Below, piece after piece: positions 1 through 64,000 of a stretch of DNA of 64,000 nucleotides. The stretch is from a virus (lineage: Duplodnaviria > Heunggongvirae > Uroviricota > Caudoviricetes), in IMG/VR virus record IMGVR_UViG_3300045988_010208; one strand, given 5' to 3'. How positions within the stretch are numbered: position 1 is the first letter of the stretch; each line of letters starts with the position of its first letter. The notes beneath the pieces are model-generated. The model saw only the letters and a program-made list of their open reading frames with translations, made no database searches and was not told where the DNA came from. Position numbers and translations under genes: made by a program.

Positions 1-2
1 GA

Positions 3-5797
<5,795 letters not shown>

Positions 5798-5799
5798 TA

Positions 5800-6966
5800 A
5801 TGGCAGTAGGTGAAATTCAAATTAGTGCCTTGCCTCAAGCAGCCTTACCAATTGACCTTAGTGATATCTTCCATCTTAAGCAGGGTATTGAGGATAAGAG
5901 ATGCACTCTTGAGCAATTACTTGCTCCACACTCAAGCCTAAGAAATAACCCTCACGGTGTTACTAAAACACAAATTGGTTTAGATAACGTTATCAATGCT
6001 CTTCAGTTAGTTGCTGCAAATAACTTATCAGATGTTACTAATGTCACTGAGGCAAGGGCAAATCTACAGATTATGTCTTCAGAAGAGGTTAATAGCCTTG
6101 TCCAACAGCATATTAATGATAAGAGTAATCCACACAATACAACTAAAGCACAGGTTGGTTTAAGTAATGTTCAGAACTGGACAACATCCAACCTTTATAA
6201 TGAAGATGCAGATAAGTACGCTACAGCAAGAGCAGTAAATAACTTGTACAAGGCTGTTCAGGCTTCTTATCCAGTAGGTACTATCCATCTCTCTATGAAT
6301 CCTGCAAACCCTTCTACATATTTAATTTGTGGAGGTACTTGGGAGTTAGTTTCAAGAGGAAGAGCACTTGTAGGTTATGATAGTGCTTCTAGGCCAGTTG
6401 GTAGTAACTTTGGCTCAAGTAGTATTAGTTTATCTAGTAACAACCTACCATCACATAGCCATTCAATCTATCTAACTGGTGGTGGGCATACTCATGGTGC
6501 TACTATTACTATTGATGGCTTTGATTACGGCAATAAGAGCACAAACAGTTTCGATTATGGAACAAAGACCACTAATAGCACTGGTGCTCACACCCACTCA
6601 GTGAGTGGTTCAACAAATACCACAGGTAATCACACACATACTGTAGGTGGTCGTTACGGAGGTGACTCTATTGGTGGTAAACAACGTGTTCAGGTCTCAG
6701 GGACTGCTCAGGTTTCCAGTGTAGCTGGTGACCACTCACACACTATTAGCGGTTCAACAAATACCACAGGCAATCACCAACACACTGTTGCAATTGGTGC
6801 TCACACGCATACTGTTGCAATTGGTGCTCATACCCATAAAGGCACAGTAACTTTGCAGTCATCTGAGCATACTCACTCAGGTACTACAGGCACTACAGGT
6901 GCTGGTCAAGCATTTAGCGTTGAACAACCATCCTTTGTGGTTTATGTATGGCAAAGAACCGCTTAA
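5800..6966 (+). CDS. tail fiber protein with His-rich HxH repeat tip domain
   Basis: 388 aa; C-terminal region carries repeated GAHTHSVSG / GNHTHTVGG / AIGAHTHTV motifs like the metal-coordinating HxH repeats of T4-type fiber tips; C-terminal ~140 aa paralogous to that of the next gene. Confidence 0.6.
   Translation: MAVGEIQISALPQAALPIDLSDIFHLKQGIEDKRCTLEQLLAPHSSLRNNPHGVTKTQIGLDNVINALQLVAANNLSDVTNVTEARANLQIMSSEEVNSLVQQHINDKSNPHNTTKAQVGLSNVQNWTTSNLYNEDADKYATARAVNNLYKAVQASYPVGTIHLSMNPANPSTYLICGGTWELVSRGRALVGYDSASRPVGSNFGSSSISLSSNNLPSHSHSIYLTGGGHTHGATITIDGFDYGNKSTNSFDYGTKTTNSTGAHTHSVSGSTNTTGNHTHTVGGRYGGDSIGGKQRVQVSGTAQVSSVAGDHSHTISGSTNTTGNHQHTVAIGAHTHTVAIGAHTHKGTVTLQSSEHTHSGTTGTTGAGQAFSVEQPSFVVYVWQRTA
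6550..6960 (+). repeat. paralogous tail-fiber tip segment (copy 1)
   Basis: DNA and protein similarity to 9010-9365, e.g. shared GGTGCTCACACCCACTCAGTGAGTGGTTC and GGTGGTCGTTA.GG.GGTGACTCTAT.GGTGGTAAACAACGTGTTCAGGT. Confidence 0.8.
6784..6837 (+). repeat. 27-bp tandem duplication inside fiber tip coding sequence
   Basis: ACTGTTGCAATTGGTGCTCACACGCAT followed immediately by ACTGTTGCAATTGGTGCTCATACCCAT (encodes TVAIGAHTH twice). Confidence 0.8.
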
Positions 6967-7017
6967 AAAATTCTTTTACAGGGGGCTGTATAGCCCTCTT
7001 TCTAGAGGACAAAAATA

Positions 7018-9369
7018 ATGGCAGATTACAAGTTGAGTGAATTAAACTCAATCGATACAATCCGTTCAGATGACCTTCTTCATGTCAGGGTTAAAAAGAG
7101 ACCTGAAATGCTGGGTGATGAAGACCGTCGAATGACCTATCAAGATTTCTTAGCATCTTTTAAGCTTGAAAGATTTGTTCAGATTGCTGGTAGCACTATG
7201 ACGGGTGACTTAGGGATTGTTAAGTTACTTTATGGTGGTAAGGCAGTCTTTGACCCTACAGGCTCTTCTGAGATTAATATTGGGGATGTTTTAAAGACTT
7301 TTAAAATTAACGCAAATGGTCTTAAACTAACTATTGCAGATGCTTCGAGGTCAGCAACTGTTTATCATACTCTGAATAAACCAAGTCCTAATGAACTTGG
7401 GATGAGAACTAATGAAGAGAATGATGCAAGATATGCAAAACTGGCTAACTCGAATACGTTTAAAGCCAAGCAAACTATTACATCGAATGGTGAGATTTTA
7501 ACGCTAGTCACCCCTGCGGAGGCGAGTTCAGCGTACTGTGCCCTTGTAGGTAGAGACGCGAGTAATGAAAAGAATTGGGCTATTGGGAACCTAATTAGAG
7601 GCAGCTTTGATGTTCAAATCAAGAGTAGACAAGGTTCCATCCTCACTCTAGGTACAACTGTAACGATTAATAAGACCCTTGCTGTTGTTGGTCAGGTCAA
7701 ACCTTCTGACTTCTCTAACTTAGATGCTAGATACTTTACTCAGACAGTTGCTAATCAGAGATTTGCACAGTTAGCTGGCAATAACACATTTAGTGGTTCT
7801 AATATTTTCACTAATAATTTTGTTATTAAGAAGAATGCTAATGCTATTACTATTCAAAATGTAGATACAACTACGGCTTTGTATATCCAAGCAAGAAAAT
7901 CAGATGGAGCTAATAAGTGGTACATTGGCAATGACGGTGATGAGAGTATTGTAAACATCTATAACTATTTAGCAAAAACACAAATCTCACTAGGCAACAC
8001 CATTACTATGAGCAAAACAGTCCAAATTGGTGGTCAAGTTCAACCTTCTGATTGGACTAACATTGACTCTAGATATATTCCGGCAGCAACATTAAGTACA
8101 ATTGCAAGAACTAATGCACAAAATACTTTTAATGGTGTACAGAAAGTTGTTACTGATGCTGAAGCCCTAATTGTGAAAAACTATACTCAGAACAGACCAT
8201 TGTATATCCGTGGTGTGGACACTGCTAATGTGTCAAGGTGGTGGGTAGGTGTTGGTGGGGCAGATACTAATGATGTAACACTAAATAACAGTTTTTCTGG
8301 CACTCAGTTAGTTTTAGGTAACTCATCTGCAAGTATCAATAAGACATTAACCCTAGCAGGGCAGATTCAACCCTCAGATTTCTCTAACTTAGATGCCAGA
8401 TACTTTACTCAATCAGCAGCTAATCAGGAATTTATGTATGCAGGTTCCACAGGTACTGGTAGTGAAGTAGGTGATAGTGATGGCATTGCTTGGAATGCTA
8501 AAACTGGTCTGTATAATGTTACAGGTTATGGTGGAGGCTCAACACAACTTGTTTTCCAAATGTATCAGGGTGCAAGCTCTACTCCCTCTGCTCAATTAAA
8601 ATTCAACTACAGGAATGGGGGTTTTTGGTATAGGTCATCAAGGGATGGTTTTGGTTTTGAAGAGGACTTCACACAAATTTATACAGAGAAGTATAAACCA
8701 ACTCCTTCAGCTATTGGTGCATACACTAAAGCAGAGACTGACCAGAAGATTGCAGAAGCGATTAGTGACTCTACAGACCTGAATAAAATCTATCCAGTAG
8801 GGATTGTGACATGGTTTAACAGTAATGTTAACCCTAATACAGCACTCCCTGGGTTAACTTGGACGTATCTGAACAATGGTGTTGGTAGAACTATTAGAAT
8901 TGCAGCAGCAAACGGTTCAGATGTTGCTACAACTGGTGGTTCAGATTCTGTAACGTTATCTGTTGGTAACTTACCTTCACACACTCATAGCTTCTCTGCG
9001 ACTACTTCATCATTTGACTATGGTACTAAAACCACTAACACTACTGGTGCTCACACCCACTCAGTGAGTGGTTCTACTAACAACACTGGTGCTCATACAC
9101 ATACAGTTGGTGGTCGTTATGGTGGTGACTCTATCGGTGGTAAACAACGTGTTCAGGTATCTGGTACAGAACAGGTATCTAGCTCTGCTGGTGCTCACGC
9201 TCACACTGTATCTGGTACTGCTGCCTCTAACGGAAACCATGCTCACACTGTTGGTATTGGTGCTCACAGTCATACAGTTAGTGGTAACACTGGTGGTACA
9301 GGTTCTGGTTCAGCATTTAGTGTAACTAACCAGTTCTATAAGCTGATGGCTTGGGTAAGAACTGCTTAA
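7018..9369 (+). CDS. long tail fiber protein (receptor-binding) with internal repeats and HxH tip domain
   Basis: 783 aa; three internal ~40-aa repeats (..GQVKPSDFSNLDARYFTQ..); C-terminus LPSHTHSFS..GAHTHSVSG..GNHAHTVGIGAHSHTVSG paralogous to 5800-6966. Confidence 0.65.
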   Translation: MADYKLSELNSIDTIRSDDLLHVRVKKRPEMLGDEDRRMTYQDFLASFKLERFVQIAGSTMTGDLGIVKLLYGGKAVFDPTGSSEINIGDVLKTFKINANGLKLTIADASRSATVYHTLNKPSPNELGMRTNEENDARYAKLANSNTFKAKQTITSNGEILTLVTPAEASSAYCALVGRDASNEKNWAIGNLIRGSFDVQIKSRQGSILTLGTTVTINKTLAVVGQVKPSDFSNLDARYFTQTVANQRFAQLAGNNTFSGSNIFTNNFVIKKNANAITIQNVDTTTALYIQARKSDGANKWYIGNDGDESIVNIYNYLAKTQISLGNTITMSKTVQIGGQVQPSDWTNIDSRYIPAATLSTIARTNAQNTFNGVQKVVTDAEALIVKNYTQNRPLYIRGVDTANVSRWWVGVGGADTNDVTLNNSFSGTQLVLGNSSASINKTLTLAGQIQPSDFSNLDARYFTQSAANQEFMYAGSTGTGSEVGDSDGIAWNAKTGLYNVTGYGGGSTQLVFQMYQGASSTPSAQLKFNYRNGGFWYRSSRDGFGFEEDFTQIYTEKYKPTPSAIGAYTKAETDQKIAEAISDSTDLNKIYPVGIVTWFNSNVNPNTALPGLTWTYLNNGVGRTIRIAAANGSDVATTGGSDSVTLSVGNLPSHTHSFSATTSSFDYGTKTTNTTGAHTHSVSGSTNNTGAHTHTVGGRYGGDSIGGKQRVQVSGTEQVSSSAGAHAHTVSGTAASNGNHAHTVGIGAHSHTVSGNTGGTGSGSAFSVTNQFYKLMAWVRTA
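9010..9365 (+). repeat. paralogous tail-fiber tip segment (copy 2)
   Basis: See 6550-6960; about 85% identical stretches at nucleotide level. Confidence 0.8.
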
Positions 9370-9448
9370 TCCCTTATTGACTGATTGTTAAGATGGTGTT
9401 AATATTCTTTATGGGTATTCTCACCATCTTGGCTGATGAGGTGATTAA

Positions 9449-9643
9449 ATGCCTACAATCCTAGCAATTCTTCTAAAAAATCTAGGTAGTTTCTTCTGGA
9501 AACTCATTTTATCCCTTCTAAGTGAATACATGATTGAGAAAGTGTTCTTTAAGCTTGCAAGATACCTTGCGAGTAAAACAGACACACCTATTGATGATGA
9601 GTTCGTAGATAACTTAGAAAAAGCTTTTAAGGGGGAGAAATAA
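9449..9643 (+). CDS. small hydrophobic protein
   Basis: 64-aa ORF with hydrophobic N-terminal half, directly after the tail fiber gene. Confidence 0.3.
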   Translation: MPTILAILLKNLGSFFWKLILSLLSEYMIEKVFFKLARYLASKTDTPIDDEFVDNLEKAFKGEK

Positions 9644-10015
9644 ATGAAGTGGCTAGAGGAAGCTTTTAAAAATAATATTGGTGCAATTGTAGTTGGTATT
9701 TTTAGTGTTATTGGGATGTATACCACCATGCAAGTTTCGGATGGTAAACAAGAAGTGTCTATCACAACAAAGTTACAGCAGTTAGATAATTATTCCAAAA
9801 GTAATTATTCAGCTATTCGTGATTTACAGTCTGATATGAGGCTGCTTCAGCTAGGGATGGAGAACCAGAAAGTCCAGTTAGAGAATGTTAAGGGTGAGAA
9901 CGCAAAACTTACTAAGACTCTTGATAAATTCTCTGATAGTGTGAACAATCTGGCTCAATCAGTATCAGCCCTCCAAGCTATTACTGAAAAGAACACAAAG
10001 AATACTGAAAAGTAA
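9644..10015 (+). CDS. membrane-anchored coiled-coil protein
   Basis: 123 aa; one N-terminal hydrophobic helix (IGAIVVGIFSVIGMY) then heptad-like Q/L/N-rich region; followed by an intrinsic terminator. Confidence 0.4.
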   Translation: MKWLEEAFKNNIGAIVVGIFSVIGMYTTMQVSDGKQEVSITTKLQQLDNYSKSNYSAIRDLQSDMRLLQLGMENQKVQLENVKGENAKLTKTLDKFSDSVNNLAQSVSALQAITEKNTKNTEK

Positions 10016-10021
10016 AGTTTA

Positions 10022-10055
10022 AGGCTCCTTTTTACGGGAGCCTTTTTTGTTTTAT
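10022..10055. terminator. intrinsic terminator between convergent genes
   Basis: Hairpin GGCTCC-TTTTTAC-GGGAGCC followed by TTTTTTGTTTTATTT; sits between the 3' ends of 9644-10015 (+) and thyA (-). Confidence 0.7.
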
Positions 10056-10951
10056 TTACCTACTGACAAAGGTGCTTCAATCTTTCCTGCATGTTGGTAA
10101 TTGTAAATGCCACCAATAAAATCACTTGCAGTGAGATGTTTTAAGTCACTTAAAGTGTTAAGTGGGATACCAATCTCAAAAGTTGGTGCATGGAACTCTT
10201 CATTGTTCATCAGTTCATAAACCTGCTTCATATGATTCTGATAAATCTGAGTATCTCCAAAGACACCTATCAAGTACCGTGGAGTGTATCCAGTCATCTT
10301 ACAAAGAACTTCCAGAATAAAACCATAAGATGCAATATTAAACGGGAGTCCTAAAAAGGTGTCTACTGAACGCTGATACCATTGTAAGTCAACTTCACCC
10401 TCGTTAGTGATATAAATCTGAAACAGAACATGACAAGGTGCTAAAGCCATCGAGTTGGATGCAATATCTGCTGCATTCCAAGCATTAACAAGCATGTAGC
10501 GGTCTGTAATATCACCCTTCATCTTCGTTACTAAGGTCTCTAACTGGTCTACAACACAACCATTATGACCTTCAAAGTTTCTCCACTGAACCCCGTAGAT
10601 TCTCCCACCTGCGTCATCTAACCAGTCTTGTTCAGAAGAATAATTAGAGCTTAACCAGCGTTTAAAATCATCTGACCAGATAGTCCAGCGTTCTCCATCA
10701 TTTTCATCCCAAGTGCGGTAACGGAGTTCACCCAGTTTATTCTCACCATTCAGGAACCATAAAGCTTCCCCAATAACTTGCCGTGTAAACACCTGTTTAG
10801 ATGTTAAGAGCGGGAAACCAGTTCGCATATCAAAACGAAACTGAGGTGGAGCAAAAGCAGAGATAACATCTCCAGTTCGTGTAGTACGCAGTTCACCAAC
10901 GGATAAAACATGGTTCAAGATATTTTTGTAACTTGTATCTGCTTGTGACAT
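10052..10951 (-). CDS. thyA: thymidylate synthase
   Basis: 299 aa; ThyA signatures: RTGFPLLTSKQVF, EALWFLNG, active-site ALAPCHVLFQ. Confidence 0.92.
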   Translation of the reverse strand: MSQADTSYKNILNHVLSVGELRTTRTGDVISAFAPPQFRFDMRTGFPLLTSKQVFTRQVIGEALWFLNGENKLGELRYRTWDENDGERWTIWSDDFKRWLSSNYSSEQDWLDDAGGRIYGVQWRNFEGHNGCVVDQLETLVTKMKGDITDRYMLVNAWNAADIASNSMALAPCHVLFQIYITNEGEVDLQWYQRSVDTFLGLPFNIASYGFILEVLCKMTGYTPRYLIGVFGDTQIYQNHMKQVYELMNNEEFHAPTFEIGIPLNTLSDLKHLTASDFIGGIYNYQHAGKIEAPLSVGK

Positions 10952-10952
10952 A

Positions 10953-11498
10953 TCAAAAGTGTCCTTTTACTTGTGGAACATAAATTTCAAAAGTTGCTTT
11001 ACCATCCTCTGATGGTTTTGACTGTACCTTTGTAAACACACGGTTATCATACAGCTTCTCAAAGAAGTTTTCAAAAGGTAAATGCACAGTGGCCTCTTCA
11101 GTAACTTTATGGAAAACAGTATGGAACACCACACTAGCATACGGTAAAGCATTGACAAGGATACCTGCACCACCAATTACAAAGACATCTTCATCAATAG
11201 AGCTATCAAGATACTTCAAAAATGCTCCAAATGACTCTTTACTGGCTTTAGCATACATTACATCATCTTTGCCAAAGTCTATGCCTAAGTATGGTACAGA
11301 ATTTGTTAAGACGAGGTTTGCACGTTCTGGTAATGGTTTACTACCCAGAGTCTTAAAAGTCTCATTACCCATCACTACTAAATTATCTTTAGTGAGTCTC
11401 TTAAACTCTTGCATATCCTGTTTATGTCGAGGCCACGGCATACCAGTTGGAGTACCAAACTCCCCATTTTCACCACTTGCAAAGATTAATTTAATCAT
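10953..11498 (-). CDS. dihydrofolate reductase
   Basis: 181 aa; N-terminal IFASGENGEFG..MPWP....D...FK..T....VVMGNETFKTLG pattern of DHFR; adjacent to thyA as in T4 (frd-td). Confidence 0.85.
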   Translation of the reverse strand: MIKLIFASGENGEFGTPTGMPWPRHKQDMQEFKRLTKDNLVVMGNETFKTLGSKPLPERANLVLTNSVPYLGIDFGKDDVMYAKASKESFGAFLKYLDSSIDEDVFVIGGAGILVNALPYASVVFHTVFHKVTEEATVHLPFENFFEKLYDNRVFTKVQSKPSEDGKATFEIYVPQVKGHF

Positions 11499-11755
11499 TT
11501 TGTAAACCCTTTCTTAATGAACCAGTTGATAACATTCTTCACAGCTTTATTGCTATGGTAGATTAAGTGTGGCGTGGGTTGGTATGAACCATAAGCCCAG
11601 AATGATAACTGCTCACCACAACCAACACATGTCGTACTCTCTTCAGCTATATGACCATTAACAATCACATGAACTTCACCTTGTAAATCTGTACACCCAC
11701 AATGTGGACATCGGATAGGTGTTCCATCAGACTCATAGCAGTGTTCAATTTTCAT
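11495..11755 (-). CDS. small zinc-ribbon protein
   Basis: 86 aa with CPHCGC ... CVGCG Cys pairs. Confidence 0.45.
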   Translation of the reverse strand: MKIEHCYESDGTPIRCPHCGCTDLQGEVHVIVNGHIAEESTTCVGCGEQLSFWAYGSYQPTPHLIYHSNKAVKNVINWFIKKGFTK

Positions 11756-12271
11756 CTATTTAACCTCAAAAACTGGCTCAAGAACCAATATAAAGTCTAC
11801 ACAATCATCTTCTTCATCCAGAATACCGTCAAAGTTCTTAGGTACAAAGTCGAAGAGGTTCATAGAATATCGGTCAGAAGTAACCCTGATAGTGTTCCCT
11901 ATATTCTCTACAGTTAATATTGTACGGCTTTCTGTTACCTCACTTAGAAGATTACTCACAAAGTCATCTAAGAAGTGTTTCATCAGTGACTTGAAGCCTT
12001 TAGGGTAATCTGTACCAGAGTATGTTTCAATCTGAGGCACAAGCTTAACATTTATACTAGTCTTTGTTAAGAATGTGCTAGAGAACATGCTATCAGGTAA
12101 CTTACAAACAGTCTTTCCAGTACCTTCATGTTCAATCTCAACAAAACCAGCTTCGTCGCCACATGTGACTATTTTAAAAGATGCTTCATTCTCATACTGT
12201 GAAGCCATAAACTTTTTAAGCATCTCTTTAAGGAAATCTGCATGAGCATCTTGTAAGTAGACATCAATCAT
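11756..12271 (-). CDS. hypothetical protein
   Basis: 171-aa ORF abutting neighbours on the minus strand. Confidence 0.4.
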   Translation of the reverse strand: MIDVYLQDAHADFLKEMLKKFMASQYENEASFKIVTCGDEAGFVEIEHEGTGKTVCKLPDSMFSSTFLTKTSINVKLVPQIETYSGTDYPKGFKSLMKHFLDDFVSNLLSEVTESRTILTVENIGNTIRVTSDRYSMNLFDFVPKNFDGILDEEDDCVDFILVLEPVFEVK

Positions 12272-12284
12272 AGTTAATCACCTA

Positions 12285-12644
12285 TTATGGGAACAGACAC
12301 TTAATGTCATCGTTTTTGAAAACAAAACTTGTGTAGTTATGACCATCAACATCCAGCCAAACAGCCTGAACATCTACACCATCAAGATTCTGGTAAAGCT
12401 CTTTGATGAAGTGGTCTTTTACAATCTGACTGCTAGTTGTTTCCAACTTAATGTTCGAGATTGCTGAACCTACAGCCATATAACCCATGACACGTTTCTT
12501 CTCAGTATGCTTAATCTTACCATCTTTGTAAGCCATAATGAGATTGGAAAGAATCTTTACACCATAATACTTTTCAAGGTGAGTAGGTACACCATAAAAG
12601 CCTAATGCGAAGTTTTCAGAGTGGATAATGTTTTCACGTTTCAT
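12285..12644 (-). CDS. hypothetical protein
   Basis: 119-aa ORF on the minus strand. Confidence 0.4.
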   Translation of the reverse strand: MKRENIIHSENFALGFYGVPTHLEKYYGVKILSNLIMAYKDGKIKHTEKKRVMGYMAVGSAISNIKLETTSSQIVKDHFIKELYQNLDGVDVQAVWLDVDGHNYTSFVFKNDDIKCLFP

Positions 12645-12645
12645 A

Positions 12646-12975
12646 TTAATCTGCCAACCTTAAATTGAAATTAACACCAAATTTTTCACATACTTCCAAC
12701 ATATACTCAAGGGAAACATTACCAGTGAGGTGGATTATGTTGGATACACGAGCCTGAGAGATACCACAAATTTTAGCAACTTGCTCTTGAGAAAGACCTC
12801 TTGATTTAATCTCTCTCTTAAAACGATGTGCAACGAAGTCTCTCATTTCGTCTACATCCATTGGACAAATATAACTCTCCATTTCAGCCTCTCTATCAGC
12901 CTCCCAATCATCTTGTGGGGCATAAGGGTCAAAAAACTCATTCATCTTTCTTCTTCCGTTTGCGTGAAGTGTCAA
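12646..12975 (-). CDS. HTH (XRE-family-like) DNA-binding protein
   Basis: 109 aa; helix-turn-helix signature GLSQEQVAKICGISQARVSNI. Confidence 0.55.
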   Translation of the reverse strand: MTLHANGRRKMNEFFDPYAPQDDWEADREAEMESYICPMDVDEMRDFVAHRFKREIKSRGLSQEQVAKICGISQARVSNIIHLTGNVSLEYMLEVCEKFGVNFNLRLAD

Positions 12976-13150
12976 TCAATGAATCTATGTTTGTAGCCCT
13001 AACCTTTTCACGTTCATCGTTAAGATAATCATCAAGAGCCTTTTCAATCTGTGAATCATCTTGACAGATAACTGTAAAGACTGTAAAGCCGTCTGTATCG
13101 TCAATTATCTTACCATAACCGCTTCTGGGATGTAACTTTTTAAGAGCCAT
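12938..13150 (-). CDS. hypothetical protein
   Basis: 70-aa ORF with Lys-rich C-terminus; 3' end overlaps the start of 12646-12975. Confidence 0.3.
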   Translation of the reverse strand: MALKKLHPRSGYGKIIDDTDGFTVFTVICQDDSQIEKALDDYLNDEREKVRATNIDSLIDTSRKRKKKDE

Positions 13151-13151
13151 A

Positions 13152-13535
13152 TCAAATACCTGTGCAGCTTCTGTTTTCTAAGAAATATTCAACACCGTAC
13201 ATAGCTTTTTGCATCAAATCTTCTTTAAACTGGATACGATGGTTGAGCATAGCCTGTACATCAATATCATCATGGTGCTTTTCTTTAATATTTGCAGATT
13301 GCAGGAAATACTCTGCAAGAACACGATATTGATAGTCAGTTACCTTATCAGTCATCTCTGTTAAAGACTCTTCAGAGATTGGTTTAAGTAGCTCACCATT
13401 CGCTAGAGCAACCCCTTTAACAATCTGGCAAGTGTCTTCTGGAACACCTGATAAATCCACATTTGGAAGTTCTGTTGCACTGACTGGTAAATTCATTGCC
13501 ATAACCATTGCAGCAGCTAATAAAATCTTTTTCAT
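13152..13535 (-). CDS. secreted/periplasmic protein
   Basis: 127 aa; N-terminus MKKILLAAAMVMAMNLPVSA|TE is a classical Sec signal peptide with AxA-like cleavage site. Confidence 0.5.
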   Translation of the reverse strand: MKKILLAAAMVMAMNLPVSATELPNVDLSGVPEDTCQIVKGVALANGELLKPISEESLTEMTDKVTDYQYRVLAEYFLQSANIKEKHHDDIDVQAMLNHRIQFKEDLMQKAMYGVEYFLENRSCTGI

Positions 13536-13715
13536 AATGACCTCAAAGTTATATTAAATTTTGTATTACATTGAGTATAAAAATAAGCTATAACACCTGA
13601 CTTGTCAACAGATTTTATAGCTTATTTGGCAGATTTTTTATAAGGCTACTGCCATCCTTCCATACATTACCTAACCAAGCCGAACATCACACAACCAGAC
13701 CGAGCCGCACCCCGC

Positions 13716-13794
13716 CTTATTAAAAGACCCTCTTTAAAGGCCTTTTAAAAAGGTGAGTCTCATTTTAATGTAGTTGAGACTAACTACCCACACC
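13716..13794. repeat. intergenic repeat module A, copy 1
   Basis: ~79 bp CTTATTAAAAGACCCTCTTTAAAGGCCTTTTAAAAAGGTGAGTCTCATTTTAATGTAGTTGAGACTAACTACCCACACC; about 90% identical to 15230-15308; contains inverted repeat GTCTCA..TGAGAC. Confidence 0.8.
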
Positions 13795-13845
13795 TTACCT
13801 CACCTGACCTGACCTGACCCTACCTAACATTACCGTGCCGCACCT

Positions 13846-13921
13846 CACTTAAAAACCTTCTTAGAAGACTCTTAAGTGATGTAATCGAATTTTAATGTAG
13901 CTCCGATTAACTACCCATACC
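13846..13921. repeat. intergenic repeat module B, copy 1
   Basis: CACTTAAAAACCTTCTTAGAAGACTCTTAAGTGATG... with inverted repeat CACTTAA/TTAAGTG; recurs at 15360-15395. Confidence 0.7.
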
Positions 13922-13965
13922 TGACCAAACCTTGCCAAACCTTACCTCACCCAACTACACCGAAC

Positions 13966-14002
13966 CTTATTAAAAGACCCTCTTAAAGACCTTTTAAAAA
14001 GG
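13966..14002. repeat. intergenic repeat module A, partial copy
   Basis: CTTATTAAAAGACCCTCTTAAAGACCTTTTAAAAAGG, first half of module A, fused to a terminator hairpin. Confidence 0.7.
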
Positions 14003-14018
14003 AGCCTCCGAAGAGGCT
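13990..14018 (-). terminator. intrinsic terminator (minus strand) after 14030-14470
   Basis: Minus-strand RNA: hairpin AGCCUC-UUCG-GAGGCU followed by UUUUUAAAA. Confidence 0.6.
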
Positions 14019-14029
14019 GCCTAGTCAAC

Positions 14030-14470
14030 TTAGAAAGGTTTTCTACGTTGCTTGTTAATGTTAGCTTTCATAGCAGCTAAATGGTTTTGCTGTTCAATTA
14101 GTCGTGAACGTTCTTGATGGCTAAGTGCCATAGTGTTCACATTCTCAATTGCTTGAGTGGCTTGCTTTAAAGCTCGACCAATCTTACCAGACATTTTACG
14201 TTTTGCAATAGTTGCTTGATGCTTAGGTTCAACCACACGATAACCAACACCCATTGAAGCAACCAGATAAATCTTCTCTTCTTTAAGAAGCTTCTCAATA
14301 AACTTCTCAAGTCGGTTTAGACGTGTAAGCGCATAAGCCTTCATTTCATCTTCGTACTTAACAATGTCACCTTGATAAGTTGGCTTCACAATACCTAAGA
14401 AGGTGTCCATCTCAGAATGTGATACAGTGTCACCGTAACTAAACTTTGCTGCTAATGCTTTCGTATTCAT
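14030..14470 (-). CDS. hypothetical protein
   Basis: 146-aa ORF; basic C-terminus. Confidence 0.4.
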   Translation of the reverse strand: MNTKALAAKFSYGDTVSHSEMDTFLGIVKPTYQGDIVKYEDEMKAYALTRLNRLEKFIEKLLKEEKIYLVASMGVGYRVVEPKHQATIAKRKMSGKIGRALKQATQAIENVNTMALSHQERSRLIEQQNHLAAMKANINKQRRKPF

Positions 14471-14472
14471 AA

Positions 14473-15078
<606 letters not shown>

Positions 15079-15229
15079 TTAGTTGATTGTTAAGTTGTTT
15101 GTAAAGAACCCTCAACAGAAGACTCTTTAGAAACTTGGTAGATTTTTAACGTGGCTACTACCATCCACCCATACCAGACCAGACCAGACCAAGCCAAGCC
15201 CAACACTACCGAACCGGACACGACCAGAC

Positions 15230-15308
15230 CTTATTAAAAGACCCTGTTTAAAGACCTTTTAAAAAGGTAAGTCTCATTTTAATGTAGCTGAGACTAACTA
15301 CCCACACC
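15230..15308. repeat. intergenic repeat module A, copy 2
   Basis: Near-identical copy of 13716-13794 in a different intergenic region. Confidence 0.8.
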
Positions 15309-15359
15309 AAACCATAGCATACATCGCATTACCGGACAGAACCATACTTTACCAAACAT

Positions 15360-15395
15360 CACTTAAAAACCCTCTTAGAAGACTCTTAAGTGATG
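15360..15395. repeat. intergenic repeat module B, copy 2 (partial)
   Basis: CACTTAAAAACCCTCTTAGAAGACTCTTAAGTGATG. Confidence 0.7.
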
Positions 15396-15461
15396 CTGGT
15401 GAGTACCCGTTGGTTTATGCTGCTCAGTATACTCACCAAATTTTCTATGTCAACAACTTTT

Positions 15462-15608
15462 TATATAAAAGTCCTGATAGCTATATGTGTTACAAAACAG
15501 AAGATTGTGAACAAGACACCCATTGCAAAGGATGTGTTCAAAAGTTTACTTGTTATGTAAGACAATACAAAGACAACTAATGCAAACAGAATGATTGTGC
15601 TTAACATA
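15462..15608 (-). CDS. possible small hydrophobic (two-helix) membrane peptide, about 48 aa
   Basis: Not in the ORF track (<60 aa). My translation: MLSTIILFALVVFVLSYITSKLLNTSFAMGVLFTIFCFVTHIAIRTFI; starts a few nt after the ligase stop. No strong RBS; coordinates approximate. Confidence 0.25.
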
Positions 15609-15610
15609 GT

Positions 15611-16750
15611 TTACTCATAATCCCTAATAACTAGCCCAACAGGAAACTGTAAAGAACCCTTACGAGTCATCTTCTGGAACTGTACTGTTAAAGGTTTCCC
15701 GATAAACTCTTCAGGGTGCTCAGCAAGATACTGTTTCTTCTCATGAGTAGTCTTCCATGAAACATCTACAAAGACGTTAGGGAGAGTCTCTACAACGAAC
15801 TTACCATGACCACGTTTATCGGTCTTGACACCAGTCACTTTAAACTCTTCAGTGTGCATCTTCTTGTGCTTAATCAAGAAGTATGAACGGTGACCACACT
15901 CGTAGAAAGATTCTTCAGAGATTGAGCGGTACATTGCACCTTCAAACTTAGCTTCAACCCACTTATCATGAGCTTCATCAAACTCTTCCCAAGAGTTAAC
16001 ACGACGAGACTTAACAGGGACAACTCTACAGCCGTCTCTAAAGTCATTCAATGGTGAAGTCTCAATAATATCTCTACGCTCAGGCCAAGTCTTAGTGCTG
16101 TCACAGATATCATACCAGTAAAACTTGAGTAAATGTCGGTCAGGATTGTCTTCATTTTTAATCATGGAGACAATATCTTCTAAATCCAACCCATGAGCAT
16201 AGATTTCACCATCAAATTCATCAACGTCTTTATGGAGCCTCAACATTGCCATAATGTCAGGTATTAGTTCAGTAGGAATTTTATAAATAGTGTTCTCACG
16301 AGAATATGCTGTAAATACACTGCCAATACTTAAGTGTCTTGAAATTCTACAACGTACACCATCCAGTTTTGGTTGAGCGTCAGCAGGGAACTTCAGATAC
16401 TTTGCATGGCTAACCTTTGCAGCATCATGAGCAAGCTGTACACCTACCTTCTCAGTATTCTGTGCAGACTCTTTTGTGTAAGCATAACCTTTACGGTCAA
16501 CTTGCTTTTTATACTTAGCAGCAACTTCAAAGAGAGCTTGCTGTTCAGCGTTACGCTCATTCTTTTTACCGATGTTTTTAGGTTCTGCTGTGTACTCTTC
16601 AAACATCATCTTGCCATTTTCTTTACCGTAGGTTGTGATAACTTTATCACCTACAGCAACACATGACCAGACGTTAAAGGAGCCATCTTTATTTTGTTTG
16701 TACAGAATTGTCATTTTATTCCTCTGAGTGATACCAAGTATTGCAAGCAT
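15611..16750 (-). CDS. ATP-dependent DNA ligase
   Basis: 379-aa ORF with adenylation motif I KxDG (PKLDGVRC). True start is probably the internal Met of ..NKMTILYKQ.., which has an AGAGGA-type RBS and would remove the overlap with 16716-16907. Confidence 0.6.
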   Translation of the reverse strand: MLAILGITQRNKMTILYKQNKDGSFNVWSCVAVGDKVITTYGKENGKMMFEEYTAEPKNIGKKNERNAEQQALFEVAAKYKKQVDRKGYAYTKESAQNTEKVGVQLAHDAAKVSHAKYLKFPADAQPKLDGVRCRISRHLSIGSVFTAYSRENTIYKIPTELIPDIMAMLRLHKDVDEFDGEIYAHGLDLEDIVSMIKNEDNPDRHLLKFYWYDICDSTKTWPERRDIIETSPLNDFRDGCRVVPVKSRRVNSWEEFDEAHDKWVEAKFEGAMYRSISEESFYECGHRSYFLIKHKKMHTEEFKVTGVKTDKRGHGKFVVETLPNVFVDVSWKTTHEKKQYLAEHPEEFIGKPLTVQFQKMTRKGSLQFPVGLVIRDYE

Positions 16751-16907
16751 TACATGCGTAAAGCTCTAAGTCATTTTTATCCGGTTTATGAAAACAATTT
16801 GCTCCGCAGTGGCAACGGAATGGCTTTCCACCAACTGTTAGGGTGAATGATTGAATCTTCCCATCAGGAGTTCGTACAGCATTTTTGTGCTTGTCTTCTT
16901 TGTTCAT
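16716..16907 (-). CDS. small zinc-ribbon protein
   Basis: 63 aa; CHCGANC ... CNACN cysteine pairs. Confidence 0.4.
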   Translation of the reverse strand: MNKEDKHKNAVRTPDGKIQSFTLTVGGKPFRCHCGANCFHKPDKNDLELYACNACNTWYHSEE

Positions 16908-17209
16908 TTTCTCTTACCACCAATCTCTACGTCGATAACTTGAACATCGCCAGCAACATCAAACTTATGAATGATGCTTTCCACAGTGTAAGTCCAACCA
17001 TCAATGCGAACCAACTCGCCTTCTCGTGGGACGATTGGATTACGTTGAGCTACGGTTGTGGTGGAGTGAACAACATCATAACGATAGGTATAGTTTACTA
17101 ATACTTCCATCGTGAAAACCTCACTCAATAACCGTGGTATGTGATTGACCATTTTTTCCATAGCTATAAGATGTTGTTGTTTGAGAGTTTGGACATCTGA
17201 CAACAACAA
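16904..17209 (-). CDS. hypothetical protein
   Basis: 101-aa ORF, start overlapping neighbour stop. Confidence 0.35.
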   Translation of the reverse strand: MLLSDVQTLKQQHLIAMEKMVNHIPRLLSEVFTMEVLVNYTYRYDVVHSTTTVAQRNPIVPREGELVRIDGWTYTVESIIHKFDVAGDVQVIDVEIGGKRK

Positions 17210-17357
17210 TATCCCTACTTATAGCATCACCATGTAACTTGTATACTCTGCAATCTTGCATTTCTGGTGGGAGGCTGTAAGAAGCATTTTTATCTTCATA
17301 AGAAGGGTTGCAGCCAGATAGAAAAATAACACCAAGCGCAATTACTGCTTTCCACAT
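17121..17357 (-). CDS. small lipoprotein (mature about 60 aa)
   Basis: ORF-track ORF 17121-17381 trimmed to internal Met with AGGAGA RBS; signal peptide MWKAVIALGVIFLSGC with lipobox L-S-G-C. Confidence 0.5.
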   Translation of the reverse strand: MWKAVIALGVIFLSGCNPSYEDKNASYSLPPEMQDCRVYKLHGDAISRDIVVVRCPNSQTTTSYSYGKNGQSHTTVIE

Positions 17358-17370
17358 AACACTTCTCCTA

Positions 17371-17616
17371 TTACTGTTCACGATGTTCTACTTCTCTGTA
17401 TGTTCGTCGATAGTTTATAATAAGCTGTGCTAACTCGTTGCTTTTAACATCTGAACGTAGCAGTTGCCAGTCAAAACCTTTACCGACTCTTCCATACAAA
17501 CTAAATAATTTTACTTTGCGTTTCATTTTGGTGTCCCCCCAATACTCAGAGGTCAATACTAATACGTTCGCCCTTAAGGACTCCTGTGCGGTCTCTTGCA
17601 ATCTTACCGTCAACAA
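17371..17616 (-). CDS. hypothetical protein
   Basis: 81-aa ORF in the minus-strand block. Confidence 0.3.
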   Translation of the reverse strand: MLTVRLQETAQESLRANVLVLTSEYWGDTKMKRKVKLFSLYGRVGKGFDWQLLRSDVKSNELAQLIINYRRTYREVEHREQ

Positions 17617-17773
17617 TAAGGATGTGTGCAGTCCTTAAAGAGTCATGATTAAAACCTTTTACGAACTTGCTAGGCATGACTACAATGGACATCTCCTGAA
17701 TTAACTCTGGAGTGTAGCAGTTATCATGAAGTTGCTGAATAACGTCTGCAAGTGTCATTTTTGATGTCTCCAA
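17546..17773 (-). CDS. hypothetical protein
   Basis: 75-aa ORF; overlaps the downstream ORF in another frame. Confidence 0.3.
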   Translation of the reverse strand: METSKMTLADVIQQLHDNCYTPELIQEMSIVVMPSKFVKGFNHDSLRTAHILIVDGKIARDRTGVLKGERISIDL

Positions 17774-17964
17774 TATTCAATATCTACAAGCTCTTGTGCA
17801 ATGCTTTTCAGATTACCTTTCAAGAAAACCTTCTCAGAACCTGAAAGAGATGAATTGTCAATTAACCTGTTCATTCTCTCAAACAACTTCTGCTTACGAT
17901 TTTTGATAGTCTCCTTTGAAGCACCTTTCATCATCGCTGCATGGGTTCTTCCACGATGGCTCAT
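17755..17964 (-). CDS. hypothetical protein
   Basis: 69-aa ORF, basic N-terminus. Confidence 0.3.
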   Translation of the reverse strand: MSHRGRTHAAMMKGASKETIKNRKQKLFERMNRLIDNSSLSGSEKVFLKGNLKSIAQELVDIEYWRHQK

Positions 17965-18015
17965 AAGCCCTCCTATATAAGATATAGTATAAGGTACTCT
18001 TCCATGAGCACCTTG

Positions 18016-18531
18016 TCAACTTAGTTTTGCAAACTCTCCGTGGAGTTTAATAGCAGCTTCACAGTAAGCTTTATGGGCTTCTTCTTCTGTTGTGTATGTC
18101 CCTATATGTATAGTCTTGCCATTATGGTTAATCTGGGCTATCCACTTACCAGACTTACTTCTACTTGTGCCTTTTAAGTTTTTTGATGTTCTAGGTTGTC
18201 TCCTATTAGACATGTTCTGTTCTTTTGTGGCCTCTCTTAGATTGTCCCAAGCGTTATTCAAACCATCTCCATCTTTGTGGTCAATGTGTTTATCAGGCCA
18301 CTTGCCTGTCATCCAGAACCAAGCAATTCGGTGATTGCCTGTCCTGTATCCTAAAATCTGTGTGTGCATATACACACCAGACCTTGTGCGCTTAATTGCT
18401 CCGGCTGGGCTTCCAATAACCACCCTACTACTGTGTGGAGGTCTGCCAATCCATGTTAAGACCCCTGTTTCGGGGTCATAATCTAACCAAGATTTTAACT
18501 GTTCATGTGTGAATCCACAATCTCTCATCAA
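18016..18531 (-). CDS. HNH homing endonuclease with AP2-like DNA-binding domain
   Basis: 171 aa; HNH motif HIDHKDGDGLNNAWDNLREATKEQN; C-terminal SGKWIAQINHNGKTIHIGTYTTEEEAHKAY resembles AP2 domain; start overlaps the DNA polymerase stop; paralogue of 28096-28620. Confidence 0.8.
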   Translation of the reverse strand: MMRDCGFTHEQLKSWLDYDPETGVLTWIGRPPHSSRVVIGSPAGAIKRTRSGVYMHTQILGYRTGNHRIAWFWMTGKWPDKHIDHKDGDGLNNAWDNLREATKEQNMSNRRQPRTSKNLKGTSRSKSGKWIAQINHNGKTIHIGTYTTEEEAHKAYCEAAIKLHGEFAKLS

Positions 18532-21257
18532 TGCACCTCATACCAGCTCTTACCAACCTTACCTGTGCCAGTTACAAGCGTCTCACTCTTCAAACCTAAA
18601 TTCTTAGATGCCTGACCATACATCCAGTCAGTTATGGCTTTAACTTCTTGAGTCATACTTTCTGGGCATTCCCAACTGTTTTCATCGTGGTATGCCAGCA
18701 AAAGCCTAGCACCGATTGCTGGTTTTCGTCCATTTAATTTTGTCAATCCTTCTTCACATGCTCTTCTACAAGCAAGGTTAATTGCCTCATTTTGAATCTG
18801 AGCCTCTGAACCCATGAGCAAATAATTCAATAACTTATGTGGAGATTTACACCACAACCAAGCTCCAGCAACCTTTACAAAACCCCCTTTAGAGATTGCA
18901 GCAGTCTTACCAAACACCTCTTCAAGTGCCTTTTTAGTTGCTTTGTAGTCAGCTTCCAAGTCATCTAGCAGCTTCTTAATTTTAGGCAAACGAATAAAGT
19001 AAGTCTGTTTAGTCAGCGCACCTTCCTGAGTAGTTGCAGCTTTAATCGTCTTAGCAAACTTCTCATCACCTGCACCGAACAGCAGTGCATAGATACCATT
19101 CTTAGCTTTCTTACGACCTTTGCTAATCTCATGAAGAAGATTCTCATCCTGAGTAGCTCGACAAGTCAAGATGTCCTGCTCATCATTCAAGCTAAAGTAA
19201 ATGCTATTCAGTGTATGCGCATCAGTCCCTGAATAGACAACGTACAGGTCATTCTCAGAGTCATAGCGAAGGTACTTATCAATTTCTGGGTTGAGGTACT
19301 CATCAAAGTGTTTGCAGTAATAGCGTCCATCTTCTTGACGAATAAACTCAATCTCTTCTTTACCTTGCGTTACCGCTTTGGTGAAGTCTTTATCACCCAT
19401 AAAGTTACAAAGCAGAACTAGCTGGGCTGAGTTCATATCTACAGAGACAACGTTAGTACCTTCCTCACAAATCCACACTGCCCTCATTGGTTCCCCATAG
19501 ACAGCAGCCCCAGACGGTACGTTTACAATACCATATTGTGTCATACGTCCAGTTGAAGTACCAAACACCATTGCACCAGCACTAAGGCGACCATCAGGAC
19601 GAATCTGGTTCAACCAACCTTTTTCATCATCCTTTGAGTTCTCAATAGTTCTGCGTCGGTGCATCAAAGTATAGTACTTAGCAATCTTCTGTCCAAGCTC
19701 ACCTTCAATCGTATCATAGGATGATTCGGTAAGTTTTGGTGAAGTACGGATTAAGCAAGGCTCAAGCAAATCTGTGTATTTCTTCACAGACCAGTTATGC
19801 TCAATGTACTGGACACCTTCATGTTCAACATAACTCAAACCACACCGCTCAACCATTTCCTGCCACTTAGGATGTTTTGTAATCATCTTTTTATTGTCTT
19901 TGAAACGACAAACTTTGACAGGACGACCATCTGAGTCTTTCTTGTAGTTCCAGTCATCTGGAATCCAACCAACTGATTTCAAGTAGTCTTTAACAACTGC
20001 TACCTGAGTCATACGAGAAACTTCAAACTCAATTGGTGTATACGGTGCATCAATCAAACCTGTGTAGCGACTTGACTCAAGTTCAAAGTGGTTAACAACG
20101 TGACTGTTATAGTACTTCACAGTTTTAACTGTTTTTACTGGCTTCCAGTCTTTGCATTTCTTACCAATCTTTGCGTTCAACTCATTGCAAATTGCACGAG
20201 CATCCTTCATTGCTACAAAGCCTTCCTTGTACTCTTCACCAGTTACAGTGTTGGTTGGTGTATAGCAATTTCTCTTTTCAATGTTAAAAATCTTTGTAGT
20301 TGGCTTACCAAATGGCTTGATTTCATATGTTTGCATCTCACCATTACGTACCTGCTGACGATACTTTGTCTTAGGGTACTTGGTAATTCTTTTCAGTCCA
20401 TCTGCATGACCAAATGTTTCAACATACTCATTCCAAGCTTTTGCAAACTCTTCTCCAGTGACTTTACCTTTGGTCTTAATAGTTGGAGGAAGATGTGGTT
20501 CAACCTCTGAAGCAAGCTCATTAGTCAACTTGTCAAGTTCCTTTACATGGAACTCCATAAGCTCTTTATCAGCTTTCCAACCATTAATAGCTTGTTGACT
20601 CATCCAGAAAGATGTTTCTTTAGCTCGCATGTAGGTTTCATAAGTGTCTATACCACACTTCTTAAGCTTGAGATACTCATTATCAAGTGCCCGTTTAGTT
20701 TTGGCGTTAATACGGATATCTTCTACAACACGAGTGAAGATTTCTGCATTCCACACACCCCAATGTTCAATCTCTGGTTTACGGACACCAACACGAGCAC
20801 CCCATGCAGCCAAGCCATGAGCACCTTTATAACCCTTTGGAGTTGGTCTATCCATCCACTGAACACGAGACTGGATAAGAGAGTCCTGAAAGAAATTACT
20901 CCACGGTTTACACTTTGGATTATCAAAGTTCCATAAATCAGGTGCAATGTGATTGAAAACCCACCAGTCATAACCGAGACCATTATGGATGCAAAGACGT
21001 TTTGCCTTTAACGCAAATTCAACACCTTCACGTAAACCACCTTTGATGTACTTAGTGTACTTGTGACCGAGGATAGGCTCATCTGTAAAGACCCATACAG
21101 GTGGCTCTTCATCGTCAGATTTATAGTCTGCGAAAGCCATTACGTGAACTTTAGTGAACTCAAGGAGTAAACCATCAGTTTCTGTATCACCAACCAAGTG
21201 TAAGTTTTTAAAATCTACGTTTTCCATTTTTACTCCCTCTAAAATCATTAACCTCAT
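18528..21257 (-). CDS. DNA polymerase, family A, with 3'-5' exonuclease domain
   Basis: 909 aa; exo motif VGDTETDG; Pol A motif B RKKAKNGIYALLFGAG; motif C LAYHDENSWE. Confidence 0.9.
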   Translation of the reverse strand: MRLMILEGVKMENVDFKNLHLVGDTETDGLLLEFTKVHVMAFADYKSDDEEPPVWVFTDEPILGHKYTKYIKGGLREGVEFALKAKRLCIHNGLGYDWWVFNHIAPDLWNFDNPKCKPWSNFFQDSLIQSRVQWMDRPTPKGYKGAHGLAAWGARVGVRKPEIEHWGVWNAEIFTRVVEDIRINAKTKRALDNEYLKLKKCGIDTYETYMRAKETSFWMSQQAINGWKADKELMEFHVKELDKLTNELASEVEPHLPPTIKTKGKVTGEEFAKAWNEYVETFGHADGLKRITKYPKTKYRQQVRNGEMQTYEIKPFGKPTTKIFNIEKRNCYTPTNTVTGEEYKEGFVAMKDARAICNELNAKIGKKCKDWKPVKTVKTVKYYNSHVVNHFELESSRYTGLIDAPYTPIEFEVSRMTQVAVVKDYLKSVGWIPDDWNYKKDSDGRPVKVCRFKDNKKMITKHPKWQEMVERCGLSYVEHEGVQYIEHNWSVKKYTDLLEPCLIRTSPKLTESSYDTIEGELGQKIAKYYTLMHRRRTIENSKDDEKGWLNQIRPDGRLSAGAMVFGTSTGRMTQYGIVNVPSGAAVYGEPMRAVWICEEGTNVVSVDMNSAQLVLLCNFMGDKDFTKAVTQGKEEIEFIRQEDGRYYCKHFDEYLNPEIDKYLRYDSENDLYVVYSGTDAHTLNSIYFSLNDEQDILTCRATQDENLLHEISKGRKKAKNGIYALLFGAGDEKFAKTIKAATTQEGALTKQTYFIRLPKIKKLLDDLEADYKATKKALEEVFGKTAAISKGGFVKVAGAWLWCKSPHKLLNYLLMGSEAQIQNEAINLACRRACEEGLTKLNGRKPAIGARLLLAYHDENSWECPESMTQEVKAITDWMYGQASKNLGLKSETLVTGTGKVGKSWYEVH

Positions 21258-21423
21258 ACATTACTGCAAAAAATTATAAAAAGCAAGTTGACAATGCACT
21301 TGACAAGGTGTTAATCTTTGCGAAGTGGGTTTTTACTTAAAAGGTTACTTAACAGTTTAACTATACAGATACTTTAAAACTCTTAAAAGATTATTTAATA
21401 GCTTTTAAAAAGCTTTAAAGTAT

Positions 21424-21440
21424 AACGTATAGAATACGTT
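21424..21440. promoter_or_regulatory. palindromic candidate operator in divergent intergenic region
   Basis: AACGTAT-AGA-ATACGTT inverted repeat in the 227-bp AT-rich region between DNA polymerase (-) and 21485 (+). Confidence 0.3.
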
Positions 21441-21484
21441 AAGATAAAAGATTAAAACTTAATAGTTACTTAAAAGAGGCTTAC

Positions 21485-21907
21485 ATGCAGAAAATGTTTG
21501 TTCACCCAGACATAGCTGACTTTGTTAGAGCTTTGCAGAAGTTGGAAGAACTTGACATTGCTGCTCAACGGGAATATGTTCACCATCACAGGAGAATGGT
21601 TGATATACAACATGAAATAGAGTTATCTGAAAACTATGAAGATGACTTAAAATGCTCTGTATTTGAGCATATGAAAGATGTTGCTACAGCGAGACGTAAA
21701 GCTAAAGACACAGTTGCTTTACTAGATTCTCTTAAAAAGAGGTTGCAAAGTGGTACAGACCTGTGTAATCTAGCGTCACTGATTAACGATGTTGAAACTT
21801 CTTGGGATAGGCACTATTATCCACGTTCTGAAAAGACACTTGACTTTTCTTCATCAGAAAACTTAAAATGTTCTAGAAAGAAGCTTAACCAACTGAGAGA
21901 GAAATAA
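21485..21907 (+). CDS. hypothetical protein
   Basis: 140-aa ORF, first gene of the plus-strand block. Confidence 0.4.
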   Translation: MQKMFVHPDIADFVRALQKLEELDIAAQREYVHHHRRMVDIQHEIELSENYEDDLKCSVFEHMKDVATARRKAKDTVALLDSLKKRLQSGTDLCNLASLINDVETSWDRHYYPRSEKTLDFSSSENLKCSRKKLNQLREK

Positions 21908-21908
21908 T

Positions 21909-22709
21909 ATGAATATCGATGTAGAAAAGATGCTTGAAGAAAAAGGTATTGACGAAGCGTTCTTAATCAATGCCGTAGAAAGCATGGCTATGATTCTTCG
22001 TGGCAACAACTACACAGAACAGTTTATGCCTGCAAGTTATAACTTGCCTGAAGACAAGTCTGATAACGGTGCTTTTGCAGAACAGGTCAACATGATGCTT
22101 TGCGACAAAACACTCGCTTTAGCATCTATCGTTGTAGGTGTTGATGCTCTTGCAGAGTTCATTTTTTATGAGATGCAGAAAAATGACTATATTGCCATGA
22201 CCACTGAAGAAAAAGACTTGCTACTACTCGCAGGTAATGATGAACTAATTGACCTGTTAATTTCATCAACAAGTGCTGTTATGGCTGCTCTTGAGAAGCG
22301 TATGGAAGAGAAACTTTCACGATATGAAAAACTTGATTGGGGCGTAGAAGAACTAAACCCACGAATCAAGGAGATTATCCAGCAAACTAAAGAGTCTTTG
22401 GAAGAAGCTGTTGAAAATGACTCTGTAGCTGATATAGAACCACTTCAGGTGAAAGTTGCACTGATGATTCCAGCTATCTCTACGATGATGAATATCGTTG
22501 CACTAATCCAGCTTTCACAGATGATGGGTGTGAGTATTGAGTTCATTGAGGAGATGACTGGCGGTGTCAGTATGCAAGCAATCAATGATGTTTTGGTGAA
22601 CATTGGTGCTTCAATCATTGAAGAGAAACTGCGCATTAACTTCGGTGATGATTTTGTGAAGCAAATCTCAGCTATGGCTGAAAAAGAGTCTGCTGAGCAA
22701 CTGCACTAA
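21909..22709 (+). CDS. hypothetical acidic protein
   Basis: 266-aa ORF; followed by a terminator-like hairpin. Confidence 0.4.
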   Translation: MNIDVEKMLEEKGIDEAFLINAVESMAMILRGNNYTEQFMPASYNLPEDKSDNGAFAEQVNMMLCDKTLALASIVVGVDALAEFIFYEMQKNDYIAMTTEEKDLLLLAGNDELIDLLISSTSAVMAALEKRMEEKLSRYEKLDWGVEELNPRIKEIIQQTKESLEEAVENDSVADIEPLQVKVALMIPAISTMMNIVALIQLSQMMGVSIEFIEEMTGGVSMQAINDVLVNIGASIIEEKLRINFGDDFVKQISAMAEKESAEQLH

Positions 22710-22727
22710 GCCTTTATAAATCTTACA

Positions 22728-22753
22728 AGCCTCCTTAGTTGGGGGCTTTTTAG
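22728..22753 (+). terminator. intrinsic terminator
   Basis: AGCCUCC-UUAGUU-GGGGGCU hairpin (one G-U pair) followed by UUUUU. Confidence 0.55.
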
Positions 22754-22770
22754 TAATTAATGGAGATAAA

Positions 22771-23514
22771 ATGAGTAAAATCATCGCATTTACTGGAAAG
22801 GCACGTTCTGGAAAAGACACCTCATGTTCTATTGTGAAGAACATCTTAGAAGATGAGTACGGCTACAATGTTGAAGTAATGGCCTTTGCAGACAACCTTA
22901 AACTATCTGCATCAAAGATATTTGACTTGACTTGGAATGACCTGTACGGTGAAACTAAAGAGACTCCACAGGTTTTTGACTTATCATATCCTGAACTGAT
23001 GTCAAAAGTTACGGAAGCTATGGAGTTCACCTTCAGAGATGAACGTTACCATATGGACTTCAAGCTTATGTCAGAGTTAACCGGACGACTAATCATGGAG
23101 CTTAAGAAGGTTGCTAAACCGACTCTATTGACACGTCTGGGGTTTAGCAAAAAGTATAAATTCTCATCAAGACAAATTCAACAGATTTGGGGTACTGAAG
23201 TTGTCCGTAAAGTAATGGGCGACAAGTTCTGGTCTAAAGACCTTGAAAAAAGAATGGTTATATTCCATGAAATGTGCTCACTTAGAAATCAATATGGTTT
23301 TGTCTTAATCAGTGATTTAAGATTTGACTCTGAAGCTGAATGGCTGAGTAGATTTGCACACCAAACTATTGAAGTAAAAAGAGACAATGTGGACAAAGTT
23401 TCATCACATGTTTCAGAAAATGGGATTTCTACAAAATATGAGCGTGACATTATTCATAATAATGGTACTCTTGCAGACCTTGAGAACAAGCTAAGAGCCA
23501 TCATTAAAGTTTAA
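22771..23514 (+). CDS. deoxynucleoside monophosphate kinase
   Basis: 247 aa; N-terminal P-loop IIAFTGKARSGKDT matches the T4 gp1 dNMP kinase N-terminus pattern. Confidence 0.7.
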   Translation: MSKIIAFTGKARSGKDTSCSIVKNILEDEYGYNVEVMAFADNLKLSASKIFDLTWNDLYGETKETPQVFDLSYPELMSKVTEAMEFTFRDERYHMDFKLMSELTGRLIMELKKVAKPTLLTRLGFSKKYKFSSRQIQQIWGTEVVRKVMGDKFWSKDLEKRMVIFHEMCSLRNQYGFVLISDLRFDSEAEWLSRFAHQTIEVKRDNVDKVSSHVSENGISTKYERDIIHNNGTLADLENKLRAIIKV

Positions 23515-23522
23515 AAGAGAGA

Positions 23523-23723
23523 ATGAAGATGAGAGTAAAAGACAATTTTAAAGTTATTGACCACCGTTTAGTGGAACTCTCATCTCTTTCCAATGAGGTA
23601 ATGATTGAACGTCTTAAGAGAGTTGAATCACGAAGGAAAGAGATTGCAGATGAAATTCATGAACTGGACAAGATTGAAAATGGATTAAAAGCAGAACTAC
23701 AACGAAGAGGTGCTAATGTCTAA
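23523..23723 (+). CDS. small coiled-coil protein
   Basis: 66-aa ORF, charged and helical. Confidence 0.35.
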   Translation: MKMRVKDNFKVIDHRLVELSSLSNEVMIERLKRVESRRKEIADEIHELDKIENGLKAELQRRGANV

Positions 23724-25701
23724 AGGTCGTAAATTGAAAGAGGCTGGTCAGTTTATTGGTCATTGTGCATGTCCACGTTGTGGTTCATCAGATGCTGGTT
23801 CAATCTATCATCATGACGATGATTCTTATTCGATGACTTGCTTTAGCTGTAACAAAGGTTTCCCAGAGTGGGATTTTGATAAAGGGCAAATCGTGAGCAC
23901 TTATTCTACTGGTTCAGACAATAAAAACCGTACTTTCCGTGGAATGGATTTAGTCGATGTAAAAGAAAACCTTGAAGCAATGGACTTGAAAGACAGGAAG
24001 ATTCCTGCAAAAGTTCTTGAGCGTTTGGGTATTAAGGTTGACATTGACAGTGATGGTGAAATTGATGCGCATTTCTATCCAACTTACAAACGTAATGAAG
24101 ATGGTAAGCTAGAGCACGTCGGTTACCGTGTACGTCATCGTTATCCAGAAGACCATCCAAAAGAGCACCTACGCGGTAAGCTAAAAGACTTCTCAGGTGG
24201 TGTTGGAGACATTAAAGGTGAACTGGCAATGTTCGGTTCATGGATTGCTCCAGAAGGTGGTAACCGTCTATTCATCTGGGAAGGTGAGATGGAATGTGCG
24301 ACAGCAATCTATATGACTTCTCTTGCGATTAAGGACAAATCTCGTCGTAAGAATTACTGTCACGTATCTGTTCCATCAGGTGCAAACATTAAGTCTATCA
24401 AAGACAACTATCAGTACATCACATCATTTGACGAGATTTACTTGTGCTTTGATAACGATGAAGCAGGTGCTAAAGCTACTAAAGAGGCTGCTGGCATCCT
24501 CCCTATCGAAAAGGTTCGTTTGTTCCAGTATCCAGAGGGTGTAAAAGACCTTAACGAATGGTGGACAAAGTTCTATAAAGAGAAAGATACAGTTCTGGAA
24601 GGATTTAAGCAGCGTATCTACAATGCACCCCGTTACTGCCCTGCTGGTATCAAGAACTTCGCAGATGGTTTTGAGGCAATGAAGAATCGTGGTCAGATTC
24701 CATTGATTCCTTTCCCAGAATCTTTCGGAGATTTGAACAGACTGACTTATGGTGGTTATGGTCTAGGTGAGATTACAACTCTGGCAGCACCATCTTCAGT
24801 GGGTAAATCAGCATACACTCGTGAAATGATTTACACTGCTTGGAAAGATACCGATTACAATATTGGTGTAATTCCTGTAGAGGATACCTATGAAGAGTTG
24901 ATGGAGATGCTCTGTGCAATCCACCTGAGCAAGCAGATTTCTGAGATTCCTTATGACGAACGTGATTGGGATGAATTGAAGGAAGCACATGCAGAACTGT
25001 CTAAAGGTCGTCGTATCCACATCGTTGACCATCAAGGGGCAATTGACCAAGATAACTTGCTGGAATTTGTTGACTATCTTGTTAACAGTTTAGACTGTAA
25101 GATTATTATTCTTGACCCTATTACGTTGGCTCTGTCACGTTCAGATACGGATGAAGAGGAAGTTTTGTCTGAGCTATTGCGTCGTTGCAAACGCTACCAG
25201 TATGCACAGGTGAACGTCTGTCACGTTCGTAAGAGTGCAGGTGGTCAGAAGGCTAACTCTGAAGGTGGAGATATCTCTGAAGAGGATATTAAAGGTTCTG
25301 GTGCGTATTTCCAGATTTCTATGAACAACATCCTGTTAATGCGTAACAAAGTTGACCCAGACCCTGTTAAGAAAAACTTGACAAAAATCAAGCTAACTAA
25401 ATGTCGTCGTCACGGTAAGTCAACGGGTATTGCTGGTCATACTTGGTACAATCCAGATACAGGACGCCTCATCAAAGCATCTGGTTGCGGAGTTGACATT
25501 GATGGTGCAGCAGAAAATATTCGCCAACAGTTTGGTATTGGTGAAGCTGAAGACCATTACGATGACTCTTTGCCACATTATGAGGATGAAGTATTTGACC
25601 GTGAGACTGGTGAAGTCTATACTGAAGAGCAGCGCCAAAGCTCAACGATTCCACCTGTATTAAGTGAGGATGCAGATGACTGCCCATTCGAAACTGAGTG
25701 A
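23710..25701 (+). CDS. bifunctional DNA primase-helicase (T7 gp4-like)
   Basis: 663 aa; N-terminal zinc finger CPRCGSSD...CFSCNKG; central TOPRIM-like region; C-terminal DnaB-type Walker A LAAPSSVGKSAY. Confidence 0.85.
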   Translation: MLMSKGRKLKEAGQFIGHCACPRCGSSDAGSIYHHDDDSYSMTCFSCNKGFPEWDFDKGQIVSTYSTGSDNKNRTFRGMDLVDVKENLEAMDLKDRKIPAKVLERLGIKVDIDSDGEIDAHFYPTYKRNEDGKLEHVGYRVRHRYPEDHPKEHLRGKLKDFSGGVGDIKGELAMFGSWIAPEGGNRLFIWEGEMECATAIYMTSLAIKDKSRRKNYCHVSVPSGANIKSIKDNYQYITSFDEIYLCFDNDEAGAKATKEAAGILPIEKVRLFQYPEGVKDLNEWWTKFYKEKDTVLEGFKQRIYNAPRYCPAGIKNFADGFEAMKNRGQIPLIPFPESFGDLNRLTYGGYGLGEITTLAAPSSVGKSAYTREMIYTAWKDTDYNIGVIPVEDTYEELMEMLCAIHLSKQISEIPYDERDWDELKEAHAELSKGRRIHIVDHQGAIDQDNLLEFVDYLVNSLDCKIIILDPITLALSRSDTDEEEVLSELLRRCKRYQYAQVNVCHVRKSAGGQKANSEGGDISEEDIKGSGAYFQISMNNILLMRNKVDPDPVKKNLTKIKLTKCRRHGKSTGIAGHTWYNPDTGRLIKASGCGVDIDGAAENIRQQFGIGEAEDHYDDSLPHYEDEVFDRETGEVYTEEQRQSSTIPPVLSEDADDCPFETE

Positions 25702-25953
25702 TAGTTATAAAAGAGAGGGGTTCACACCCTTCTTTGAAGAAAAAAGTTTAAATAAATTTCAGGAAGAGTGTTTGACAAAGATTGATAGGTTCTATAGAAT
25801 GCTCCTTATGAAATGCGATGGGGAAGTTGAGATAAAAGAAGATTTCCACCAAAGCATGATTACAGTCATCATTGCGCTGCCTCAGCATAATATTAGCTGG
25901 CTGTTTATAATTAAAGAAAATGTGTTTGAATATCAAGTATATCGGAGAATATC

Positions 25954-26103
25954 ATGAAACACTCTAAAGCATTTGAAAAAGTTTTTGGGGATTCCTTAAA
26001 AGCCACTGCTGGAAAACCAGCAAAATACTATGAAGAGAAACGTGTAAGAACTGGAAAAACTGCACGTAAAGCAGCTTCTAAAGATAAGCACAACTTCCAG
26101 TAA
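25954..26103 (+). CDS. possible small basic protein (49 aa)
   Basis: Not in ORF track; ATG preceded by GGAGAA RBS; my translation MKHSKAFEKVFGDSLKATAGKPAKYYEEKRVRTGKTARKAASKDKHNFQ. Confidence 0.3.
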   Translation: MKHSKAFEKVFGDSLKATAGKPAKYYEEKRVRTGKTARKAASKDKHNFQ

Positions 26104-26110
26104 TTAGTAT

Positions 26111-26139
26111 TTGACAATAGAGTATCAACAAATTAGAAT
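26111..26139 (+). promoter_or_regulatory. sigma70-type promoter upstream of SSB-like gene
   Basis: TTGACA -17 nt- TAGAAT about 35 nt upstream of the 26176 start. Confidence 0.6.
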
Positions 26140-26175
26140 TGGTACTCTTCATAAATTGAGATAGAGGTTTAAATA

Positions 26176-27033
26176 ATGTCTAAAGTTGTTAAAATGAAAG
26201 CTCCGGTAGAGAAGTACAACGGTACTGAACGTCAAACTCTGCGTTACCTGCTGAAAGATGTCTGGTTTTATTACCTGAACACTTCACCACGTCCGGGGAA
26301 AGGTAAGTCTATTGATAAAAAATTCCCAGGAAAAGATTGTAACTACAGCGTATCAATTCTGGCAGAGGACGGTAACAAACTGTTTAAAGAGTTTACTAAG
26401 TCTAAGAAAAATCCAGAAGGCTGGGATAAAGTTACTACTGAAGCAGTTGATGCAGATGACTTCGAAGAGAAGTTTGGTTGTAAACCACCTTTTGAAGCAG
26501 ATACTTACTACATCTTGAAAGTAAGTCGTGCAGCAGCTTATAAAGATGGTGCTGTATGGACAGCTAAACAGTCATTCCCTGTAATGCTGATTGAAGAAGT
26601 AAATGGTAAGCGTGTAGCTGTTAAGCAGCCGATGAAGAAAATCAAAGCTCAAGCATCTGATAAACATGAAGATGACAAGAACTATGACGTAATTCATCCA
26701 GATATCGCAGTTGGTAACGGTTCTTTTGGTAGTGTGATTCTTTCTACTCACTTCTACACTTTTGAGAACAATGTTCTGACAAAACCTATTCAGGAACAGT
26801 TTATCATTGATACTCTTGTACCTTACACTGGTGGCAACGGTGCTAACGGTGAGCCTGAACTGGATGAAGATGAACTGGCTATGCTTGGTCTTGATGGTGT
26901 TGAAGATAACGGTGAAATCACTGAAGAAGACGCAACAGACCATAAATCTTCGAATGCTTCTGATGATGGTGATGATGAAGATTTGCCAGACCCAGATGAC
27001 GAAGAAGATGAAGACTTCGATACAGAAGACTAA
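26176..27033 (+). CDS. putative single-stranded DNA-binding protein with acidic C-terminal tail
   Basis: 285 aa; strongly acidic C-terminus DDGDDEDLPDPDDEEDEDFDTED; located in replication module with own promoter and terminator. Confidence 0.5.
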   Translation: MSKVVKMKAPVEKYNGTERQTLRYLLKDVWFYYLNTSPRPGKGKSIDKKFPGKDCNYSVSILAEDGNKLFKEFTKSKKNPEGWDKVTTEAVDADDFEEKFGCKPPFEADTYYILKVSRAAAYKDGAVWTAKQSFPVMLIEEVNGKRVAVKQPMKKIKAQASDKHEDDKNYDVIHPDIAVGNGSFGSVILSTHFYTFENNVLTKPIQEQFIIDTLVPYTGGNGANGEPELDEDELAMLGLDGVEDNGEITEEDATDHKSSNASDDGDDEDLPDPDDEEDEDFDTED

Positions 27034-27051
27034 TCTCTAAAAGTTACTTTA

Positions 27052-27079
27052 AAGCCCTGTACTTAGTATGGGGCTTTTT
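27052..27079 (+). terminator. intrinsic terminator
   Basis: AAGCCC...GGGGCTTTTT hairpin with T-tract after the SSB-like gene. Confidence 0.5.
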
Positions 27080-27095
27080 CATATGGAGAGCCATA

Positions 27096-28142
27096 ATGGA
27101 GAAGTACACATTAACAAAACTTCCCGATTCAGTTACACATGTTTTTATTGACTCTGACAGCATTGCCTATAAAGGTGCTTGTGTAGTTGAGAAAGCAAAA
27201 TATAAATATGTCAATAAACTCACAGCAGAAGAATCTGATTCGTTTGATAATGCAAAAGATGCTGCAAGATGGTTAGCAGACCAGAGAATCCTTGTGGAAG
27301 AGCTTGGTCTGACATTTGATGAAGATGAATGGGAAAGACAGACTTGGAAAGAAGCTAAGAGTGAAAAAGAAGCTATCATGGCTACTCAACAGGTGCTTCA
27401 GGAATGGCTTAAGGTTGTTGGTAAAAAAAGAACTTGGGTAGGTTATTTAACAGAGAAAGGTGTGCATAAACATAAAGACATTAAAGGTCTTGAGCACCAA
27501 TATCAAGGTAACCGTAAAGATGCTGTCACACCAACACACTTAGTTGCTTGTCGTGAATATCTTCTGTCAAGACCAGAGTTCAAATTGATTCTTGATGGAT
27601 TTGAAGCTGACTCTATCGTTATTGCTAAAGCTGAAAAGATGGGTAAAAAGGCTGCCTTAATGAGTATTGATAAAGACCTTCGCCAAGCTGAAGGGACTTA
27701 CTGCATTGATATGACCTATGAAAAGTCACCTTTGATTTTCATTGCTGACAACAACGTAGGTGAAATTTGGGATTGCCCAATAAAATCGACACCAAAAGCT
27801 AAGAAGACAGTTGGGGTAGGTTTTAAATTTCTTTGCTATCAAGCCGTGGCTGGTGATAATGCGGATAATTATTTTGGCTTAAAAGGTGTTGGCAAGGTTA
27901 CTATAATGAAAGCCCTTGAGGGTAAAACCACTTACAAAGAGTGTCTTGATGCAATTTATGAGCTTTATGCTAAGAAAGAGTCATACACTTATGTCTCGTG
28001 GGATGGTCAAACAATTACCAGAACACCTTTAGAGTTAATGCAGCAACACTTTTTCTTAGCTTATCAGGAAAGAAACAAGAAAGACGATTTCACTTTTGAT
28101 AAGTATGGGTGGACACCAAATGTTAACTCAACAAACTCTTAA
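27096..28142 (+). CDS. putative 5'-3' exonuclease / flap endonuclease
   Basis: 348 aa; N-terminal acidic FIDSDSIAYKG and H3TH-like GLKGVGKVTIMKALEG; position in replication module. Confidence 0.5.
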   Translation: MEKYTLTKLPDSVTHVFIDSDSIAYKGACVVEKAKYKYVNKLTAEESDSFDNAKDAARWLADQRILVEELGLTFDEDEWERQTWKEAKSEKEAIMATQQVLQEWLKVVGKKRTWVGYLTEKGVHKHKDIKGLEHQYQGNRKDAVTPTHLVACREYLLSRPEFKLILDGFEADSIVIAKAEKMGKKAALMSIDKDLRQAEGTYCIDMTYEKSPLIFIADNNVGEIWDCPIKSTPKAKKTVGVGFKFLCYQAVAGDNADNYFGLKGVGKVTIMKALEGKTTYKECLDAIYELYAKKESYTYVSWDGQTITRTPLELMQQHFFLAYQERNKKDDFTFDKYGWTPNVNSTNS

Positions 28143-28620
28143 AGAATACCTGCACTATGACCCCGAAACAGGGGTCTTTACTTGGTTAGTTGGTAGAAAA
28201 GGTAAGGCCAAAGCTGGCTCAGTAGCAGGTCTTAAACATCATAGTGGTTATATCTATATAAAACTCTTCGGAAAAAGATATGCAGCACACAGACTGGCAT
28301 TCTTGTATATGAAAGGATACCTCCCAAAATTTGTTGACCACAAGAATGGTATCAGGCACGACAACTGGTTCGACAATTTGAGAGAGTGTAGCAGGTCAGA
28401 CAACAACTGCAATGCAGTCAAAAGAAAAGATAATAAGTCTGGTGTGAAGGGTGTATATTACCACAAGCAAAGAGGTAGATGGGCTGCACAAGTCAAGCAT
28501 AATAAAGTATGCTACCATCTAGGTTTATTTGACTCTATCACTGAGGCTGAATCAGTTGTCAAAAAGAAAAGAGAAGAACTCCATAGAGAGTTTACAAATC
28601 ACGGAGAAGCTCATGAATGA
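28096..28620 (+). CDS. HNH homing endonuclease with AP2-like domain
   Basis: 174 aa; VDHKNGIRHDNWFDNLRECSRSDN HNH motif; paralogue of 18016-18531 (shared YDPETGV..TW and GKW/RWAAQV motifs). Confidence 0.8.
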   Translation: MISMGGHQMLTQQTLKEYLHYDPETGVFTWLVGRKGKAKAGSVAGLKHHSGYIYIKLFGKRYAAHRLAFLYMKGYLPKFVDHKNGIRHDNWFDNLRECSRSDNNCNAVKRKDNKSGVKGVYYHKQRGRWAAQVKHNKVCYHLGLFDSITEAESVVKKKREELHREFTNHGEAHE

Positions 28621-29117
28621 TTAAAGTTAAAGGTTTTGGGAGTTGCCCCACTTATGGTCACTGGATTTCACTATGTGGTGAAGTTGACCCAGCAAAGCAC
28701 TTTGGTTTTGTCTACCTAGTGTACTGCAAAAAGACTGGACAGTACTATTTGGGTAAGAAACAGCTTAACAGTGTGACCAAAAGAAAAGTTGCTGGGAAGA
28801 CTCGGAAGAAGGTAGTCACTAAGGAAAGTGATTGGATGACTTACGAGACTTCTTCTGAGTATATTAAAAAAGATATTGAGAGCTTTGGAAAAGAATTTTT
28901 TGACTTTTACATTATCCAAACCTACTACACAAAAGGTGGTCTAGTTTATGGTGAAGCAAACCTTCAACATAAGTTCGATGTAATGACAAAAAGGATTGAC
29001 TCGAAGCTCAGACTCTTCTACAATGCCAATATTGCAGCAATTAAGTTTATTACTAAAGAAACTTATGAAGATGCTGAAAAAAGAATCCATAAGGTAATGA
29101 AAGCAAATTGTGCTTGA
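28617..29117 (+). CDS. putative GIY-YIG homing endonuclease
   Basis: 166 aa; N-terminal GFVYLVYCKKTGQYYLGKK fits the GIY-(x10)-YIG spacing; directly follows the HNH gene. Confidence 0.5.
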   Translation: MIKVKGFGSCPTYGHWISLCGEVDPAKHFGFVYLVYCKKTGQYYLGKKQLNSVTKRKVAGKTRKKVVTKESDWMTYETSSEYIKKDIESFGKEFFDFYIIQTYYTKGGLVYGEANLQHKFDVMTKRIDSKLRLFYNANIAAIKFITKETYEDAEKRIHKVMKANCA

Positions 29118-29123
29118 TAACTA

Positions 29124-29387
29124 TTGAGAGAGAATAAAATGTTTAACAAAAGTAAAGCTGTGAGTCATGTAGCAAAAGTTGACAGCAAGATTGAAGAACT
29201 TGAGCGCATTCTTGCAAATGCTAGAGAGTCAATAATTAAAGAAGTTGAAGCTGTTGAATCTCAAATGCAGCACCTAATGCTGAAACGTCAAGAACTACGT
29301 GAGCATCTAGAATATATTGAAACACGAGAGCTAAAGGTTAACAAATATTTTAAGGAGTCCGAATGTTTAACTCAAGAGAATCAGTAA
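29124..29387 (+). CDS. hypothetical coiled-coil protein
   Basis: 87-aa ORF. Confidence 0.3.
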   Translation: MRENKMFNKSKAVSHVAKVDSKIEELERILANARESIIKEVEAVESQMQHLMLKRQELREHLEYIETRELKVNKYFKESECLTQENQ

Positions 29388-30118
29388 AAAACTGGAACCT
29401 TCGTTGTGGAAACACTCAAAAGCAACCTTACAGTGATGAGTATTGGGAATCTTTAAAATCTCAATCTCTGTGTATGCTTGAAGAAGCAAAAGAGCTTGTA
29501 AAAGCAATTGAAGAGAAAGACCCCATTGAGACACTGGATGCTCAGGCGGATTTGCAATATGTTCTTGACGGATTGATTTATCTGTCACAACATGACCATA
29601 ACGGTGCTATGAAAGCTGTTTGCCATAATAATGACCTGAAGTACACAGATGACTACGAAGAAGCTTTAAAACGTCTTGCAGACATTGAAAAGCGTACTGG
29701 TCAAGAGTGTATTATCAGAATGTCAGTAGTTGATGGTAAAGAGTGGTATGCGATTGTTCGTGCAGCCGATGGGAAGATTATGAAGCAATCAAATCTCCCT
29801 AAAGTACAGCTTGGTGAATACATTGTAGAGCTTGAAAGCCAAGAACTTTTTGTGGTAGTATCTGAGACATGCGTTATCTGCAAAGGTATTGTAGGTAGCT
29901 TAAAGGATTTGGGTGTAGATGGTTTTGTAGAAGTTAATCCAATTACCTCTAAAGCAGATAAAGACTTCTGTAAAGAGAACGGACTATGGATTGCAGATAT
30001 TGTCTACTATGATGGTGAGCAGTTCCATGTAACCTCATACCCGAAACTGAATTATGATGCTAATAACCTGAAGTGCTGGTTAAAAGGGGTTGGTTATAAT
30101 GGATTCACAGAACATTAA
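29363..30118 (+). CDS. hypothetical protein (weak MazG-like pyrophosphohydrolase resemblance)
   Basis: 251 aa; LEEAKELVKAIEE...DAQADLQYVLDGL loosely resembles the EExxE...D motif of all-alpha NTP pyrophosphatases; not verified. Confidence 0.3.
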   Translation: MFNSRESVKNWNLRCGNTQKQPYSDEYWESLKSQSLCMLEEAKELVKAIEEKDPIETLDAQADLQYVLDGLIYLSQHDHNGAMKAVCHNNDLKYTDDYEEALKRLADIEKRTGQECIIRMSVVDGKEWYAIVRAADGKIMKQSNLPKVQLGEYIVELESQELFVVVSETCVICKGIVGSLKDLGVDGFVEVNPITSKADKDFCKENGLWIADIVYYDGEQFHVTSYPKLNYDANNLKCWLKGVGYNGFTEH

Positions 30119-30422
30119 TAAAGAGTGTGTGGCTCAGAAGAGCCACTTCTCAAACTACAATATTTCTATGACGGTGTTTATGTATGACCCGTTACTTGAG
30201 AAGTATGGTGAGACTCCAGATACACTTCTGGACAATGAACAAGTTTTAAAAGCAGTCCTGTACAAATACGGGATTGATATTGAGAAAGAGTATTCCTTTG
30301 AAATCTGCCAACACAGGAATACTTTCGGTAAAGTTGTGATGGCTCCACTCTTTATGGGTGTAGAAAGGACTGACTATGGTTGGTTGTATCTAAAAAGAAA
30401 CTTGGAGAAATACCGTGTCTAA
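30090..30422 (+). CDS. hypothetical protein
   Basis: 110-aa ORF. Confidence 0.35.
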   Translation: MVIMDSQNINKECVAQKSHFSNYNISMTVFMYDPLLEKYGETPDTLLDNEQVLKAVLYKYGIDIEKEYSFEICQHRNTFGKVVMAPLFMGVERTDYGWLYLKRNLEKYRV

Positions 30423-30750
30423 AGCAAAAAAGCTATCTTATGATGACATTATCTCAGGTGCTAAATTAGGTGTTGATAGTATCGGACAAGATGTTAAGCA
30501 CGGGGACACAGTTATGTACTGTGATGACCGAAGAGGCAGAAGTGCAATCTTGTTTGGAAGAATTGTTTGCAAGATACGAGGTAATTACGTTGTTGCAGAC
30601 ATGGATGAGAGCACTGCACAAGAACTTGAAGCAATTATGAATGGCAATACACCATCGTGGTTCCTAAATTGTATGCACACTTCTTCAGTCACAAAAGTAA
30701 GTGATAAGTTTTACGATATGTGGCAGAATGAGCAAATTTTCAAGATTTAA
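30415..30750 (+). CDS. hypothetical protein
   Basis: 111-aa ORF followed by a strong terminator. Confidence 0.35.
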   Translation: MSKAKKLSYDDIISGAKLGVDSIGQDVKHGDTVMYCDDRRGRSAILFGRIVCKIRGNYVVADMDESTAQELEAIMNGNTPSWFLNCMHTSSVTKVSDKFYDMWQNEQIFKI

Positions 30751-30765
30751 ACTATGGAGCCTCTT

Positions 30766-30790
30766 CGGAGGCTCTTTTCATCTGTAGGAT
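30766..30790 (+). terminator. intrinsic terminator
   Basis: GAGCCUC-UUCG-GAGGCUC tetraloop hairpin followed by UUUU; just upstream of nrdA. Confidence 0.7.
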
Positions 30791-30796
30791 TCAAAA

Positions 30797-33031
30797 ATGA
30801 TTAAGACAATTAAAAAATCAAACGGTACAGTAGTAAGCTTTGACCCAGAAAGACTGAACAAGTGGGCATCATGGGCAGATAAGCGTGGAATTATCTGGTC
30901 AGAAGTCACTATGGAAGCTATGAAACGTGTCTATGAAGGATGCACTACAAAAGAGATGCACCAAGCCATGATTGATGTTTGTGTTGATAAACAAACTCAA
31001 GAGTACTCAGACATGGCTGGACGGCTACTTTTGGGTATTATCTACAAAGAAGCTTTTGGAGGCTTTACTAAGGTTCCTACACTGATTACCTTCGTTAAAA
31101 ATATGGAGAGAGCAGGACTTTGGGAGAAGATGGACTATTCACAGGAAGAGCTTGAATACCTGCAAGGTTACATCGTACACTCAAAAGATATCTCTTACGG
31201 TTATGCAGTCTTGAAACAGTTCAGAGACAAGTACGGTATCCGTGATATTAAAACTGGAAGACTTTTTGAGTCACCACAGTTTATGTTTATGGGTATGGCT
31301 ATGAAAGCCTTTGAGAAGCAACCAAAGCACCGTAGACTGCAAGATGTTATCAAGCTGTACACTTACCTGTCTGACCTGAAGATTAATGCTCCTACACCTT
31401 ATTTAAACGGTTTAAGAGCCACCAAGTCAGGCTATGCGTCATGCTGTTTGATTAAGGCAAATGATACTGCTGAGTCTCTCGGTATTGCTGCAAAGGTTGC
31501 TTATGATATGACCACAAAGCAAGCTGGTATTGGTATGCTGATGGAGACACGTACTATTGGTGATGGTATCCGTCAAAATACGATTGAGCACATGGGTAAG
31601 CTACCTTATTACAAGCTTGTACGTTCATCTGTAGAGGCAAACAAACAGAAGAGCCGTGGTGGTTCAGCTAATAACTTCTACACTGCTCTAGACCCGCAGA
31701 TTGAAGATTTACTGCGTTTGAAGCACCCTACAACGGTTCCTTCTAAACGTATTAATGAGATGGACTACTCATTCGGCACAAATGATTATTTCTGGCAGTG
31801 TGTTCAGTATGATACAGATTGGTTGCTATTCTCTTACAAAGATGCACCAAAACTCTATGACATGTTCTACACAGCATCTGCTGATGAGTTTGCTATGGCA
31901 GTTGGTCACGCAGTACATTCAGGAGTTAAGCACAGACGAGTAAAGGCTCGTGAAATTGCTAAGCTGTTTATTCAGCAGCGTTATGCTACAGGTCGTGTGT
32001 ATCCATTCTTCACTAACAATGCAAACACACATACACCATTTAAAGAGCCTTTGAAGATGTCAAATCTTTGTATGGAAATTGTGTTGCCAGTGTATGGTTT
32101 TGAGAAAGAGACAGACCTTTACAGAGACGATGCTGTGAAAGAGGATGGTGAGGTGGCTCTTTGCTTCCTAGCTAGTTTGGTTGCAGGGAGAATTTCAGAA
32201 GATGAATACGCTGACGTTGCTTATTATGCTCTTGCAATGGTTGACTCCGTTATTGACCTTATGGATTATCCGTATCCGTCGATGCGTAACCATGTTCAGA
32301 AGCGTCGTTCTGTTGGGATTGGCCTTACAAATGTGGCTCATTACCTTGCGAAGAACTACGTGAACTACTCTTCACGAGCAGGTAAAACGAAACTTCATGA
32401 ACTTGCAGAGATGCACTCTTACTATCTGCATGAAGCCTCTCTGAGACTTGCTAAAGAGCGTGGTGTTCCAGAGTACATGAAGTTCACTAAGTATCCTGAA
32501 GGCTGGGTTCCTCCAAAGACAGCTAACAAGAAGATTGATGAAAAGCATGATGCAAAACTACGATATGATTGGGATGACTTAGCACAACGTATCAAAGAAA
32601 ATGGTGGAATCCGAAACTCTGTATTAGAAGCTTACATGCCTAATGAGAGTTCTTCACTAGCAACTAATACGACAAACGGCTTGTACCCAATTCGTGACTT
32701 TATTTTAACTAAAAAGTCTGCAACTGGTAACGTGCTGTTTATTGTTCCAGATTATGAAGAGTTGAAGTATGTCTATGAGATTGCTTGGGATATTGGCACA
32801 TTTGATATGATTGATTGTTATGCAATTGTTCAAAAGTTCACTGGTCAAGCTATCTCTTCAGATTTCTATGTTGACTATGCAAAGTCTAAGAAGGTATCAT
32901 TGGCTCAAGCTTTGAAGTACATGATTTATGCCAACTCGGTAGGTATGAAAACCATGTACTACCTTAACAGTCGCATTGGTGTAGGTAAGTCTGCACTGCA
33001 AGATGCTTATTGCGAGGGTTGTGGTGTTTAG
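30797..33031 (+). CDS. nrdA: ribonucleoside-diphosphate reductase (class I) large subunit
   Basis: 744 aa; catalytic NLCMEI motif; C-terminal CEGCGV redox cysteine pair. Confidence 0.92.
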   Translation: MIKTIKKSNGTVVSFDPERLNKWASWADKRGIIWSEVTMEAMKRVYEGCTTKEMHQAMIDVCVDKQTQEYSDMAGRLLLGIIYKEAFGGFTKVPTLITFVKNMERAGLWEKMDYSQEELEYLQGYIVHSKDISYGYAVLKQFRDKYGIRDIKTGRLFESPQFMFMGMAMKAFEKQPKHRRLQDVIKLYTYLSDLKINAPTPYLNGLRATKSGYASCCLIKANDTAESLGIAAKVAYDMTTKQAGIGMLMETRTIGDGIRQNTIEHMGKLPYYKLVRSSVEANKQKSRGGSANNFYTALDPQIEDLLRLKHPTTVPSKRINEMDYSFGTNDYFWQCVQYDTDWLLFSYKDAPKLYDMFYTASADEFAMAVGHAVHSGVKHRRVKAREIAKLFIQQRYATGRVYPFFTNNANTHTPFKEPLKMSNLCMEIVLPVYGFEKETDLYRDDAVKEDGEVALCFLASLVAGRISEDEYADVAYYALAMVDSVIDLMDYPYPSMRNHVQKRRSVGIGLTNVAHYLAKNYVNYSSRAGKTKLHELAEMHSYYLHEASLRLAKERGVPEYMKFTKYPEGWVPPKTANKKIDEKHDAKLRYDWDDLAQRIKENGGIRNSVLEAYMPNESSSLATNTTNGLYPIRDFILTKKSATGNVLFIVPDYEELKYVYEIAWDIGTFDMIDCYAIVQKFTGQAISSDFYVDYAKSKKVSLAQALKYMIYANSVGMKTMYYLNSRIGVGKSALQDAYCEGCGV

Positions 33032-33086
33032 TTTTAACAACTATGAGGGTCGTAAAAGACCCTCTAAAAATAACTTTGGAGAGACC

Positions 33087-33344
33087 ATGAAAGACTTAAT
33101 AGAAAAACATGAGCGACCTATATACTTGCTCCACAAGCCTCGGAAAACGATGTACTATGTAAGTAGCACAGGCATGATGATAAAACAAAAGGATGACTCA
33201 TGGGTTGCTGGTATCTCTTACATCTCTACAGCAGATGGTAAAATCTATGCAAGACCTTATGAGATGTTTAACAAAGAAAATTGGGAAGTTTTAGACAGAA
33301 AACAAGCCTCAGAAATGATAAAGAAAGGAGAAATCACGCTATGA
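33087..33344 (+). CDS. hypothetical protein between nrdA and nrdB
   Basis: ORF-track ORF 33003-33344 trimmed to internal ATG (MKDLIEKHERP..) with GGAGAG RBS, since the longer form overlaps nrdA. Confidence 0.35.
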   Translation: MKDLIEKHERPIYLLHKPRKTMYYVSSTGMMIKQKDDSWVAGISYISTADGKIYARPYEMFNKENWEVLDRKQASEMIKKGEITL

Positions 33345-34414
33345 TTAACCAGCACCCAATCTTTTTAGGTGGTGAGAGAAAAACTTTTGACTCACTTAAT
33401 AAACACTACCCAAAAATCTTTGAACTTTATAAACAACAAAAAGCACAAGACTGGTCAGAAGATGAGTTTCCTTTTGAACAATCACGTCTTGATTTTGAGA
33501 GTGTGCCAGCATCAATGTCAGGTGTAATGCTTGAGATTCTGAAGTGGCAGTGGGAAGCAGATACTCAAGTTGCTAAGAGCTTGGCATTTGCCTTTGCACC
33601 ATTTATCTCTGATGACATCTATGCAACTGCAATTATGAAGCAGTCTGAGATTGAAAACCTTCATGCTCTTACTTACTCAGAGATTGTAAGGCAATGTATT
33701 AAAAACCCTGAAACAATCTTAGATGAGATTAACCAGAATGTTGCTGTGCAAGACCGATTAAAAACTGTGAATCGTGTTCTTGAAGAATTACTGGATGAAG
33801 GTATAAACTATCGTCTGAGTTATGTGCGTGATTCACTTCTGGACAAAGACCCTTTACACTTCCATAAAGTGATTCTGAAAGGGCTGTTTGCAGTGACTGC
33901 ACTTGAAGGTATATCTTTTATGGCATCCTTTGCATGTACCTTTGCACTTGATGCTCAAGATAAATTTCAGGGTATTGCTCAAGCTGTCCAGAAAATTATG
34001 CTTGACGAAATCCTTCACACTAAAATTGATATTGAAGTTTTAAAAGAAACTTTAAGAGATGATGAGTGGCAGAAAGCTTTTCAACAAATCCTTCCAGAGA
34101 TTAAAGTAATCTTAGATGAAGTAGTTGAAAGTGAAGAGAAATGGTCGTATTATATCTTCTCCGAAGGACGTGCTGTAGTTGGCTTAAATACAAAGCTTCT
34201 TCATGAGTGGGTTTACTATAATGCTGCCCCACTGTATGATATGTTTGGCATTCCCAGAGATTTTGTAGCTCCTAAAGAACCACCTTTGAAGTACATGATT
34301 AAGAAGATGGAAATTGATAAAGAGCAGAATGCTAATCAGGAGCAACAGAACGGTGCGTACCTATTGAATACTGTTGTAGATGATTTGAGTAGTGGATTTT
34401 TAGAGGTTCCTTAA
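33341..34414 (+). CDS. nrdB: ribonucleoside-diphosphate reductase (class I) small subunit
   Basis: ORF 33281-34414 trimmed to ATG at 33341 (AAGGAG RBS, ATGA overlap with upstream stop); ferritin-like iron-ligand motifs (LEGISFMASF, DEILHT). Confidence 0.88.
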   Translation: MINQHPIFLGGERKTFDSLNKHYPKIFELYKQQKAQDWSEDEFPFEQSRLDFESVPASMSGVMLEILKWQWEADTQVAKSLAFAFAPFISDDIYATAIMKQSEIENLHALTYSEIVRQCIKNPETILDEINQNVAVQDRLKTVNRVLEELLDEGINYRLSYVRDSLLDKDPLHFHKVILKGLFAVTALEGISFMASFACTFALDAQDKFQGIAQAVQKIMLDEILHTKIDIEVLKETLRDDEWQKAFQQILPEIKVILDEVVESEEKWSYYIFSEGRAVVGLNTKLLHEWVYYNAAPLYDMFGIPRDFVAPKEPPLKYMIKKMEIDKEQNANQEQQNGAYLLNTVVDDLSSGFLEVP

Positions 34415-34656
34415 TGACTTATGTAATTTACTCCAAAACTGGATGCCCTCAGTGTGAGACTGCAAAGAATTTTGCAAAAGCTCGTGGTATTGACCATGTT
34501 GTGAGGATGTTAGGGCAGGATTATGAGCTATCAGAACTAATGGATATTGCACAGATGCCAGTTCGTCAGATGCCATTCATCATGAAAACTGATGGACAAA
34601 ACCTAAAACCTGTTGGGACGCTACAGAATTTTATGACAGAGGTGAATAATGCTTAA
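34414..34656 (+). CDS. glutaredoxin/NrdH-like redoxin
   Basis: 80 aa; N-terminal VIYSKTGCPQCETAK CxxC active site; immediately after nrdB. Confidence 0.7.
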   Translation: MTYVIYSKTGCPQCETAKNFAKARGIDHVVRMLGQDYELSELMDIAQMPVRQMPFIMKTDGQNLKPVGTLQNFMTEVNNA

Positions 34657-34855
34657 ACGCATTTGGGAAGGTTTGGTTGTTGATGCACCAGCTATTGTGA
34701 TTGGTATGCTTATTGTTAACCTATTTACTGACTTTGAACAAGGTTCATTGTTTGGAGCCATGTTACTATGGGTTATCTTCGAAATATTAGAGATACAGTT
34801 AGGTATCACTGAAAAACTAAGAGAACTCTTTGCGAAGTTTTCTAAAAAGATTTAA
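34649..34855 (+). CDS. small membrane protein
   Basis: 68-aa hydrophobic ORF. Confidence 0.35.
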   Translation: MLKRIWEGLVVDAPAIVIGMLIVNLFTDFEQGSLFGAMLLWVIFEILEIQLGITEKLRELFAKFSKKI

Positions 34856-34861
34856 AATGAA

Positions 34862-34885
34862 AGGGTCTCTTCGGAGACCTTTTTA
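34862..34885 (+). terminator. intrinsic terminator
   Basis: GGUCUC-UUCG-GAGACC hairpin followed by UUUUU. Confidence 0.7.
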
Positions 34886-34903
34886 GCATGTAAAGGGGCA
34901 ATA

Positions 34904-37048
34904 ATGAACAAAGTACAGATTATTAAAAAGAATGGCTCACTCGAAGAACCTGATATCAAAAAAGTTTTAGCAGCAGTCACAAAGTCAGCTAATAGGGTTG
35001 GGTATAAAGAACTCCCACCAGATGTTACCCAAGCTCTTGAGTCAGCATTTATGAGGATTCTGGTAAAATCCACTAAGCAGAATAATTTGCTAATTTCTGT
35101 AAATGATATTCACAGTATTGTTGAGGGTGCTTTGGCAGAAGTCAATCACGAGATTTATGAATCTTACTCAACATATAGAAATTACCGTAAAGAAGTTGCT
35201 CAAAATTGGGATGAACTCTACCAGAAGACCAGAGATACACTCTTCTTAGGTGACAGAGAGAATGCTAACTTTGACAGCAGTTTAATTTCTACAAAAGGTT
35301 CAATTATTCGTGGTTACCTGACTAAAGAAATCTTTAAACAGTACCATTTAACACCAGAGGAACTTGAAGCCATTGAAAAAGGGTTTATCTATATCCATGA
35401 TTTAAGAGACCTAATTTTTGGTGGTATCAACTGTTGCCTGTTTGACATTGGTAAAGTACTGAAAGGTGGCTTTGAAATGTCTGGCATTGAATATTGTGAA
35501 CCAAAGTCTGTGCTATCAGCCTTACAGGTTATTGGTGATGTAGTTCTTTCAGCAACTGCACAGCAATTTGGTGGCTTTACTTTAGCAGAGATTGATAAGG
35601 TACTTGTACCGTATGCTAAGAAGTCTCTACATTACCATGCTGAAAAAGCAGCGTCTTACGGTATTCCTAAAGAACATTACCACAATTATGTCATGGAGCA
35701 GCTACAGATTGAATTAACTCAAGGTTTTCAGTCTCTTGAAATGAAGCTCAATACTGTACCTTGCAGCCGTGGGGATTTTGCATTCACAACTTTGACATTC
35801 GGGTTACTTGACTCAGATATGTCCAATGAAGATAACCGACTGCAATACATGATTGCAAGTACTCTCCTAGATGTTCGTATGAATGGACAAGGTAAGAGCA
35901 AGAAGCCTGTTGTATTCCCTAAACTGGTTTATATTTATGACCAGAAGAGACACGATGAGAATATCTGTCAAGGCCACCTGTACAGTAAAGCTATTGAGTG
36001 TTGCTCTAAAGCAATGTATCCAGATTTCTTAAGTGTATCTGGTCATGGTGCTGTAGCAGAGGCTTTTGAGCGTTCTGGCAAGGTAATTTCACCGATGGGT
36101 TGCCGAGCGTTCTTATCACCATATCTTAACGATAATGGGGAAGAGTTCTATGTTGGTCGTGCTAACATTGGTGCTGTATCTTTGAACTTACCAATGATTT
36201 ACCAGTATTCTAAAGAGAATGGCTTAGATTTCTGGAAAGAGCTTGATAAGTACCTAGAAATGATTCGCAGCTTCCACAAGAAACGTTACGAAATGATTGC
36301 TAATATGCCAGCAAGTTCTAACCCTCTTGCATTCACACAAGGTGGTCTGTATAAAGGAACTAAGAAGCCTACTGACAGGGTTGGTTGGGATATTGTGAAG
36401 TCTTTCACAGCTTCTTTTGGGGTTACTGCGCTTGATGAGCTGTCTGTTCTTGCTGAAGGTAAACGACTTCATGAAGTTGGAAGCTGTAGTTTTGCATACG
36501 ATGTGCTGGAATATATCAACATGAAGACTGAAGAGTTTAAAAATGAAGATGGCTTCTTATATGCAGTCTATGGCACTCCAGCAGAATCACTTTGTGGAAC
36601 TCAGCTAAAACAGTTCAGAGATATGTTTGGAGTTATCAAGGGTGTTTCTGATAAGGAATACTTTACAAACAGTTTCCATATGAATGTTGCAGCAGACATC
36701 TCACCATTTGAGAAGCAGGACTTAGAAGAGCCATTCTTCCATATCTGTAGAGGCGGCAGAATCCAGTATGTAAGAGTAGCTAACCCAGAAAACTTAACAG
36801 CACTTAAAAGTTGTATTACAAGAGGGATGTTGAAAGGTTTCTATCAGGGACTTAACTTTGACTTAGCAATCTGTGAACATTGTGGTAACAGACCAAAGGC
36901 TGATGTTGAAGAATGTGAGGTTTGTCATTCACACGATATCTCTGTGATTAACAGGGTGTGCGGGTACTTGTCATTCACAAAAATTAAAGGTCAGTCTCGA
37001 ATGAATGACGCTAAGATGGCAGAAATTAAGGATAGGGTTTCTATGTAA
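34904..37048 (+). CDS. nrdD: anaerobic ribonucleoside-triphosphate reductase (class III)
   Basis: 714 aa; C-terminal zinc ribbon CEHCG...CEVC and glycyl-radical motif RVCGYL. Confidence 0.9.
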   Translation: MNKVQIIKKNGSLEEPDIKKVLAAVTKSANRVGYKELPPDVTQALESAFMRILVKSTKQNNLLISVNDIHSIVEGALAEVNHEIYESYSTYRNYRKEVAQNWDELYQKTRDTLFLGDRENANFDSSLISTKGSIIRGYLTKEIFKQYHLTPEELEAIEKGFIYIHDLRDLIFGGINCCLFDIGKVLKGGFEMSGIEYCEPKSVLSALQVIGDVVLSATAQQFGGFTLAEIDKVLVPYAKKSLHYHAEKAASYGIPKEHYHNYVMEQLQIELTQGFQSLEMKLNTVPCSRGDFAFTTLTFGLLDSDMSNEDNRLQYMIASTLLDVRMNGQGKSKKPVVFPKLVYIYDQKRHDENICQGHLYSKAIECCSKAMYPDFLSVSGHGAVAEAFERSGKVISPMGCRAFLSPYLNDNGEEFYVGRANIGAVSLNLPMIYQYSKENGLDFWKELDKYLEMIRSFHKKRYEMIANMPASSNPLAFTQGGLYKGTKKPTDRVGWDIVKSFTASFGVTALDELSVLAEGKRLHEVGSCSFAYDVLEYINMKTEEFKNEDGFLYAVYGTPAESLCGTQLKQFRDMFGVIKGVSDKEYFTNSFHMNVAADISPFEKQDLEEPFFHICRGGRIQYVRVANPENLTALKSCITRGMLKGFYQGLNFDLAICEHCGNRPKADVEECEVCHSHDISVINRVCGYLSFTKIKGQSRMNDAKMAEIKDRVSM

Positions 37049-37055
37049 CATCGAA

Positions 37056-37613
37056 ATGAATTACGAACTAATATATAATGCAATTATTAAGAAGGCACAT
37101 TCTGAAAGGGGTGTGCCTCTTACATACTACAAATGTCAAGGTAAGGGGTATGAAAGACACCATATCGTACCAGTATGTCTAGGTGGCGATAAAATTAGTG
37201 GAGATAATATTGCTTTACTTACACCTAGAGAACACTATATAGCTCATAAATTACTGGTTAAGATGTATCCAAACAATCATAAGTTATGGTTTGCATGGAA
37301 CAGGTTAGCTCATGATGGTTTAGATAGGAAAATATCATCCAGAGACTATGAAAAGGTAAGGGCTTTAAACTCGAAAGCTTTATCTATTGTGAATAAAGGC
37401 AGGGTTTTCACTGAAGAGCATCGAAGACGATTAGGAGAATCCCAAATAGGCAATACAAAGTCAAAAGGTTGTAAAAGGTCTATAGAAACAAGGAAGAAGA
37501 TGTCAGAAGCCGGAAAAAAGCCAAAGAAAAAGAAAACTTGCCCTCATTGTGGCATGACTGGTGGTGCTGGTAACATGACTCGATATCATTTTGACAATTG
37601 TAAGAAAAAATAA
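37056..37613 (+). CDS. HNH homing endonuclease
   Basis: ORF 37005-37613 trimmed to first ATG after the nrdD stop; HNH motif HHIVPVCLGGDKISGDNIALLTPREH; C-terminal CPHCG zinc finger. Confidence 0.7.
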   Translation: MNYELIYNAIIKKAHSERGVPLTYYKCQGKGYERHHIVPVCLGGDKISGDNIALLTPREHYIAHKLLVKMYPNNHKLWFAWNRLAHDGLDRKISSRDYEKVRALNSKALSIVNKGRVFTEEHRRRLGESQIGNTKSKGCKRSIETRKKMSEAGKKPKKKKTCPHCGMTGGAGNMTRYHFDNCKKK

Positions 37614-37777
37614 CCTTATGTAAAACTTGACAAGGTGGTGTGGGTCTTGATAGGCTTACATCACCTTTTTTATTGGATGTTAGATATGGCAGAGAGTATT
37701 ATTGGGTTGTTCATAGGTTCTGTCTTACTAGGGTTCTTTTTAGGACTCTCTTATTGTGAATTGAGAGATAAGTTAAA

Positions 37778-37978
37778 ATGTTTAAAATATCAAAAACGTT
37801 GATATACATACTCCACATTCTAATCTTCTTCTTTGGGGTTAGTGTTATGGTATGGGGTTTTTCAGACCCACAATGGAGTTTATCATATCATGGACAAATG
37901 GATTTATGGTCATGCTTCAAACCATTTTTAGGGTTAGCTATAGCATTCAGTGCATTACCAACTAGGGTGAAATTATGA
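37778..37978 (+). CDS. small membrane protein
   Basis: 66 aa with hydrophobic N-terminus ILHILIFFFGVSVMVWG. Confidence 0.35.
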   Translation: MFKISKTLIYILHILIFFFGVSVMVWGFSDPQWSLSYHGQMDLWSCFKPFLGLAIAFSALPTRVKL

Positions 37979-38370
37979 TTAAGTTGAACCAAAAACAGTT
38001 AGAGTGGGTTAAAGACTACGCCTCAGAGTGCGGCTCTTGCGAAAAGAATCACGTAAAATACTCAACATTCCATACAGTCTTCACATTGTACATCAGCGAC
38101 AACGTTCTAAGCGATTCCGTAGAAGATAGTGTAGCATTACCTAATGAATTACTTGATAAACTAGCTGTAGTCTCTGGAACTTGGTCTGAAGAAGATGGTC
38201 ACAAACTATCTGACGATGTTGTCTTCTACACCCTTGAAAACATCATGAATCCAGAGTACATTATGCTAATGACTTGCGCACAAGATTGTGTACCATTACA
38301 AAACTTTATTAAAGAGCACTGTGAAGAGTTTATTACTAAACAGGTTCCTTGTCAGGTGGTGTTTGAATGA
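37975..38370 (+). CDS. hypothetical protein
   Basis: 131-aa ORF, overlapping start. Confidence 0.35.
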   Translation: MIKLNQKQLEWVKDYASECGSCEKNHVKYSTFHTVFTLYISDNVLSDSVEDSVALPNELLDKLAVVSGTWSEEDGHKLSDDVVFYTLENIMNPEYIMLMTCAQDCVPLQNFIKEHCEEFITKQVPCQVVFE

Positions 38371-38666
38371 GTAAAACAATTCGAAGAAAAGGTTTAAAGA
38401 ACGTTCATGGGCTTTATGAGTGGAGAAATGAGGTACGTAACAGAGAAAACGCTTCAGATGTCTACTTCCATTCTGATATGATGTCCAGAAAAGGTGGCTC
38501 TTATGACTTTACAAGCCAACCTTGTAGAGAGATTAAGAAGGCTACTAAACGTCTTACAAGAACACAAATAAGGCAGCTTTCTAAGACATCTTTCTTAGAT
38601 GAAGACTTTGACATTGATAGTAAGTCCCCAAAGAAAGCTGCTAAGAACACTTATATGTATTGGTGA
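38367..38666 (+). CDS. hypothetical protein
   Basis: 99-aa ORF. Confidence 0.35.
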   Translation: MSKTIRRKGLKNVHGLYEWRNEVRNRENASDVYFHSDMMSRKGGSYDFTSQPCREIKKATKRLTRTQIRQLSKTSFLDEDFDIDSKSPKKAAKNTYMYW

Positions 38667-38675
38667 GGTAACTAG

Positions 38676-39161
38676 ATGAATTACATGGAGATTAGACCAT
38701 TTGATACAGCTAATGGTGAAGGGGTTCGTGTAAGCCTCTTCGTAGCTGGTTGTAAGCATCACTGTGAAGGCTGCTTTAACAGGGAGTCTTGGAAGTTTAA
38801 TGCTGGTAAAGAGTTCACTTATGCAAACCTCTATGGAATCATCCAGTTAATGGGTGACGATGCTGTCAGTGGGTTGTCAATACTTGGTGGAGAACCTCTG
38901 GATGATAGAAATATTCAAGAGGTTACCAACATATGCAAACGTATTAAAACTGTTTATCCAGAGAAGTCTATATGGTTATGGACGGGTTTTCAACTACACG
39001 AAAAAATTCACCTAGATGTGATGAAATATGTTGACGTGGTGATTGATGGTAAGTATGATTCATCTAAACCAACAGTTAAACCGTATCGTGGTTCTGATAA
39101 CCAAAACCTCTGGAGAAAAGAGTATGGGTGGCAAGGCGATTGTCAGTGGAGAGCCGAGTAA
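38676..39161 (+). CDS. nrdG: anaerobic ribonucleotide reductase activating protein (radical SAM)
   Basis: 161 aa; radical-SAM cluster motif CKHHCEGCFN (Cx3Cx2C). Confidence 0.85.
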   Translation: MNYMEIRPFDTANGEGVRVSLFVAGCKHHCEGCFNRESWKFNAGKEFTYANLYGIIQLMGDDAVSGLSILGGEPLDDRNIQEVTNICKRIKTVYPEKSIWLWTGFQLHEKIHLDVMKYVDVVIDGKYDSSKPTVKPYRGSDNQNLWRKEYGWQGDCQWRAE

Positions 39162-39227
39162 GTCTCGTCGTAAAGTAGGTTATCGGTAAAGGCCACTTTA
39201 CAATGCTCTACAGAACAAACTTAGCCG

Positions 39228-39545
39228 TTGGTGTCACTGAAGAAGAACTTAAAACATTTTGTGAAAAGATTGAGAGAGAGATACGAAATGGGAATCTGGA
39301 ATAGTTTTAAAGCAAAAGTAAAAGCAGCACTAGCTTCATTAGGTATGCTCACTGGGGTTGATGTGACTCATCTTATGCAGAACTTTAAGATGGATGAGAA
39401 GCTGGCTAATGAGATTATGAAAAGTATCTATGTAGGCCGTGGTAAAGGTGGTAAGAAACAAGCCCACCGTCCGTCTGGTGCAGCAGCTATTAAACGAGCA
39501 GCTAAGAAAGCTCGTAACCGTAAACGTAATAAGAAGGCTAAATAA
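39228..39545 (+). CDS. small basic protein
   Basis: 105-aa ORF; C-terminal tail KRAAKKARNRKRNKKAK; real start may be the internal MGIWNSF Met. Confidence 0.35.
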   Translation: MVSLKKNLKHFVKRLRERYEMGIWNSFKAKVKAALASLGMLTGVDVTHLMQNFKMDEKLANEIMKSIYVGRGKGGKKQAHRPSGAAAIKRAAKKARNRKRNKKAK

Positions 39546-39547
39546 TC

Positions 39548-39868
39548 ATGAGCAAAGTTTATAACACTCGCAAATTACAGATTTTCGTACTGTGTCAGTT
39601 TATGGCTAAAGAATACAATTTCTACTATTGTGGTACAGGTTTCATTAGCGACGATGATGGCTCATACCTCCCATTCAAAGAAGCTGTAAAGCTCTTTAAT
39701 GGAGAGGAAAGCTCTAAGAAAGATATTGAAAAGGTTAAGCTAACCTACAGCAAGAAAGATAAGAAGATTATCTGCCTAGATAACTTTGTAAAAGTTACTG
39801 GAGAAGCAAAAGAGTTTATGGATGAGAGTGAGATTTCATTCACAAGCATCTTGAAAGTAGCTCAGTAA
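39548..39868 (+). CDS. hypothetical protein
   Basis: 106-aa ORF followed by a terminator. Confidence 0.35.
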   Translation: MSKVYNTRKLQIFVLCQFMAKEYNFYYCGTGFISDDDGSYLPFKEAVKLFNGEESSKKDIEKVKLTYSKKDKKIICLDNFVKVTGEAKEFMDESEISFTSILKVAQ

Positions 39869-39881
39869 ACAGATACTATAA

Positions 39882-39906
39882 GGGAACTGTAAAGGTTCCC
39901 TTTTTT
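39882..39906 (+). terminator. intrinsic terminator
   Basis: GGGAAC-UGUAAAG-GUUCCC hairpin followed by UUUUUUAUUUU. Confidence 0.7.
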
Positions 39907-39920
39907 ATTTTGGAGATAAA

Positions 39921-40436
39921 ATGTATCTGTCAAACCTGAAACGTTCGGCTGCAATGTCAGTTCTAAGACTCAGCTTTGAGGAACGTCAAGAGTTCATTGA
40001 CTCCCACCAATACGACCCTTCTAACTCGAATCACATGGTTCTTTGGAATCGTGATAACTTCCGTGAAAGAGCACTTGTCCGTTATTACCCACACTACACA
40101 ATAGATAACCTGTATGAATGGTGCGTTGTGAAGAACACTATTGCAACACTGAACAATCTTTGCAGGTATACAGGTAAGCAAGCATTTACATTAGGCCACC
40201 ACAAACCTGTTACAAAGGGTGGTGAGCATCACTGCGCAAACTGGTTTATCCAGACTAAACTTGATAACCAGAAGCAAGGGGATAATCTTCTAAGCACACC
40301 TAAGATGACCTATGAAGAGCAAGAGAAATATATCAAAAATAATATGCCAGATGTGCTTGACAACAACTATACAGATTTGGCAATATCTCTCCTGTTGAAG
40401 TTCGAGACAGTTTATAGGGCAACTTACAATGGCTAA
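39921..40436 (+). CDS. putative HNH endonuclease
   Basis: 171 aa; GHHKPVTKGGEHHCANWFIQTKLDNQKQG resembles an HNH core. Confidence 0.45.
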   Translation: MYLSNLKRSAAMSVLRLSFEERQEFIDSHQYDPSNSNHMVLWNRDNFRERALVRYYPHYTIDNLYEWCVVKNTIATLNNLCRYTGKQAFTLGHHKPVTKGGEHHCANWFIQTKLDNQKQGDNLLSTPKMTYEEQEKYIKNNMPDVLDNNYTDLAISLLLKFETVYRATYNG

Positions 40437-40707
40437 AGAGAAGTGGGAGATTTTACCATTAGTCAGTGAAGGTGGTAATGGTTGTGAAATGTACATGATA
40501 CGTGGTCATGTTCCAGAACCAATTGCACTTGAGATGGTAAACAACTTTACAGATGGTTCTTACAAAGACTTAGGAGAGCCAACTATAAAGCAGCAATGGG
40601 TAAAGCCTGTACCAGACAGCACAGGTAACTGTAGTGTACTTTATCACGTTGTAGACCCTGCAAAATGCAAATCTGCAATGGCAGTAACAAACGTAACTTT
40701 TGATTGA
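40429..40707 (+). CDS. hypothetical protein
   Basis: 92-aa ORF. Confidence 0.35.
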   Translation: MAKEKWEILPLVSEGGNGCEMYMIRGHVPEPIALEMVNNFTDGSYKDLGEPTIKQQWVKPVPDSTGNCSVLYHVVDPAKCKSAMAVTNVTFD

Positions 40708-41600
40708 GAGAGAAAACTATGAAAACTGTTATTGAAGCCGTCGTCACCGCACAAGAGAAATTCTTCCACACAGAAAAATTTAATATCATTCAATTCCCAT
40801 CTGGAGAAATTGGTGGAAACTTCTCTGAAGATTTTGTTAAGTTTACTGAGCGTAATGCTGGTAAGATTGACAATGTTATACTTACTGTACAGGGATATGA
40901 CAAAGATACACTGTTTGCATTAGCTTTGGCTAAGGATGCCGTTGACAGTCTTGTTCCCCAGAAATCAGCGATGAAAACCGTTGTTTTCGGGTTCTTACCA
41001 AATGCTCGATATGACCGCCACATGTTCAAAGGTGATGCAGCAGCACTGAAAGTCTTTGCCAACCTAGTTAATGCAATGGGCTTTGATGCAGTATGTGCTC
41101 TTGACCCTCACAGCAATGTTGCAGAAAACTTATTTAAGTGCTTTCAGAGCATGAAGCAAAAAGATGTGGCAGTACACTTTGCAAGTGACCCACGCATTGA
41201 TTTCTTGGTAGCCCCAGATGCAGGTGCAGCTAAGAAGACTGAAGATGCCGCTAAAGAGGTGGATAAACCATATATCACAATGGCTAAGGTGCGAAACCTT
41301 AAGACTGGAGAAATCACTGGTATGCGAATCCTTGACGATGTTGATTTGACCGATAAAACTGTCATGATTCTTGATGATATCTGTGATGGTGGTCGAACAT
41401 TCGTAGAGGCAGCTAAACACCTACGTGAAGCAGGTGCAAAACGTGTGGAACTCTATGTAACTCATGGTATTTTCTCTAAAGGTGTTGAAAACTTACTTGA
41501 CAATGGTATTGACCATATCTACACTACAAACACTTTAGGTGAAGCTAAAGACCGTGGCTTAACACATTACGGCCAAGTTACTGTAGCAACCATTGATTGA
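40704..41600 (+). CDS. PRPP synthetase-family protein (ribose-phosphate pyrophosphokinase or ADP-ribose pyrophosphokinase homologue)
   Basis: 298 aa; type I phosphoribosyltransferase-fold PRPP-binding loop VMILDDICDGGRTF; directly upstream of the NAMPT-like gene. Confidence 0.75.
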   Translation: MREKTMKTVIEAVVTAQEKFFHTEKFNIIQFPSGEIGGNFSEDFVKFTERNAGKIDNVILTVQGYDKDTLFALALAKDAVDSLVPQKSAMKTVVFGFLPNARYDRHMFKGDAAALKVFANLVNAMGFDAVCALDPHSNVAENLFKCFQSMKQKDVAVHFASDPRIDFLVAPDAGAAKKTEDAAKEVDKPYITMAKVRNLKTGEITGMRILDDVDLTDKTVMILDDICDGGRTFVEAAKHLREAGAKRVELYVTHGIFSKGVENLLDNGIDHIYTTNTLGEAKDRGLTHYGQVTVATID

Positions 41601-41608
41601 AACTTTAT

Positions 41609-41630
41609 AGGGGCTTGAAAGCCCCATTTT
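41609..41630 (+). terminator. weak terminator-like hairpin / attenuator
   Basis: GGGGC-UUGAAA-GCCCC hairpin followed by AUUUU; weak T-tract. Confidence 0.35.
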
Positions 41631-41645
41631 GAGAGAGATTAAAAG

Positions 41646-43427
41646 ATGACTAAATCACTTTATGCAGTACCAGCAGGTTTAAACGCAGATGCTTACAAAT
41701 CTGGTCATGTTTACCAGTATCCTAGTGCAACAGAGTACTTGATGTTCAACCTGACACCACGTAGCGACAAATGGTTTAACAGCCCTTTAGCAATTGATGG
41801 TGTAGTGGCTTTTGGTATTCAACGTTTTGTTAAAGATTACTTGATAGACCACTGGAACGCCACTTTCTTTGAACGTGATAAAAAAGAAGCAATTGACGAA
41901 ATCTTAGAAGTCATGAATGGTGTTCTGGGTAAAGATGCTATCGGTCGAGAGCATTGGGAAGCACTTCACGACTTAGGTTATCTGCCAGTTGAAGTATACG
42001 CTGTAGAAGAAGGCACAGTTGTCCCGATGCGTGTCCCAATGATTGTCTTCCAGAACACTGTTTCAGGTTTCCATTGGGTAGCAGGTTATCTGGAAGATGC
42101 TTTCTCTGCTGAGATTTGGAAGGCTTGCACCATTGCAACTATCGCATTGCACTACAAACGTATCTGTAAGAAGTGGGCTGACCTTACTTGCGACAACGAC
42201 TTACATTTACCTTATCAGTGCCATGACTTTGCTATGCGTGGTATGTCCGGCTTTACTGATGACGCATTTAACGCTGTAGGCCACTTAACCAGCTTTAAAG
42301 GAACTGATAGCTTCCCTGCTGTATACACGGCTAAACGCATCTATGGACAGTCTTACCCAATCTGTGATATTGGTAGCTCTGTACCAGCCACTGAACACTC
42401 TGTAATGTGTGCAAACATTGCTTGGGGAGGTGGTAATGAACTGATTGAAGAAGAAAGACGCTTTAAAGGTGAGTTACAAACCTTCCGTCGTTTCTTAACA
42501 GAAACTTACCCAACTGGTATTGCAAGTATTGTTTCAGATACTTATAACTTCTGGAGAACTGTGTCAGAAATCTTACCAGCACTCCGTAAAGAAATTATGG
42601 AACGTGATGGCAAACTGGTAATTCGTCCTGACTCTGGAGACCCTGTACATATTGTCACAGGTTATAAAGCAATCCACTTAGAGTGTGCTAAGAAGGCTTA
42701 TTATGAGCACCTAAGCAAGCTGGAAGCCAGTGACACAATGTTGAATGCTGTTCTGAACATGAAGCTTGAAAACATCAGCTATGGTATTGCTGGATGGCTA
42801 CTGTCAGAAGGCTACGAAATGGTTGTTGACAGAGAAGACTTTGAAGCTGCTGATACAGTGATGTTGAAAAATGCTTATATGGTTGGTTCTGCAAACGTTG
42901 TAACACGCCCTGTAGCTGAGATTGATGGAGCTATTAAGACACTGTACAACATCTTTGGGGGAACTATTAACTCTAAAGGGTTTAAGGTACTGGATGAGCA
43001 CATCGGCCTTATCTATGGTGACTCTATCACGCTGGAACGTGCAAACGAAATCCTGAAGCGTCTGTATGAAATGGGTTTTGCAAGCTCTAACGTAGTGTTT
43101 GGTGTAGGTTCTTACACTTACCAGTACATGACTCGTGACACCTTTGCATTTGCTGTCAAAGCAACTCTTGCAAGCATTGGTGGTAAAGAGATTATGCTTG
43201 CAAAAGACCCTAAAACAGATAGTGGTGTTAAGAAATCTGCCTTTGGTGGTGTAGCACCTATGTGGGATGGGGATAAGCTGAAAGCTGTAGATGGCTATGG
43301 ATTCCAGAGTTTTGCAGATGCACTTGACCACCCAGCTTGTGCTTTACGTTTAGTCTTTAGCGACTCTGAGCAGTTCGGTTACACAACTCTTGGTGATATT
43401 CGAAATAATATTGACAAGCAGCTTTAA
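41646..43427 (+). CDS. nadV: nicotinamide phosphoribosyltransferase-family protein (NAMPT/NadV-like)
   Basis: 593 aa; size and position match phage NadV-type genes paired with a Prs homologue; family call is by recognition, no motif verified. Confidence 0.7.
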   Translation: MTKSLYAVPAGLNADAYKSGHVYQYPSATEYLMFNLTPRSDKWFNSPLAIDGVVAFGIQRFVKDYLIDHWNATFFERDKKEAIDEILEVMNGVLGKDAIGREHWEALHDLGYLPVEVYAVEEGTVVPMRVPMIVFQNTVSGFHWVAGYLEDAFSAEIWKACTIATIALHYKRICKKWADLTCDNDLHLPYQCHDFAMRGMSGFTDDAFNAVGHLTSFKGTDSFPAVYTAKRIYGQSYPICDIGSSVPATEHSVMCANIAWGGGNELIEEERRFKGELQTFRRFLTETYPTGIASIVSDTYNFWRTVSEILPALRKEIMERDGKLVIRPDSGDPVHIVTGYKAIHLECAKKAYYEHLSKLEASDTMLNAVLNMKLENISYGIAGWLLSEGYEMVVDREDFEAADTVMLKNAYMVGSANVVTRPVAEIDGAIKTLYNIFGGTINSKGFKVLDEHIGLIYGDSITLERANEILKRLYEMGFASSNVVFGVGSYTYQYMTRDTFAFAVKATLASIGGKEIMLAKDPKTDSGVKKSAFGGVAPMWDGDKLKAVDGYGFQSFADALDHPACALRLVFSDSEQFGYTTLGDIRNNIDKQL

Positions 43428-43440
43428 AAGTATATGATAA

Positions 43441-43464
43441 GAGGCTCCTACGGGAGCCTTTTTA
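43441..43464 (+). terminator. intrinsic terminator
   Basis: GGCUCC-UACG-GGAGCC hairpin followed by UUUUU; ends the two-gene NAD-salvage unit. Confidence 0.7.
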
Positions 43465-43480
43465 ATTTCTGGAGAAAGAT

Positions 43481-43786
43481 ATGAAAATCAAAGAGATGAA
43501 CATTAACGTTGTCCTAGAAGAACGTTGGGAAAACATTAAGAAACCTGAAGATGGTAAAAAGTTCCTTAACAAAATTTTAGTAGCAGCTAAAGAAGAACTG
43601 ACTGGCAAGATTGCAGCAGCAATCACAATAAAAGTCTGTGTAAAAGGTCTTCCACAACATCACCAATTTGCACTTGACGAGTTTAAAGAAAGCTTCTACA
43701 ATCCAAACAAACAGATACTTGAAAGTAACTTTGCAGTGTCTACAAGTATCGTCCATGACAGAAGCTTTATCCTTTACAAAACATGA
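43481..43786 (+). CDS. hypothetical protein
   Basis: 101-aa ORF. Confidence 0.4.
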   Translation: MKIKEMNINVVLEERWENIKKPEDGKKFLNKILVAAKEELTGKIAAAITIKVCVKGLPQHHQFALDEFKESFYNPNKQILESNFAVSTSIVHDRSFILYKT

Positions 43787-43796
43787 GAGGTGAGTC

Positions 43797-43973
43797 ATGC
43801 AAGCATATTGGATAGAAATTTTACTGTCACTTGGTAGTGTAGCAGTATTTGTTTACCTTCTTTGCAAGTACTATGCAGAGCACAAGAAGTGTGACTACTG
43901 TAACGGAGAAGGGTACACAAGAGCAGGCTGTTGCCCTATGTGTGGTGGTTCTGGTAAAATGTTTAATAAGTAA
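43797..43973 (+). CDS. possible small membrane-anchored Cys-rich (zinc-finger) protein, 58 aa
   Basis: Not in ORF track; GAGGTGA RBS; my translation MQAYWIEILLSLGSVAVFVYLLCKYYAEHKKCDYCNGEGYTRAGCCPMCGGSGKMFNK (CxxCxGxG + CxxCxGxG). Confidence 0.4.
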   Translation: MQAYWIEILLSLGSVAVFVYLLCKYYAEHKKCDYCNGEGYTRAGCCPMCGGSGKMFNK

Positions 43974-44001
43974 TTTAACAGTAAACTAAGAGGAAAGTAT
44001 T

Positions 44002-46368
44002 ATGCGCATGGTAAATGACCACGCAGAAGTGATTAAGAGTTCAACTTCTTTGGAGACATCTCAAGCACAGATTACAATGACACCTGAAATGTTCAGCCTT
44101 CTGAGTTCTGGTGTATACACATTCAAAGAAAGGGCAGTGATTCGTGAACTGTCATGTAATGCAGTAGATGCTCAGAAAGAAGCTGGAAAAGAGAACATCC
44201 CATTCCATGTGCATTTACCTACTCGATTTGAGCCTTACTTTGAAGTCCGTGACTTTGGAACTGGTTTAACCCATGACAAAGTAATGAGTTTGTACCTGAA
44301 CTACGGGGCTTCTACGAAGAATGACTCTAATGATTACATTGGTGCAATGGGTATCGGCTCAAAATCACCATTTGCAATTGCTCAGTCATTCACAGTGTCT
44401 AGCTATGTTGATGGTGTTGTTAATAAGTACTCTGTTTACCTTGAGAATGGTATCCCTCAAGTAACTAAGCTTACTACTAACCCAACAAATGAACCTAATG
44501 GCTTAGCTGTACGTGTGGCAGTTGCTGACCACCGTATTTCAAAGTTCTTTGAAGAGGCTGGTCACGTATACTCATACTTTGCTGTAAAACCAGAAAGTAA
44601 CATTGTATATGATGATGTGTTAGCAGATATGAACGTCATTGCTCGTGAAGAAGGTGTTTATGATGCCATGATTCATAAGCAAAGCTGGCGTTCTAGTGGT
44701 AACAGGACAGAGTTTAATGTGGTGATGGGTAATATTGCCTATCCAGTGAACATGGAAGCATTACTTGGTGATGATTTCTTCAAAGTCTTGCCAGAGTTTT
44801 TCCGTAGGAGCGTAGACCTTGTAAACATTTACATGCCTATTGGTTCAGTCGCTATTGCAGCTTCTCGTGAAGCATTGCAGATGAATGATACGACAAAAAA
44901 TGTTATCATTGAGGCTACTAAAAAGATAACTGAAGCAATTACAAAGGATGTTATCAAGAAAGTTAATAGCCAACCTACACTCATGGATGCTGCACAGGCT
45001 TATGCAGAGTTACGTTTGAACTCACGAGAAATGTTTAATGCTGTGTGTCCAAAGCTAGAGTGGGGAGGTGTTAAGCTTGATTCTCTGGAAGAAGAATTGC
45101 TAAACATTCGTCGTGGGATTATCTACGCAGAAGACGGCTCAGTCATTTATGAACGTGACGGTAAAGGTAATATCAAGGTTGATAGGAACGGGAACAATAT
45201 CCCTAAAGTGGATTATCTTTATAATCCAGTTGCTTATGTCAAGTTCAACTCTTTAGAGAGTAAGATTCGTGCAACAGCACTTTCCTACACTCAAGAGGCA
45301 AGTATGTTCAATATCTTTGGTGCAATGCGTAAAAGCCAAATTGAACAGTTTTTGTTCGTGATAAATGACCGTCGTAATAAAAATGGCACTGAGAAGACTG
45401 TAGGCCGCAATCAGATTCTGCGTGGTGCATGTCGAGATTACGCCAATGAGTCAAATCTGTTTCACAGATACAATGGTATTGTGTTTGTATTCTCGACTGA
45501 AAAAGAGTTAGATGATTTAATCAACCTGCATAAACTTGATAAAAGTTTGTTAAAGATTGTGAAAATGTCTGATAAGGAGCACCATTACCAGCGTAAAGAA
45601 GCTGTCAGGGGTGTTGTAAAACTCTGGAAAGCAGTTCCGGCAGAAGGTGTAGCCTCCTACAAAGAGGTGTCAGAAGACTTAGACACAATTGAAGAACCTC
45701 AGCTTTACATTAAGGCAGTTGGTGACACAGTTGATGGCGAATGTTTTTGCTCATCTCCAGAAGATGTAGCTAAGTCAGTTGCTAATGTTATAGGGAAGAC
45801 AGTCTATGTTTTCCGAAAAGCAAATTGGAAAAAGATACCAGAAGACTGGATTGAAGTAGATGAGAAGCTCTTGAACGACAGCTTAACTGATGTTCATTGG
45901 ATTAATCATAACAGGTATATGACACGCATCTACATGAATGGTGTTCTTGACCTTACAAGCAGTTGGATTATTGCCAGAAACTTTACATTCAATAACAGGA
46001 AGATTTCTCGTGGCTATTGCTATTCACGAGATACTAGCAAAACTATCTTCCTAGAAGGTAATGAAGAGGCTGTAGAGGCTATGTTCGGTAAAATCCAGTA
46101 TGTTGCTGCACCGTTTGCATACACTTACACTATTAGTAGATTGCAAACTTTGAAAGAATGCCTTGACAATGATACAAAACTGTACAAGAAAATTAAGAAA
46201 GCTGGTGACCGCATGGTCATTAAGGTGACAAACTACCTTTCAAAAAGAAAACAAGAGAACTTCTTGCTTTCTCATTTAGATTGGAATAAAGTGTCACCCA
46301 TCGAAGTGAGTAAGTTCTTAGGCTTTGATGTGAAGTGTGTTCCAGAAGGGACTACAATTTACGATTAA
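44002..46368 (+). CDS. rIIA: rIIA-like protein with N-terminal GHKL-type ATPase motifs
   Basis: 788 aa; N-terminal RELSCNAVDAQ, RDFGTGL and GAMGIGSKSPF boxes as in T4 rIIA / GHKL ATPases. Confidence 0.65.
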   Translation: MRMVNDHAEVIKSSTSLETSQAQITMTPEMFSLLSSGVYTFKERAVIRELSCNAVDAQKEAGKENIPFHVHLPTRFEPYFEVRDFGTGLTHDKVMSLYLNYGASTKNDSNDYIGAMGIGSKSPFAIAQSFTVSSYVDGVVNKYSVYLENGIPQVTKLTTNPTNEPNGLAVRVAVADHRISKFFEEAGHVYSYFAVKPESNIVYDDVLADMNVIAREEGVYDAMIHKQSWRSSGNRTEFNVVMGNIAYPVNMEALLGDDFFKVLPEFFRRSVDLVNIYMPIGSVAIAASREALQMNDTTKNVIIEATKKITEAITKDVIKKVNSQPTLMDAAQAYAELRLNSREMFNAVCPKLEWGGVKLDSLEEELLNIRRGIIYAEDGSVIYERDGKGNIKVDRNGNNIPKVDYLYNPVAYVKFNSLESKIRATALSYTQEASMFNIFGAMRKSQIEQFLFVINDRRNKNGTEKTVGRNQILRGACRDYANESNLFHRYNGIVFVFSTEKELDDLINLHKLDKSLLKIVKMSDKEHHYQRKEAVRGVVKLWKAVPAEGVASYKEVSEDLDTIEEPQLYIKAVGDTVDGECFCSSPEDVAKSVANVIGKTVYVFRKANWKKIPEDWIEVDEKLLNDSLTDVHWINHNRYMTRIYMNGVLDLTSSWIIARNFTFNNRKISRGYCYSRDTSKTIFLEGNEEAVEAMFGKIQYVAAPFAYTYTISRLQTLKECLDNDTKLYKKIKKAGDRMVIKVTNYLSKRKQENFLLSHLDWNKVSPIEVSKFLGFDVKCVPEGTTIYD

Positions 46369-46373
46369 AGTGT

Positions 46374-46403
46374 TTGACAAGGGGCTTCAAAGCCCCTTAG
46401 AAT
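46374..46403 (+). promoter_or_regulatory. promoter-like element with hairpin in spacer
   Basis: TTGACA, then GGGGCTT-CAA-AGCCCC hairpin, then TAGAAT at 18-nt spacing; about 45 nt upstream of 46448. Confidence 0.4.
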
Positions 46404-46447
46404 AGCCTTACAAAATGGTTTATTAACTAACAAGAGAGAGTAATAAG

Positions 46448-47557
46448 ATGACTACTAAAACTAAAGCACAGATTGACGCAGAAATTTACAAACTGGTTAA
46501 AGAAGGTAAGCTGACTAAAACAGCTATTGCACAGAAATTTAATACTTCAACCCGTTCAGTTGGTCGTGCTGTAGAGCGTCATGAAGCAACCTTAAAAGGT
46601 AATAAGAAGGCGACTTCTACACCAGCTACGAAGACTTTGAAACAAGTTGCTAAGACTTTTAAAAAGAAATCTGGCAAACAAGTTGAAAAGGTCGTTAAAG
46701 ATGCTGTACAGAAAGCTCCAGTAAATAAACTGCATGAAGCTATGCAGAAAGATGACAAAATTGAGTACATGATTACTGGTGACTCTGTAATTATGACTTA
46801 CGGTTCAGAGTCTGAAATTGTTGAATCTACTCATCCGAACTATCAAGAGATTGTAGTTCATGTTGTGAAAGGTGAGTTCAAGAAAGCCTTTGAACTGATG
46901 AACATTCGTAAGTCTATCGAAAACTTCACTCAGGGTGCTATCACAATCAAAGGTGACAAGTTATTCTACGGTGCTGTTGAGATGCGCTCTACTCTGGTTG
47001 ACCGTATTCTTCACATGATGAAGACTGGAGATAAAGGTTTTGAACGCCTTGTGATGTTCTTCGAAAAACTGATGGAAAACCCATCTAAAGACTCTGTAGA
47101 ACAACTTTGGGGCTTTGTATCTCACCTTGATGTTGAAATTGATGAAGAAGGCTACATCATTGGTTGGAAGAAAGTCTCTACTCGTGAAGGTAAGCTGGTT
47201 GACTCCCACACCTACAGAGTACCTAATGATTTGGGTAACATTGTAGAGATGCCACGTTGGATGGTTGATAATAACCGTAACGTAACTTGCTCTCAAGGTC
47301 TTCATGTTGGTGCTTGGGATTATGTTCGTTGCTTCTCAGGTGATACAATCCTGAAGGTTCGTGTCCATCCACGAGATGTTGTATCTGTTCCAACTGATTA
47401 CAATGATATGAAGATGCGCTCGTCTCGTTATGAAGTTGCAGCAATCGTTGATAGTCAACGTAAAGTGCTGAAAGCATGGGATGGCAAGACTGACGCTTTA
47501 CATGTCATCGTCGGTACTGCTGGAGAACTTATCTCCCAACGTAAACGTGAAATCTAA
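46448..47557 (+). CDS. rIIB: putative rIIB-like protein
   Basis: 369-aa ORF immediately downstream of the rIIA-like gene; N-terminal HTH-like segment; call rests on synteny. Confidence 0.4.
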   Translation: MTTKTKAQIDAEIYKLVKEGKLTKTAIAQKFNTSTRSVGRAVERHEATLKGNKKATSTPATKTLKQVAKTFKKKSGKQVEKVVKDAVQKAPVNKLHEAMQKDDKIEYMITGDSVIMTYGSESEIVESTHPNYQEIVVHVVKGEFKKAFELMNIRKSIENFTQGAITIKGDKLFYGAVEMRSTLVDRILHMMKTGDKGFERLVMFFEKLMENPSKDSVEQLWGFVSHLDVEIDEEGYIIGWKKVSTREGKLVDSHTYRVPNDLGNIVEMPRWMVDNNRNVTCSQGLHVGAWDYVRCFSGDTILKVRVHPRDVVSVPTDYNDMKMRSSRYEVAAIVDSQRKVLKAWDGKTDALHVIVGTAGELISQRKREI

Positions 47558-47572
47558 TAAGTAATTTCTTAA

Positions 47573-47596
47573 AAGGCTGCTTCGGCGGCCTTTTTT
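47573..47596 (+). terminator. intrinsic terminator
   Basis: GGCUGC-UUCG-GCGGCC hairpin followed by UUUUUUAUUU. Confidence 0.65.
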
Positions 47597-47657
47597 ATTT
47601 GTATTTTGTGCAGAGTGCTGTATAATTGTTGTCACGATAAACTAAACAGGAGAACCA

Positions 47658-48206
47658 ATGAAGAAATTGATTCTAGGTTTGTGCTTAATGTTTACAGCAC
47701 ACTTATCTTATGCAGTTGACTGCCCAGAGCTATCAATTAGCCAAAAAGTAAACATGTTAAAAGCTTACCAGTATGGTGAGAATAACATGGGTAAAGGTTG
47801 GGGTATCACTCTAGCTGCTATAGCCTTACAAGAGTCAGAGTTAGGTCTGAAGGTAGAGAATAAAAAGACGCATGATTATGGTATTTTCCAGAATCACTTG
47901 AAGACTGTTGTAAAGCGTAACAAAATCAGTCCTAATGTGGCTAAAAAGAAACTCTTAAAAGACTTTGACTATGCTGCGAAGGAAACGCACAAAGAGCTTG
48001 AGTTTTGGACAAAGGTACATGGTCAGCCAAAGTCAAAGAAGACTTTACAAAAAGTTTTAGCATCATATAATGCTGGGTATTCGTACAGAATCCCTAAAGC
48101 TAAGAAATATTCTCAAGATGTTTATAACAATATGAAAGTAATTGCTCAATGTGAATTTGCAACAAACATTTCTAAGGTAGACCATGAAAAAATTAAGAAA
48201 GTCTGA
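47658..48206 (+). CDS. secreted lytic transglycosylase (SLT domain)
   Basis: 182 aa; signal peptide MKKLILGLCLMFTAHLSYA; SLT motifs LQESELG (catalytic E-S), YGIFQ, SYNAGYSY. Confidence 0.6.
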   Translation: MKKLILGLCLMFTAHLSYAVDCPELSISQKVNMLKAYQYGENNMGKGWGITLAAIALQESELGLKVENKKTHDYGIFQNHLKTVVKRNKISPNVAKKKLLKDFDYAAKETHKELEFWTKVHGQPKSKKTLQKVLASYNAGYSYRIPKAKKYSQDVYNNMKVIAQCEFATNISKVDHEKIKKV

Positions 48207-48879
48207 TGAAGTATTGTGCCATGCTTATGACTTACATCCTCATGAGTTAGGACTTGATTCCTGTGTATGGACTCCAGAACAGTGCAGGGATTTTGAAGAC
48301 ACCGCAAGAGAAGTTGTATGTTCACTTGAAGAGTTCCACACATCAGAACCAATTGTGAACGTTGTGGACAAAGAGACTGGGCAATCAATAGGTGTAAAAC
48401 GTGATAGTTTAGTCATAATCAATAAAGACCTTATAGAAAAAGGGAATCTCATCTTAGCAGATATTGATGGTGTTCTTACAAATTTTAATCACGAAGATTG
48501 TTCAACGGAATTGACTGATGGCTCATTTTCACAGTACACTAATCTTCTTGACTCTGTAAGAGCAAAACCAACGTATGTTTTCAATATCATTGATGCAATT
48601 GCTAATCATGCTGCCGTTGGACTCTTGACAGCGAGAGGCGAATCTCAGAGAATACCCACTGAGATGTTTTTAAGGCATAACACGGAGCATGACTACATGC
48701 TTTTTATGCGTGGTTTTGGGACTAACTCTATAAGTGCAGAAAGTTTGAAAGTGAGGATGATTCAGTCTTGCATCCTGCCTTACTTTAATATAGTATGTTT
48801 TATAGAAGACACAGAGAAGAATGTGCAGAAGGTGAACAGAATCCTTCCACACATTAAAACCATGTTAGTTAAACATTGA
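48184..48879 (+). CDS. putative HAD-superfamily phosphatase
   Basis: 231 aa; HAD motif I ILADIDGVLT, motif II-like GLLTARGE, motif IV-like FIEDTEKN. Confidence 0.4.
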   Translation: MKKLRKSDEVLCHAYDLHPHELGLDSCVWTPEQCRDFEDTAREVVCSLEEFHTSEPIVNVVDKETGQSIGVKRDSLVIINKDLIEKGNLILADIDGVLTNFNHEDCSTELTDGSFSQYTNLLDSVRAKPTYVFNIIDAIANHAAVGLLTARGESQRIPTEMFLRHNTEHDYMLFMRGFGTNSISAESLKVRMIQSCILPYFNIVCFIEDTEKNVQKVNRILPHIKTMLVKH

Positions 48880-48889
48880 GAGAAAACTT

Positions 48890-49354
48890 ATGAACAATAT
48901 CATTACGGTAGCACTGGACGATACGGTAAACAAATCTGCAATAGTTCGTAAAATGATTCAAGGTAACTTTGAAGGTAAAATTTTTCGTGCTGTTAATGTA
49001 AAAGCTGATGGCAGCATTCGTGAATATCGTGCATTATTGAATGTTAAAAAACACGTAAAAGGTGCTGGTTCAACGACTGCACACAAAGAAAACCTGATGA
49101 CTATCTATGATATGGGTAAGGCTTCAGAGTTAGGTGCTGAAGGTATCGTTAAAGAAGGTGCTCCGTATCGCTCTTTCAATCTGGAAACTACTCTTATGCT
49201 TTCCTTTACAAGTGGTTCTAAAACAATCACTTATCTCTTTACTGATGCTGCAACGGTATCTGCTATCAAGGATAGCACTGTCAAAGCTGGGGTAGCTGCT
49301 GCTGCAAAAGCTTCTTCGATGGCTGCAAATGTCCTTGCTAAAGTCCTCGGTTAA
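48890..49354 (+). CDS. hypothetical protein
   Basis: 154-aa ORF with Ala-rich C-terminus; followed by a terminator. Confidence 0.4.
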   Translation: MNNIITVALDDTVNKSAIVRKMIQGNFEGKIFRAVNVKADGSIREYRALLNVKKHVKGAGSTTAHKENLMTIYDMGKASELGAEGIVKEGAPYRSFNLETTLMLSFTSGSKTITYLFTDAATVSAIKDSTVKAGVAAAAKASSMAANVLAKVLG

Positions 49355-49365
49355 GGTTAAGATAC

Positions 49366-49388
49366 AGGCTCCTTCGGGAGCCTTTTTC
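49366..49388 (+). terminator. intrinsic terminator
   Basis: GGCUCC-UUCG-GGAGCC hairpin followed by UUUUU. Confidence 0.7.
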
Positions 49389-49406
49389 ATTTCAGGAGAT
49401 TGTTAA

Positions 49407-49754
49407 ATGACATTTAAAGAGTTCTGTCAAGCCACTTTCATAATTGTTTTCTTAGTTGGGGCAGGTGTCTGGGGAGGATACTCTTACAGAGACTATCAAG
49501 TTGCTGAAACTGAGCTAAACAACCAAAAGCTCATAAGTGTTGCTAAAGATGCTTATCAGGAAGGATTAGTCACACTGAGCACCAATTACAAAAATGATTT
49601 GAAAGATGTGCTTGCTAAGAATAAGCATACAAAAGAGGTACTAACATATGAAAAAACTAAGCCAGAGTTTTATAATGTTTGTGTTACTGATAACTATGTC
49701 AGGGTGTTCAACGAACAAAGTGAGCAGTACATTCAAAAACTCCCAAGTAAGTGA
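49407..49754 (+). CDS. candidate i-spanin (inner-membrane anchored periplasmic protein)
   Basis: 115 aa; N-terminal TM helix FIIVFLVGAGVWGGY then charged helical region; 3' end overlapped out of frame by a lipoprotein ORF. Confidence 0.4.
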   Translation: MTFKEFCQATFIIVFLVGAGVWGGYSYRDYQVAETELNNQKLISVAKDAYQEGLVTLSTNYKNDLKDVLAKNKHTKEVLTYEKTKPEFYNVCVTDNYVRVFNEQSEQYIQKLPSK

Positions 49755-49917
49755 GAGTGATAAGTACACTCAAGAAGAATCACGGTACATCATCAAAGGC
49801 AACACAGGCAGTGATGTAGCAGCAGCCCTTGAGTTCTATCGTGATGGATTTTACCAGTGCACAATCAAAGCTAATAACCTTATTGATATGATTTTATTAG
49901 GGAATAAGCAGCAATGA
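49648..49917 (+). CDS. candidate o-spanin (outer-membrane lipoprotein)
   Basis: 89 aa; signal peptide MKKLSQSFIMFVLLITMSGC with lipobox-like MSGC; starts inside 49407-49754 in another frame. Confidence 0.4.
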   Translation: MKKLSQSFIMFVLLITMSGCSTNKVSSTFKNSQVSESDKYTQEESRYIIKGNTGSDVAAALEFYRDGFYQCTIKANNLIDMILLGNKQQ

Positions 49918-50183
49918 CAGAGAATCAAGATACTTTCTATGTAGAAGGTTACTTACTGTTACCACGACCAAAAGAAACTTATATGCGAATTGATTTCTCA
50001 CCAACCATCATGGATAATGTGATGTGCCATCTCTTTATGCAAGGTGTCACAGCACAACTTAAGCATGTTGGCAAAGAGTGCAAAATAAAGGTTGACACTC
50101 ATCCAGAAATCAAAGAGAATCACTACACATGGTTCTTACCAGACTCTAAAGAAATCTTAGCAGTTCTTAAAACGAGGAAGTAA
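49914..50183 (+). CDS. hypothetical protein
   Basis: 89-aa ORF. Confidence 0.35.
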   Translation: MTENQDTFYVEGYLLLPRPKETYMRIDFSPTIMDNVMCHLFMQGVTAQLKHVGKECKIKVDTHPEIKENHYTWFLPDSKEILAVLKTRK

Positions 50184-50185
50184 CT

Positions 50186-50512
50186 ATGCAGATTAATGGA
50201 AGAGATTTTGTAGCTGTTTACTACGAGAAAGGTAAAGAAGTTGGCGTAGCACAAGTATCTTATGGCAATGGTAAGTGGCTATATGGAACAATCGCAGTAG
50301 TAGGCACAAGAAGTGATACAAAAACCTTTAAAGATTGTGTTGACCTTCTTGAAGAATCCATCCAGAATCATTGGTGTCTGATATGGATGACTGACAATGA
50401 AGTGATAGAACGTTTCAAAAAGATTGATATCAACATTGACAGTATTGAGCATGTTGATTTATATGAACTAACTGAGAAGGTAAACTATGAAAGTAATACT
50501 AGCCAGAGATAA
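50186..50512 (+). CDS. hypothetical protein
   Basis: 108-aa ORF. Confidence 0.35.
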   Translation: MQINGRDFVAVYYEKGKEVGVAQVSYGNGKWLYGTIAVVGTRSDTKTFKDCVDLLEESIQNHWCLIWMTDNEVIERFKKIDINIDSIEHVDLYELTEKVNYESNTSQR

Positions 50513-50714
50513 AAAGACACGGAAAATTATCCGGTCAGCAGTATCCATTGGAAGAAATGAAGTGATTCCTTTTACAGCAAATGATGTGATAATCTACAGG
50601 AAAAAATTAACATTCAGTTATTGCTTACGTGGCTTTATCTCCCAGCCATTGGAAGACTTTAAAAGTCGTTGTGGTAAAGGTATCATCATTCAAGAGGCAA
50701 TTATCAATGGCTGA
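50487..50714 (+). CDS. hypothetical protein
   Basis: 75-aa ORF. Confidence 0.3.
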   Translation: MKVILARDKKTRKIIRSAVSIGRNEVIPFTANDVIIYRKKLTFSYCLRGFISQPLEDFKSRCGKGIIIQEAIING

Positions 50715-50907
50715 CTTCTGCAAAGACTGTTCCATCGAAATGTTCGGACGTGATACAGGTGACTTAAAAGGTCTCATCACTGAAGATGACTTTAAAGCTG
50801 GCTATGCAATGCCAGTAATCTGTGAAGGTTGTGGGTGTATCTGGGTAGACCACGAAGGGCAACGTGTAAAACCTTCAGAAGATAAAGAATCTTGGGAGAG
50901 ATGTTAA
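50707..50907 (+). CDS. small Cys-rich protein
   Basis: ORF 50629-50907 trimmed to internal ATG overlapping the upstream stop; CKDC...CEGCGC cysteine clusters. Confidence 0.35.
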   Translation: MADFCKDCSIEMFGRDTGDLKGLITEDDFKAGYAMPVICEGCGCIWVDHEGQRVKPSEDKESWERC

Positions 50908-51693
50908 ATGGGTATTGTAAAAATTATCAATGGCGATATCTTTGACGCATTTGATAAAGGTAAGTTTGACATCATTGGTCATGGTTGCAACTGTATGAAT
51001 TTCATGGGTGCAGGTATTGCAGCAACTATTTCTAAGCGTTATCCAAAAGTGTATGATACTGATACAGAAGTTTACCTGTTTGCAGGTGGCATTCGTCACA
51101 AACCCTGTGAAAATTTACTAGGCAATTTCTCTGTAGCACGTTTAAAACAAGGTCGTATAGCTAACCTTTACACCCAACTTCATACTGGTAAAGATGCCCG
51201 ATACAGTGCTTTAGAGTCATCTTTGAAACAGCTTAACAGATACTGTGAAGTTAACCAGTTGAAGAAAGTTGGCCTGCCTATGATTGGTGCAGGTATCGGT
51301 GGACTTGACCCTCAAGCTGTCACAGTTATCATCAATCAGGTGATGAAGAGCGTAGATGTTTACCTGTATGTCTACGAGGCAGAGATGTACAACAAGTTAC
51401 ACTCAGGTTGGAAGAACTACTGTGAACCAGAATACTTTGCGGGTGTAGTAGTGTTCACAGACAACACAGTTACCCTCTTCAGACGAAGAAAAGGTAAGAT
51501 ACATCAAAGTAACCCTCCGGTTGAAAAGATGTCTCTAAGTAACGCTCTAGTTACCCACCTGTCGAAGAGCAATCACAGAATTGCAGTAACATTTGGCAGT
51601 GATGCAGATACATATATCTATGCAAGAACTGATGAGGATGTTGAGGAAATTTTCTCTTCACCAGAAGTTACCTTCTTAGACGCAAAGAACTAA
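50908..51693 (+). CDS. macro-domain-like protein (putative ADP-ribose binding/processing)
   Basis: 261 aa; N-terminal IINGDIF...IIGHGCNCMNFMGAGIAATISKRYP pattern typical of macro/Appr-1-p-type domains; C-terminal 100 aa unassigned. Confidence 0.5.
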   Translation: MGIVKIINGDIFDAFDKGKFDIIGHGCNCMNFMGAGIAATISKRYPKVYDTDTEVYLFAGGIRHKPCENLLGNFSVARLKQGRIANLYTQLHTGKDARYSALESSLKQLNRYCEVNQLKKVGLPMIGAGIGGLDPQAVTVIINQVMKSVDVYLYVYEAEMYNKLHSGWKNYCEPEYFAGVVVFTDNTVTLFRRRKGKIHQSNPPVEKMSLSNALVTHLSKSNHRIAVTFGSDADTYIYARTDEDVEEIFSSPEVTFLDAKN

Positions 51694-51724
51694 GAAACTC
51701 TGTAGAATATTCACAATAGATTAA

Positions 51725-51768
51725 GCCTTTCTTATCTGGTAAATTTTTCAGGTAAGGAGGGCTTTTTT
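51725..51768 (+). terminator. terminator-like hairpin
   Basis: GCCUUUCUU ... AAGGAGGGC stem (two G-U pairs, long loop) followed by UUUUUU. Confidence 0.4.
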
Positions 51769-51775
51769 ATTTCAG

Positions 51776-51945
51776 AATTGTGCAGGTAGAGTTCTGTAGA
51801 GAAATCTGTAGAGAGAATTTTGAACTCCAAAGGGAAAATCCATTTTCAAGTTGTGCAGGTAATCTCCAAAGAGCTTTTTCATTTTCAAAACGTGCAGAGA
51901 AAAATCAGGTCGGGCAAGAAAAATCATTTTAGAATTGTGCAGGTA
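51776..51945 (+). promoter_or_regulatory. four spaced copies of motif AAAATC-ATTTTCA-RAATTGTGCAGGTA
   Basis: Copies near 51776-51788, 51849-51861, 51889-51900 (degenerate) and 51933-51945, in an ORF-free 420-bp region between the macro-domain gene and the small-gene array. Confidence 0.5.
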
Positions 51946-52121
51946 GGTGGGTGTAGGTGGGGATGTCACCATTTCTCACAAGGCTACCACATCCGAAAAG
52001 AAAAGTCAACAGAAAAATTTGTAGCGGATTGAAAAATAATTCTTGATTTGTGTTCTGTTTTGTGGTATTCGCGCGCACCCGTTTCATTGCATTTTTGCCA
52101 AAAATATTTTTAAAATTTTTC

Positions 52122-52180
52122 TTGACTATTCGAACGGGGTTATCTAGTATTTGCATCAACGGGGAGGAAATGACTTCCCC
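52122..52180 (+). promoter_or_regulatory. type-1 promoter-stem-loop cassette (copy 1)
   Basis: TTGACT -17 nt- TAGTAT, then hairpin GGGGAGG-AAATGA-CTTCCCC at the predicted transcript 5' end, then conserved leader to ATG 52214; AT-rich UP-like tract upstream. Confidence 0.65.
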
Positions 52181-52213
52181 ACTAAATAAACCCTTAAACT
52201 AGGAGATTCTAAA

Positions 52214-52597
52214 ATGGCATATCGTGCACCTAAATTCATCAATAAAGACAATTTCCGCAATGCACTGGAAAAATCACTTGATGAGAATTTTACAGGTCAG
52301 GTTATTGTTGTACACGCATTCAATTTTAAATATGACGTAAATGGTAACAGGATTAACCATTACACGGCAACCATGTTAGACGGTACTCTGTCAAGTGAAA
52401 AAGCCGTACTGAATGCACTTGCTGGACGTGGTAAAAACCTGATAAAATGCAATAAGAGACGTTATCAGGGCGGCGCATATGGTTACGATGATGCTGTTTA
52501 TCATCTTGAGAATATGGGCTATTCAGTGGAAAAAGCTGGAGTGTCTCAAATAATCGGTAGTGATGGTTATGTAACAATCTTCAAAATTAACGAATAA
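52214..52597 (+). CDS. hypothetical early protein
   Basis: 127-aa ORF with AGGAG RBS, preceded by a type-1 cassette. Confidence 0.5.
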   Translation: MAYRAPKFINKDNFRNALEKSLDENFTGQVIVVHAFNFKYDVNGNRINHYTATMLDGTLSSEKAVLNALAGRGKNLIKCNKRRYQGGAYGYDDAVYHLENMGYSVEKAGVSQIIGSDGYVTIFKINE

Positions 52598-52602
52598 AGT
52601 AC

Positions 52603-52638
52603 TTTACAAGGGGCTTATAGTTCGATAAAGTAAGCCCC
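52603..52638 (+). promoter_or_regulatory. type-2 stem-loop cassette (copy 1)
   Basis: TTTACA then hairpin GGGGCTTA-N13-TAAGCCCC, then conserved leader AGATAAAGAGCTTTACCACTAAATCCTAAA. Confidence 0.55.
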
Positions 52639-52683
52639 AGATAAAGAGCTTTACCACTAAATCCTAAATTGGAGAACTTAAAA

Positions 52684-52941
52684 ATGGCTATTATCAAAAA
52701 CGTTGTAATTCCTGCAAAAACTCGTGATGACGCTCGCGTTATGGCTAAAAAGTTATGCGGGAAAGTGGTTGACAACGGAAAACAATCTAATGTAAGGTGG
52801 GGCGTGAAGGCTGATAAACATTTAACCTTAAAACGCAGTTCAAATAACCTTTTTAAAGGTGTAAAAACACTCGGTAAAGTGAACGTATTCACTAAACAAG
52901 GTTACAAAATGCACTTATCATTAACTGGCAATTTAACCTGA
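52684..52941 (+). CDS. hypothetical early protein
   Basis: ORF-track start at 52669 is a TTG codon; ATG at 52684 (MAIIKNVV..) has a GGAG RBS at correct spacing; 85 aa. Confidence 0.5.
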   Translation: MAIIKNVVIPAKTRDDARVMAKKLCGKVVDNGKQSNVRWGVKADKHLTLKRSSNNLFKGVKTLGKVNVFTKQGYKMHLSLTGNLT

Positions 52942-52949
52942 TAAAGTAC

Positions 52950-52985
52950 TTTACAAGGGGCTTAAAAGTTGATATCTTAAGCCCC
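52950..52985 (+). promoter_or_regulatory. type-2 stem-loop cassette (copy 2)
   Basis: TTTACA + hairpin GGGGCTTAA-N11-TTAAGCCCC + conserved leader up to ATG 53030. Confidence 0.55.
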
Positions 52986-53029
52986 AGATAAAGAGCTTTA
53001 CCACTAAATCCTAAACTGGAGATTCAAAA

Positions 53030-53542
53030 ATGAAAACTGTAGACGCTACCTTTGAAGTTGTAAAAGAAAAATTCACCGTTATCTATGAAGCGGTAAATTG
53101 CTACGAAGCAAGCCATAATCTTGATAATTGGAAGTTTACAGATGACCATCAAGGCGGCGTGACTATTAAAAACCCTAACTGTCAGCGTAACGATTTTAAA
53201 TATGCAATCCCTTTAAATTATAGCCTTAAACAACTTTCTAGTGACTATGCAAAACAAGGCCGGGAAAACCCATCAAAACAGGCTTACATCAGCTTACAGA
53301 AAGAACTAGAAAGAGATTTAGAAGCTTCAGAATACAACCTTGCCGCGAAAGTTATCGATGCAAATGGTCAAACAATTTTAGACAGTTTTTATCTAGGATA
53401 TGCCTTTGATTGGTGCTATAGTGACGGTGATGATTTAGAGGATAGACTAAAAGAAGAGGTGAGTAATTCAGACGCAGAAACTGAAGTATTAGAACGTTTG
53501 GAATCATTAAAAGACTCAGTGATGAATATCTTTAAGAACTAA
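53030..53542 (+). CDS. hypothetical early protein (acidic)
   Basis: 170-aa ORF after a type-2 cassette. Confidence 0.5.
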   Translation: MKTVDATFEVVKEKFTVIYEAVNCYEASHNLDNWKFTDDHQGGVTIKNPNCQRNDFKYAIPLNYSLKQLSSDYAKQGRENPSKQAYISLQKELERDLEASEYNLAAKVIDANGQTILDSFYLGYAFDWCYSDGDDLEDRLKEEVSNSDAETEVLERLESLKDSVMNIFKN

Positions 53543-53551
53543 ATAGATTTC

Positions 53552-53586
53552 TTTACACGGGGTTATCAAGCTGATAAGATAGCCCC
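53552..53586 (+). promoter_or_regulatory. type-2 stem-loop cassette (copy 3, stem with compensatory change)
   Basis: TTTACA + hairpin GGGGTTATC-N10-GATAGCCCC (U-G replaces C-G of other copies) + leader to ATG 53631. Confidence 0.55.
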
Positions 53587-53630
53587 AGATAAAGAGCTTT
53601 ACTAACAACCTTAAACTAGGAGATTCTAAA

Positions 53631-53927
53631 ATGAAATTATCAAATAAAGTCCGTGAAAATCTAAGCAAGTTACTTAACAAAATTGATTTTATTGAGACAT
53701 CAAGGAATAGTCATGATGTTATGGAATGGTTACACGGAAAAATAAAAGGCCGTCGTGTAGTGATTTGCTTATGGAATAGTTGCAGGGAGTATAAAAAACC
53801 TGTATTGCAGGTCAATATTTATGATGATACTTTTAAAAGCCCTGTAAAGTCTAAAAGCGATTTATTAGAATCTTATGAGATAACTGTAAGTGGCAAAGTA
53901 TCACGTAAAGAGGAAACACCATGTTAA
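53631..53927 (+). CDS. hypothetical early protein
   Basis: 98-aa ORF after a type-2 cassette. Confidence 0.5.
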   Translation: MKLSNKVRENLSKLLNKIDFIETSRNSHDVMEWLHGKIKGRRVVICLWNSCREYKKPVLQVNIYDDTFKSPVKSKSDLLESYEITVSGKVSRKEETPC

Positions 53928-54253
53928 TGACTGGCATCACTGCAATCATTGCCATTCTCGCGCTTTATAAGGCATATAAAGCCTATAATCTAGCAAATAA
54001 GGCAATCACACAGCAGGTTAGCAATAACCTTGTAGAAAGCTTTCTAGGGCGCCTCAGTGATGAGCAAATAAAGCGGCTAGAGATGAGCTTCAGATATAAA
54101 GCGAAAACCTATCAGATAAGTGACATCTTCAAAGATGATTTTCAGTTAGTCGATGATTATAATTCACTGATAAATGCTTTAAATATCAGTGACTTGAAAG
54201 ACTATTACGCTGTAATTGTCCAAGAATTGAGCAAACGAAAACAAAGTGTTTGA
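53921..54253 (+). CDS. hypothetical early membrane protein
   Basis: 110 aa; N-terminal hydrophobic helix MLMTGITAIIAILALY; ATG overlaps upstream stop. Confidence 0.45.
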   Translation: MLMTGITAIIAILALYKAYKAYNLANKAITQQVSNNLVESFLGRLSDEQIKRLEMSFRYKAKTYQISDIFKDDFQLVDDYNSLINALNISDLKDYYAVIVQELSKRKQSV

Positions 54254-54309
54254 CACTGGTTTTTAGATAGATTAAATTACACATCAACGGGGAGGGAATG
54301 ACCTTCCCC
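54250..54309 (+). promoter_or_regulatory. type-1 promoter-stem-loop cassette (copy 2)
   Basis: TTGACA -17 nt- TAAATT, then hairpin GGGGAGGG-AATGA-CCTTCCCC, then leader to ATG 54345. Confidence 0.65.
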
Positions 54310-54344
54310 ACTAAGTAAAGTCCTTAAACTAGGAGATTCTAAAA

Positions 54345-54548
54345 ATGGCTATTATTAACGGCTTACACATTGAAGCTACACACATCAAAGATATTAAAGT
54401 TGGTGATGTAGTTCTCTTTCACGGCGTAGAAAAAACCGTCACGGCGAAAGATATCAAAGAGGATTCTTTCATGGGTAGGACTCTTTTCGGTGATTCTTAT
54501 TGCTTAGGTTACCTTGCAGTTTTAAAAGTTGTCAAAATTAACAAATAA
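54345..54548 (+). CDS. hypothetical early protein
   Basis: 67-aa ORF, AGGAG RBS. Confidence 0.5.
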   Translation: MAIINGLHIEATHIKDIKVGDVVLFHGVEKTVTAKDIKEDSFMGRTLFGDSYCLGYLAVLKVVKINK

Positions 54549-54553
54549 AGTAC

Positions 54554-54589
54554 TTTACAAGGGGCTTAAAAGTTGTTACCTTAAGCCCC
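54554..54589 (+). promoter_or_regulatory. type-2 stem-loop cassette (copy 4)
   Basis: TTTACA + hairpin GGGGCTTAA-N11-TTAAGCCCC + leader to ATG 54635. Confidence 0.55.
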
Positions 54590-54634
54590 AGATAAAGAGC
54601 TTTACCACTAAATCCTAAACTGGAGATTCAAAAA

Positions 54635-55177
54635 ATGAAATGCTTTCACGGTACTACTCAAGAAAACTTTATCAACCTGATTAATAATGGTGATAAGCCA
54701 TCAGGTGCATGGAATTGTTCGGATATGGATGGCAATTTTTACGTATACCCAGAAAATAAAATTTATGGTGACGATGAGGAAGAGATAGTATCCGAAGGTA
54801 TTCAACAGGCGTTAGGAAATGCCACTATCACGGCAGCTTTCCAGATGAAAACCCAAAACATTGTTATCTTGGAACTTGATATTCCAGAGGATGAATTAAA
54901 TGATGATTATTCTTGTGATAATATGTCTGGCGTAGCAAGTTTTACAGAATACTTCGATTTAAATTGGATTAAAAAGGTTTACGTAACCGAGTTTAATGCG
55001 ATGTTTTCGCCTTTTTGTCTTCCTTCATTGGATAACCCGAATTTAAACTATCTTGATGAGTCTCTGGAACTTCTTGCTAAAAGCGTTCAACAGTCGGACA
55101 GTATTCAGGTTTTTTGTGACATCATGGATACACTGGCAGGAAACATCGCAGAAGAGGATTTAAAGAGCTTTTTTTAA
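54635..55177 (+). CDS. hypothetical early protein (acidic)
   Basis: 180-aa ORF after a type-2 cassette. Confidence 0.5.
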   Translation: MKCFHGTTQENFINLINNGDKPSGAWNCSDMDGNFYVYPENKIYGDDEEEIVSEGIQQALGNATITAAFQMKTQNIVILELDIPEDELNDDYSCDNMSGVASFTEYFDLNWIKKVYVTEFNAMFSPFCLPSLDNPNLNYLDESLELLAKSVQQSDSIQVFCDIMDTLAGNIAEEDLKSFF

Positions 55178-55243
55178 AAACCTATGTAATCACCTTATAA
55201 ACACTAATCAGCCCCTTGTAGGGGCTTTTAGAGGACTTAAATC

Positions 55244-55477
55244 ATGCTTACAACCGTTTATCTCATCCTCTCAATTTGTAATGGTCATTCATGCGATTTT
55301 AAAGGGCTTGAAGAGTTTACAGGAAGTAAAGAAAATGCCATTCAGGTGTGCCAGATAGCAAGACAAGACTACCCCGCCAGTGACGACATTCAATGCTACT
55401 TTAAAACAGAAGATGACGACGGAATCTATTTCGACAGTGTTGATGGTCAATATGAAATTATCATTGAAAAAGACTAG
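55244..55477 (+). CDS. hypothetical early protein
   Basis: 77-aa ORF; upstream hairpin-like AGCCCCTTGTAGGGGCT. Confidence 0.45.
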   Translation: MLTTVYLILSICNGHSCDFKGLEEFTGSKENAIQVCQIARQDYPASDDIQCYFKTEDDDGIYFDSVDGQYEIIIEKD

Positions 55478-55534
55478 ACAAGCCTGATAAAAGTCTGTAA
55501 ATTGTCAATCAACGGGGAGGGAATGACCTTCCCC
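55475..55534 (+). promoter_or_regulatory. type-1 promoter-stem-loop cassette (copy 3)
   Basis: TAGACA (overlapping the stop of 55244-55477) -17 nt- TAAATT, then hairpin GGGGAGGG-AATGA-CCTTCCCC, leader to ATG 55569. Confidence 0.6.
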
Positions 55535-55568
55535 ACTACATAAAACCCTTAAACTAGGAGATTCAAAA

Positions 55569-55910
55569 ATGGCTTATGTAACCGTAATTACCGATAAAGC
55601 TGACTCATCTTGGTCAACTCAAGTAAGTGATAAGATGACACCTATGCAGTGCCTAAAATACTTTGAGCAATGGAATAAAGGCGAGGATGTAAGCCCCTTC
55701 CAAGTGATGCAGATTATCCATACAGATAACGAAGGGAAGAAAACAACTCTGAATAGTGAGTACTACGCAAGCCGTTTTGAAACGAGAAGTAAAACAATGA
55801 AGCTCTTACGTGAATCCGGTTATCCTCATATTGCCGCTCTAATCTGGGATGACCTGTTAAAAAGTCAGCGTATCAGCTATGTAAAACCTGAAAAAATATT
55901 CATCAGTTAA
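55569..55910 (+). CDS. hypothetical early protein
   Basis: 113-aa ORF after a type-1 cassette. Confidence 0.5.
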   Translation: MAYVTVITDKADSSWSTQVSDKMTPMQCLKYFEQWNKGEDVSPFQVMQIIHTDNEGKKTTLNSEYYASRFETRSKTMKLLRESGYPHIAALIWDDLLKSQRISYVKPEKIFIS

Positions 55911-56039
55911 TCAATAACTTATAAAAAACTTTTAAAAAAGTGTTGACAATACCTCTTGACATTGGTAACTTTGTTCGAGGGGGTTTATCTAAAAGGGATT
56001 CACTTAAAAGATTCTTTATAGATAAGCTTAAAAAATTGC

Positions 56040-56095
56040 TTGCAATCAGCTATCAAAACAAGTAAATTACTAATCAACGGGAGGGATAACCTCCC
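56040..56095 (+). promoter_or_regulatory. type-1 promoter-stem-loop cassette (copy 4, shortened stem)
   Basis: TTGCAA -17 nt- TAAATT, then hairpin GGGAGG-GATAA-CCTCCC (one base pair lost from both arms), leader to ATG 56130; extra TTGACA motifs at 55940-55980. Confidence 0.6.
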
Positions 56096-56129
56096 CACTA
56101 AATAAAATCCTTAAACTAGGAGAGTCAAA

Positions 56130-56660
56130 ATGAACAAGTTTAAAGCTATCAACTACATTCGTTCAAATGCTGTAATGTCTAAGCCTGTTAAAGACACATA
56201 TGAGTTCCGTTGTAATGGGGTACACTTTGCAACCATCACCAAATCAGAAAACGGGGCTTATTATGTACATCGTCGTAATGTTGCAACCGTTGTAGTCTCT
56301 CACTTTATGCAATCTGTAGCGGAACTATTGCCGTTATTCTTAGAAATTTATCTAGATGAGTGTAAAAACGTTCGTAACCACGTTAAAAACCTTTTAAACG
56401 GTTATAAAATGGCTTATGAACGTTCTATCAAGTCCTTAAACAAGTTCTATAAAGCCCCTGTAAATACTGTTTCAATGGCCTACAGTGTAAGCGGTGAGTT
56501 GGTTAGCCTCTTCGAAGTGGAAGAAATCGAACTCTATGACTCACGTCCTAGCGGTTACTCTAAGACTCTAGGAGAAGGTTTAACCTTCAATATCAAGAAC
56601 TTAGAAAAAACTTTAAAAGATATTGAAAAAGATATTGACGAAACAATCAAAAGTCTGTAA
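56130..56660 (+). CDS. hypothetical early protein
   Basis: 176-aa ORF; its last codons overlap the next cassette promoter. Confidence 0.5.
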   Translation: MNKFKAINYIRSNAVMSKPVKDTYEFRCNGVHFATITKSENGAYYVHRRNVATVVVSHFMQSVAELLPLFLEIYLDECKNVRNHVKNLLNGYKMAYERSIKSLNKFYKAPVNTVSMAYSVSGELVSLFEVEEIELYDSRPSGYSKTLGEGLTFNIKNLEKTLKDIEKDIDETIKSL

Positions 56661-56694
56661 ATTGTCAATCAACGGGGAGGGAATGACCTTCCCC
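56635..56694 (+). promoter_or_regulatory. type-1 promoter-stem-loop cassette (copy 5)
   Basis: TTGACG -17 nt- TAAATT (overlapping stop of 56130-56660), then hairpin GGGGAGGG-AATGA-CCTTCCCC, leader to ATG 56740. Confidence 0.6.
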
Positions 56695-56739
56695 ACTAAA
56701 TAAAACCATTAATCAACTTCCTAAACTGGAGATTCTAAA

Positions 56740-56988
56740 ATGGCTACTATCCGCGCAACTGTTAACGAATTTGGCTTCTACTCTCTGGACGTTAAATTTG
56801 ACCTTGTAGGTACTGATAACGCCTTTGAAATGGTGAAAGGCCTTATCAGCCAGACCATCAGTGACTACAACCCCTCTGATGAATTCTGGAAAGAAACAAA
56901 ACAGGAAGCTCTCAAAGAGGGTTATACATACCACTACTGGGGTGAAAAAATTGTCTCCCTGTACTACGACAAAGAAGGCACTAACTAA
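56740..56988 (+). CDS. hypothetical early protein
   Basis: 82-aa ORF, last gene of the plus-strand array. Confidence 0.5.
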   Translation: MATIRATVNEFGFYSLDVKFDLVGTDNAFEMVKGLISQTISDYNPSDEFWKETKQEALKEGYTYHYWGEKIVSLYYDKEGTN

Positions 56989-57025
56989 ACGCCGCAACGG
57001 GGCTAAATAGCCCCAGATACCTTAA

Positions 57026-57051
57026 CAGCCCCGTTTAAGGGGCTTTTTTAC
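57026..57051 (+). terminator. intrinsic terminator ending the plus-strand array
   Basis: AGCCCC-GUUUAA-GGGGCU hairpin followed by UUUUUU; preceded by a cassette-like GGGGCT-AAAT-AGCCCC remnant (56999-57014). Confidence 0.65.
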
Positions 57052-58703
57052 GTCTATCAAATTCCTTTCCAGAATCTTAAAACCCACCTAACAAGTCAGA
57101 ACTTTACCACTGATTCGATAGAATCTATCCCAGACCTTAAAAAATAATAACTCTATAGTCTACTCTATAGCATTTTATCAAATCAACTTAAATATAAGCC
57201 CATAACCCGAAAGGGAAGGGCAACCCCTTAAACGCTCTATAAAGCTCTATAACAGCCTTATCAACCTAACTTAAGCAATCATATTAACCCACTCTAAAAA
57301 GCCCTTCCTAGAGCTTCCCAGAGCCTTAAAAGAATCTTATAAGGGTGTAAGCTTTATCATCTCGTTAGTATTCTTGTGAATATCTAAAAAGGACTTGTTA
57401 GTGTCTTAAAAGTATGTTATAGGGGCTTAAAAGTTACGTAAAAGTAGCTTAAAAGTTACGTAAATGCTAGCCCCCTTAACATTTTCTTAACAATTTCTTA
57501 ACAAACCCTACATAGTTATGCTTTTAAGGCACTTGTTAGCCCCTTGTTAAATCTCTGTTAAGACCACGTAAAAGCCTTGTAAGAGTCTTTGACATAGCCT
57601 TTAAAGCTCCTGTAAAGCCCTATAAAGAGGTGTCTGTATAGTTGGGGTGTAACTACTAGGAAGAGACTTAAAAGGGGCTATACAGAGCTTTTAAGAGGGC
57701 TATTTAGAGAATCACTAAGAGGAGAAGGGAACGATAAGAAAGAAGAGTTGTGTTTGTAAACAACCACTGTGACCATGTTAATAGCTTGTTAAAAAGATTA
57801 AACACTTGTTAGAAACTTGTTAATTATCTTAACAAAATAACTCTTTAAAATTAACTTGTTAGCTCTTGTTAGTCATCTGTTAAGATTCTGTAAAGCCTAT
57901 TCAGCACTTGTTAGGAAACTGTTACAGCCTTGTTAGTTCTGTTAAGAAACTGTTAAGACCTTTGAAGAGTTGTTAAGAAGATGTGAGAACTGTTAAGAGA
58001 TTGTTAAGGATATTTTAAAATTTTGCAAAGTACTTGTAAGGGAGCTGTTAAGGGCTACCAAGCAGATATACATCTTCTACAGATATTTTTGAGTTCCTTC
58101 AAAGACCCTAAAAAATGACTTGATAGTCCTATTTTATAAAAATTTTAAGATTTTGAATAATTACCTATACAGTCTTTTAAAAATACAGGTAGAAACAGGC
58201 TTATAAGATACCTTGTTAATACCGTGTTAGACCTTGTGAGATAAGGTCTGTAAAGATATTCCTGTTAAGTTTGTTAAAACAGTCTATATAGAGGTTTAGT
58301 AATACCTAGTGAACACCTATAGAGGGTATCATAGCTGACATAATGGGTTACTGTTAAGTAACACAGATAACCTAGAGATTAAGAGGTGTATAGGAGCTTC
58401 TAAGAGGGTGTAGAGGGATGATTAAGGTGATTGTATAGGTTGTTAAGAAGGCTTGTTAGAAGAGTGTTTAGAAGGCTTGTTAGAGGGCTAGTTAGAAGGG
58501 TTATACAGAGGGGCTATTAAGACCACTAGATAGTTACTAAGATACTATATAGTACTATATAACTATATAGAGAGTAAGATTAAGAAGGTTGTTAAGAAGG
58601 GTAGATATTTTATTCACATATGATGGTGACCCAGAGGTTGGGACAACCAATAAAATTTTATAAAAATTAAAAAGCCCCCAATTAAGGAGGCTCTTAAGAT
58701 ATT
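57052..58703. repeat. ORF-free region dense in short degenerate direct repeats
   Basis: About 1.65 kb with no ORF of 60 aa or more on either strand; roughly 35 copies of YTGTTARR (CTTGTTAG, CTGTTAAG, TTGTTAAG), many CTATAKAG-type copies, a 17-bp direct repeat CTTAAAAGTTACGTAAA x2 near 57428-57465, TATATAG clusters near 58540-58570. Confidence 0.8.
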
Positions 58704-59309
58704 TTAAATCAGTGTTTCCAGAACTGTTTTTAATGATGACTTGGTTGTCTGATAAAAATGAGTGAATCCATTGTTGTTATCAAATATCTGCATCATAACA
58801 GCATCTCCCTTGATTGGGTACACTCGGATATCATAGTGAAACCCATTAAAGACAGCAGAACCGTTACAGAACACACTAAAATCATCCACTGAGATATACT
58901 CTTCATGCCCTGTGATTTTTATACAGACACCTTTGCTCGGTCTCTTAGGGTTGATATCTTCCATCACAGACATATTCTGTCCACCAAGAGATACCATAGT
59001 GACCACTTTACGGTTCTTCTGTTTAAAGTACATTTTAACTTTCTGTAAAGTGTCTTCATAGAACGGATAAGACTTCTCTACAAAGACTCCTTCTAATGGC
59101 TCTTTACCATTTTCAACTTCTCTGTTATGCTGTACTGCAAAGATAATTTGTTCGAACCAGTCAAGATTTTCTTCGGAGAGTGCTTCTCGAATATCACTCC
59201 AGTCAAGGACTAGGTAGTTACCTTCAACTTCTTTTAAGTTATCTTTTTCCATAGCTATCACACCATTATCGTAAAACTTGGTAATCTGGTACTGCAAACT
59301 TGTTGTCAT
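58704..59309 (-). CDS. hypothetical protein
   Basis: 201-aa ORF, first gene of the minus-strand block; start may be the internal Met to avoid overlap. Confidence 0.4.
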   Translation of the reverse strand: MTTSLQYQITKFYDNGVIAMEKDNLKEVEGNYLVLDWSDIREALSEENLDWFEQIIFAVQHNREVENGKEPLEGVFVEKSYPFYEDTLQKVKMYFKQKNRKVVTMVSLGGQNMSVMEDINPKRPSKGVCIKITGHEEYISVDDFSVFCNGSAVFNGFHYDIRVYPIKGDAVMMQIFDNNNGFTHFYQTTKSSLKTVLETLI

Positions 59310-59730
59310 TGTTTTTAATGAGGTCTTCTTCTGTTACTAAGAATGTAAGACCACACAAGTGTGTATATCGGCTATCATACTCAAATATTTTAAGTAAGTA
59401 TTTACCATCATGATAGACAGATTCTACTACACCTTTTGCAACAATCTTCCCAGTCTTGAAGTCTTTAAGACGGTATACATTACCAACTTTAGGGACTGTT
59501 TTCACTTCAGGTTCTTTTAGCTTCTCACCAGCTTCTACATCACCTAGTAAGTGAGAACTTTCAAACGCTACATATTGCATATAAGCTTCTGAGCATTCCC
59601 AGATAAAACAGTGTACAAGAACCTTAGCAGCATGTCTTGAGCAATTCAGTTTATCACAAATCTCTTTGTACATGTCATCTTTAGTTGAGTTGTCAAGCAT
59701 TGCTTTTTGAACGACTTCTTTAATTTTCAT
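59266..59730 (-). CDS. hypothetical protein
   Basis: 154-aa ORF. Confidence 0.4.
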   Translation of the reverse strand: MKIKEVVQKAMLDNSTKDDMYKEICDKLNCSRHAAKVLVHCFIWECSEAYMQYVAFESSHLLGDVEAGEKLKEPEVKTVPKVGNVYRLKDFKTGKIVAKGVVESVYHDGKYLLKIFEYDSRYTHLCGLTFLVTEEDLIKNNDNKFAVPDYQVLR

Positions 59731-59783
59731 TTCGCTACCTTCTAAGTTTCTACAAAGGGGCTATCAAGTAACCCCTCAAGTTA

Positions 59784-60008
59784 TTACTCAGACTTTTCAG
59801 TCTTCTTTTCAGATTTCTTACTAGTCTTCTTCTCAGCTTTCTGCTCAGGCTCCTTCTCAGAAGTTGCCTTGATAACCATATCAAGAAGCTCTGATAAGTC
59901 ACTCTTCAGCAGAGTAACAGGCTGCTCGTTGTAGAAGTTTTTGTCAAGATAAACTTTGAACTCTTCAATAGAAGGGAATCCAAAAATTGGTACAGGTGTC
60001 TTAATCAT
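59784..60008 (-). CDS. hypothetical protein with Lys/Glu-rich C-terminal tail
   Basis: 74-aa ORF; C-terminus KAEKKTSKKSEKKTEKSE. Confidence 0.35.
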   Translation of the reverse strand: MIKTPVPIFGFPSIEEFKVYLDKNFYNEQPVTLLKSDLSELLDMVIKATSEKEPEQKAEKKTSKKSEKKTEKSE

Positions 60009-60084
60009 TACTTAGTTTCTCCATAGGCATCTTTTAAGATTGCCTTGTTAATCATTTCAGCGATTGCAAAACGAACACATACAG

Positions 60085-60588
60085 CTATAATTGTAGGTTG
60101 CATTCTTTACTTACCTCTTCAAGTTTAACCTCAGAGTCCTTAAGTCGTTTCTTATGAACTCTGAATCTCATTAGTGAGGTGATGATACCAACTAAAGGGA
60201 CAGCATACAAGTACCAAACATCATATACCTTTGCAGTAATCTGTGTAATGGTCAAGTCTTGAGCTATGTAACTAATTGCTGATACGGCTAGTAATGTTGC
60301 TAAGAAGAAAACCAGTATCATAGCAATACTCAGACAACCTCTGGCATGGTATTCATGCTTAATGCACTTATTCTTTTCGTCAACAACCCTGTTGTAGTCA
60401 TTTGTAAAGTCTCTGTAGAAAGCTTTCAAGTATTCTTGAGTGTAGCCTTCAAAGCAACCTGTGCCATACCAATAATCACCACCAAAGTGTGCTATGATAC
60501 CGGTATCTCCATTTGGTTTCGTCACTCTTAAAGAAGTGTGATGGCGAGTATCCTGAAAATCTATCTTGTATCTTTCTTCGTAAATCAT
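60085..60588 (-). CDS. hypothetical membrane protein
   Basis: 167 aa; hydrophobic segments LSIAMILVFFLATLLAVSAISYI and AVPLVGIITSLM. Confidence 0.4.
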   Translation of the reverse strand: MIYEERYKIDFQDTRHHTSLRVTKPNGDTGIIAHFGGDYWYGTGCFEGYTQEYLKAFYRDFTNDYNRVVDEKNKCIKHEYHARGCLSIAMILVFFLATLLAVSAISYIAQDLTITQITAKVYDVWYLYAVPLVGIITSLMRFRVHKKRLKDSEVKLEEVSKECNLQL

Positions 60589-60803
60589 TTTTCAACCCCT
60601 CTCAATCGTTTGTTCCATTCAAGGTCAACAAGTCTTTGCAGGACTTTCCCTCTAGGTGTTACACCTTTTAAATCTGCATCATAGCAACGGTAAAAGTCAC
60701 CTTCAGCGTGTTTACCATAGCATTTTCTGATATTCTGGCTTCTACGATACTGTTCTAACAGGGAAAGTTTGTAGTAATCTTCAACTGTAGTTAACTTTTT
60801 CAT
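60585..60803 (-). CDS. hypothetical protein
   Basis: 72-aa ORF, overlapping start/stop with neighbours. Confidence 0.35.
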   Translation of the reverse strand: MKKLTTVEDYYKLSLLEQYRRSQNIRKCYGKHAEGDFYRCYDADLKGVTPRGKVLQRLVDLEWNKRLRGVEK

Positions 60804-61345
60804 TCTTTCACCATAGCATTTCTGAACTGGCGTTGTGTTTCTCTTGTAATTTCGTTTGGAGTAAACCCTGCTTTTAGCATATCTCTGAAAAGAGCTTCTA
60901 AGTGGTTCCTCTCAATGATGTAAATGGCATTCTGAATAGCTGTTTTACGCTCCTTCAAGTCACTGCTAATCTCTTCACACTTACTGGTAAGCTCTGTATC
61001 AACTCTCTTAAAGGGTGGTATAATATGTGTATGACCACCTTTAGCAGCATCCATGAAAAATTTAAAAGATTCTTCAGAGTCCTTTAAAGCAATTCCTATA
61101 AAGTTTTTGTAAGCACCTGTGAAAGATAAGGAATCAATCTCAGCAGTTGAGTATACAGTCCCTGCACACAGTCTTGCAGAAGTACTAAATGTGTGGTTTG
61201 GTGTTGTGTCAAAGTCTAAGTTCTTCAGTGGTCGGAAATAAACTGTACCATTTTGTGAGATGTGTGTTACAACAGCCTCAACACTCTTTGAGGGGTTCTG
61301 CTTAACATACAAAATAATTTTATCGTGCTCTTTCACTTTAGCCAT
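60800..61345 (-). CDS. hypothetical protein
   Basis: 181-aa ORF. Confidence 0.4.
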   Translation of the reverse strand: MAKVKEHDKIILYVKQNPSKSVEAVVTHISQNGTVYFRPLKNLDFDTTPNHTFSTSARLCAGTVYSTAEIDSLSFTGAYKNFIGIALKDSEESFKFFMDAAKGGHTHIIPPFKRVDTELTSKCEEISSDLKERKTAIQNAIYIIERNHLEALFRDMLKAGFTPNEITRETQRQFRNAMVKE

Positions 61346-61417
61346 ATCTACTCTCCAGAAACTAAAAAGGGAACTACCTCTCGATAGCTCCCATCATAAT
61401 CAGTTTTGTATAATCGG

Positions 61418-61999
61418 TCAAGAGTATTTTTTAGGCAGTAATGCACTGCGCTTGTTACTCTCTTCACTCAATAGTGCAATGAAATCATCACTTTTACCTT
61501 TCCACGGGCTAAATGAAGGGATATGCTCACGGATAGCCTCAATCACTGTTTTAAGTGCTGTGTTCTTCATCCACCAATCAGGGTCTGCTGATGCTACCAC
61601 GTAGTACCCACCGTCATCAGTTAAAATTGGCTCTGAAATACATGGTGAAATCAAAGTGGTGATAATTGAACCATTGTTCATGTAGTATGTGCGCTTCATA
61701 ACCTTTTCAAGAAGCTTGTGAAGGTCACCAAACAGTGTTACAAGTTCTTTGTGGTCGATGTCTTTTTCGAGGCTTGCTCGGTACTTCAATAGTGCAGCAT
61801 CAACCTCTCTGTCATTAAACTTGAAATATTGCACTTCTTCCACAAGGCAAACACTGATATTGTTAACGTTCATAGTCAACTTGCAAACTTTTACAGGAGA
61901 ATTGATGTTTGGTTGAAAAAGTGCTACACACCCTTCAATATTTCCAAAGTGTTGGACTAGTGTTACTTGTGGAATGATATCCTGTTGCTCTTCGGACAT
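61418..61999 (-). CDS. hypothetical protein
   Basis: 193-aa ORF. Confidence 0.4.
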   Translation of the reverse strand: MSEEQQDIIPQVTLVQHFGNIEGCVALFQPNINSPVKVCKLTMNVNNISVCLVEEVQYFKFNDREVDAALLKYRASLEKDIDHKELVTLFGDLHKLLEKVMKRTYYMNNGSIITTLISPCISEPILTDDGGYYVVASADPDWWMKNTALKTVIEAIREHIPSFSPWKGKSDDFIALLSEESNKRSALLPKKYS

Positions 62000-62343
62000 T
62001 ACAGTTTCCTCATTAAATACTTTTTAAGTTGTGTGTTAGGTTTCTCAAAAACTTCTATAGAAGATATCTTGACAGATTCACCACGCATACCAGTATGTTT
62101 GAATATGTAATACTCTAGCATCCCTATGTACTTTGCTGGTAAATCATATTTGACATACACCGTCACAGAATCTTCAAATTCGACAACCTTTGTACCATCT
62201 TTGTAGTTAAACTCTTTAGGATGATTGTAGTTATCTATGTCATACATTAAAAAGAGTCTTTTACGTTGTAAGTCAAGCTTATTTGTTAAAGACTCTTTGA
62301 TATCTGAGAAGTTTTTGTAAACTGTTACATGGAGCTTACTCAT
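61999..62343 (-). CDS. hypothetical protein
   Basis: 114-aa ORF, abutting neighbours. Confidence 0.4.
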   Translation of the reverse strand: MSKLHVTVYKNFSDIKESLTNKLDLQRKRLFLMYDIDNYNHPKEFNYKDGTKVVEFEDSVTVYVKYDLPAKYIGMLEYYIFKHTGMRGESVKISSIEVFEKPNTQLKKYLMRKL

Positions 62344-62629
62344 CGTTAAACTCTCTGACGAAGAAATAGTTGACTTTGTTATTACCTACCATAAGGTCAA
62401 AGCAGGTATTTTCAAAAGGCTTATTGTAGGCATCGTATGAAACATATGGGTCAGCTACTTGCTTAGTGCTTAACTTCTTACTTGATGGGTTTAAGAGGCC
62501 ACCATACAGCTTCTTGATAGCCTCTTCTACAACAGACCAGATAATTTCGTCAGTAATTTCTTCGTACAGGTCAAGTTCACGCTCTAGTGAGAAGTCACAA
62601 ATAGGGAAAACAACCTGTACTTTACTCAT
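62336..62629 (-). CDS. hypothetical protein
   Basis: 97-aa ORF. Confidence 0.4.
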   Translation of the reverse strand: MSKVQVVFPICDFSLERELDLYEEITDEIIWSVVEEAIKKLYGGLLNPSSKKLSTKQVADPYVSYDAYNKPFENTCFDLMVGNNKVNYFFVREFNDE

Positions 62630-63024
62630 TAACGAATAACCTGTGAGACTTGAATTGCTTCAGTTACTGACAAGTCACCTACTTTCTCTTCTTTGATAAA
62701 AGTGAAGGTGAGTTCAACAGGTTCTTGCTCTTCTTGCTCAACTGGAACACCATTAAGCTCATCAAAGATTGATTGAGTTGTCCAGTCTTCTCCACCATCT
62801 GGATAATGGATTGCGTAAAGTGGAAACTCTAAATTATACCAAGCAAAAACAGGGCAACCATCTGCATCATCTCGACATCTGTGGAGATATGTGTTTGTAC
62901 CTTCAAAATGCAAATGAAGATTACCATTCTTCTCAAAGAGAAGAGCATCTTGCAGGTCTAGTTCCTCATTTTCGCTGTAACGGCTGACATCAACTTTAAC
63001 GTGAATATGACTGTTATTATTCAT
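62629..63024 (-). CDS. hypothetical acidic protein
   Basis: 131-aa ORF. Confidence 0.4.
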   Translation of the reverse strand: MNNNSHIHVKVDVSRYSENEELDLQDALLFEKNGNLHLHFEGTNTYLHRCRDDADGCPVFAWYNLEFPLYAIHYPDGGEDWTTQSIFDELNGVPVEQEEQEPVELTFTFIKEEKVGDLSVTEAIQVSQVIR

Positions 63025-63415
63025 AAAAACCTCTCTCTGCTTGTTCGATTTTTGCTCTTAGAACTTCACACCGTTCGATGTGATATCTGGCCTCATTCTC
63101 ATGTGTTGCCAAAGTCCTTTCAAGAACTGTTTTATAGTAACTTGCAAGCTGCTCTCTTGTCAAGGGGTGTTCTGAAATAATATCAAGGCCACTTTCCCCT
63201 AGAGTATTAAACTGCCCGTGTTCATTTACATGGTAAGTTTCAAACTTGAACAGACCGTTGTTAGCAGACTCAATAGGCGACAGTTCAGCTAACTCAACAG
63301 TGAACATTGTGTGTACCCTATCACCAACTGTAACGATGTTACTCCCAATGATTCTCACCATTGAGCCATTGCGAGTGTACTTAAAAGTCCCAACGTCATC
63401 AGCCCAAAGTTTCAT
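63017..63415 (-). CDS. hypothetical protein
   Basis: 132-aa ORF. Confidence 0.4.
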   Translation of the reverse strand: MKLWADDVGTFKYTRNGSMVRIIGSNIVTVGDRVHTMFTVELAELSPIESANNGLFKFETYHVNEHGQFNTLGESGLDIISEHPLTREQLASYYKTVLERTLATHENEARYHIERCEVLRAKIEQAERGFYE

Positions 63416-63427
63416 AGTTTTCTCCTT

Positions 63428-63458
63428 AGAAAATAAAAAAGGCTCCCGAAGGAGCCTA
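63428..63458 (-). terminator. intrinsic terminator (minus strand) after the endolysin gene
   Basis: Minus-strand RNA: GGCUCC-UUCG-GGAGCC hairpin followed by UUUUUUAUUUU. Confidence 0.65.
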
Positions 63459-63466
63459 TGAAGATA

Positions 63467-63931
63467 TTACTTTGGGTATACACTGTCAAGATAAATGTCA
63501 GCTTCCATTCTACGTCTGTTTTTCAGGCCGTTTGAAGTGACCTTCTTACCTTTGACTGTAACCTTGTTCCACCATTGCATAGCTTCTGCACAACCGACCT
63601 TATTACCAGCATTGTGGCGCTTGATAAATGTGGAATCCTGCATAGCTGTGATGCCAATGTTGTATGTTTCACTTACAAGTGCGTCAAACTCGTTCTGAGA
63701 AGTTGGAACCTTGACGGCTTTATTCACTGCTGCAACGAACTTTTCAACATCTTCGAGAAGATACTGTTCAGCTTGTTCAGCGGTAATCTTCATACCCATC
63801 TTAACAGGTTTACCAGAAATACGGATTGTCCCGTACCCAATTGTAGGGATTCCAGCAGAATCTTCGTAAGCCTCTAGCTTAAGACCTTCAAAGAACTTAA
63901 TAGCTTCTAAACCTTTTCTTGAGAGTTGCAT
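63467..63931 (-). CDS. endolysin, phage lysozyme (GH24, P22 gp19 / T4 e-like)
   Basis: 154 aa; LEAIKFFEGLKLEAYEDSAGIPTIGYGT matches the catalytic Glu/Asp region and GYGH-type motif of lambdoid/P22 lysozymes. Confidence 0.85.
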   Translation of the reverse strand: MQLSRKGLEAIKFFEGLKLEAYEDSAGIPTIGYGTIRISGKPVKMGMKITAEQAEQYLLEDVEKFVAAVNKAVKVPTSQNEFDALVSETYNIGITAMQDSTFIKRHNAGNKVGCAEAMQWWNKVTVKGKKVTSNGLKNRRRMEADIYLDSVYPK

Positions 63932-64000
63932 TATGCCTCCCCTGCTGGGTTAACAGTAACTGTTGCTGCATTAGATGTTACAGAGCCACCTGCACCAGTA

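Follow-up and report, generated by a model that had tools for sequence, protein, structure and literature searches.

The two-component spanins Rz/Rz1 of phage lambda and PseT.3/PseT.2 of phage T4 each combine a type II inner-membrane protein with a small outer-membrane lipoprotein, encoded by adjoining genes and equipped with periplasmic cysteines. The two genes are embedded in lambda and separated in T4, and Rz1 of lambda is proline-rich. The spanins of Felix O1, FO1a and UAB_Phi87 have been classed as 'overlapped' (SpaninDB; Kongari et al. 2018, PMC6139136), and a scattered arrangement of the lysis genes has been described for Felix O1-like phages (PMC4319497, PMC4837284). For the T4 protein Vs.1, a similarity to SLT was published in 2006 (PMC1524935); beyond this comparative genomics paper, we found no functional study of Vs.1 in the literature.

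The stretch of DNA analyzed here (the window, 64,000 nucleotides) is a Felixounavirus genome that is ~96% identical at the DNA level to VpaE1 and LinBro. An earlier note on this DNA had assembled a secreted lytic transglycosylase and an overlapping spanin-like pair into one lysis-accessory cluster. All ORFs named there are present where they had been placed, while the interpretation as a whole is partly supported. We computed ORFs, motifs, fold, homologies, selection on the reading frames and gene contexts, and infer export, lipidation, timing of expression, enzyme activity and membrane fusion. It is very probable that a spanin pair and a separate exported murein enzyme of the T4 Vs.1 family are both genuine in the window, and with similarly good confidence we regard 49407-49917 and 47658-48206 as two independent envelope functions, which this Felix O1-like myophage encodes on the rIIA-rIIB side of its genome. 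The finding is right but unremarkable, as annotations or publications on close relatives already cover both parts, and the picture of Felix O1 lysis is unchanged by these results.

The i-spanin gene (49407-49754, + strand) encodes a protein of 115 aa that matches PHROG 1152 'Rz-like spanin' over its full length (E 1.1e-41). Its sole hydrophobic segment is N-terminal (~residues 6-24), with hydropathy peaks of 1.75 at residues 6-24 (19-residue window) and 2.91 at residues 11-21 (11-residue window), and is kept in 8 homologues. The protein is thus predicted to be a type II (N-in, C-out) inner-membrane protein with a periplasmic domain. A conserved motif, EKTKP.F.N.C92..D.YVR.FNE, contains residues that are invariant in the 8 homologues (E82, K83, F88, N90, C92, Y97, N102 and E103). 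The AF2 model calculated from the single sequence is all-helical (H3-36, H42-71, H75-84, H86-110) and unreliable, at a mean pLDDT of 46.9. The Michonne, ESCO45 and KPS64 records list the gene as i-spanin, and RefSeq calls the orthologues 'Rz-like spanin'.

The o-spanin gene (49648-49917, + strand) overlaps the i-spanin gene by 107 nt in the +1 frame and encodes 89 aa, matching PHROG 4180 (E 2e-50) and PHROG 456 'Rz-like spanin' (E 3e-4). The protein begins with a signal sequence and lipobox, MKKLSQSFIMFVLLITMSG-C20, ending in ITMSG-C20; the lipobox reads T-M-S-G-C20, with the Cys codon at 49705-49707 and Ser at position +2. According to the Lol sorting rule, lipoproteins without Asp at +2 go to the outer membrane. 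Since +2 is Ser and not Asp, the o-spanin would be sorted to the outer membrane, and the case for an outer-membrane lipoprotein precursor, as read from the sequence, is strong. Seven of the homologues have Ser at +2, and those of Sasha and phi_270 have Thr. The C-terminal part carries the conserved motif EFYRD.FYQC71.IK.N.LID, and C20, G51, G54, C71, N76 and L78 are invariant in 8 homologues at 30-80% identity.

The o-spanin assignment had previously been considered weak, on account of a Met at lipobox position -3 and a protein that is not Pro-rich. Met at -3 does not count against it, as the residue recurs in Michonne and SarahDanielle and is replaced by Ile or Thr in distant homologues while the Cys is invariant (position -3 across the homologues: M, M, M, T, I, T, I, I; position -1: G, A or S). 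Non-consensus lipoboxes are, moreover, on record for o-spanins (PMC6139136). The mature o-spanin indeed contains no proline, which sets it apart from lambda Rz1; proline richness is not a defining feature of o-spanins, however, and T4 PseT.2 was described as structured by Kongari et al. (PMC6139136). With Cys20 and Cys71 invariant and its own frame under purifying selection, the doubt about this protein has been overturned.

A short, overlapped ORF without proline richness, which several GenBank records list merely as hypothetical protein, might also be an unexpressed open frame that arose by chance within and after the i-spanin gene. This is extremely unlikely in light of the following data. 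In a tblastn search, the ORF was open at a coverage of at least 80% in each of the 343 phage records that matched, at identities as low as 29%, and both the lipobox Cys and Cys71 are invariant. Outside the overlap, 25.5 of 31.2 synonymous and 15.5 of 127.8 non-synonymous sites differ between the window and Michonne, so that the non-synonymous fraction differing is ~0.15 of the synonymous one. Inside the overlap, synonymous change is low in both frames, with dS of 0.13-0.21 compared to >1.3 outside. The o-spanin reading frame is under purifying selection. The remaining two frames of the same stretch contain 3 and 9 stop codons, and an AAGAGG Shine-Dalgarno sequence is located 8 nt 5' of the ATG.

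The o-spanin protein is 100% identical to an ESCO45 protein annotated as o-spanin and shares 98.9% identity with its Felix O1 counterpart. Start calls vary among the records, giving ORFs of 270, 222, 201 or 198 nt, of which only the 270-nt one encodes a complete signal peptide with lipobox. Since several GenBank starts drop these elements, we recommend the name o-spanin for the 270-nt ORF with its ATG at 49648.

Taken together, the PHROG 1152 match, the N-terminal transmembrane segment, the lipobox and the selection acting on both frames bear out the proposal of an overlapped i-spanin/o-spanin pair, and we read 49407-49754 and 49648-49917 as a genuine two-component spanin. Spanins are expected to contain at least one periplasmic Cys for intermolecular disulfides (PMC6139136), and Cys92 of the i-spanin and Cys71 of the o-spanin are both invariant. 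The lipobox Cys and one conserved periplasmic Cys per partner recur in homologues of 23-35% identity from Ounavirinae, Gordonclarkvirinae (EP335) and Sashavirus, and homologous pairs overlap by 101-164 nt. The spanins of Felix O1, FO1a and UAB_Phi87 are the same genes as those of the window and differ in nothing substantial; the two Michonne genes have exactly the same lengths (348 and 270 nt) and the same overlap (107 nt) as those of the window. The pair is annotated as such in Michonne, Moogle, ESCO45 and KPS64.

The pair resembles lambda Rz/Rz1 and T4 PseT.3/PseT.2 in the membrane topology of the partners, the adjoining genes and the periplasmic cysteines. In gene layout it is overlapped, unlike either. 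The window has one conserved periplasmic Cys per partner, whereas the T4 o-spanin has two and the i-spanin none (PMC6139136). As in T4, a pseT-like gene is close to the pair, and the endolysin gene is far away. Orthology with PseT.3/PseT.2 was nonetheless rejected: no sequence similarity was detected between the two pairs beyond the signal peptide and lipobox, and the shared pseT-like vicinity hence represents loose synteny. We found no literature report of lambda Rz/Rz1 complementation by the Felix O1-type spanin family.

The endolysin of the window (63467-63931, - strand), its principal murein hydrolase, is a soluble GH24 enzyme matching Pfam PF00959 Phage_lysozyme (E 2e-41) and PHROG 7 endolysin (E 1e-57). 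Its maximum 19-residue hydropathy of 0.52 indicates neither a SAR nor a transmembrane segment. It lies ~13.5 kb from the spanin genes on the opposite strand, and the lysis genes are thus dispersed, as had been proposed. The spanin genes of the window are therefore not associated with holin and endolysin genes, in contrast to their homologues in Sasha, where the pair ends a holin-endolysin-holin cassette, and in Wc4-1, where it is positioned directly 3' of the orthologous GH24 endolysin. Such an association is not a strict requirement, since the T4 spanins are likewise remote from e and t (PMC6139136). A holin was not located in the window. Six ORFs with transmembrane segments (53921-54253, 60085-60588, 34649-34855, 37635-37802, 37778-37978 and 43797-43973) were considered and rejected, as none matches a holin family and none of the relatives compared annotates one there; a 'class III holin' has been reported for Michonne.

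In the lysis scheme that we propose, the i-spanin would use its N-terminal segment as an anchor in the inner membrane, while the o-spanin, after export and lipidation on Cys20, would reach the outer membrane. The periplasmic domains of both proteins would bind each other, probably stabilized by disulfides via Cys92 and Cys71. Once a holin frees the soluble GH24 endolysin and the murein is destroyed, the spanin complex would fuse the inner and outer membranes as the last step of lysis.

The SLT-like ORF (47658-48206, + strand) encodes 182 aa that form one domain, and the protein, a member of the T4 Vs.1 family, is best described as an exported lytic transglycosylase of GH23 (family 1, SLT-type). 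The motifs expected of a secreted transglycosylase were confirmed: E59-S60, with the codon of the catalytic Glu59 at 47832-47834, G75-I-F-Q78 and S136-Y-N-A-G140. In an alignment of 15 homologues, E59, Q78, Y137, N138 and G140 are invariant. Among 169 family representatives, E59, Y137, G140 and Y151 are each present in all 169, S60 in 163 and G75 in 160, while position 78 is Gln in 94 and His in 66. The window protein scores 19.0 bits against Pfam SLT (PF01464), short of the cut-off of 21.3; its orthologue phiEa21-4 gp6, however, reaches 23.2 bits, and 14 of the 15 homologues match the family at E ≤0.01 (best 8.2e-12). A PDB search with the lone sequence gave nothing at E ≤1, whereas a profile of the family retrieved EtgA and g-type lysozymes. 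The predicted fold is alpha-helical and goose-lysozyme-like, at weak Foldseek E-values of at least 0.01. An NCBIfam search of the SLT-like, spanin, HAD phosphatase and ORF154 proteins returned only noise, far under the cut-offs.

The N-terminus of the SLT-like protein, MKKLILGLCLMFTAHLSYA|VD, reads as a signal peptide of residues 1-19 (47658-47714), composed of MKK, then LILGLCLMFTAHL, then S-Y-A|V. Its hydrophobic stretch has a hydropathy of 1.64 over 19 residues and is too short to span the membrane, and AF2 pLDDT is <50 at residues 1-19. We would place cleavage after Ala19. An N-terminal hydrophobic segment occurs in 154 of 165 family representatives. We thus regard the protein as an exported murein lytic transglycosylase by sequence. 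The transglycosylase chemistry is deduced from family membership, as GH23 also includes true lysozymes and a chitinase.

Assignment to the T4 Vs.1 family is based on a match to PHROG 600 (E 1e-57) and on 31% identity to Vs.1 of JS98 over residues 1-155 (E 6e-18). A tblastn search with the protein led to features labeled vs.1 in Aeromonas phage 65, PEi20 and JS98, and the orthologue phiEa21-4 gp6 carries the name Vs.1 already. Neither the membership in this family nor the prior annotation and publication for close relatives had been recognized in the earlier note. The family is spread over 2143 phage records and 1265 representative clusters; thousands of virulent phages carry small, exported, apparently active murein-cleaving enzymes of the Vs.1 type. 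With more than 1000 clusters, a conserved Glu and no functional study found, the role of Vs.1 is a question posed by a well-known model phage, and Felix O1-like phages, whose genome is compact and whose host is E. coli K-12, offer a convenient system to address it. ORF 47658-48206 should accordingly be named Vs.1-like exported lytic transglycosylase instead of 'hypothetical protein' or 'lysin'.

JS98 Vs.1 and the SLT-like protein both have a signal peptide and the E-S, G..Q and SYNAG motifs. The genes differ in their surroundings: in T4-like phages, the gene is located between regB and vs, whereas in the window it follows rIIB and forms an operon-like arrangement with a gene for a HAD phosphatase. 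Compared to the GH23 (PF01464) enzymes EtgA, which serves type III secretion in EPEC, and MltE, Slt70 and MltC of E. coli, the window enzyme is phage-encoded and only 13-20% identical. It lacks the lipid anchor of MltE and MltC and the superhelical domains of Slt70. EtgA has an activator in EscI, a rod protein, whereas the SLT-like protein is not known to have a partner.

The SLT transcription unit is limited upstream by an intrinsic terminator after rIIB (47571-47594, + strand; 10-bp stem including 5 GC pairs and, 3' of it, a T run), which is annotated in Tribble and Michonne and conserved in the alignment of relatives. A sigma-70-like promoter is predicted at 47599-47626 (+ strand; TTGTAT-16 nt-TATAAT), 31 nt 5' of the start codon of the SLT-like gene. 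All aligned sequences share TATAAT, and Michonne and KPS64 have TTGAAA as the -35 hexamer; in the window the -35 is poor, and its 3 of 6 consensus matches explain why the scanner did not list the site. A promoter function of 47599-47626 is suggested by its sequence. The HAD-type phosphatase gene (48184-48879, + strand; PHROG 3970, E 4e-134; DIDGVLT motif) overlaps the SLT-like gene at its stop codon by 23 nt. Its product is related to the phosphatase half of T4 PseT through a weak match and is devoid of the kinase P-loop; in the homologue of a distant Ounavirinae-like contig (L018), the Pfam HAD_PNKP match is marked 'faint'. The last gene of the unit, ORF154 (48890-49354, + strand; PHROG 2267), is homologous to phiEa21-4 gp8 and presumably to an ORF of L018 at the equivalent position that matches WYL_2. 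As the Wc4-1 endolysin occupies that position, ORF154 was checked as a degenerate endolysin and rejected for lack of similarity. An intrinsic terminator hairpin follows at 49366-49383 (+ strand), 23 nt 5' of the i-spanin start codon. The hairpin is retained in Felixounavirus, Mooglevirus, Hafnia phage SarahDanielle and phiEa21-4, whose sequences differ in either arm of the stem.

These intervening elements bear on whether the transglycosylase and the spanins form a coordinated lysis module in which the SLT-like protein, as a second lysin, would clear murein at the time of lysis. Both lie on the same strand at a distance of 1.2 kb, but two unrelated genes and the conserved terminator separate them. 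The terminator may leak, and because no promoter fits between 49366-49383 and the spanin start, read-through from the SLT unit is possible. Murein restrains spanin action, and the enzyme would cut this very layer; KPS64 labels its homologue 'putative lysin'. The predicted sigma-70-like promoter, however, suggests early instead of late expression. The gene order rIIB-SLT-HAD-x-spanins is maintained in Felixounavirus, Mooglevirus, Hafnia phage SarahDanielle and phiEa21-4. Beyond these phages the association is lost: L018 keeps rIIB-SLT-HAD, yet no spanin-like ORF pair was seen in the equivalent interval; Vs.1 homologues adjoin regB/vs in T4-like phages (JS98 context) and gene 46 in Ackermannviridae; and on the T4 map, Vs.1 lies ~75 kb from pseT.3/pseT.2. 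Conversely, the spanins of Wc4-1 and Sasha pair with the GH24 or cassette endolysin and not with an SLT gene; the gene 5' of the HAD-like gene of Wc4-1 was compared as a possible SLT homologue and rejected. The lysis-accessory cluster was thus not upheld, a single functional unit of SLT-like gene and spanins is not supported, and we rate a coordinated module as rather unlikely.

We instead prefer an accessory role of the Vs.1-like enzyme in weakening or remodeling the sacculus as the most economical guess. The gene would be co-transcribed with the HAD phosphatase gene from the sigma-70-like promoter after the rIIB terminator. With transcription from this site, the enzyme would probably be in the periplasm well before lysis, where it would nick glycan strands.

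A function as virion or entry enzyme, which would aid passage of the tail through the cell wall, had also been envisaged. An export signal, as found in 154 of 165 relatives, would direct the SLT-like protein to the periplasm and away from virion assembly in the cytoplasm, which makes such a role unlikely. The protein also consists of a single domain of 182 aa without an attachment domain, its gene is located between rIIB and the phosphatase gene outside the structural module, and the running text on the VpaE1 virion proteome names gp54, gp58, gp68 and gp75 but not gp003. We therefore give this role very little credence.

An early periplasmic role unrelated to lysis, such as sacculus remodeling, interference with superinfection or provision of an anhydromuropeptide signal or nutrient, is less likely than not, if slightly more probable than a lysis module. 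The rII/pseT/tk.4-type genes are early or middle genes in T4, and the SLT-like gene combines a location in such a region with a promoter-like site; the timing of expression is, however, deduced from a consensus-like promoter only. Members of the family abound in large virulent phages, which have cytoplasmic endolysins of their own, and its catalytic Glu and export signal are universally conserved. EtgA, the closest solved relative by profile, is a 'specialised' enzyme that generates local openings rather than lysis. Tentatively, Vs.1-type enzymes might then be early periplasmic effectors instead of lysis proteins, remodeling or nicking the sacculus of the infected cell. This might, equally tentatively, extend across Felix O1-like, T4-like, Vi1-like and chimallin-encoding jumbo phages of Gram-negatives; superinfection control, cell enlargement and muropeptide signaling are conceivable purposes, each no firmer than the effector role itself.

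The Ounavirinae proteins of the Vs.1 family further differ from most of their relatives by a Cys22/Cys165 pair. Of the 43 family members that have Cys22, 39 also contain Cys165.

The stretch 46400-51700 shares 95-96% DNA identity with the Escherichia phages VpaE1, LinBro and UAB_Phi87 and with many other Felixounavirus genomes, and because of this identity the window phage can be assigned to the Felix O1-like myophages. Altogether 277 phage records matched the stretch, 220 of them over at least 80% of the query. On the plus strand, rIIA (44002-46368) and rIIB (46448-47557) are followed by the ORF for the SLT-like protein (47658-48206), a gene for a HAD-type phosphatase that is called 'polynucleotide kinase' in relatives (48184-48879), an ORF of unknown function (48890-49354), genes for an i-spanin and an o-spanin (49407-49754 and 49648-49917), several small ORFs of unknown function (49914-50907) and the gene for a macro-domain protein (50908-51693). 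Terminator-like hairpins with a T run behind them lie at 47571-47594, 49366-49383 and 51723-51764. All ORFs named in the earlier note were found in place.

That 49407-49754 and 49648-49917 encode an overlapped i-/o-spanin pair, as had been proposed from the sequence, was borne out by PHROG matches, invariant cysteines, dual-frame selection and the context of homologues. The first ORF (115 aa) has one hydrophobic segment in its hydropathy profile, close to the N-terminus at residues 6-24, and is matched along its whole length by PHROG 1152, 'Rz-like spanin' (E 1e-41). The second (89 aa) begins at 49648 in the +1 frame, 107 nt short of the point where the first stops, with an AAGAGG ribosome-binding site 8 nt 5' of its start, and its N-terminus reads MKKLSQSFIMFVLLITMSG-C20. 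Its product matches PHROG 4180 at E 2e-50, with a further, weak hit to the spanin PHROG 456 (E 3e-4). Using tblastn, the 89-aa protein was found in 343 phage records, in all 343 at a coverage of at least 80%, with identities from 100% (ESCO45, annotated o-spanin) down to 29%; these include other Ounavirinae genera, Gordonclarkvirinae (EP335, SGF2), Sashavirus and some Klebsiella and Proteus phages. The overlapped architecture was present in 9 of 9 fetched loci, each with a 115-132-aa protein carrying an N-terminal hydrophobic segment and a lipoprotein-like ORF, the overlap measuring 101-164 nt.

Alignment of the homologues left C20 (the lipobox Cys), G51, G54, C71, N76 and L78 invariant in the o-spanin and E82, K83, F88, N90, C92, Y97, N102 and E103 in the i-spanin. 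The residue at +2 of the lipobox Cys is Ser or Thr in every aligned homologue and Asp in none, which fits the predicted sorting to the outer membrane. Spanins need intermolecular disulfides (Kongari et al. 2018, PMC6139136), and the single conserved periplasmic Cys in each partner agrees with this rule. The earlier note had considered the o-spanin call weak, owing to Met at lipobox position -3 and to a lack of Pro-richness. Neither doubt holds: Met recurs at this position in Michonne and in Hafnia phage SarahDanielle, with Ile or Thr in distant members, and several o-spanins have non-consensus lipoboxes (PMC6139136). The mature protein indeed contains no proline, but Pro is not defining, T4 PseT.2 being a structured beta-alpha-beta protein (PMC6139136). 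Apart from the signal peptide, the window spanins do not resemble T4 PseT.3/PseT.2 in sequence and, judged by this comparison, represent a distinct family.

Selection on the two frames was assessed by comparing the window with Michonne, whose proteins align without gaps at ~80% identity. Outside the overlap, the o-spanin frame differs at 25.5 of 31.2 synonymous sites versus 15.5 of 127.8 non-synonymous sites, and the unique part of the i-spanin frame has a dN/dS of 0.10. Within the overlap of 105-108 nt, DNA divergence amounts to 13% versus 22-26% outside, and dS falls to 0.21 and 0.13 in the two frames compared with >1.3 outside, synonymous change being suppressed in both. This is the pattern expected of a stretch coding in two frames, and thus 49648-49917 is a real gene.

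Gene context in relatives supports the spanin function, since Salmonella phage Sasha carries a homologous pair at the end of a holin-endolysin-holin cassette and Pectobacterium phage Wc4-1 (Ounavirinae) carries the pair directly after a GH24 endolysin, 44% identical to that of the window. Spanins of this type are already known: Felix01, FO1a, UAB_phi87, phiEa21-4 and FSL SP-010 are among the 'overlapped' two-component spanins of Kongari et al. (PMC6139136), and i-/o-spanins are annotated at homologous positions in Michonne, ESCO45, KPS64 and many other records. The o-spanin start codons vary among GenBank records, with 222 nt in ESCO45 (2549-2770 of its locus) and 198 nt in KPS64 (3367-3564 of its locus). 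These starts correspond to residues 17 and 25, at or past the lipobox, so that the signal peptide is lost. In SarahDanielle the o-spanin record covers 201 nt (2576-2776 of its locus) instead of 270 nt, and the label o-spanin is given to both members of the pair.

The earlier note had further joined the SLT gene and the spanins into one lysis-accessory cluster. This grouping was not sustained, as the SLT gene has a promoter-like unit of its own, a conserved terminator lies in between and the contexts of the homologues differ. A promoter-like TTGTAT-16-TATAAT follows the rIIB terminator upstream of the SLT gene; its -10 hexamer is invariant and its -35 reads TTGAAA in Mooglevirus. The HAD phosphatase gene starts before the SLT stop codon, the two sharing 23 nt, and this overlap points to translational coupling; we regard the SLT gene as having a unit of its own. 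The hairpin at 49366-49383 lies 23 nt upstream of the i-spanin start codon, directly before the ribosome-binding site, and is kept in four Ounavirinae genera, both arms of its stem carrying changes (alignment A5 of the upstream region: window 49366-49406, 2220-2259 of locus L004, and loci L005 and L006). Outside the Ounavirinae, genes of the Vs.1 family, to which the SLT gene is assigned below, are located away from spanins: JS98 has its copy between regB and vs, and in Cba120 and SeF3a a Vs.1-type gene follows the gene 46 homologue. A distant Ounavirinae-like metagenomic contig keeps the order rIIA-rIIB-x-SLT-HAD-...-macro, and no spanin-like ORF pair was seen in this interval. Because of this separate unit, the conserved terminator, the non-spanin contexts and the distant contig, it is the rIIB/HAD neighbourhood, rather than the spanins, that stably accompanies the SLT gene.

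Between the 49366-49383 terminator and the i-spanin start there is no space for a promoter, and the spanins could be transcribed via read-through, processing or attenuation. The 48184-48879 product has the look of a phosphatase-only HAD protein, with a DIDGVLT motif and without the GxxxxGK[ST] kinase P-loop; it gave no Pfam match at E <=0.1 and matched T4 PseT only weakly, in its phosphatase half.

The SLT-like protein begins with MKKLILGLCLMFTAHLSYA followed by VD and contains the motifs E59-S60, G75-I-F-Q78 and S136-Y-N-A-G140. By itself it matches Pfam SLT at E 1e-3 (19 bits, below the cut-off of 21.3) and found no match in the PDB. Pfam SLT is matched by 14 of the 15 homologues collected and aligned (best E 8e-12), and the phiEa21-4 orthologue lies above the cut-off. 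A family profile retrieved the type III secretion transglycosylase EtgA from the PDB (E 7e-4), then goose-type lysozymes. An exhaustive search with a profile recovered 1265 representative clusters at E <=1e-3, 604 of them at <=1e-10, nearly all of 160-200 aa and aligned from residue 1. Among 169 sequences from this search, E59, Y137, G140 and Y151 are each present in 169/169 and S60 in 163/169, and 154 of 165 Met-starting members have an N-terminal hydrophobic segment. Given this conservation of catalytic residues and N-terminal segment, the protein is predicted to be an enzyme that is exported and whose active site is intact; the motifs and Pfam matches likewise favor the murein-cleaving SLT-type activity that had been proposed.

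Relatives were detected by tblastn in 2143 phage records. Among these are Ackermannviridae, e.g., Cba120 orf114, and T4-like phages of Escherichia, Klebsiella, Aeromonas, Vibrio and Acinetobacter; in the T4-like phages the feature that was hit often bears the name vs.1. BLASTP aligned the protein with JS98 Vs.1 from residue 1, and so across the signal peptide, at 31% identity (E 6e-18), and we assign it as a Vs.1 homologue. Its phiEa21-4 orthologue, gp6, already goes by the name 'Vs.1 conserved hypothetical protein', and orthologues in SarahDanielle, Michonne and KPS64 are variously labelled lytic transglycosylase, lysozyme-like domain protein and putative lysin. For vs.1 of six T4-like phages, a marginal SLT match led to the suggestion of 'some role in cell lysis' (Nolan et al. 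2006, PMC1524935); our literature searches found no functional study of Vs.1. The structural features of the locus are all already known from GenBank annotations and the spanin literature, and the one question it touches is the function of this very widespread family.

In the mature transglycosylase, Cys22 and Cys165 tend to co-occur across the family, Cys165 being found in 39 of 43 sequences with Cys22. This suggests that a disulfide links the N-terminal helix to the C-terminal one, as would suit a protein of the periplasm. The pair is absent from many relatives, including the T4-type homologue P0017 (alignment A1 of the 15 homologues).

In T4, rIIA, rIIB, vs.1 and the pseT-like and tk.4-like genes are early or middle and non-essential. 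The sigma-70-like promoter, together with a neighbourhood of such counterparts, suggests that the SLT-like enzyme is made early. A role in the virion or in entry, which the earlier note had entertained, is unlikely, as the protein is small, has a conserved export signal and is encoded outside the structural genes. Of the earlier reading, the identities of the parts thus stand, whereas the o-spanin caution, the single module and the virion role do not. A SAR endolysin is unlikely, as an S-Y-A cleavage-type site comes after the hydrophobic stretch, which itself is not long enough to span a membrane. The SLT-like protein is not the main endolysin either, this role being held by the soluble GH24 enzyme. 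Two possibilities are left: accessory weakening of the sacculus, or an early periplasmic function unrelated to lysis.

For the endolysin gene (63467-63931, minus strand) the Pfam match is to Phage_lysozyme (E 2e-41), and its product, in which a hydrophobic segment is absent, is a soluble GH24 endolysin. Its distance from the spanins, on the opposite strand, was confirmed as 13.5 kb. The UAB_Phi87 paper describes a lysin without an adjacent holin. A holin was not located in the window: the small predicted membrane proteins encoded at 34649-34855, 37635-37802, 37778-37978, 43797-43973 and 53921-54253 (plus strand) and at 60085-60588 (minus strand) had no holin family match, and none is annotated as holin in the relatives listed. 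For Michonne, a 'class III holin' has been reported.

The rIIA, rIIB, Vs.1-like, pseT-like and Tk.4-like genes are counterparts of scattered non-essential T4 genes, gathered here on one genome arm. The 50908-51693 product matches Pfam Macro (E 5e-7); relatives label the gene 'phosphatase', and the phiEa21-4 counterpart was described as similar to T4-type Tk.4. Downstream, 51694-52213 comprises ~520 nt without a convincing ORF, with a very strong terminator at its start (51723-51764, 17-bp stem). A Vs.1-like SLT protein (P0020) is also encoded on a 214,766-bp contig labelled Campylobacter coli (GCA_053226485.1, ACBEZJ010000004.1), 1.4 kb from a gene for chimallin, the PhiKZ-type phage nucleus shell protein; because of this neighbour, the 'bacterial' contig looks like a jumbo phage genome.

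Follow-up and report, generated by a model that had tools for sequence, protein, structure and literature searches.

A two-domain Poa1p-like macro protein of a Felixounavirus as a candidate counter-defence enzyme of the T4 AdfM type

Within the last year, the Poa1p-like family of phage macro proteins has been given two counter-defence jobs, that of AdfM against DarTG2 and that of Adpp against aRES via NARP1. In phage T4, the product of Tk.4 has been renamed AdfM (anti-DarT factor Macrodomain), and transposon insertions in this gene as well as its clean knockout sensitise T4 to DarTG2; the evidence is purely genetic and the enzymology was inferred (bioRxiv 10.1101/2025.11.20.689424). For the AdfM of phage PhiKZ (gp104), the removal from DNA of the ADP-ribose placed by DarT2 was demonstrated in vitro, and the N23A mutant was impaired (PMC13309987). 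Adpp, defined as lying at most two genes from NARP1, is a Poa1p-like macro protein found inside some NARP1 operons which dephosphorylates ADPR-1''-phosphate (ADPR-1''P), the compound that the RES-domain NADase defence aRES produces; removal of the phosphate lets NARP1 rebuild NAD+, and the Adpp of Vibrio phage Gary (KNV71_gp137) was needed for overcoming aRES (bioRxiv 10.64898/2026.01.28.702374). The enzymes used as queries for NARP1 are Adps and Namat of phage Bas63, where Bas63_0080 was named (bioRxiv 10.1101/2024.02.11.579819). Among cellular proteins, the motif of DarG is TK-G-G, whereas SCO6735, a member of the same branch, lacks the catalytic Lys/Asp pair and is nevertheless active, removing ADP-ribose from glutamate; the definitions of the catalytic Lys motifs of TARG1 and DarG used below come from the same source (PMC8120803).

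We describe here a relative of these proteins found in the window, by which we mean the whole stretch of 64,000 nucleotides of viral DNA that was analysed (IMG/VR record IMGVR_UViG_3300045988_010208). The DNA of the window is 92-93% identical to that of about 200 sequenced phages, and the phage is a Felixounavirus (a myovirus resembling Felix O1, with a genome of about 87 kb). The macro protein is encoded by a real gene, which the program-made list of open reading frames gives with an ATG start and a product of 261 amino acids, and the strings quoted in the initial annotation are present in this product. It is a member of PHROG 335 (E=1.5e-114) and is 93.5% identical in amino acids to bas63_0095 of phage Bas63/JohannRWettstein. 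Full-length copies occur in about 258 phage records and the homologous macro domain in about 2,800 (tblastn), T4 Tk.4 included; many records label the protein as "phosphatase" or Poa1p-like.

The gene closes a tightly packed string on the + strand that starts after a terminator at 49366-49383 and continues with the i-/o-spanin genes and four small genes of unknown function (Table 1). It is the final gene of a transcription unit that ends at a hairpin terminator with a folding energy of -25.4 kcal/mol (z=-7.0), none of 200 shuffled sequences folding equally well. Farther upstream, this strand also carries a gene for a Pnk-phosphatase-like protein, an SLT-like gene, rIIB, rIIA and the PRPS-like/NAMPT-like pair. 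The gene just ahead of the macro gene, for a small Cys-rich protein, has its stop codon at positions 50905-50907, directly against the macro ATG, and from the sequence the two genes look translationally coupled. No match to an ART or to DarT was found among the neighbours scanned (the small phage genes, the spanin genes, the Pnk-like gene and rIIA/B).

Table 1. Features of the macro protein locus and of the NARP1 genes in the window (positions are those of the whole stretch).
Feature	Coordinates	Strand	Description and evidence
Adps	40719..41600	+	PRPS-like ADPR-pyrophosphate synthetase, first NARP1 enzyme; Pfam Pribosyltran, Pribosyl_synth; 98.6% identical to bas63_0079
Namat	41646..43427	+	NAMPT-like nicotinamide ADPR-transferase, second NARP1 enzyme; Pfam NAPRTase, NAMPT_N; 98.8% identical to bas63_0080
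Polynucleotide-kinase-phosphatase-like gene	48184-48879	+	
66-aa Cys-rich gene (CxxC...CxxC)	50707..50907	+	Upstream neighbour; PHROG 2210
Ribosome-binding site GGGAGAG	50893..50899	+	8 nt 5' of macro ATG; read from sequence
Two-domain macro protein gene	50908..51693	+	Complete, 261 aa; orthologue of bas63_0095 "putative phosphatase"
Macro domain, residues 1-157	50908..51378	+	Poa1p/TARG1/DarG (ALC1-like) class; Pfam, PDB profile search, Foldseek, alignments, dN/dS
C-terminal orphan domain, residues 158-261	51379..51690	+	Lineage-restricted, fast-evolving
Intrinsic terminator	51723..51764	+	17 bp hairpin then T-run; terminator scan and RNA fold

The initial annotation had proposed a macro domain in the N-terminal ~150 residues, and this was borne out by profile searches as well as by structure prediction. 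The Pfam Macro profile (PF01661) matched residues 25-141 over positions 2-117 of its 118 with 30 bits (E=5.3e-7), the curated gathering threshold being 22 bits. A profile made from 21 homologues and compared with the sequences of the PDB retrieved TARG1/OARD1 (the top match, E=3e-16), SCO6735 (5e3b, among the best with E=1.1e-15), BT1257, Poa1p and both DarG macrodomains, and nothing else. The AlphaFold2 model built on the alignment of homologues was confident (pLDDT 88.7, pTM 0.87), and Foldseek matched it best to the DarG of T. aquaticus in its ADP-ribose-bound form (5m3e; E=2.5e-10 and a target-normalised TM of 0.82), with TARG1, M. tuberculosis DarG and Poa1p among the further best matches; for DarG, TARG1 and Poa1p the Foldseek probability was 1.00 and the target-normalised TM 0.75-0.86. 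Residues 1-157 are confirmed as a genuine macro domain, with a predicted three-layer alpha/beta/alpha fold, and the matches go far beyond what chance would give.

The motifs H25-G-C-N28-C, M33-G-A-G-I-A, N86-L-Y-T-Q90 and P124-x-I-G-A-G-I-G-G are invariant in the 21 homologues. They contain the two Gly-rich ADP-ribose-binding loops (M33-G-A-G-I-A and I126-G-A-G-I-G-G, invariant or nearly so in this set), which correspond in the alignment to loops 1 and 2 of TARG1, DarG and Poa1p. Asn28 aligns with the conserved Asn of DarG and with N23 of PhiKZ AdfM, and His25 aligns with His23 of Poa1p, where the motif reads HSCNC as against HGCNC here; in the orthologue of Kolesnikvirus, a Gln stands in the place of His25. 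The position of the catalytic Lys, K84 in TARG1 and K80 in DarG, is taken by the invariant Gln90, and Gly131 occupies the position of Asp125 of TARG1. Among 21 alleles of the window type, the dN/dS of the macro domain is 0.067.

The DarG macrodomains from T. aquaticus (5m31/5m3e) and M. tuberculosis (5m3i) rank as the best structural matches (target-normalised TM 0.79-0.82) and have in common with the window protein the conserved Asn, both Gly-rich loops and a layout in which a macro domain is followed by a C-terminal one, but the FPTK motif that carries the catalytic Lys of DarG is replaced by NLYTQ. Scored with the NCBIfam equivalog antitoxin_DarG (NF048014), the protein obtained 54.4 bits against a cut-off of 250 bits, and the profile positions matched, 3-153 of 338 for this model and 14-146 of 329 for PADLOC PDLC02990, correspond to the macro part alone. 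With the PADLOC model, the E-value was 7e-15 for the window protein, 1.3e-9 for T4 AdfM and 4e-39 for PhiKZ gp104. Neither the DarG models nor an HMM of the C-terminal domain run over 1.84e9 proteins revealed any similarity of this domain to the DarT-binding half of DarG. Identity with DarG was rejected because of the score below the equivalog cut-off, the presence of Gln90 in place of the catalytic Lys and the absence of an adjacent DarT: the protein belongs, as a Poa1p-like member, to the TARG1/ALC1 branch. Yeast Poa1p (6lfq-6lfu) shares with it the HxCNC motif, and SCO6735 of S. coelicolor (5e3b) shares the branch and the missing Lys/Asp pair. These two proteins differ from it in being cellular and single-domain, with 19-24% identity, and in their roles, which concern a tRNA-splicing by-product for Poa1p and the regulation of antibiotic production for SCO6735.

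Of the characterised relatives, T4 Tk.4/AdfM is the closest, with 34% identity over the whole macro domain (79 bits, E=3e-23). The two proteins, both from lytic myoviruses of enterobacteria, have an identical signature (HGCNC, MGxGxA, NLYTQ, PxIGAGIG) and both present a Gln at the position of the DarG/TARG1 Lys. They differ in that T4 AdfM is a single domain of 155 amino acids whereas the window protein has a C-terminal domain of 104 amino acids in addition, which T4 AdfM and about 2,500 further phage homologues do not have. PhiKZ AdfM, which has the conserved Asn and both Gly-rich loops in common with the window protein, is more distant (25% identity, E=1e-5) and keeps the Lys of FPTK, a motif that the window protein lacks. 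In a neighbor-joining tree, which is a rough one as it was calculated from 151 columns at about 30% identity, the proteins of the Ounavirinae group with the T4 type (HGCNC / NLYTQ / GAGIGG) and the NARP1-associated Adpp clades stand apart (HQ[CA]NC / N[LV]YGQ / G[CA]GL[AG]G). When the alignment columns were resampled, T4 AdfM gave the window protein a higher score than did Gary Adpp in 875 of 1000 replicates. The motifs and this rough tree favour assignment to the AdfM type.

Our preferred reading, which we put forward tentatively with a probability somewhat short of even, is that the macro protein would act in counter-defence as an enzyme of the T4 AdfM (Tk.4) type. The macro domain would bind the ADP-ribose moiety and hydrolyse the bond at C1'' of the ribose, the likeliest substrate being the ADP-ribose that the host DarT2 puts on thymidines of single-stranded phage DNA; by clearing these replication-blocking adducts, the phage would escape DarTG2. 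Catalysis would take place without the Lys of DarG and TARG1 and probably involve Asn28, His25 and Gln90. This explanation is supported best, by the macro fold, the homology and motifs common with T4 AdfM, the tree, the match to the DarG model, Asn28, the distance from NARP1 and the allele swap described below. Against it stand the replacement of the catalytic Lys by Gln and of Asp125 by Gly131, the presence of NARP1 in the same phage, the roughness of the tree and the loss of His25 in Kolesnikvirus. The genetics that establish an anti-DarTG2 role concern T4 AdfM alone and not the window protein, and a literature search on the Felixounavirus orthologues found no experiment. The DarG-like stripping of defence-imposed ADP-ribose suggested in the initial annotation is partly supported in that it has a precedent in the homologous T4 AdfM; as a proposal it is reasonable, though it is not the sole supported option.

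The C-terminal ~100 residues had been left unassigned by the same annotation, and our searches agree with it. Residues 158-261 are predicted by the models to form a linker helix, six beta-strands and one helix. The best Pfam match of this domain was a sub-threshold one to PH (E=0.13). When 1.84 billion representative proteins were searched exhaustively with an HMM of the domain, its own family and two truncated fragments of it were recovered but no relative; matches to a eukaryotic retrotransposon polyprotein and to a WSC-repeat protein were discarded as spurious, since they were the sums of many weak repeats. Comparison of the predicted fold with solved structures gave no relative, and with a library of viral structures the SUSP2 orthologue alone. 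The dN/dS of the C-terminal domain (0.19 in the same 21 window-type alleles, as against 0.067 for the macro domain) indicates that the domain is real and under purifying selection. Across the Ounavirinae, it nevertheless changes at a much higher rate than the macro domain: seven relatives with 63-68% overall identity (e.g., that of Shigella phage Sf17) are 72-76% identical in the macro domain and 46-54% in the C-terminal one, and for a second Felixounavirus allele these values fall to 48% and 23%. In Kolesnikvirus (Erwinia phage Panisse), the macro domain is 43% identical and the C-terminal domain is not detectable; the orthologue has an equal total length and hence an extension of about 100 amino acids, whose homology to the window C-terminal domain was rejected with an hhalign probability of 0.1%. 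The C-terminal domain may serve as a targeting or specificity module, binding single-stranded DNA or a host defence protein.

The second allele mentioned above offers a view of how the gene is exchanged. In one Felixounavirus contig, the flanking proteins are 95-100% identical to those of the window and the macro protein only 39%, the similarity of the DNA being lost about 140 nt into the macro gene. Thirteen sequenced Felixounaviruses have this allele B (BPS17L1, Si3, finno and ECML-1 among them), and about 200 have the window-type allele. The neighbouring Cys-rich gene is 98-100% conserved in the 25 loci compared, including those where the macro allele is swapped. A second swapped cassette, a gene for 75 amino acids at 50487-50714, was considered as a possible partner inherited together with the macro allele and rejected, as all four allele combinations occur; because the cassette segregates independently of the macro allele, the macro gene is an independent mosaic module. 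Such polymorphism would be expected of a gene facing variable host defences in an arms race.

The alternative that survives best, which we hold to be unlikely but well worth weighing, is that of an Adpp-like ADPR-1''-phosphate phosphatase, which would convert the ADPR-1''P made by aRES into ADPR for the synthesis of NAD+ by the phage's own NARP1, forming a NARP1-AP in trans. The initial annotation had referred to a PRPP-synthetase/NAMPT pair in this phage; the name needs correcting, since the identity of the two proteins to the query enzymes of Bas63 (Table 1) makes them Adps and Namat of NARP1, and the same identity speaks for an Adpp role. Both the window phage and Gary encode Adps and Namat, and the proven Adpp of Gary, whose sequence we took from the supplement of the original report (bioRxiv 10.64898/2026.01.28.702374), is, like the window protein, a member of the Poa1p-like macro family, and the two share 28% identity (E=4e-15). 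In addition, HGCNC nearly equals the HSCNC of Poa1p, with His25 facing His23, and a T4-like HGCNC/xYTQ signature is found in a NARP1-associated macro protein, that of Acinetobacter phage phiAbaA1. The genes of NARP1 and of the macro protein are on the same strand within 11 kb, NARP1 being 7.5 kb upstream. The macro gene is, however, the 15th downstream of Namat (0080 to 0095 in the numbering of Bas63) and so lies outside the NARP1 operon and beyond the two genes of the Adpp definition, whereas Gary Adpp lies inside the operon. Gary Adpp also differs in having no C-terminal domain and in its signature (HQCNC / NVYGQ / GCGLAGG as against HGCNC / NLYTQ / GAGIGG), and motifs and tree place the window protein with T4 AdfM. 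Further, a small-molecule phosphatase has no obvious need for a hypervariable extra domain. To our knowledge, T4 is without NARP1. It has the same type of macro protein, for which the reported role is resistance to DarTG2 (bioRxiv 10.1101/2025.11.20.689424), and the supplementary table of Adpp proteins comprises no Felixounavirus (bioRxiv 10.64898/2026.01.28.702374). A search of the window for an inhibitor of aRES of the aRad1 type found none.

The two counter-defence roles are both plausible, are not mutually exclusive and could coexist. T4 AdfM is equally similar to Adpp (35% identity to that of Gary, E=2e-23) and to the window protein, so that the sequences by themselves do not tell the two activities apart, and as both substrates carry their leaving group on C1'' of the ribose, one active site might handle both. 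The initial annotation had suggested for this phage two separate functions aimed at NAD/ADP-ribose-based immunity; the macro protein and NARP1 may instead form one extended pathway. A bolder and rather improbable extension would be a two-pronged mimic of an antitoxin, in which the C-terminal domain is a diversifying specificity or inhibitor module that binds DarT2 or the RES NADase, or targets single-stranded DNA, while one active site serves both DarT2 reversal and ADPR-1''P dephosphorylation. Such a protein would be analogous, and not homologous, to the macro plus DarT-binding architecture of DarG; if this were true, a single protein would bridge two NAD/ADP-ribose counter-defence pathways.

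We consider quite improbable a general mono-ADP-ribosylhydrolase of protein or RNA, which would act for instance on mRNA modified by the ARTs of CmdTAC-type defences or, as SCO6735 does, on glutamate-linked ADP-ribose of proteins. The position of TARG1 as top sequence match, the strong match to SCO6735, which de-modifies glutamate although it lacks the Lys/Asp pair, and the known promiscuity of macro domains are consistent with such an activity, but no phage homologue is known to have it, DNA adducts or ADPR-1''P being the substrates of the two that are characterised, and no ADP-ribosyltransferase partner was identified near the macro gene. Still less credible is a sponge or a hydrolase for ADPR-derived immune signals (2'/3'cADPR of Thoeris or His-ADPR): macro domains, such as that of ThsA, can bind His-ADPR, but no phage macro protein of the Poa1p-like family has been reported to do so, and the invariant catalytic-type residues together with strong purifying selection fit an enzyme with a defined C1'' substrate. 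Finally, a housekeeping Appr-1''-p phosphatase clearing a by-product of phage RNA repair would agree with the "phosphatase" label and with the nearby Pnk-like gene, but this reading is the least credible of all, as no 2'-phosphotransferase of the Tpt1/KptA type, the source of Appr>p, was found among the scanned neighbours and neither allele swapping nor a hypervariable extra domain would be expected of it.

The window protein is a two-domain variant of the AdfM/Adpp (Poa1p-like) family of phage macro proteins, and its orphan, hypervariable C-terminal domain, the swapping of its alleles and the occurrence of a macro protein of T4 AdfM type outside the NARP1 operon of NARP1-carrying, Bas63-type phages are new. 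The Felixounavirus protein stands between the two described activities, with the signature of T4 AdfM yet in Bas63-type phages that have NARP1, and bas63_0095 is a clean case for asking whether these are two separable activities or the work of one promiscuous C1''-hydrolase. Its C-terminal domain is a candidate for a new specificity module. Phages of the Felix O1 type find wide use in the biocontrol of Salmonella and E. coli, and knowing which host defences they neutralise would be of practical value.

The macro locus appears to have been exchanged by recombination within the lineage of phage VpaE1, as the sequences suggest, because Escherichia phage VpaE1_ev035 (LR699048.1, locus L026), a derivative phage, carries macro allele B (95.7% identity to P0009, the protein of this second Felixounavirus allele) while vB_EcoM-VpaE1 (KM657822.1) carries the window-type allele (41.9% identity to P0009). 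Two genes 5' of the macro gene lies a second recombination cassette, the 75-aa gene, whose two alleles are only ~25% identical to each other and segregate independently of those of the macro gene, with all four combinations present among 25 Felixounavirus loci. The Cys-rich gene between them is conserved at 98-100% between loci; its stop codon is directly adjoined by the macro ATG and its CxxC...CxxC motif is possibly a zinc ribbon. Further upstream, between an SLT-like gene on one side and the spanins on the other, the 231-aa protein had no Pfam match; from its PHROG assignment, it may be a Pnk-phosphatase-like enzyme repairing RNA or DNA ends.

Features of the window and of one related locus
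Feature	Coordinates	Size	Match or description
Adps	window 40719-41600		98.6% identical to bas63_0079
Namat	window 41646-43427		98.8% identical to bas63_0080
Candidate end-repair enzyme	window 48184-48879	231 aa	PHROG 3970 'polynucleotide kinase', E=4e-134
Second cassette	window 50487-50714	75 aa	PHROG 6082
Cys-rich protein	window 50707-50907	66 aa	PHROG 2210, CxxC...CxxC
Direct repeats (x3)	window 51769-51946	21-28 nt	ATTTyAGAATTGTGCAGGTAg
Recurrent module	window 52162-56745	50-115 nt	5' of each small gene
Macro orthologue	L028 2498-3280	260 aa	Erwinia phage Panisse, Kolesnikvirus

The terminator of the macro gene is followed by an apparently non-coding gap of 520 bp, inside which the three direct repeats are found at spacings of 73 and 84 nt; their region matched neither Rfam families nor tRNAs. 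In the module recurring beyond, CTTAAACTAGGAGATTCTAAAATG comes after a hairpin rich in GC (GGGGAGGnnnnnnnCCCC or AGCCCC...); the module looks like a promoter or 5'-UTR cassette that is repeated through an early-gene array.

The initial annotation had described a PRPP synthetase/NAMPT pair; near identity of its two proteins to the phage Bas63 enzymes used as queries in the NARP1 preprint (bioRxiv 10.1101/2024.02.11.579819) identifies them as the NARP1 pair, Adps and Namat.

In the Panisse orthologue, the otherwise invariant His25 is replaced by Gln (AQGCNC), and no similarity was detectable between its C-terminal extension of ~100 aa and that of the window protein. Comparison of literature sequences gave 35% identity (E=2e-23) between T4 Tk.4 (AdfM) and Adpp of Vibrio phage Gary, so that the two resemble one another as closely as each resembles the window macro protein. 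Two recent preprints have thus given differing functions to members of one family, an anti-DarTG2 role for AdfM (bioRxiv 10.1101/2025.11.20.689424) and an ADPR-1''P phosphatase for Adpp (bioRxiv 10.64898/2026.01.28.702374), which raises the question of a dual activity.

Follow-up and report, generated by a model that had tools for sequence, protein, structure and literature searches.

Four same-strand (+) copies of a ~27-bp unit lie in a non-coding gap at 51761–51946 of the window, the whole 64,000-nucleotide stretch analyzed here, which is Felixounavirus. Purifying selection acts on the DNA sequence of this array, and the array is dispensable for laboratory growth. The four units would act in cis, as a DNA element particular to the Felix O1 subfamily (Ounavirinae). 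Our main reading, held at a probability of about 0.4, is that they are lineage-specific recognition sites for a sequence-specific DNA-binding protein and serve as an accessory control or boundary element. The literature searched yielded no paper describing the motif and no transcript, TSS, or RNA-seq map of a Felixounavirus.

The array and its neighborhood

Each unit is laid out as an A/T run, [C/T]ATTTT, N-R-A-NNN, GTGCA, and GGTA. The A/T run is T5 in some units and A5 in others. A profile HMM built from relatives (nhmmer) recovers exactly four units in the window, with E-values of 3e-7 to 2e-5, and no further unit with E<1 elsewhere in it. All are on the + strand, with start-to-start distances of 73, 39, and 45 bp. 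Unit 1 (51761–51790; GGGCTTTTTTATTTCAGAATTGTGCAGGTA; E = 1.3e-5), unit 2 (51834–51861; GGAAAATCCATTTTCAAGTTGTGCAGGTA; E = 1.8e-5), and unit 4 (51919–51946; GAAAAATCATTTTAGAATTGTGCAGGTA; E = 7.3e-6) contain the exact 11-mer TTGTGCAGGTA, at 51778, 51851, and 51935. Unit 3 (51873–51900; GCTTTTTCATTTTCAAAACGTGCAGAGA) has a degenerate 3′ end, with ACGTGCAGAGA at 51889–51899, and the best E-value in the window (3.2e-7). At up to one mismatch, TTGTGCAGGTA has seven matches, a number reached by 0 of 100 dinucleotide-preserving shuffles. The wider pattern ATTTTNRANNNGTGCA has five matches in the 64 kb at up to one mismatch, four of them inside 173 bp on one strand.

The array sits inside a 520-bp gap. 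To its left is a + strand gene for a macro-domain protein (50908–51693; 261 aa; Felix O1 ORF13; Pfam Macro, E = 5e-7; phrog_335) of the "phosphatase"/ADP-ribose-binding type, annotated in Felix O1 as phosphatase/ORF13, which closes the co-directional run rIIA-rIIB-...-macro. A terminator scan places intrinsic terminator t13 of Felix O1 at 51723–51773 (+), a 17-pair hairpin (51723–51764) followed by a T-run, and its T-tail overlaps the 5′ part of unit 1. At −21.8 kcal/mol, t13 has the largest predicted value in the Felix O1 terminator Table 2 (PMC3185647). A repeat search found a 12-bp tandem at 51788–51814 (+; AGAGTTCTGTAG / AGAAATCTGTAG), which yields CTGTAGAGA twice, at 51794 and 51806. A third copy of TCTGTAGA lies at 51699, and three of the seven + strand copies in 64 kb fall in the 520-bp gap.

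Unit 4 is followed by a hypervariable cassette (51947–52000), G/T-rich on the + strand, in which 81% of columns vary among 22 Felixounavirus sequences. Its features are GTAGGTGGGT repeated 1.9 times (TRF, 51943–51961) and an inverted repeat, GGATGT at 51961–51966 and ACATCC at 51989–51994. Many relatives have an unrelated polypyrimidine (C-rich) cassette in place of the G/T-rich form. An invertible segment was ruled out by eye, as the reverse complement of the C-rich form is unlike the G-rich form. An earlier note, made from the sequence alone, had described four motif copies, one of them degenerate, together with a local direct repeat, a GGTG-rich run, and an inverted repeat, and all of these were recovered. 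Its claim that AAAATC(C)ATTTT stands ahead of each copy holds for copies 2 and 4; copies 1 and 3 have TTTTT(T/C)ATTT(T/C).

A conserved AT-rich block (52001–52071, +), read from the sequence and by repeat search, ends in promoter-like P1: TTGATT (52043–52048), a 17-nt spacer, and TGg-TATTCG (52066–52071). The −10 of P1 is without its final T, which makes its promoter status doubtful, and the promoter scan did not call it. The block with P1 is kept in Felixounavirus, Suspvirus, and Mooglevirus, and only 21% of columns vary over 52001–52121 in the 22 Felixounavirus sequences. AAGAAAAGTCA...TTTGTAGCGGA (51998–52030) may be a decayed fifth unit. An A/T-rich UP-like stretch and promoter P2 follow (52095–52150, +; promoter scan, 9/12), with TTGACT (52122–52127), a 17-nt spacer, and TAGTAT (52145–52150), and are kept across genera. 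The 5′ leader module (52155–52213, +) includes a hairpin, GGGGAGGAAATGACTTCCCC (52161–52180), and a ribosome-binding site, and recurs before other genes of the downstream block. BLAST against UAB_Phi87 placed it at five other intergenic sites at 87–93% identity, plus shorter partial matches elsewhere, and similar repeats also occur within the window.

The space between the array and the right terminal repeat is occupied by a terminal block of ~11 small genes (52214–56988, +; ORF list), many with their own promoter-like intergenic module. All are in PHROG families of unknown function, and no Pfam matches were found in nine of them. An extra 486 bp in some relatives is not a duplicated repeat; it is accounted for by a pair of additional small genes, inserted downstream of P2. 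At ~57470–58059 lies the region homologous to the direct terminal repeat with which the genomes of relatives (phage E9, UAB_Phi87) physically end, and the identical 580-bp ends of the phage E9 record map there. Phage E9 termini were set by PhageTerm (PMC11737134). Bal31/SpeI end fragments of UAB_Phi87 (PMC4837284) fit the homologous SpeI fragment and not the homologue of the array.

Conservation, distribution, and dispensability

Six phages from four genera, aligned with MAFFT, have invariant unit cores, those of units 2 and 3 among them. Unit 4 with its leader GGTCGGGCAAG is the most conserved unit. Unit 4 of the window matches Erwinia phage phiEa104 at 89.5% identity over 38 nt, against 34% for the adjacent macro protein and about 60% for the macro gene. 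Unit 1 is kept in Felixounavirus, Suspvirus, and Mooglevirus, and phiEa104 has no counterpart at the same position. Within Felixounavirus, by column counts over 22 sequences, 22% of core columns and 26% of spacer columns are variable, compared with 46% of macro-gene third codon positions (p = 3e-4 and 1.5e-3, respectively).

All genera share the same order and orientation of macro gene, terminator, three to four units, variable cassette, and AT-rich promoter region, and three to four units were present in every Ounavirinae locus examined. Unit spacing drifts by ±2 bp among genera (39/41/37 and 73/75). The complete 87-kb genome of UAB_Phi87 has one array locus only (regex, nhmmer). Multi-unit arrays in IMG/VR, JGI metagenomes, and GenBank phages are all Ounavirinae, and about 60 other metagenome pattern matches fail the unit HMM. 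No multi-unit arrays were found as host or prophage copies in 5,426 E. coli genomes. In phage Bas63, barcode insertions in "gene 96", a spurious ORF over units 1–3, scored +0.24 to +0.98, which is in the non-essential range.

Coding, RNA, promoter, and DNA-transaction readings

According to the earlier note, the gap had no ORF of at least 60 aa. It does contain ORFs of 66, 70, and 76 aa, which were rejected as genes for want of a coding signature. Variable columns by codon phase number 20/17/20 in the array region and 28/25/27 in the 66-aa minus ORF, versus 37/15/122 in the macro gene. Spacings of 37, 41, 73, and 75 bp between genera break the reading frame, and annotators have put ORFs here on different strands. 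A small protein gene (Felix O1 "gene 14", bas63_0096/0097, Michonne131) was ruled out, with no codon periodicity and no preserved frame; gene 14, bas63_0096/0097, and Michonne gp131 represent a recurrent misannotation of the array. A stable structured RNA was rejected as well, as Rfam gave nothing below E = 1 for the array region and folding was no better than shuffles (z-scores of +1.38 on the + strand and +0.97 on the − strand).

An RNA-level element is decidedly unlikely. The gap would be transcribed, by later terminator read-through or from an unrecognized promoter, and the unstructured A/U-rich units would bind or titrate an RNA-binding protein or nuclease. Felix O1 RT-PCR found "ORF14" positive with a maximum at 25 min, from primers that amplify unit 4 and the cassette; flanking ORF13 and ORF16 peak at 5 min. 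A region that folds less well than shuffles would also suit an RNA kept single-stranded. However, the RT-PCR was not strand-specific, its amplicon is ~95 bp, carry-over of replicating phage DNA may have contributed, and most tested Felix O1 ORFs likewise "peak" at 25 min. The array also follows the terminator of largest predicted stability in the Felix O1 table, the promoter scan calls no promoter upstream of it on either strand, and exchanging T5 for A5 makes no difference to bendable duplex DNA, whereas it would alter an RNA site greatly. In the same RT-PCR the downstream genes are a mix of 5-min and 25-min classes, and "early array", the label given them in the earlier note, was an assumption. 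The note was right that the motif is not a sigma70 consensus: the units have no −10 at sigma70 spacing, and no sigma70-type promoter was called on either strand within 51761–51946. By eye, none of the sigma70, sigma54, sigma32, T4 MotA-type, and extended −10 readings fits all units. The middle or late promoter elements proposed in the note, which would make up a phage-specific promoter class, are scarcely credible. Units 1 and 2 do have GTGCAGG and then TAnnnT (TAGAGT, TAATCT), and unit 4 reads TAGGTT in relatives with the C-rich cassette versus TAGGTG in the window. But TAnnnT is absent from unit 3, from the window's unit 4, and from three of four Erwinia-phage units; units 1–3 have no following gene; and the most conserved bases, GTGCA, would be spacer. 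Outside this locus, no intergenic region of the window or of the complete genome of UAB_Phi87 has the motif. It thus marks one locus and not a genome-wide promoter class, the outcome that the note itself had named as speaking against its proposal. The shut-off operator array for the early genes, also proposed in the note, gains no support either: nhmmer finds the motif at none of the ~10 other promoters in the downstream block, insertions within the array carry no fitness cost in Bas63, and the units lie 100–360 bp upstream of the nearest promoter blocks without overlapping a −35 or −10. A simple operator model fails at this distance of at least 100 bp and with the other block promoters motif-free. 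It is also very unlikely that the units are a relic without present function, that is, tandem copies, now decayed, of a module made up of a terminator tail and a promoter upstream region, persisting by descent. Such an origin would explain why the 5′ half of units 1 and 3 (CTTTTT[C/T]ATTT) is the usual terminator tail of the phage (Felix O1 Table 2), and why Mooglevirus has a fifth motif-like copy directly after the rIIB terminator, fused to a TATAAT −10. Yet the units are far better conserved than neighboring synonymous sites. Three to four copies persist where the flanking protein has only 34% identity and the adjacent cassette is freely replaced, conditions in which a neutral relic would be lost.

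Among DNA-level functions, a replication origin is unlikely. The units would be iterons for an origin-binding or origin-marking factor, and the A/T-rich stretch and the strong host-type promoter P2 would give unwinding and priming for a T7-like primase-helicase/polymerase replisome. It would be one of several origins, hence dispensable. Iteron origins include the O-protein sites of lambda ori and the origins of P1, F, pSC101, and R6K. Like them, the array occupies one locus per genome, in non-coding DNA with A/T tracts, where an asymmetric site of ~20 bp is directly repeated three to five times, always in the same orientation. The array is also near an A/T-rich region and a strong promoter. 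The T7 primary origin is a promoter plus AT-rich DNA and is itself dispensable, so an origin here would be compatible with the insertion tolerance of Bas63. All four units of the Erwinia phage (phiEa104) are 8/9 DnaA boxes, and Felix O1 has a T7 gp4-like primase-helicase (PMC3185647). Felix-type units, however, have at least three mismatches to the DnaA box. The array period is 37–45 bp, with a first interval of 73–75 bp, unlike the ~22 bp of iterons, and the array differs from iteron origins in its T7-like replisome and in having no adjacent initiator gene, skew signal, or essentiality. We know of no T7-type replisome that uses iterons, and no initiator-like gene is among the scanned neighbors. 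The A/T-rich stretch (52095–52121) also forms the UP region of P2, and the 150 bp between it and unit 4 include the hypervariable cassette. GC/AT skew is unchanged across 50–54 kb, and cumulative-skew extremes lie at about 9–10 kb, about 21 kb, and in the terminal region; this test is weak because skew follows gene orientation in the phage. Also against an origin here, Whichard et al. assume that early transcription begins near the DNA-replication genes, at divergent promoters that lie between genes 96 and 97. A DNA-transaction checkpoint at the terminal-segment boundary, either a T5 iss-like entry stop or a terminase/packaging recognition site, is very improbable. In the iss-like version, the terminal ~6.3 kb (7%) with its self-promoted small genes would be the first DNA to enter, and the array would stop the remainder or set the time of its entry. 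The chance that the array, at the inner edge of that first-entering ~6.3-kb segment, gives a polar signal that stops or times DNA entry is slim indeed; if true, it would mean T5-like two-step delivery by a myovirus whose terminal repeat is only 0.6 kb, through a signal unlike the T5 DnaA-box inverted repeats. The position is compatible with it: the array is 5.5 kb from the terminal repeat and 6.1–6.3 kb from the right physical end (~7% of the genome), the interval to the end holds only small genes of unknown function, many with their own promoter-like modules, and all units are co-oriented, as for a polar signal. T5 iss is likewise at the inner edge of a terminal small-gene block, about 7–8% of the genome from the end, and is likewise a large untranslated, repeat-rich region kept while coding neighbors diverge (bioRxiv 10.1101/866236). 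But T5 iss is inside a 10-kb terminal repeat and has inverted repeats with paired DnaA boxes (Davison, bioRxiv 10.1101/866236), whereas the terminal repeat here is ~0.6 kb and elsewhere, and the units are direct and are not DnaA boxes except in Erwinia phages. The paired boxes and large inverted repeats IRC/IRD of T5 iss are absent, with only short inverted repeats present. No A1/A2-type function is recognizable, since nine terminal-block genes have no Pfam match, and two-step entry is not known for Felix O1. Bas63 array insertions are neutral, whereas iss is thought to be essential (bioRxiv 10.1101/866236). For packaging, the array does have three to four copies of a ~16-bp site in bendable A/T-tract DNA, as terminase arrays do. 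Terminase small-subunit recognition arrays include lambda cosB R1–R3 and the SPP1 pacL/pacR boxes, and such arrays adjoin the cut site. In the window, 5.5 kb separates the array from the ends, which lie in a terminal region with its own dense system of octamer repeats, and a terminal repeat or packaging site at the array was ruled out on this distance.

A possible protein-binding array

The broader proposal of the earlier note, that these are repeated binding sites for a regulator, holds in its general form, as the units are clustered, co-oriented, conserved, non-coding, and unstructured; its middle/late promoter form does not. In the protein-binding reading, each site would consist of an A/T run, then [C/T]ATTTTNRANNNGTGCA, plus three to four lineage-specific bases, GGTA versus TAG. 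One sequence-specific protein would bind all sites and would more probably be phage-encoded than host-encoded. The occupied array would form a nucleoprotein complex that tunes the first promoters, P1/P2, insulates the terminal block from upstream transcription, or both. Its role would be accessory rather than essential, and the insertion tolerance of Bas63 fits an accessory regulator site. We infer the protein binding, the identity of the protein, and the transcriptional output. By eye, the consensus sequences for CRP, Fis, IHF, Fur, LexA, PurR, Tus-Ter, Chi, and KOPS gave no consistent fit to the units. Pfam and PHROG revealed no recognizable DNA-binding domain in ten neighboring proteins. 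With its ±2-bp drift, the unit spacing speaks against a cooperative complex in strict helical phase.

The Fis sites upstream of rrnB P1 are a multi-site array before a strong promoter. Like the array, they are a few helical turns apart upstream of a UP-element-type strong promoter, and they are a non-essential modulator, as is proposed for the array. The units differ in that they do not fit the Fis consensus (by eye), lie farther upstream, at −175 to −360 relative to P2, and have the hypervariable cassette between them and the promoters. The SPO1 host-takeover module and the T4 promoter-early-stem-loop cassettes resemble the downstream block in being terminal clusters of many small genes with individual strong host-type promoters and a repeated leader module, but have no counterpart of the four-unit motif.

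Felix O1 and its relatives are classic phages for typing and biocontrol. According to the 2010 Felix O1 genome paper, their temporal regulation is not understood. The array borders a terminal block of small genes without assigned function, and the small hypothetical genes annotated in it differ from one genome record to another. It tolerates insertions and is thus experimentally accessible, and it could be a safe engineering site. Identifying the protein that binds the array would give a first handle on regulation in the Ounavirinae and would end a recurrent misannotation.

Phage identity and genome setting

The 1-kb stretch around the array matches 226 phage records, at up to ~96% identity. 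Essentially all are Felix O1-like myophages infecting Escherichia, Salmonella, and Shigella, which makes the window a Felixounavirus, of subfamily Ounavirinae. The four-unit array lies in a 520-bp non-coding interval (the gap, 51694–52213). Upstream is a macro-domain gene (50908–51693, 261 aa, Felix O1 ORF13), and downstream is a forward-transcribed terminal block of ~11 small genes of unassigned function (52214–56988). The C-terminal half (~120 aa) of the macro-domain protein is uncharacterised, and the gene is non-essential in Bas63 (gene 95). As a candidate function, the protein would reverse ADP-ribosylation-based defence.

End mapping in phages E9 and UAB_Phi87 rules out the gap as a direct terminal repeat. 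E9 termini were assigned with PhageTerm (PMC11737134), and its record has identical 580-bp ends, corresponding to ~57470–58059 of the window. In UAB_Phi87, a 608-bp repeat was mapped experimentally using Bal31 and SpeI, with fragments of 4322 and 2819 bp (PMC4837284). In-silico SpeI digestion yields one 6568-bp fragment at the place homologous to the terminal repeat; the expected sum of the end fragments is 6568 + 608 = 7176 bp, 35 bp from the reported 7141. The UAB_Phi87 array homologue is inside a 40-kb SpeI fragment, not an end-bearing one. Because both sets of ends map elsewhere than the gap, the array is 5.5 kb from the terminal repeat and ~6.1–6.3 kb (7%) from the right physical end, with the small-gene block alone between. 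In the UAB_Phi87 GenBank record (JN225449), the two ends share an identical 542 bp in the tRNA region. This is an assembly overlap and not the mapped repeat; 87603 − 542 + 608 gives 87669, the genome size stated in its paper.

The terminal-repeat homologue is included in a 1.7-kb region (57000–58700) that lacks ORFs of at least 60 aa and has convergent gene blocks on either side. Octamers of the CTTGTTAG, CTGTTAAG, and CTGTAAAG type have 21 forward-strand matches in 57–59 kb vs ~0.6/kb elsewhere, and are probably packaging and end-formation signals. A unit core with one mismatch (ATTTTAAAATTTTGCA, 58012–58027) near the inner edge of the repeat is probably not meaningful, since ~1.6 such matches per window are expected by chance.

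Anatomy of the array and the gap

Exact copies of TTGTGCAGGTA are found at 51778, 51851, and 51935, with a degenerate copy at ~51889, confirming the recurring core reported in the earlier note (~51776, 51849, 51933, and 51889). No shuffle reached the near-match count of TTGTGCAGGTA in the window. At ≤1 mismatch, ATTTTNRANNNGTGCA has five matches in 64 kb, four of them inside 173 bp on the same strand. A unit profile HMM detects exactly four units in the window (51761–51790, 51834–51861, 51873–51900, and 51919–51946; spacing 73, 39, and 45 bp) and likewise exactly four in the complete 87-kb UAB_Phi87 genome. The AAAATC(C)ATTTT element described before every copy precedes copies 2 and 4; copies 1 and 3 have a T-run instead.

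The gap opens with a 17-pair hairpin and T-run (51723–51773) detected by terminator scan. This is Felix O1 terminator t13, the strongest in the published terminator table (−21.8 kcal/mol; PMC3185647). Unit 1 adjoins its T-run. A 12-bp tandem with two copies of CTGTAGAGA, the direct-repeat pair noted before, lies between units 1 and 2; the GGTG-rich run and the GGATGT/ACATCC inverted repeat were also found. The pair loosely resembles the terminal-region octamers. Either CTCCAAAGRG or GGTCGGGCAAG stands before each of units 2, 3, and 4. After unit 4 come a cassette of ~54 bp (51947–52000) and a conserved AT-rich block in which P1 (TTGATT-17-TGgTATTCG) is a doubtful promoter. Next are an UP-like A/T stretch and P2 (TTGACT-17-TAGTAT), a good promoter from the promoter scan, and then a hairpin in the leader, a ribosome-binding site, and an ATG. 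The leader module (52155–52213) recurs 5′ of other downstream-block genes. A module of UP-like A/T run, TTGAC-type −35, leader hairpin, and ribosome-binding site is repeated across the 52600–56700 intergenic regions, before many terminal-block genes, at 80–95% identity, resembling SPO1 host-takeover operons and T4 promoter-stem-loop cassettes. The module is a probable driver of gene shuffling, with relatives differing by whole genes and D1-2-type phages carrying two additional ones directly 3′ of P2.

The cassette has two unrelated forms (comparison loci L019, L020, L022, L030, and L062). In the window it is G/T-rich on the forward strand, and many relatives have a polypyrimidine run. Within the C-rich cassette, two IMG/VR contigs stop at an identical base, one continuing into a Nextera adapter. 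A third is chimeric from just 5′ of unit 4, and the phage Andreotti GenBank record ends 34 nt into the cassette in a fold-back. Failed coverage or assembly across the G/C run is the likely cause of these breaks, with a nick or other physical discontinuity less likely.

Conservation and distribution

The gap is alignable across Felixounavirus, Suspvirus (SUSP2), Mooglevirus (Michonne), and Kolesnikvirus (Erwinia phage phiEa104). The four-genus MAFFT alignment, which is independent of the regex selection of units, shows no variation in the unit cores; "invariant" columns in the unit position-frequency table are partly circular because its units were regex-selected. phiEa104 has four units (spacing 37, 37, and 39) ending 3′ in GTGCATAG instead of GTGCAGGTA. 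Compared with phiEa104, the window has 34% identity in the macro protein, ~60% in the macro gene, and 89.5% over 38 nt in unit 4 with its leader. Among 22 Felixounavirus sequences, variable columns make up 22% of motif cores, 26% of inter-unit spacers, 46% of macro gene third codon positions, and 81% of the cassette. Cores (p = 3e-4) and spacers (p = 1.5e-3) differ significantly from third codon positions. The array is under purifying selection at the DNA sequence level.

A two-unit pattern matched 29 IMG/VR contigs of 51–94 kb (most 84–94 kb), with one array locus each and 3–4 units per array, a count in which the pattern misses some first units. Contigs examined further have Ounavirinae-type units, and many are the contigs of macro-gene loci. 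The same pattern gave 78 matches in JGI metagenomes; 13 have 3–4 HMM-grade units, and these are the ones also matching the window by BLAST. Of the 295 phage records matched by BLAST of the array, nearly all are, by organism name, phages infecting enterobacterial hosts, and their record lengths are Felix O1-like. The weakest match listed is an unrelated small virus at chance level (E = 0.6). A search of 5,426 complete E. coli genomes gave no match. An unrelated 167-kb metagenome contig (Ga0315278_10000017, locus L141, 250–480) has a ~21-bp tandem array, TTGTGCAGGTG[C/T]ACGGAAGG, adjoining an XRE-type HTH gene. Some of its units, [C/T]ATTTT(C/T)GATT(T/C)GTGCA(GGTA/TGTG), are very close to the phage unit. 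This may be chance resemblance, among ~60 chance pattern matches, or another element's iteron array.

Mooglevirus has a fifth, weaker motif-like copy directly 3′ of the rIIB terminator (loci L034 13042–13067 and L039 13651–13675), fused to a TATAAT −10 (GCCTTTTTTATTTGAAAAATGTGCAGGTTAGTGTATAAT). Its window counterpart (47596–47626, …TATTTGTATTTTGTGCAGAGTGCTGTATAAT) falls under the HMM threshold.

Function of the array

Coding was rejected: the array has no codon periodicity, reading frames shift between genera, and the strand of ORF calls differs among annotators. The gap had been called free of ORFs of at least 60 aa; mechanical ORFs of 66–76 aa do exist there. Calls on differing strands (Felix O1 "gene 14", bas63_0096/0097, Michonne gp131, and E9 CDS0131/0132) have no coding signature and seem to be the repeat array annotated in error. 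Stable RNA structure was also rejected, as folding is worse than shuffles on both strands, and an Rfam search of the array returned no family match. The promoter class proposed earlier does not hold, since a motif search of the window and the complete UAB_Phi87 genome gives a single locus and units lack a −10 element. DnaA boxes are rejected in Felix-type phages, where units have at least 3 mismatches. On the minus strand, each of the four phiEa104 units (locus L008, 1502–1630) matches a DnaA box at 8/9 positions (CTATGCACA x3, TTATGCACG). Erwinia and E. coli DnaA would be expected to share one specificity, so DnaA binding is unlikely as the conserved function.

Published experiments cover the locus. 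In PhageMaP on Bas63, "gene 96" comes after gene 95, "putative phosphatase" (bioRxiv 10.1101/2024.10.10.617714), and is thus bas63_0096, a minus-strand ORF (locus L009, 1279–1434) that spans units 1–3 and reaches unit 4. Its fitness is +0.24 to +0.98 in every condition shown, the range of non-essential neighbours, with essential genes defined by fitness < 0 (bioRxiv 10.1101/2024.10.10.617714). Insertion somewhere within the array is tolerated on laboratory hosts. Felix O1 "gene 14" (8042–8254, 70 aa, without homologues; PMC3185647) is a forward-strand ORF across units 2–4 (window 51820–52032). It was RT-PCR positive with a maximum at 25 min, and ORF13 and ORF16 peak at 5 min (PMC3185647). The primers amplify unit 4 and the cassette alone, and the result, which is not strand-specific and may include DNA carry-over, weakly hints that the gap is transcribed.

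The array may be a set of sites recognised by a single sequence-specific DNA-binding protein, acting as an accessory transcriptional control or boundary element (probability about 0.4). The evidence fits because the sites are clustered, asymmetric, and in one orientation, every unit has A/T tracts, and sequence constraint is strong without coding or RNA structure. The position is also fixed between a strong terminator and the terminal-block promoters, the complete genome examined has a single array locus with 3–4 units per array throughout the subfamily, and the array is dispensable in the laboratory. In broad outline the earlier proposal of regulator binding is supported, unlike its promoter-class version. 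The 3′ bases differ by lineage (GGTA vs TAG), a hint of a co-evolving protein from the phage, not the host. The binder is putative, which is the main weakness; no site overlaps a promoter, and other terminal-block promoters lack the motif.

The strongest rival, a dispensable replication origin, is unlikely, with the iteron-like form of the units and the nearby A/T-rich promoter region in its favor; a skew switch was looked for at the array and was absent. An RNA-level role, suggested by the Felix O1 RT-PCR, is somewhat less probable still. There is little chance of a T5 iss-like entry checkpoint or packaging role, which is based solely on position, lacks T5 features, and is at odds with insertion tolerance. 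Neutral relics are equally improbable and are contradicted by the conservation.

The motif was not mentioned in the literature searched, and is not included in the Felix O1 genome paper's list of direct repeats of at least 24 bp. If a protein binds the motif, the fifth copy in Mooglevirus would occupy an operator position for the operon whose end is at the four-unit array. The array of recognition sites is a previously undescribed, subfamily-specific example of a familiar element type, of moderate interest for phage biologists and directly testable.
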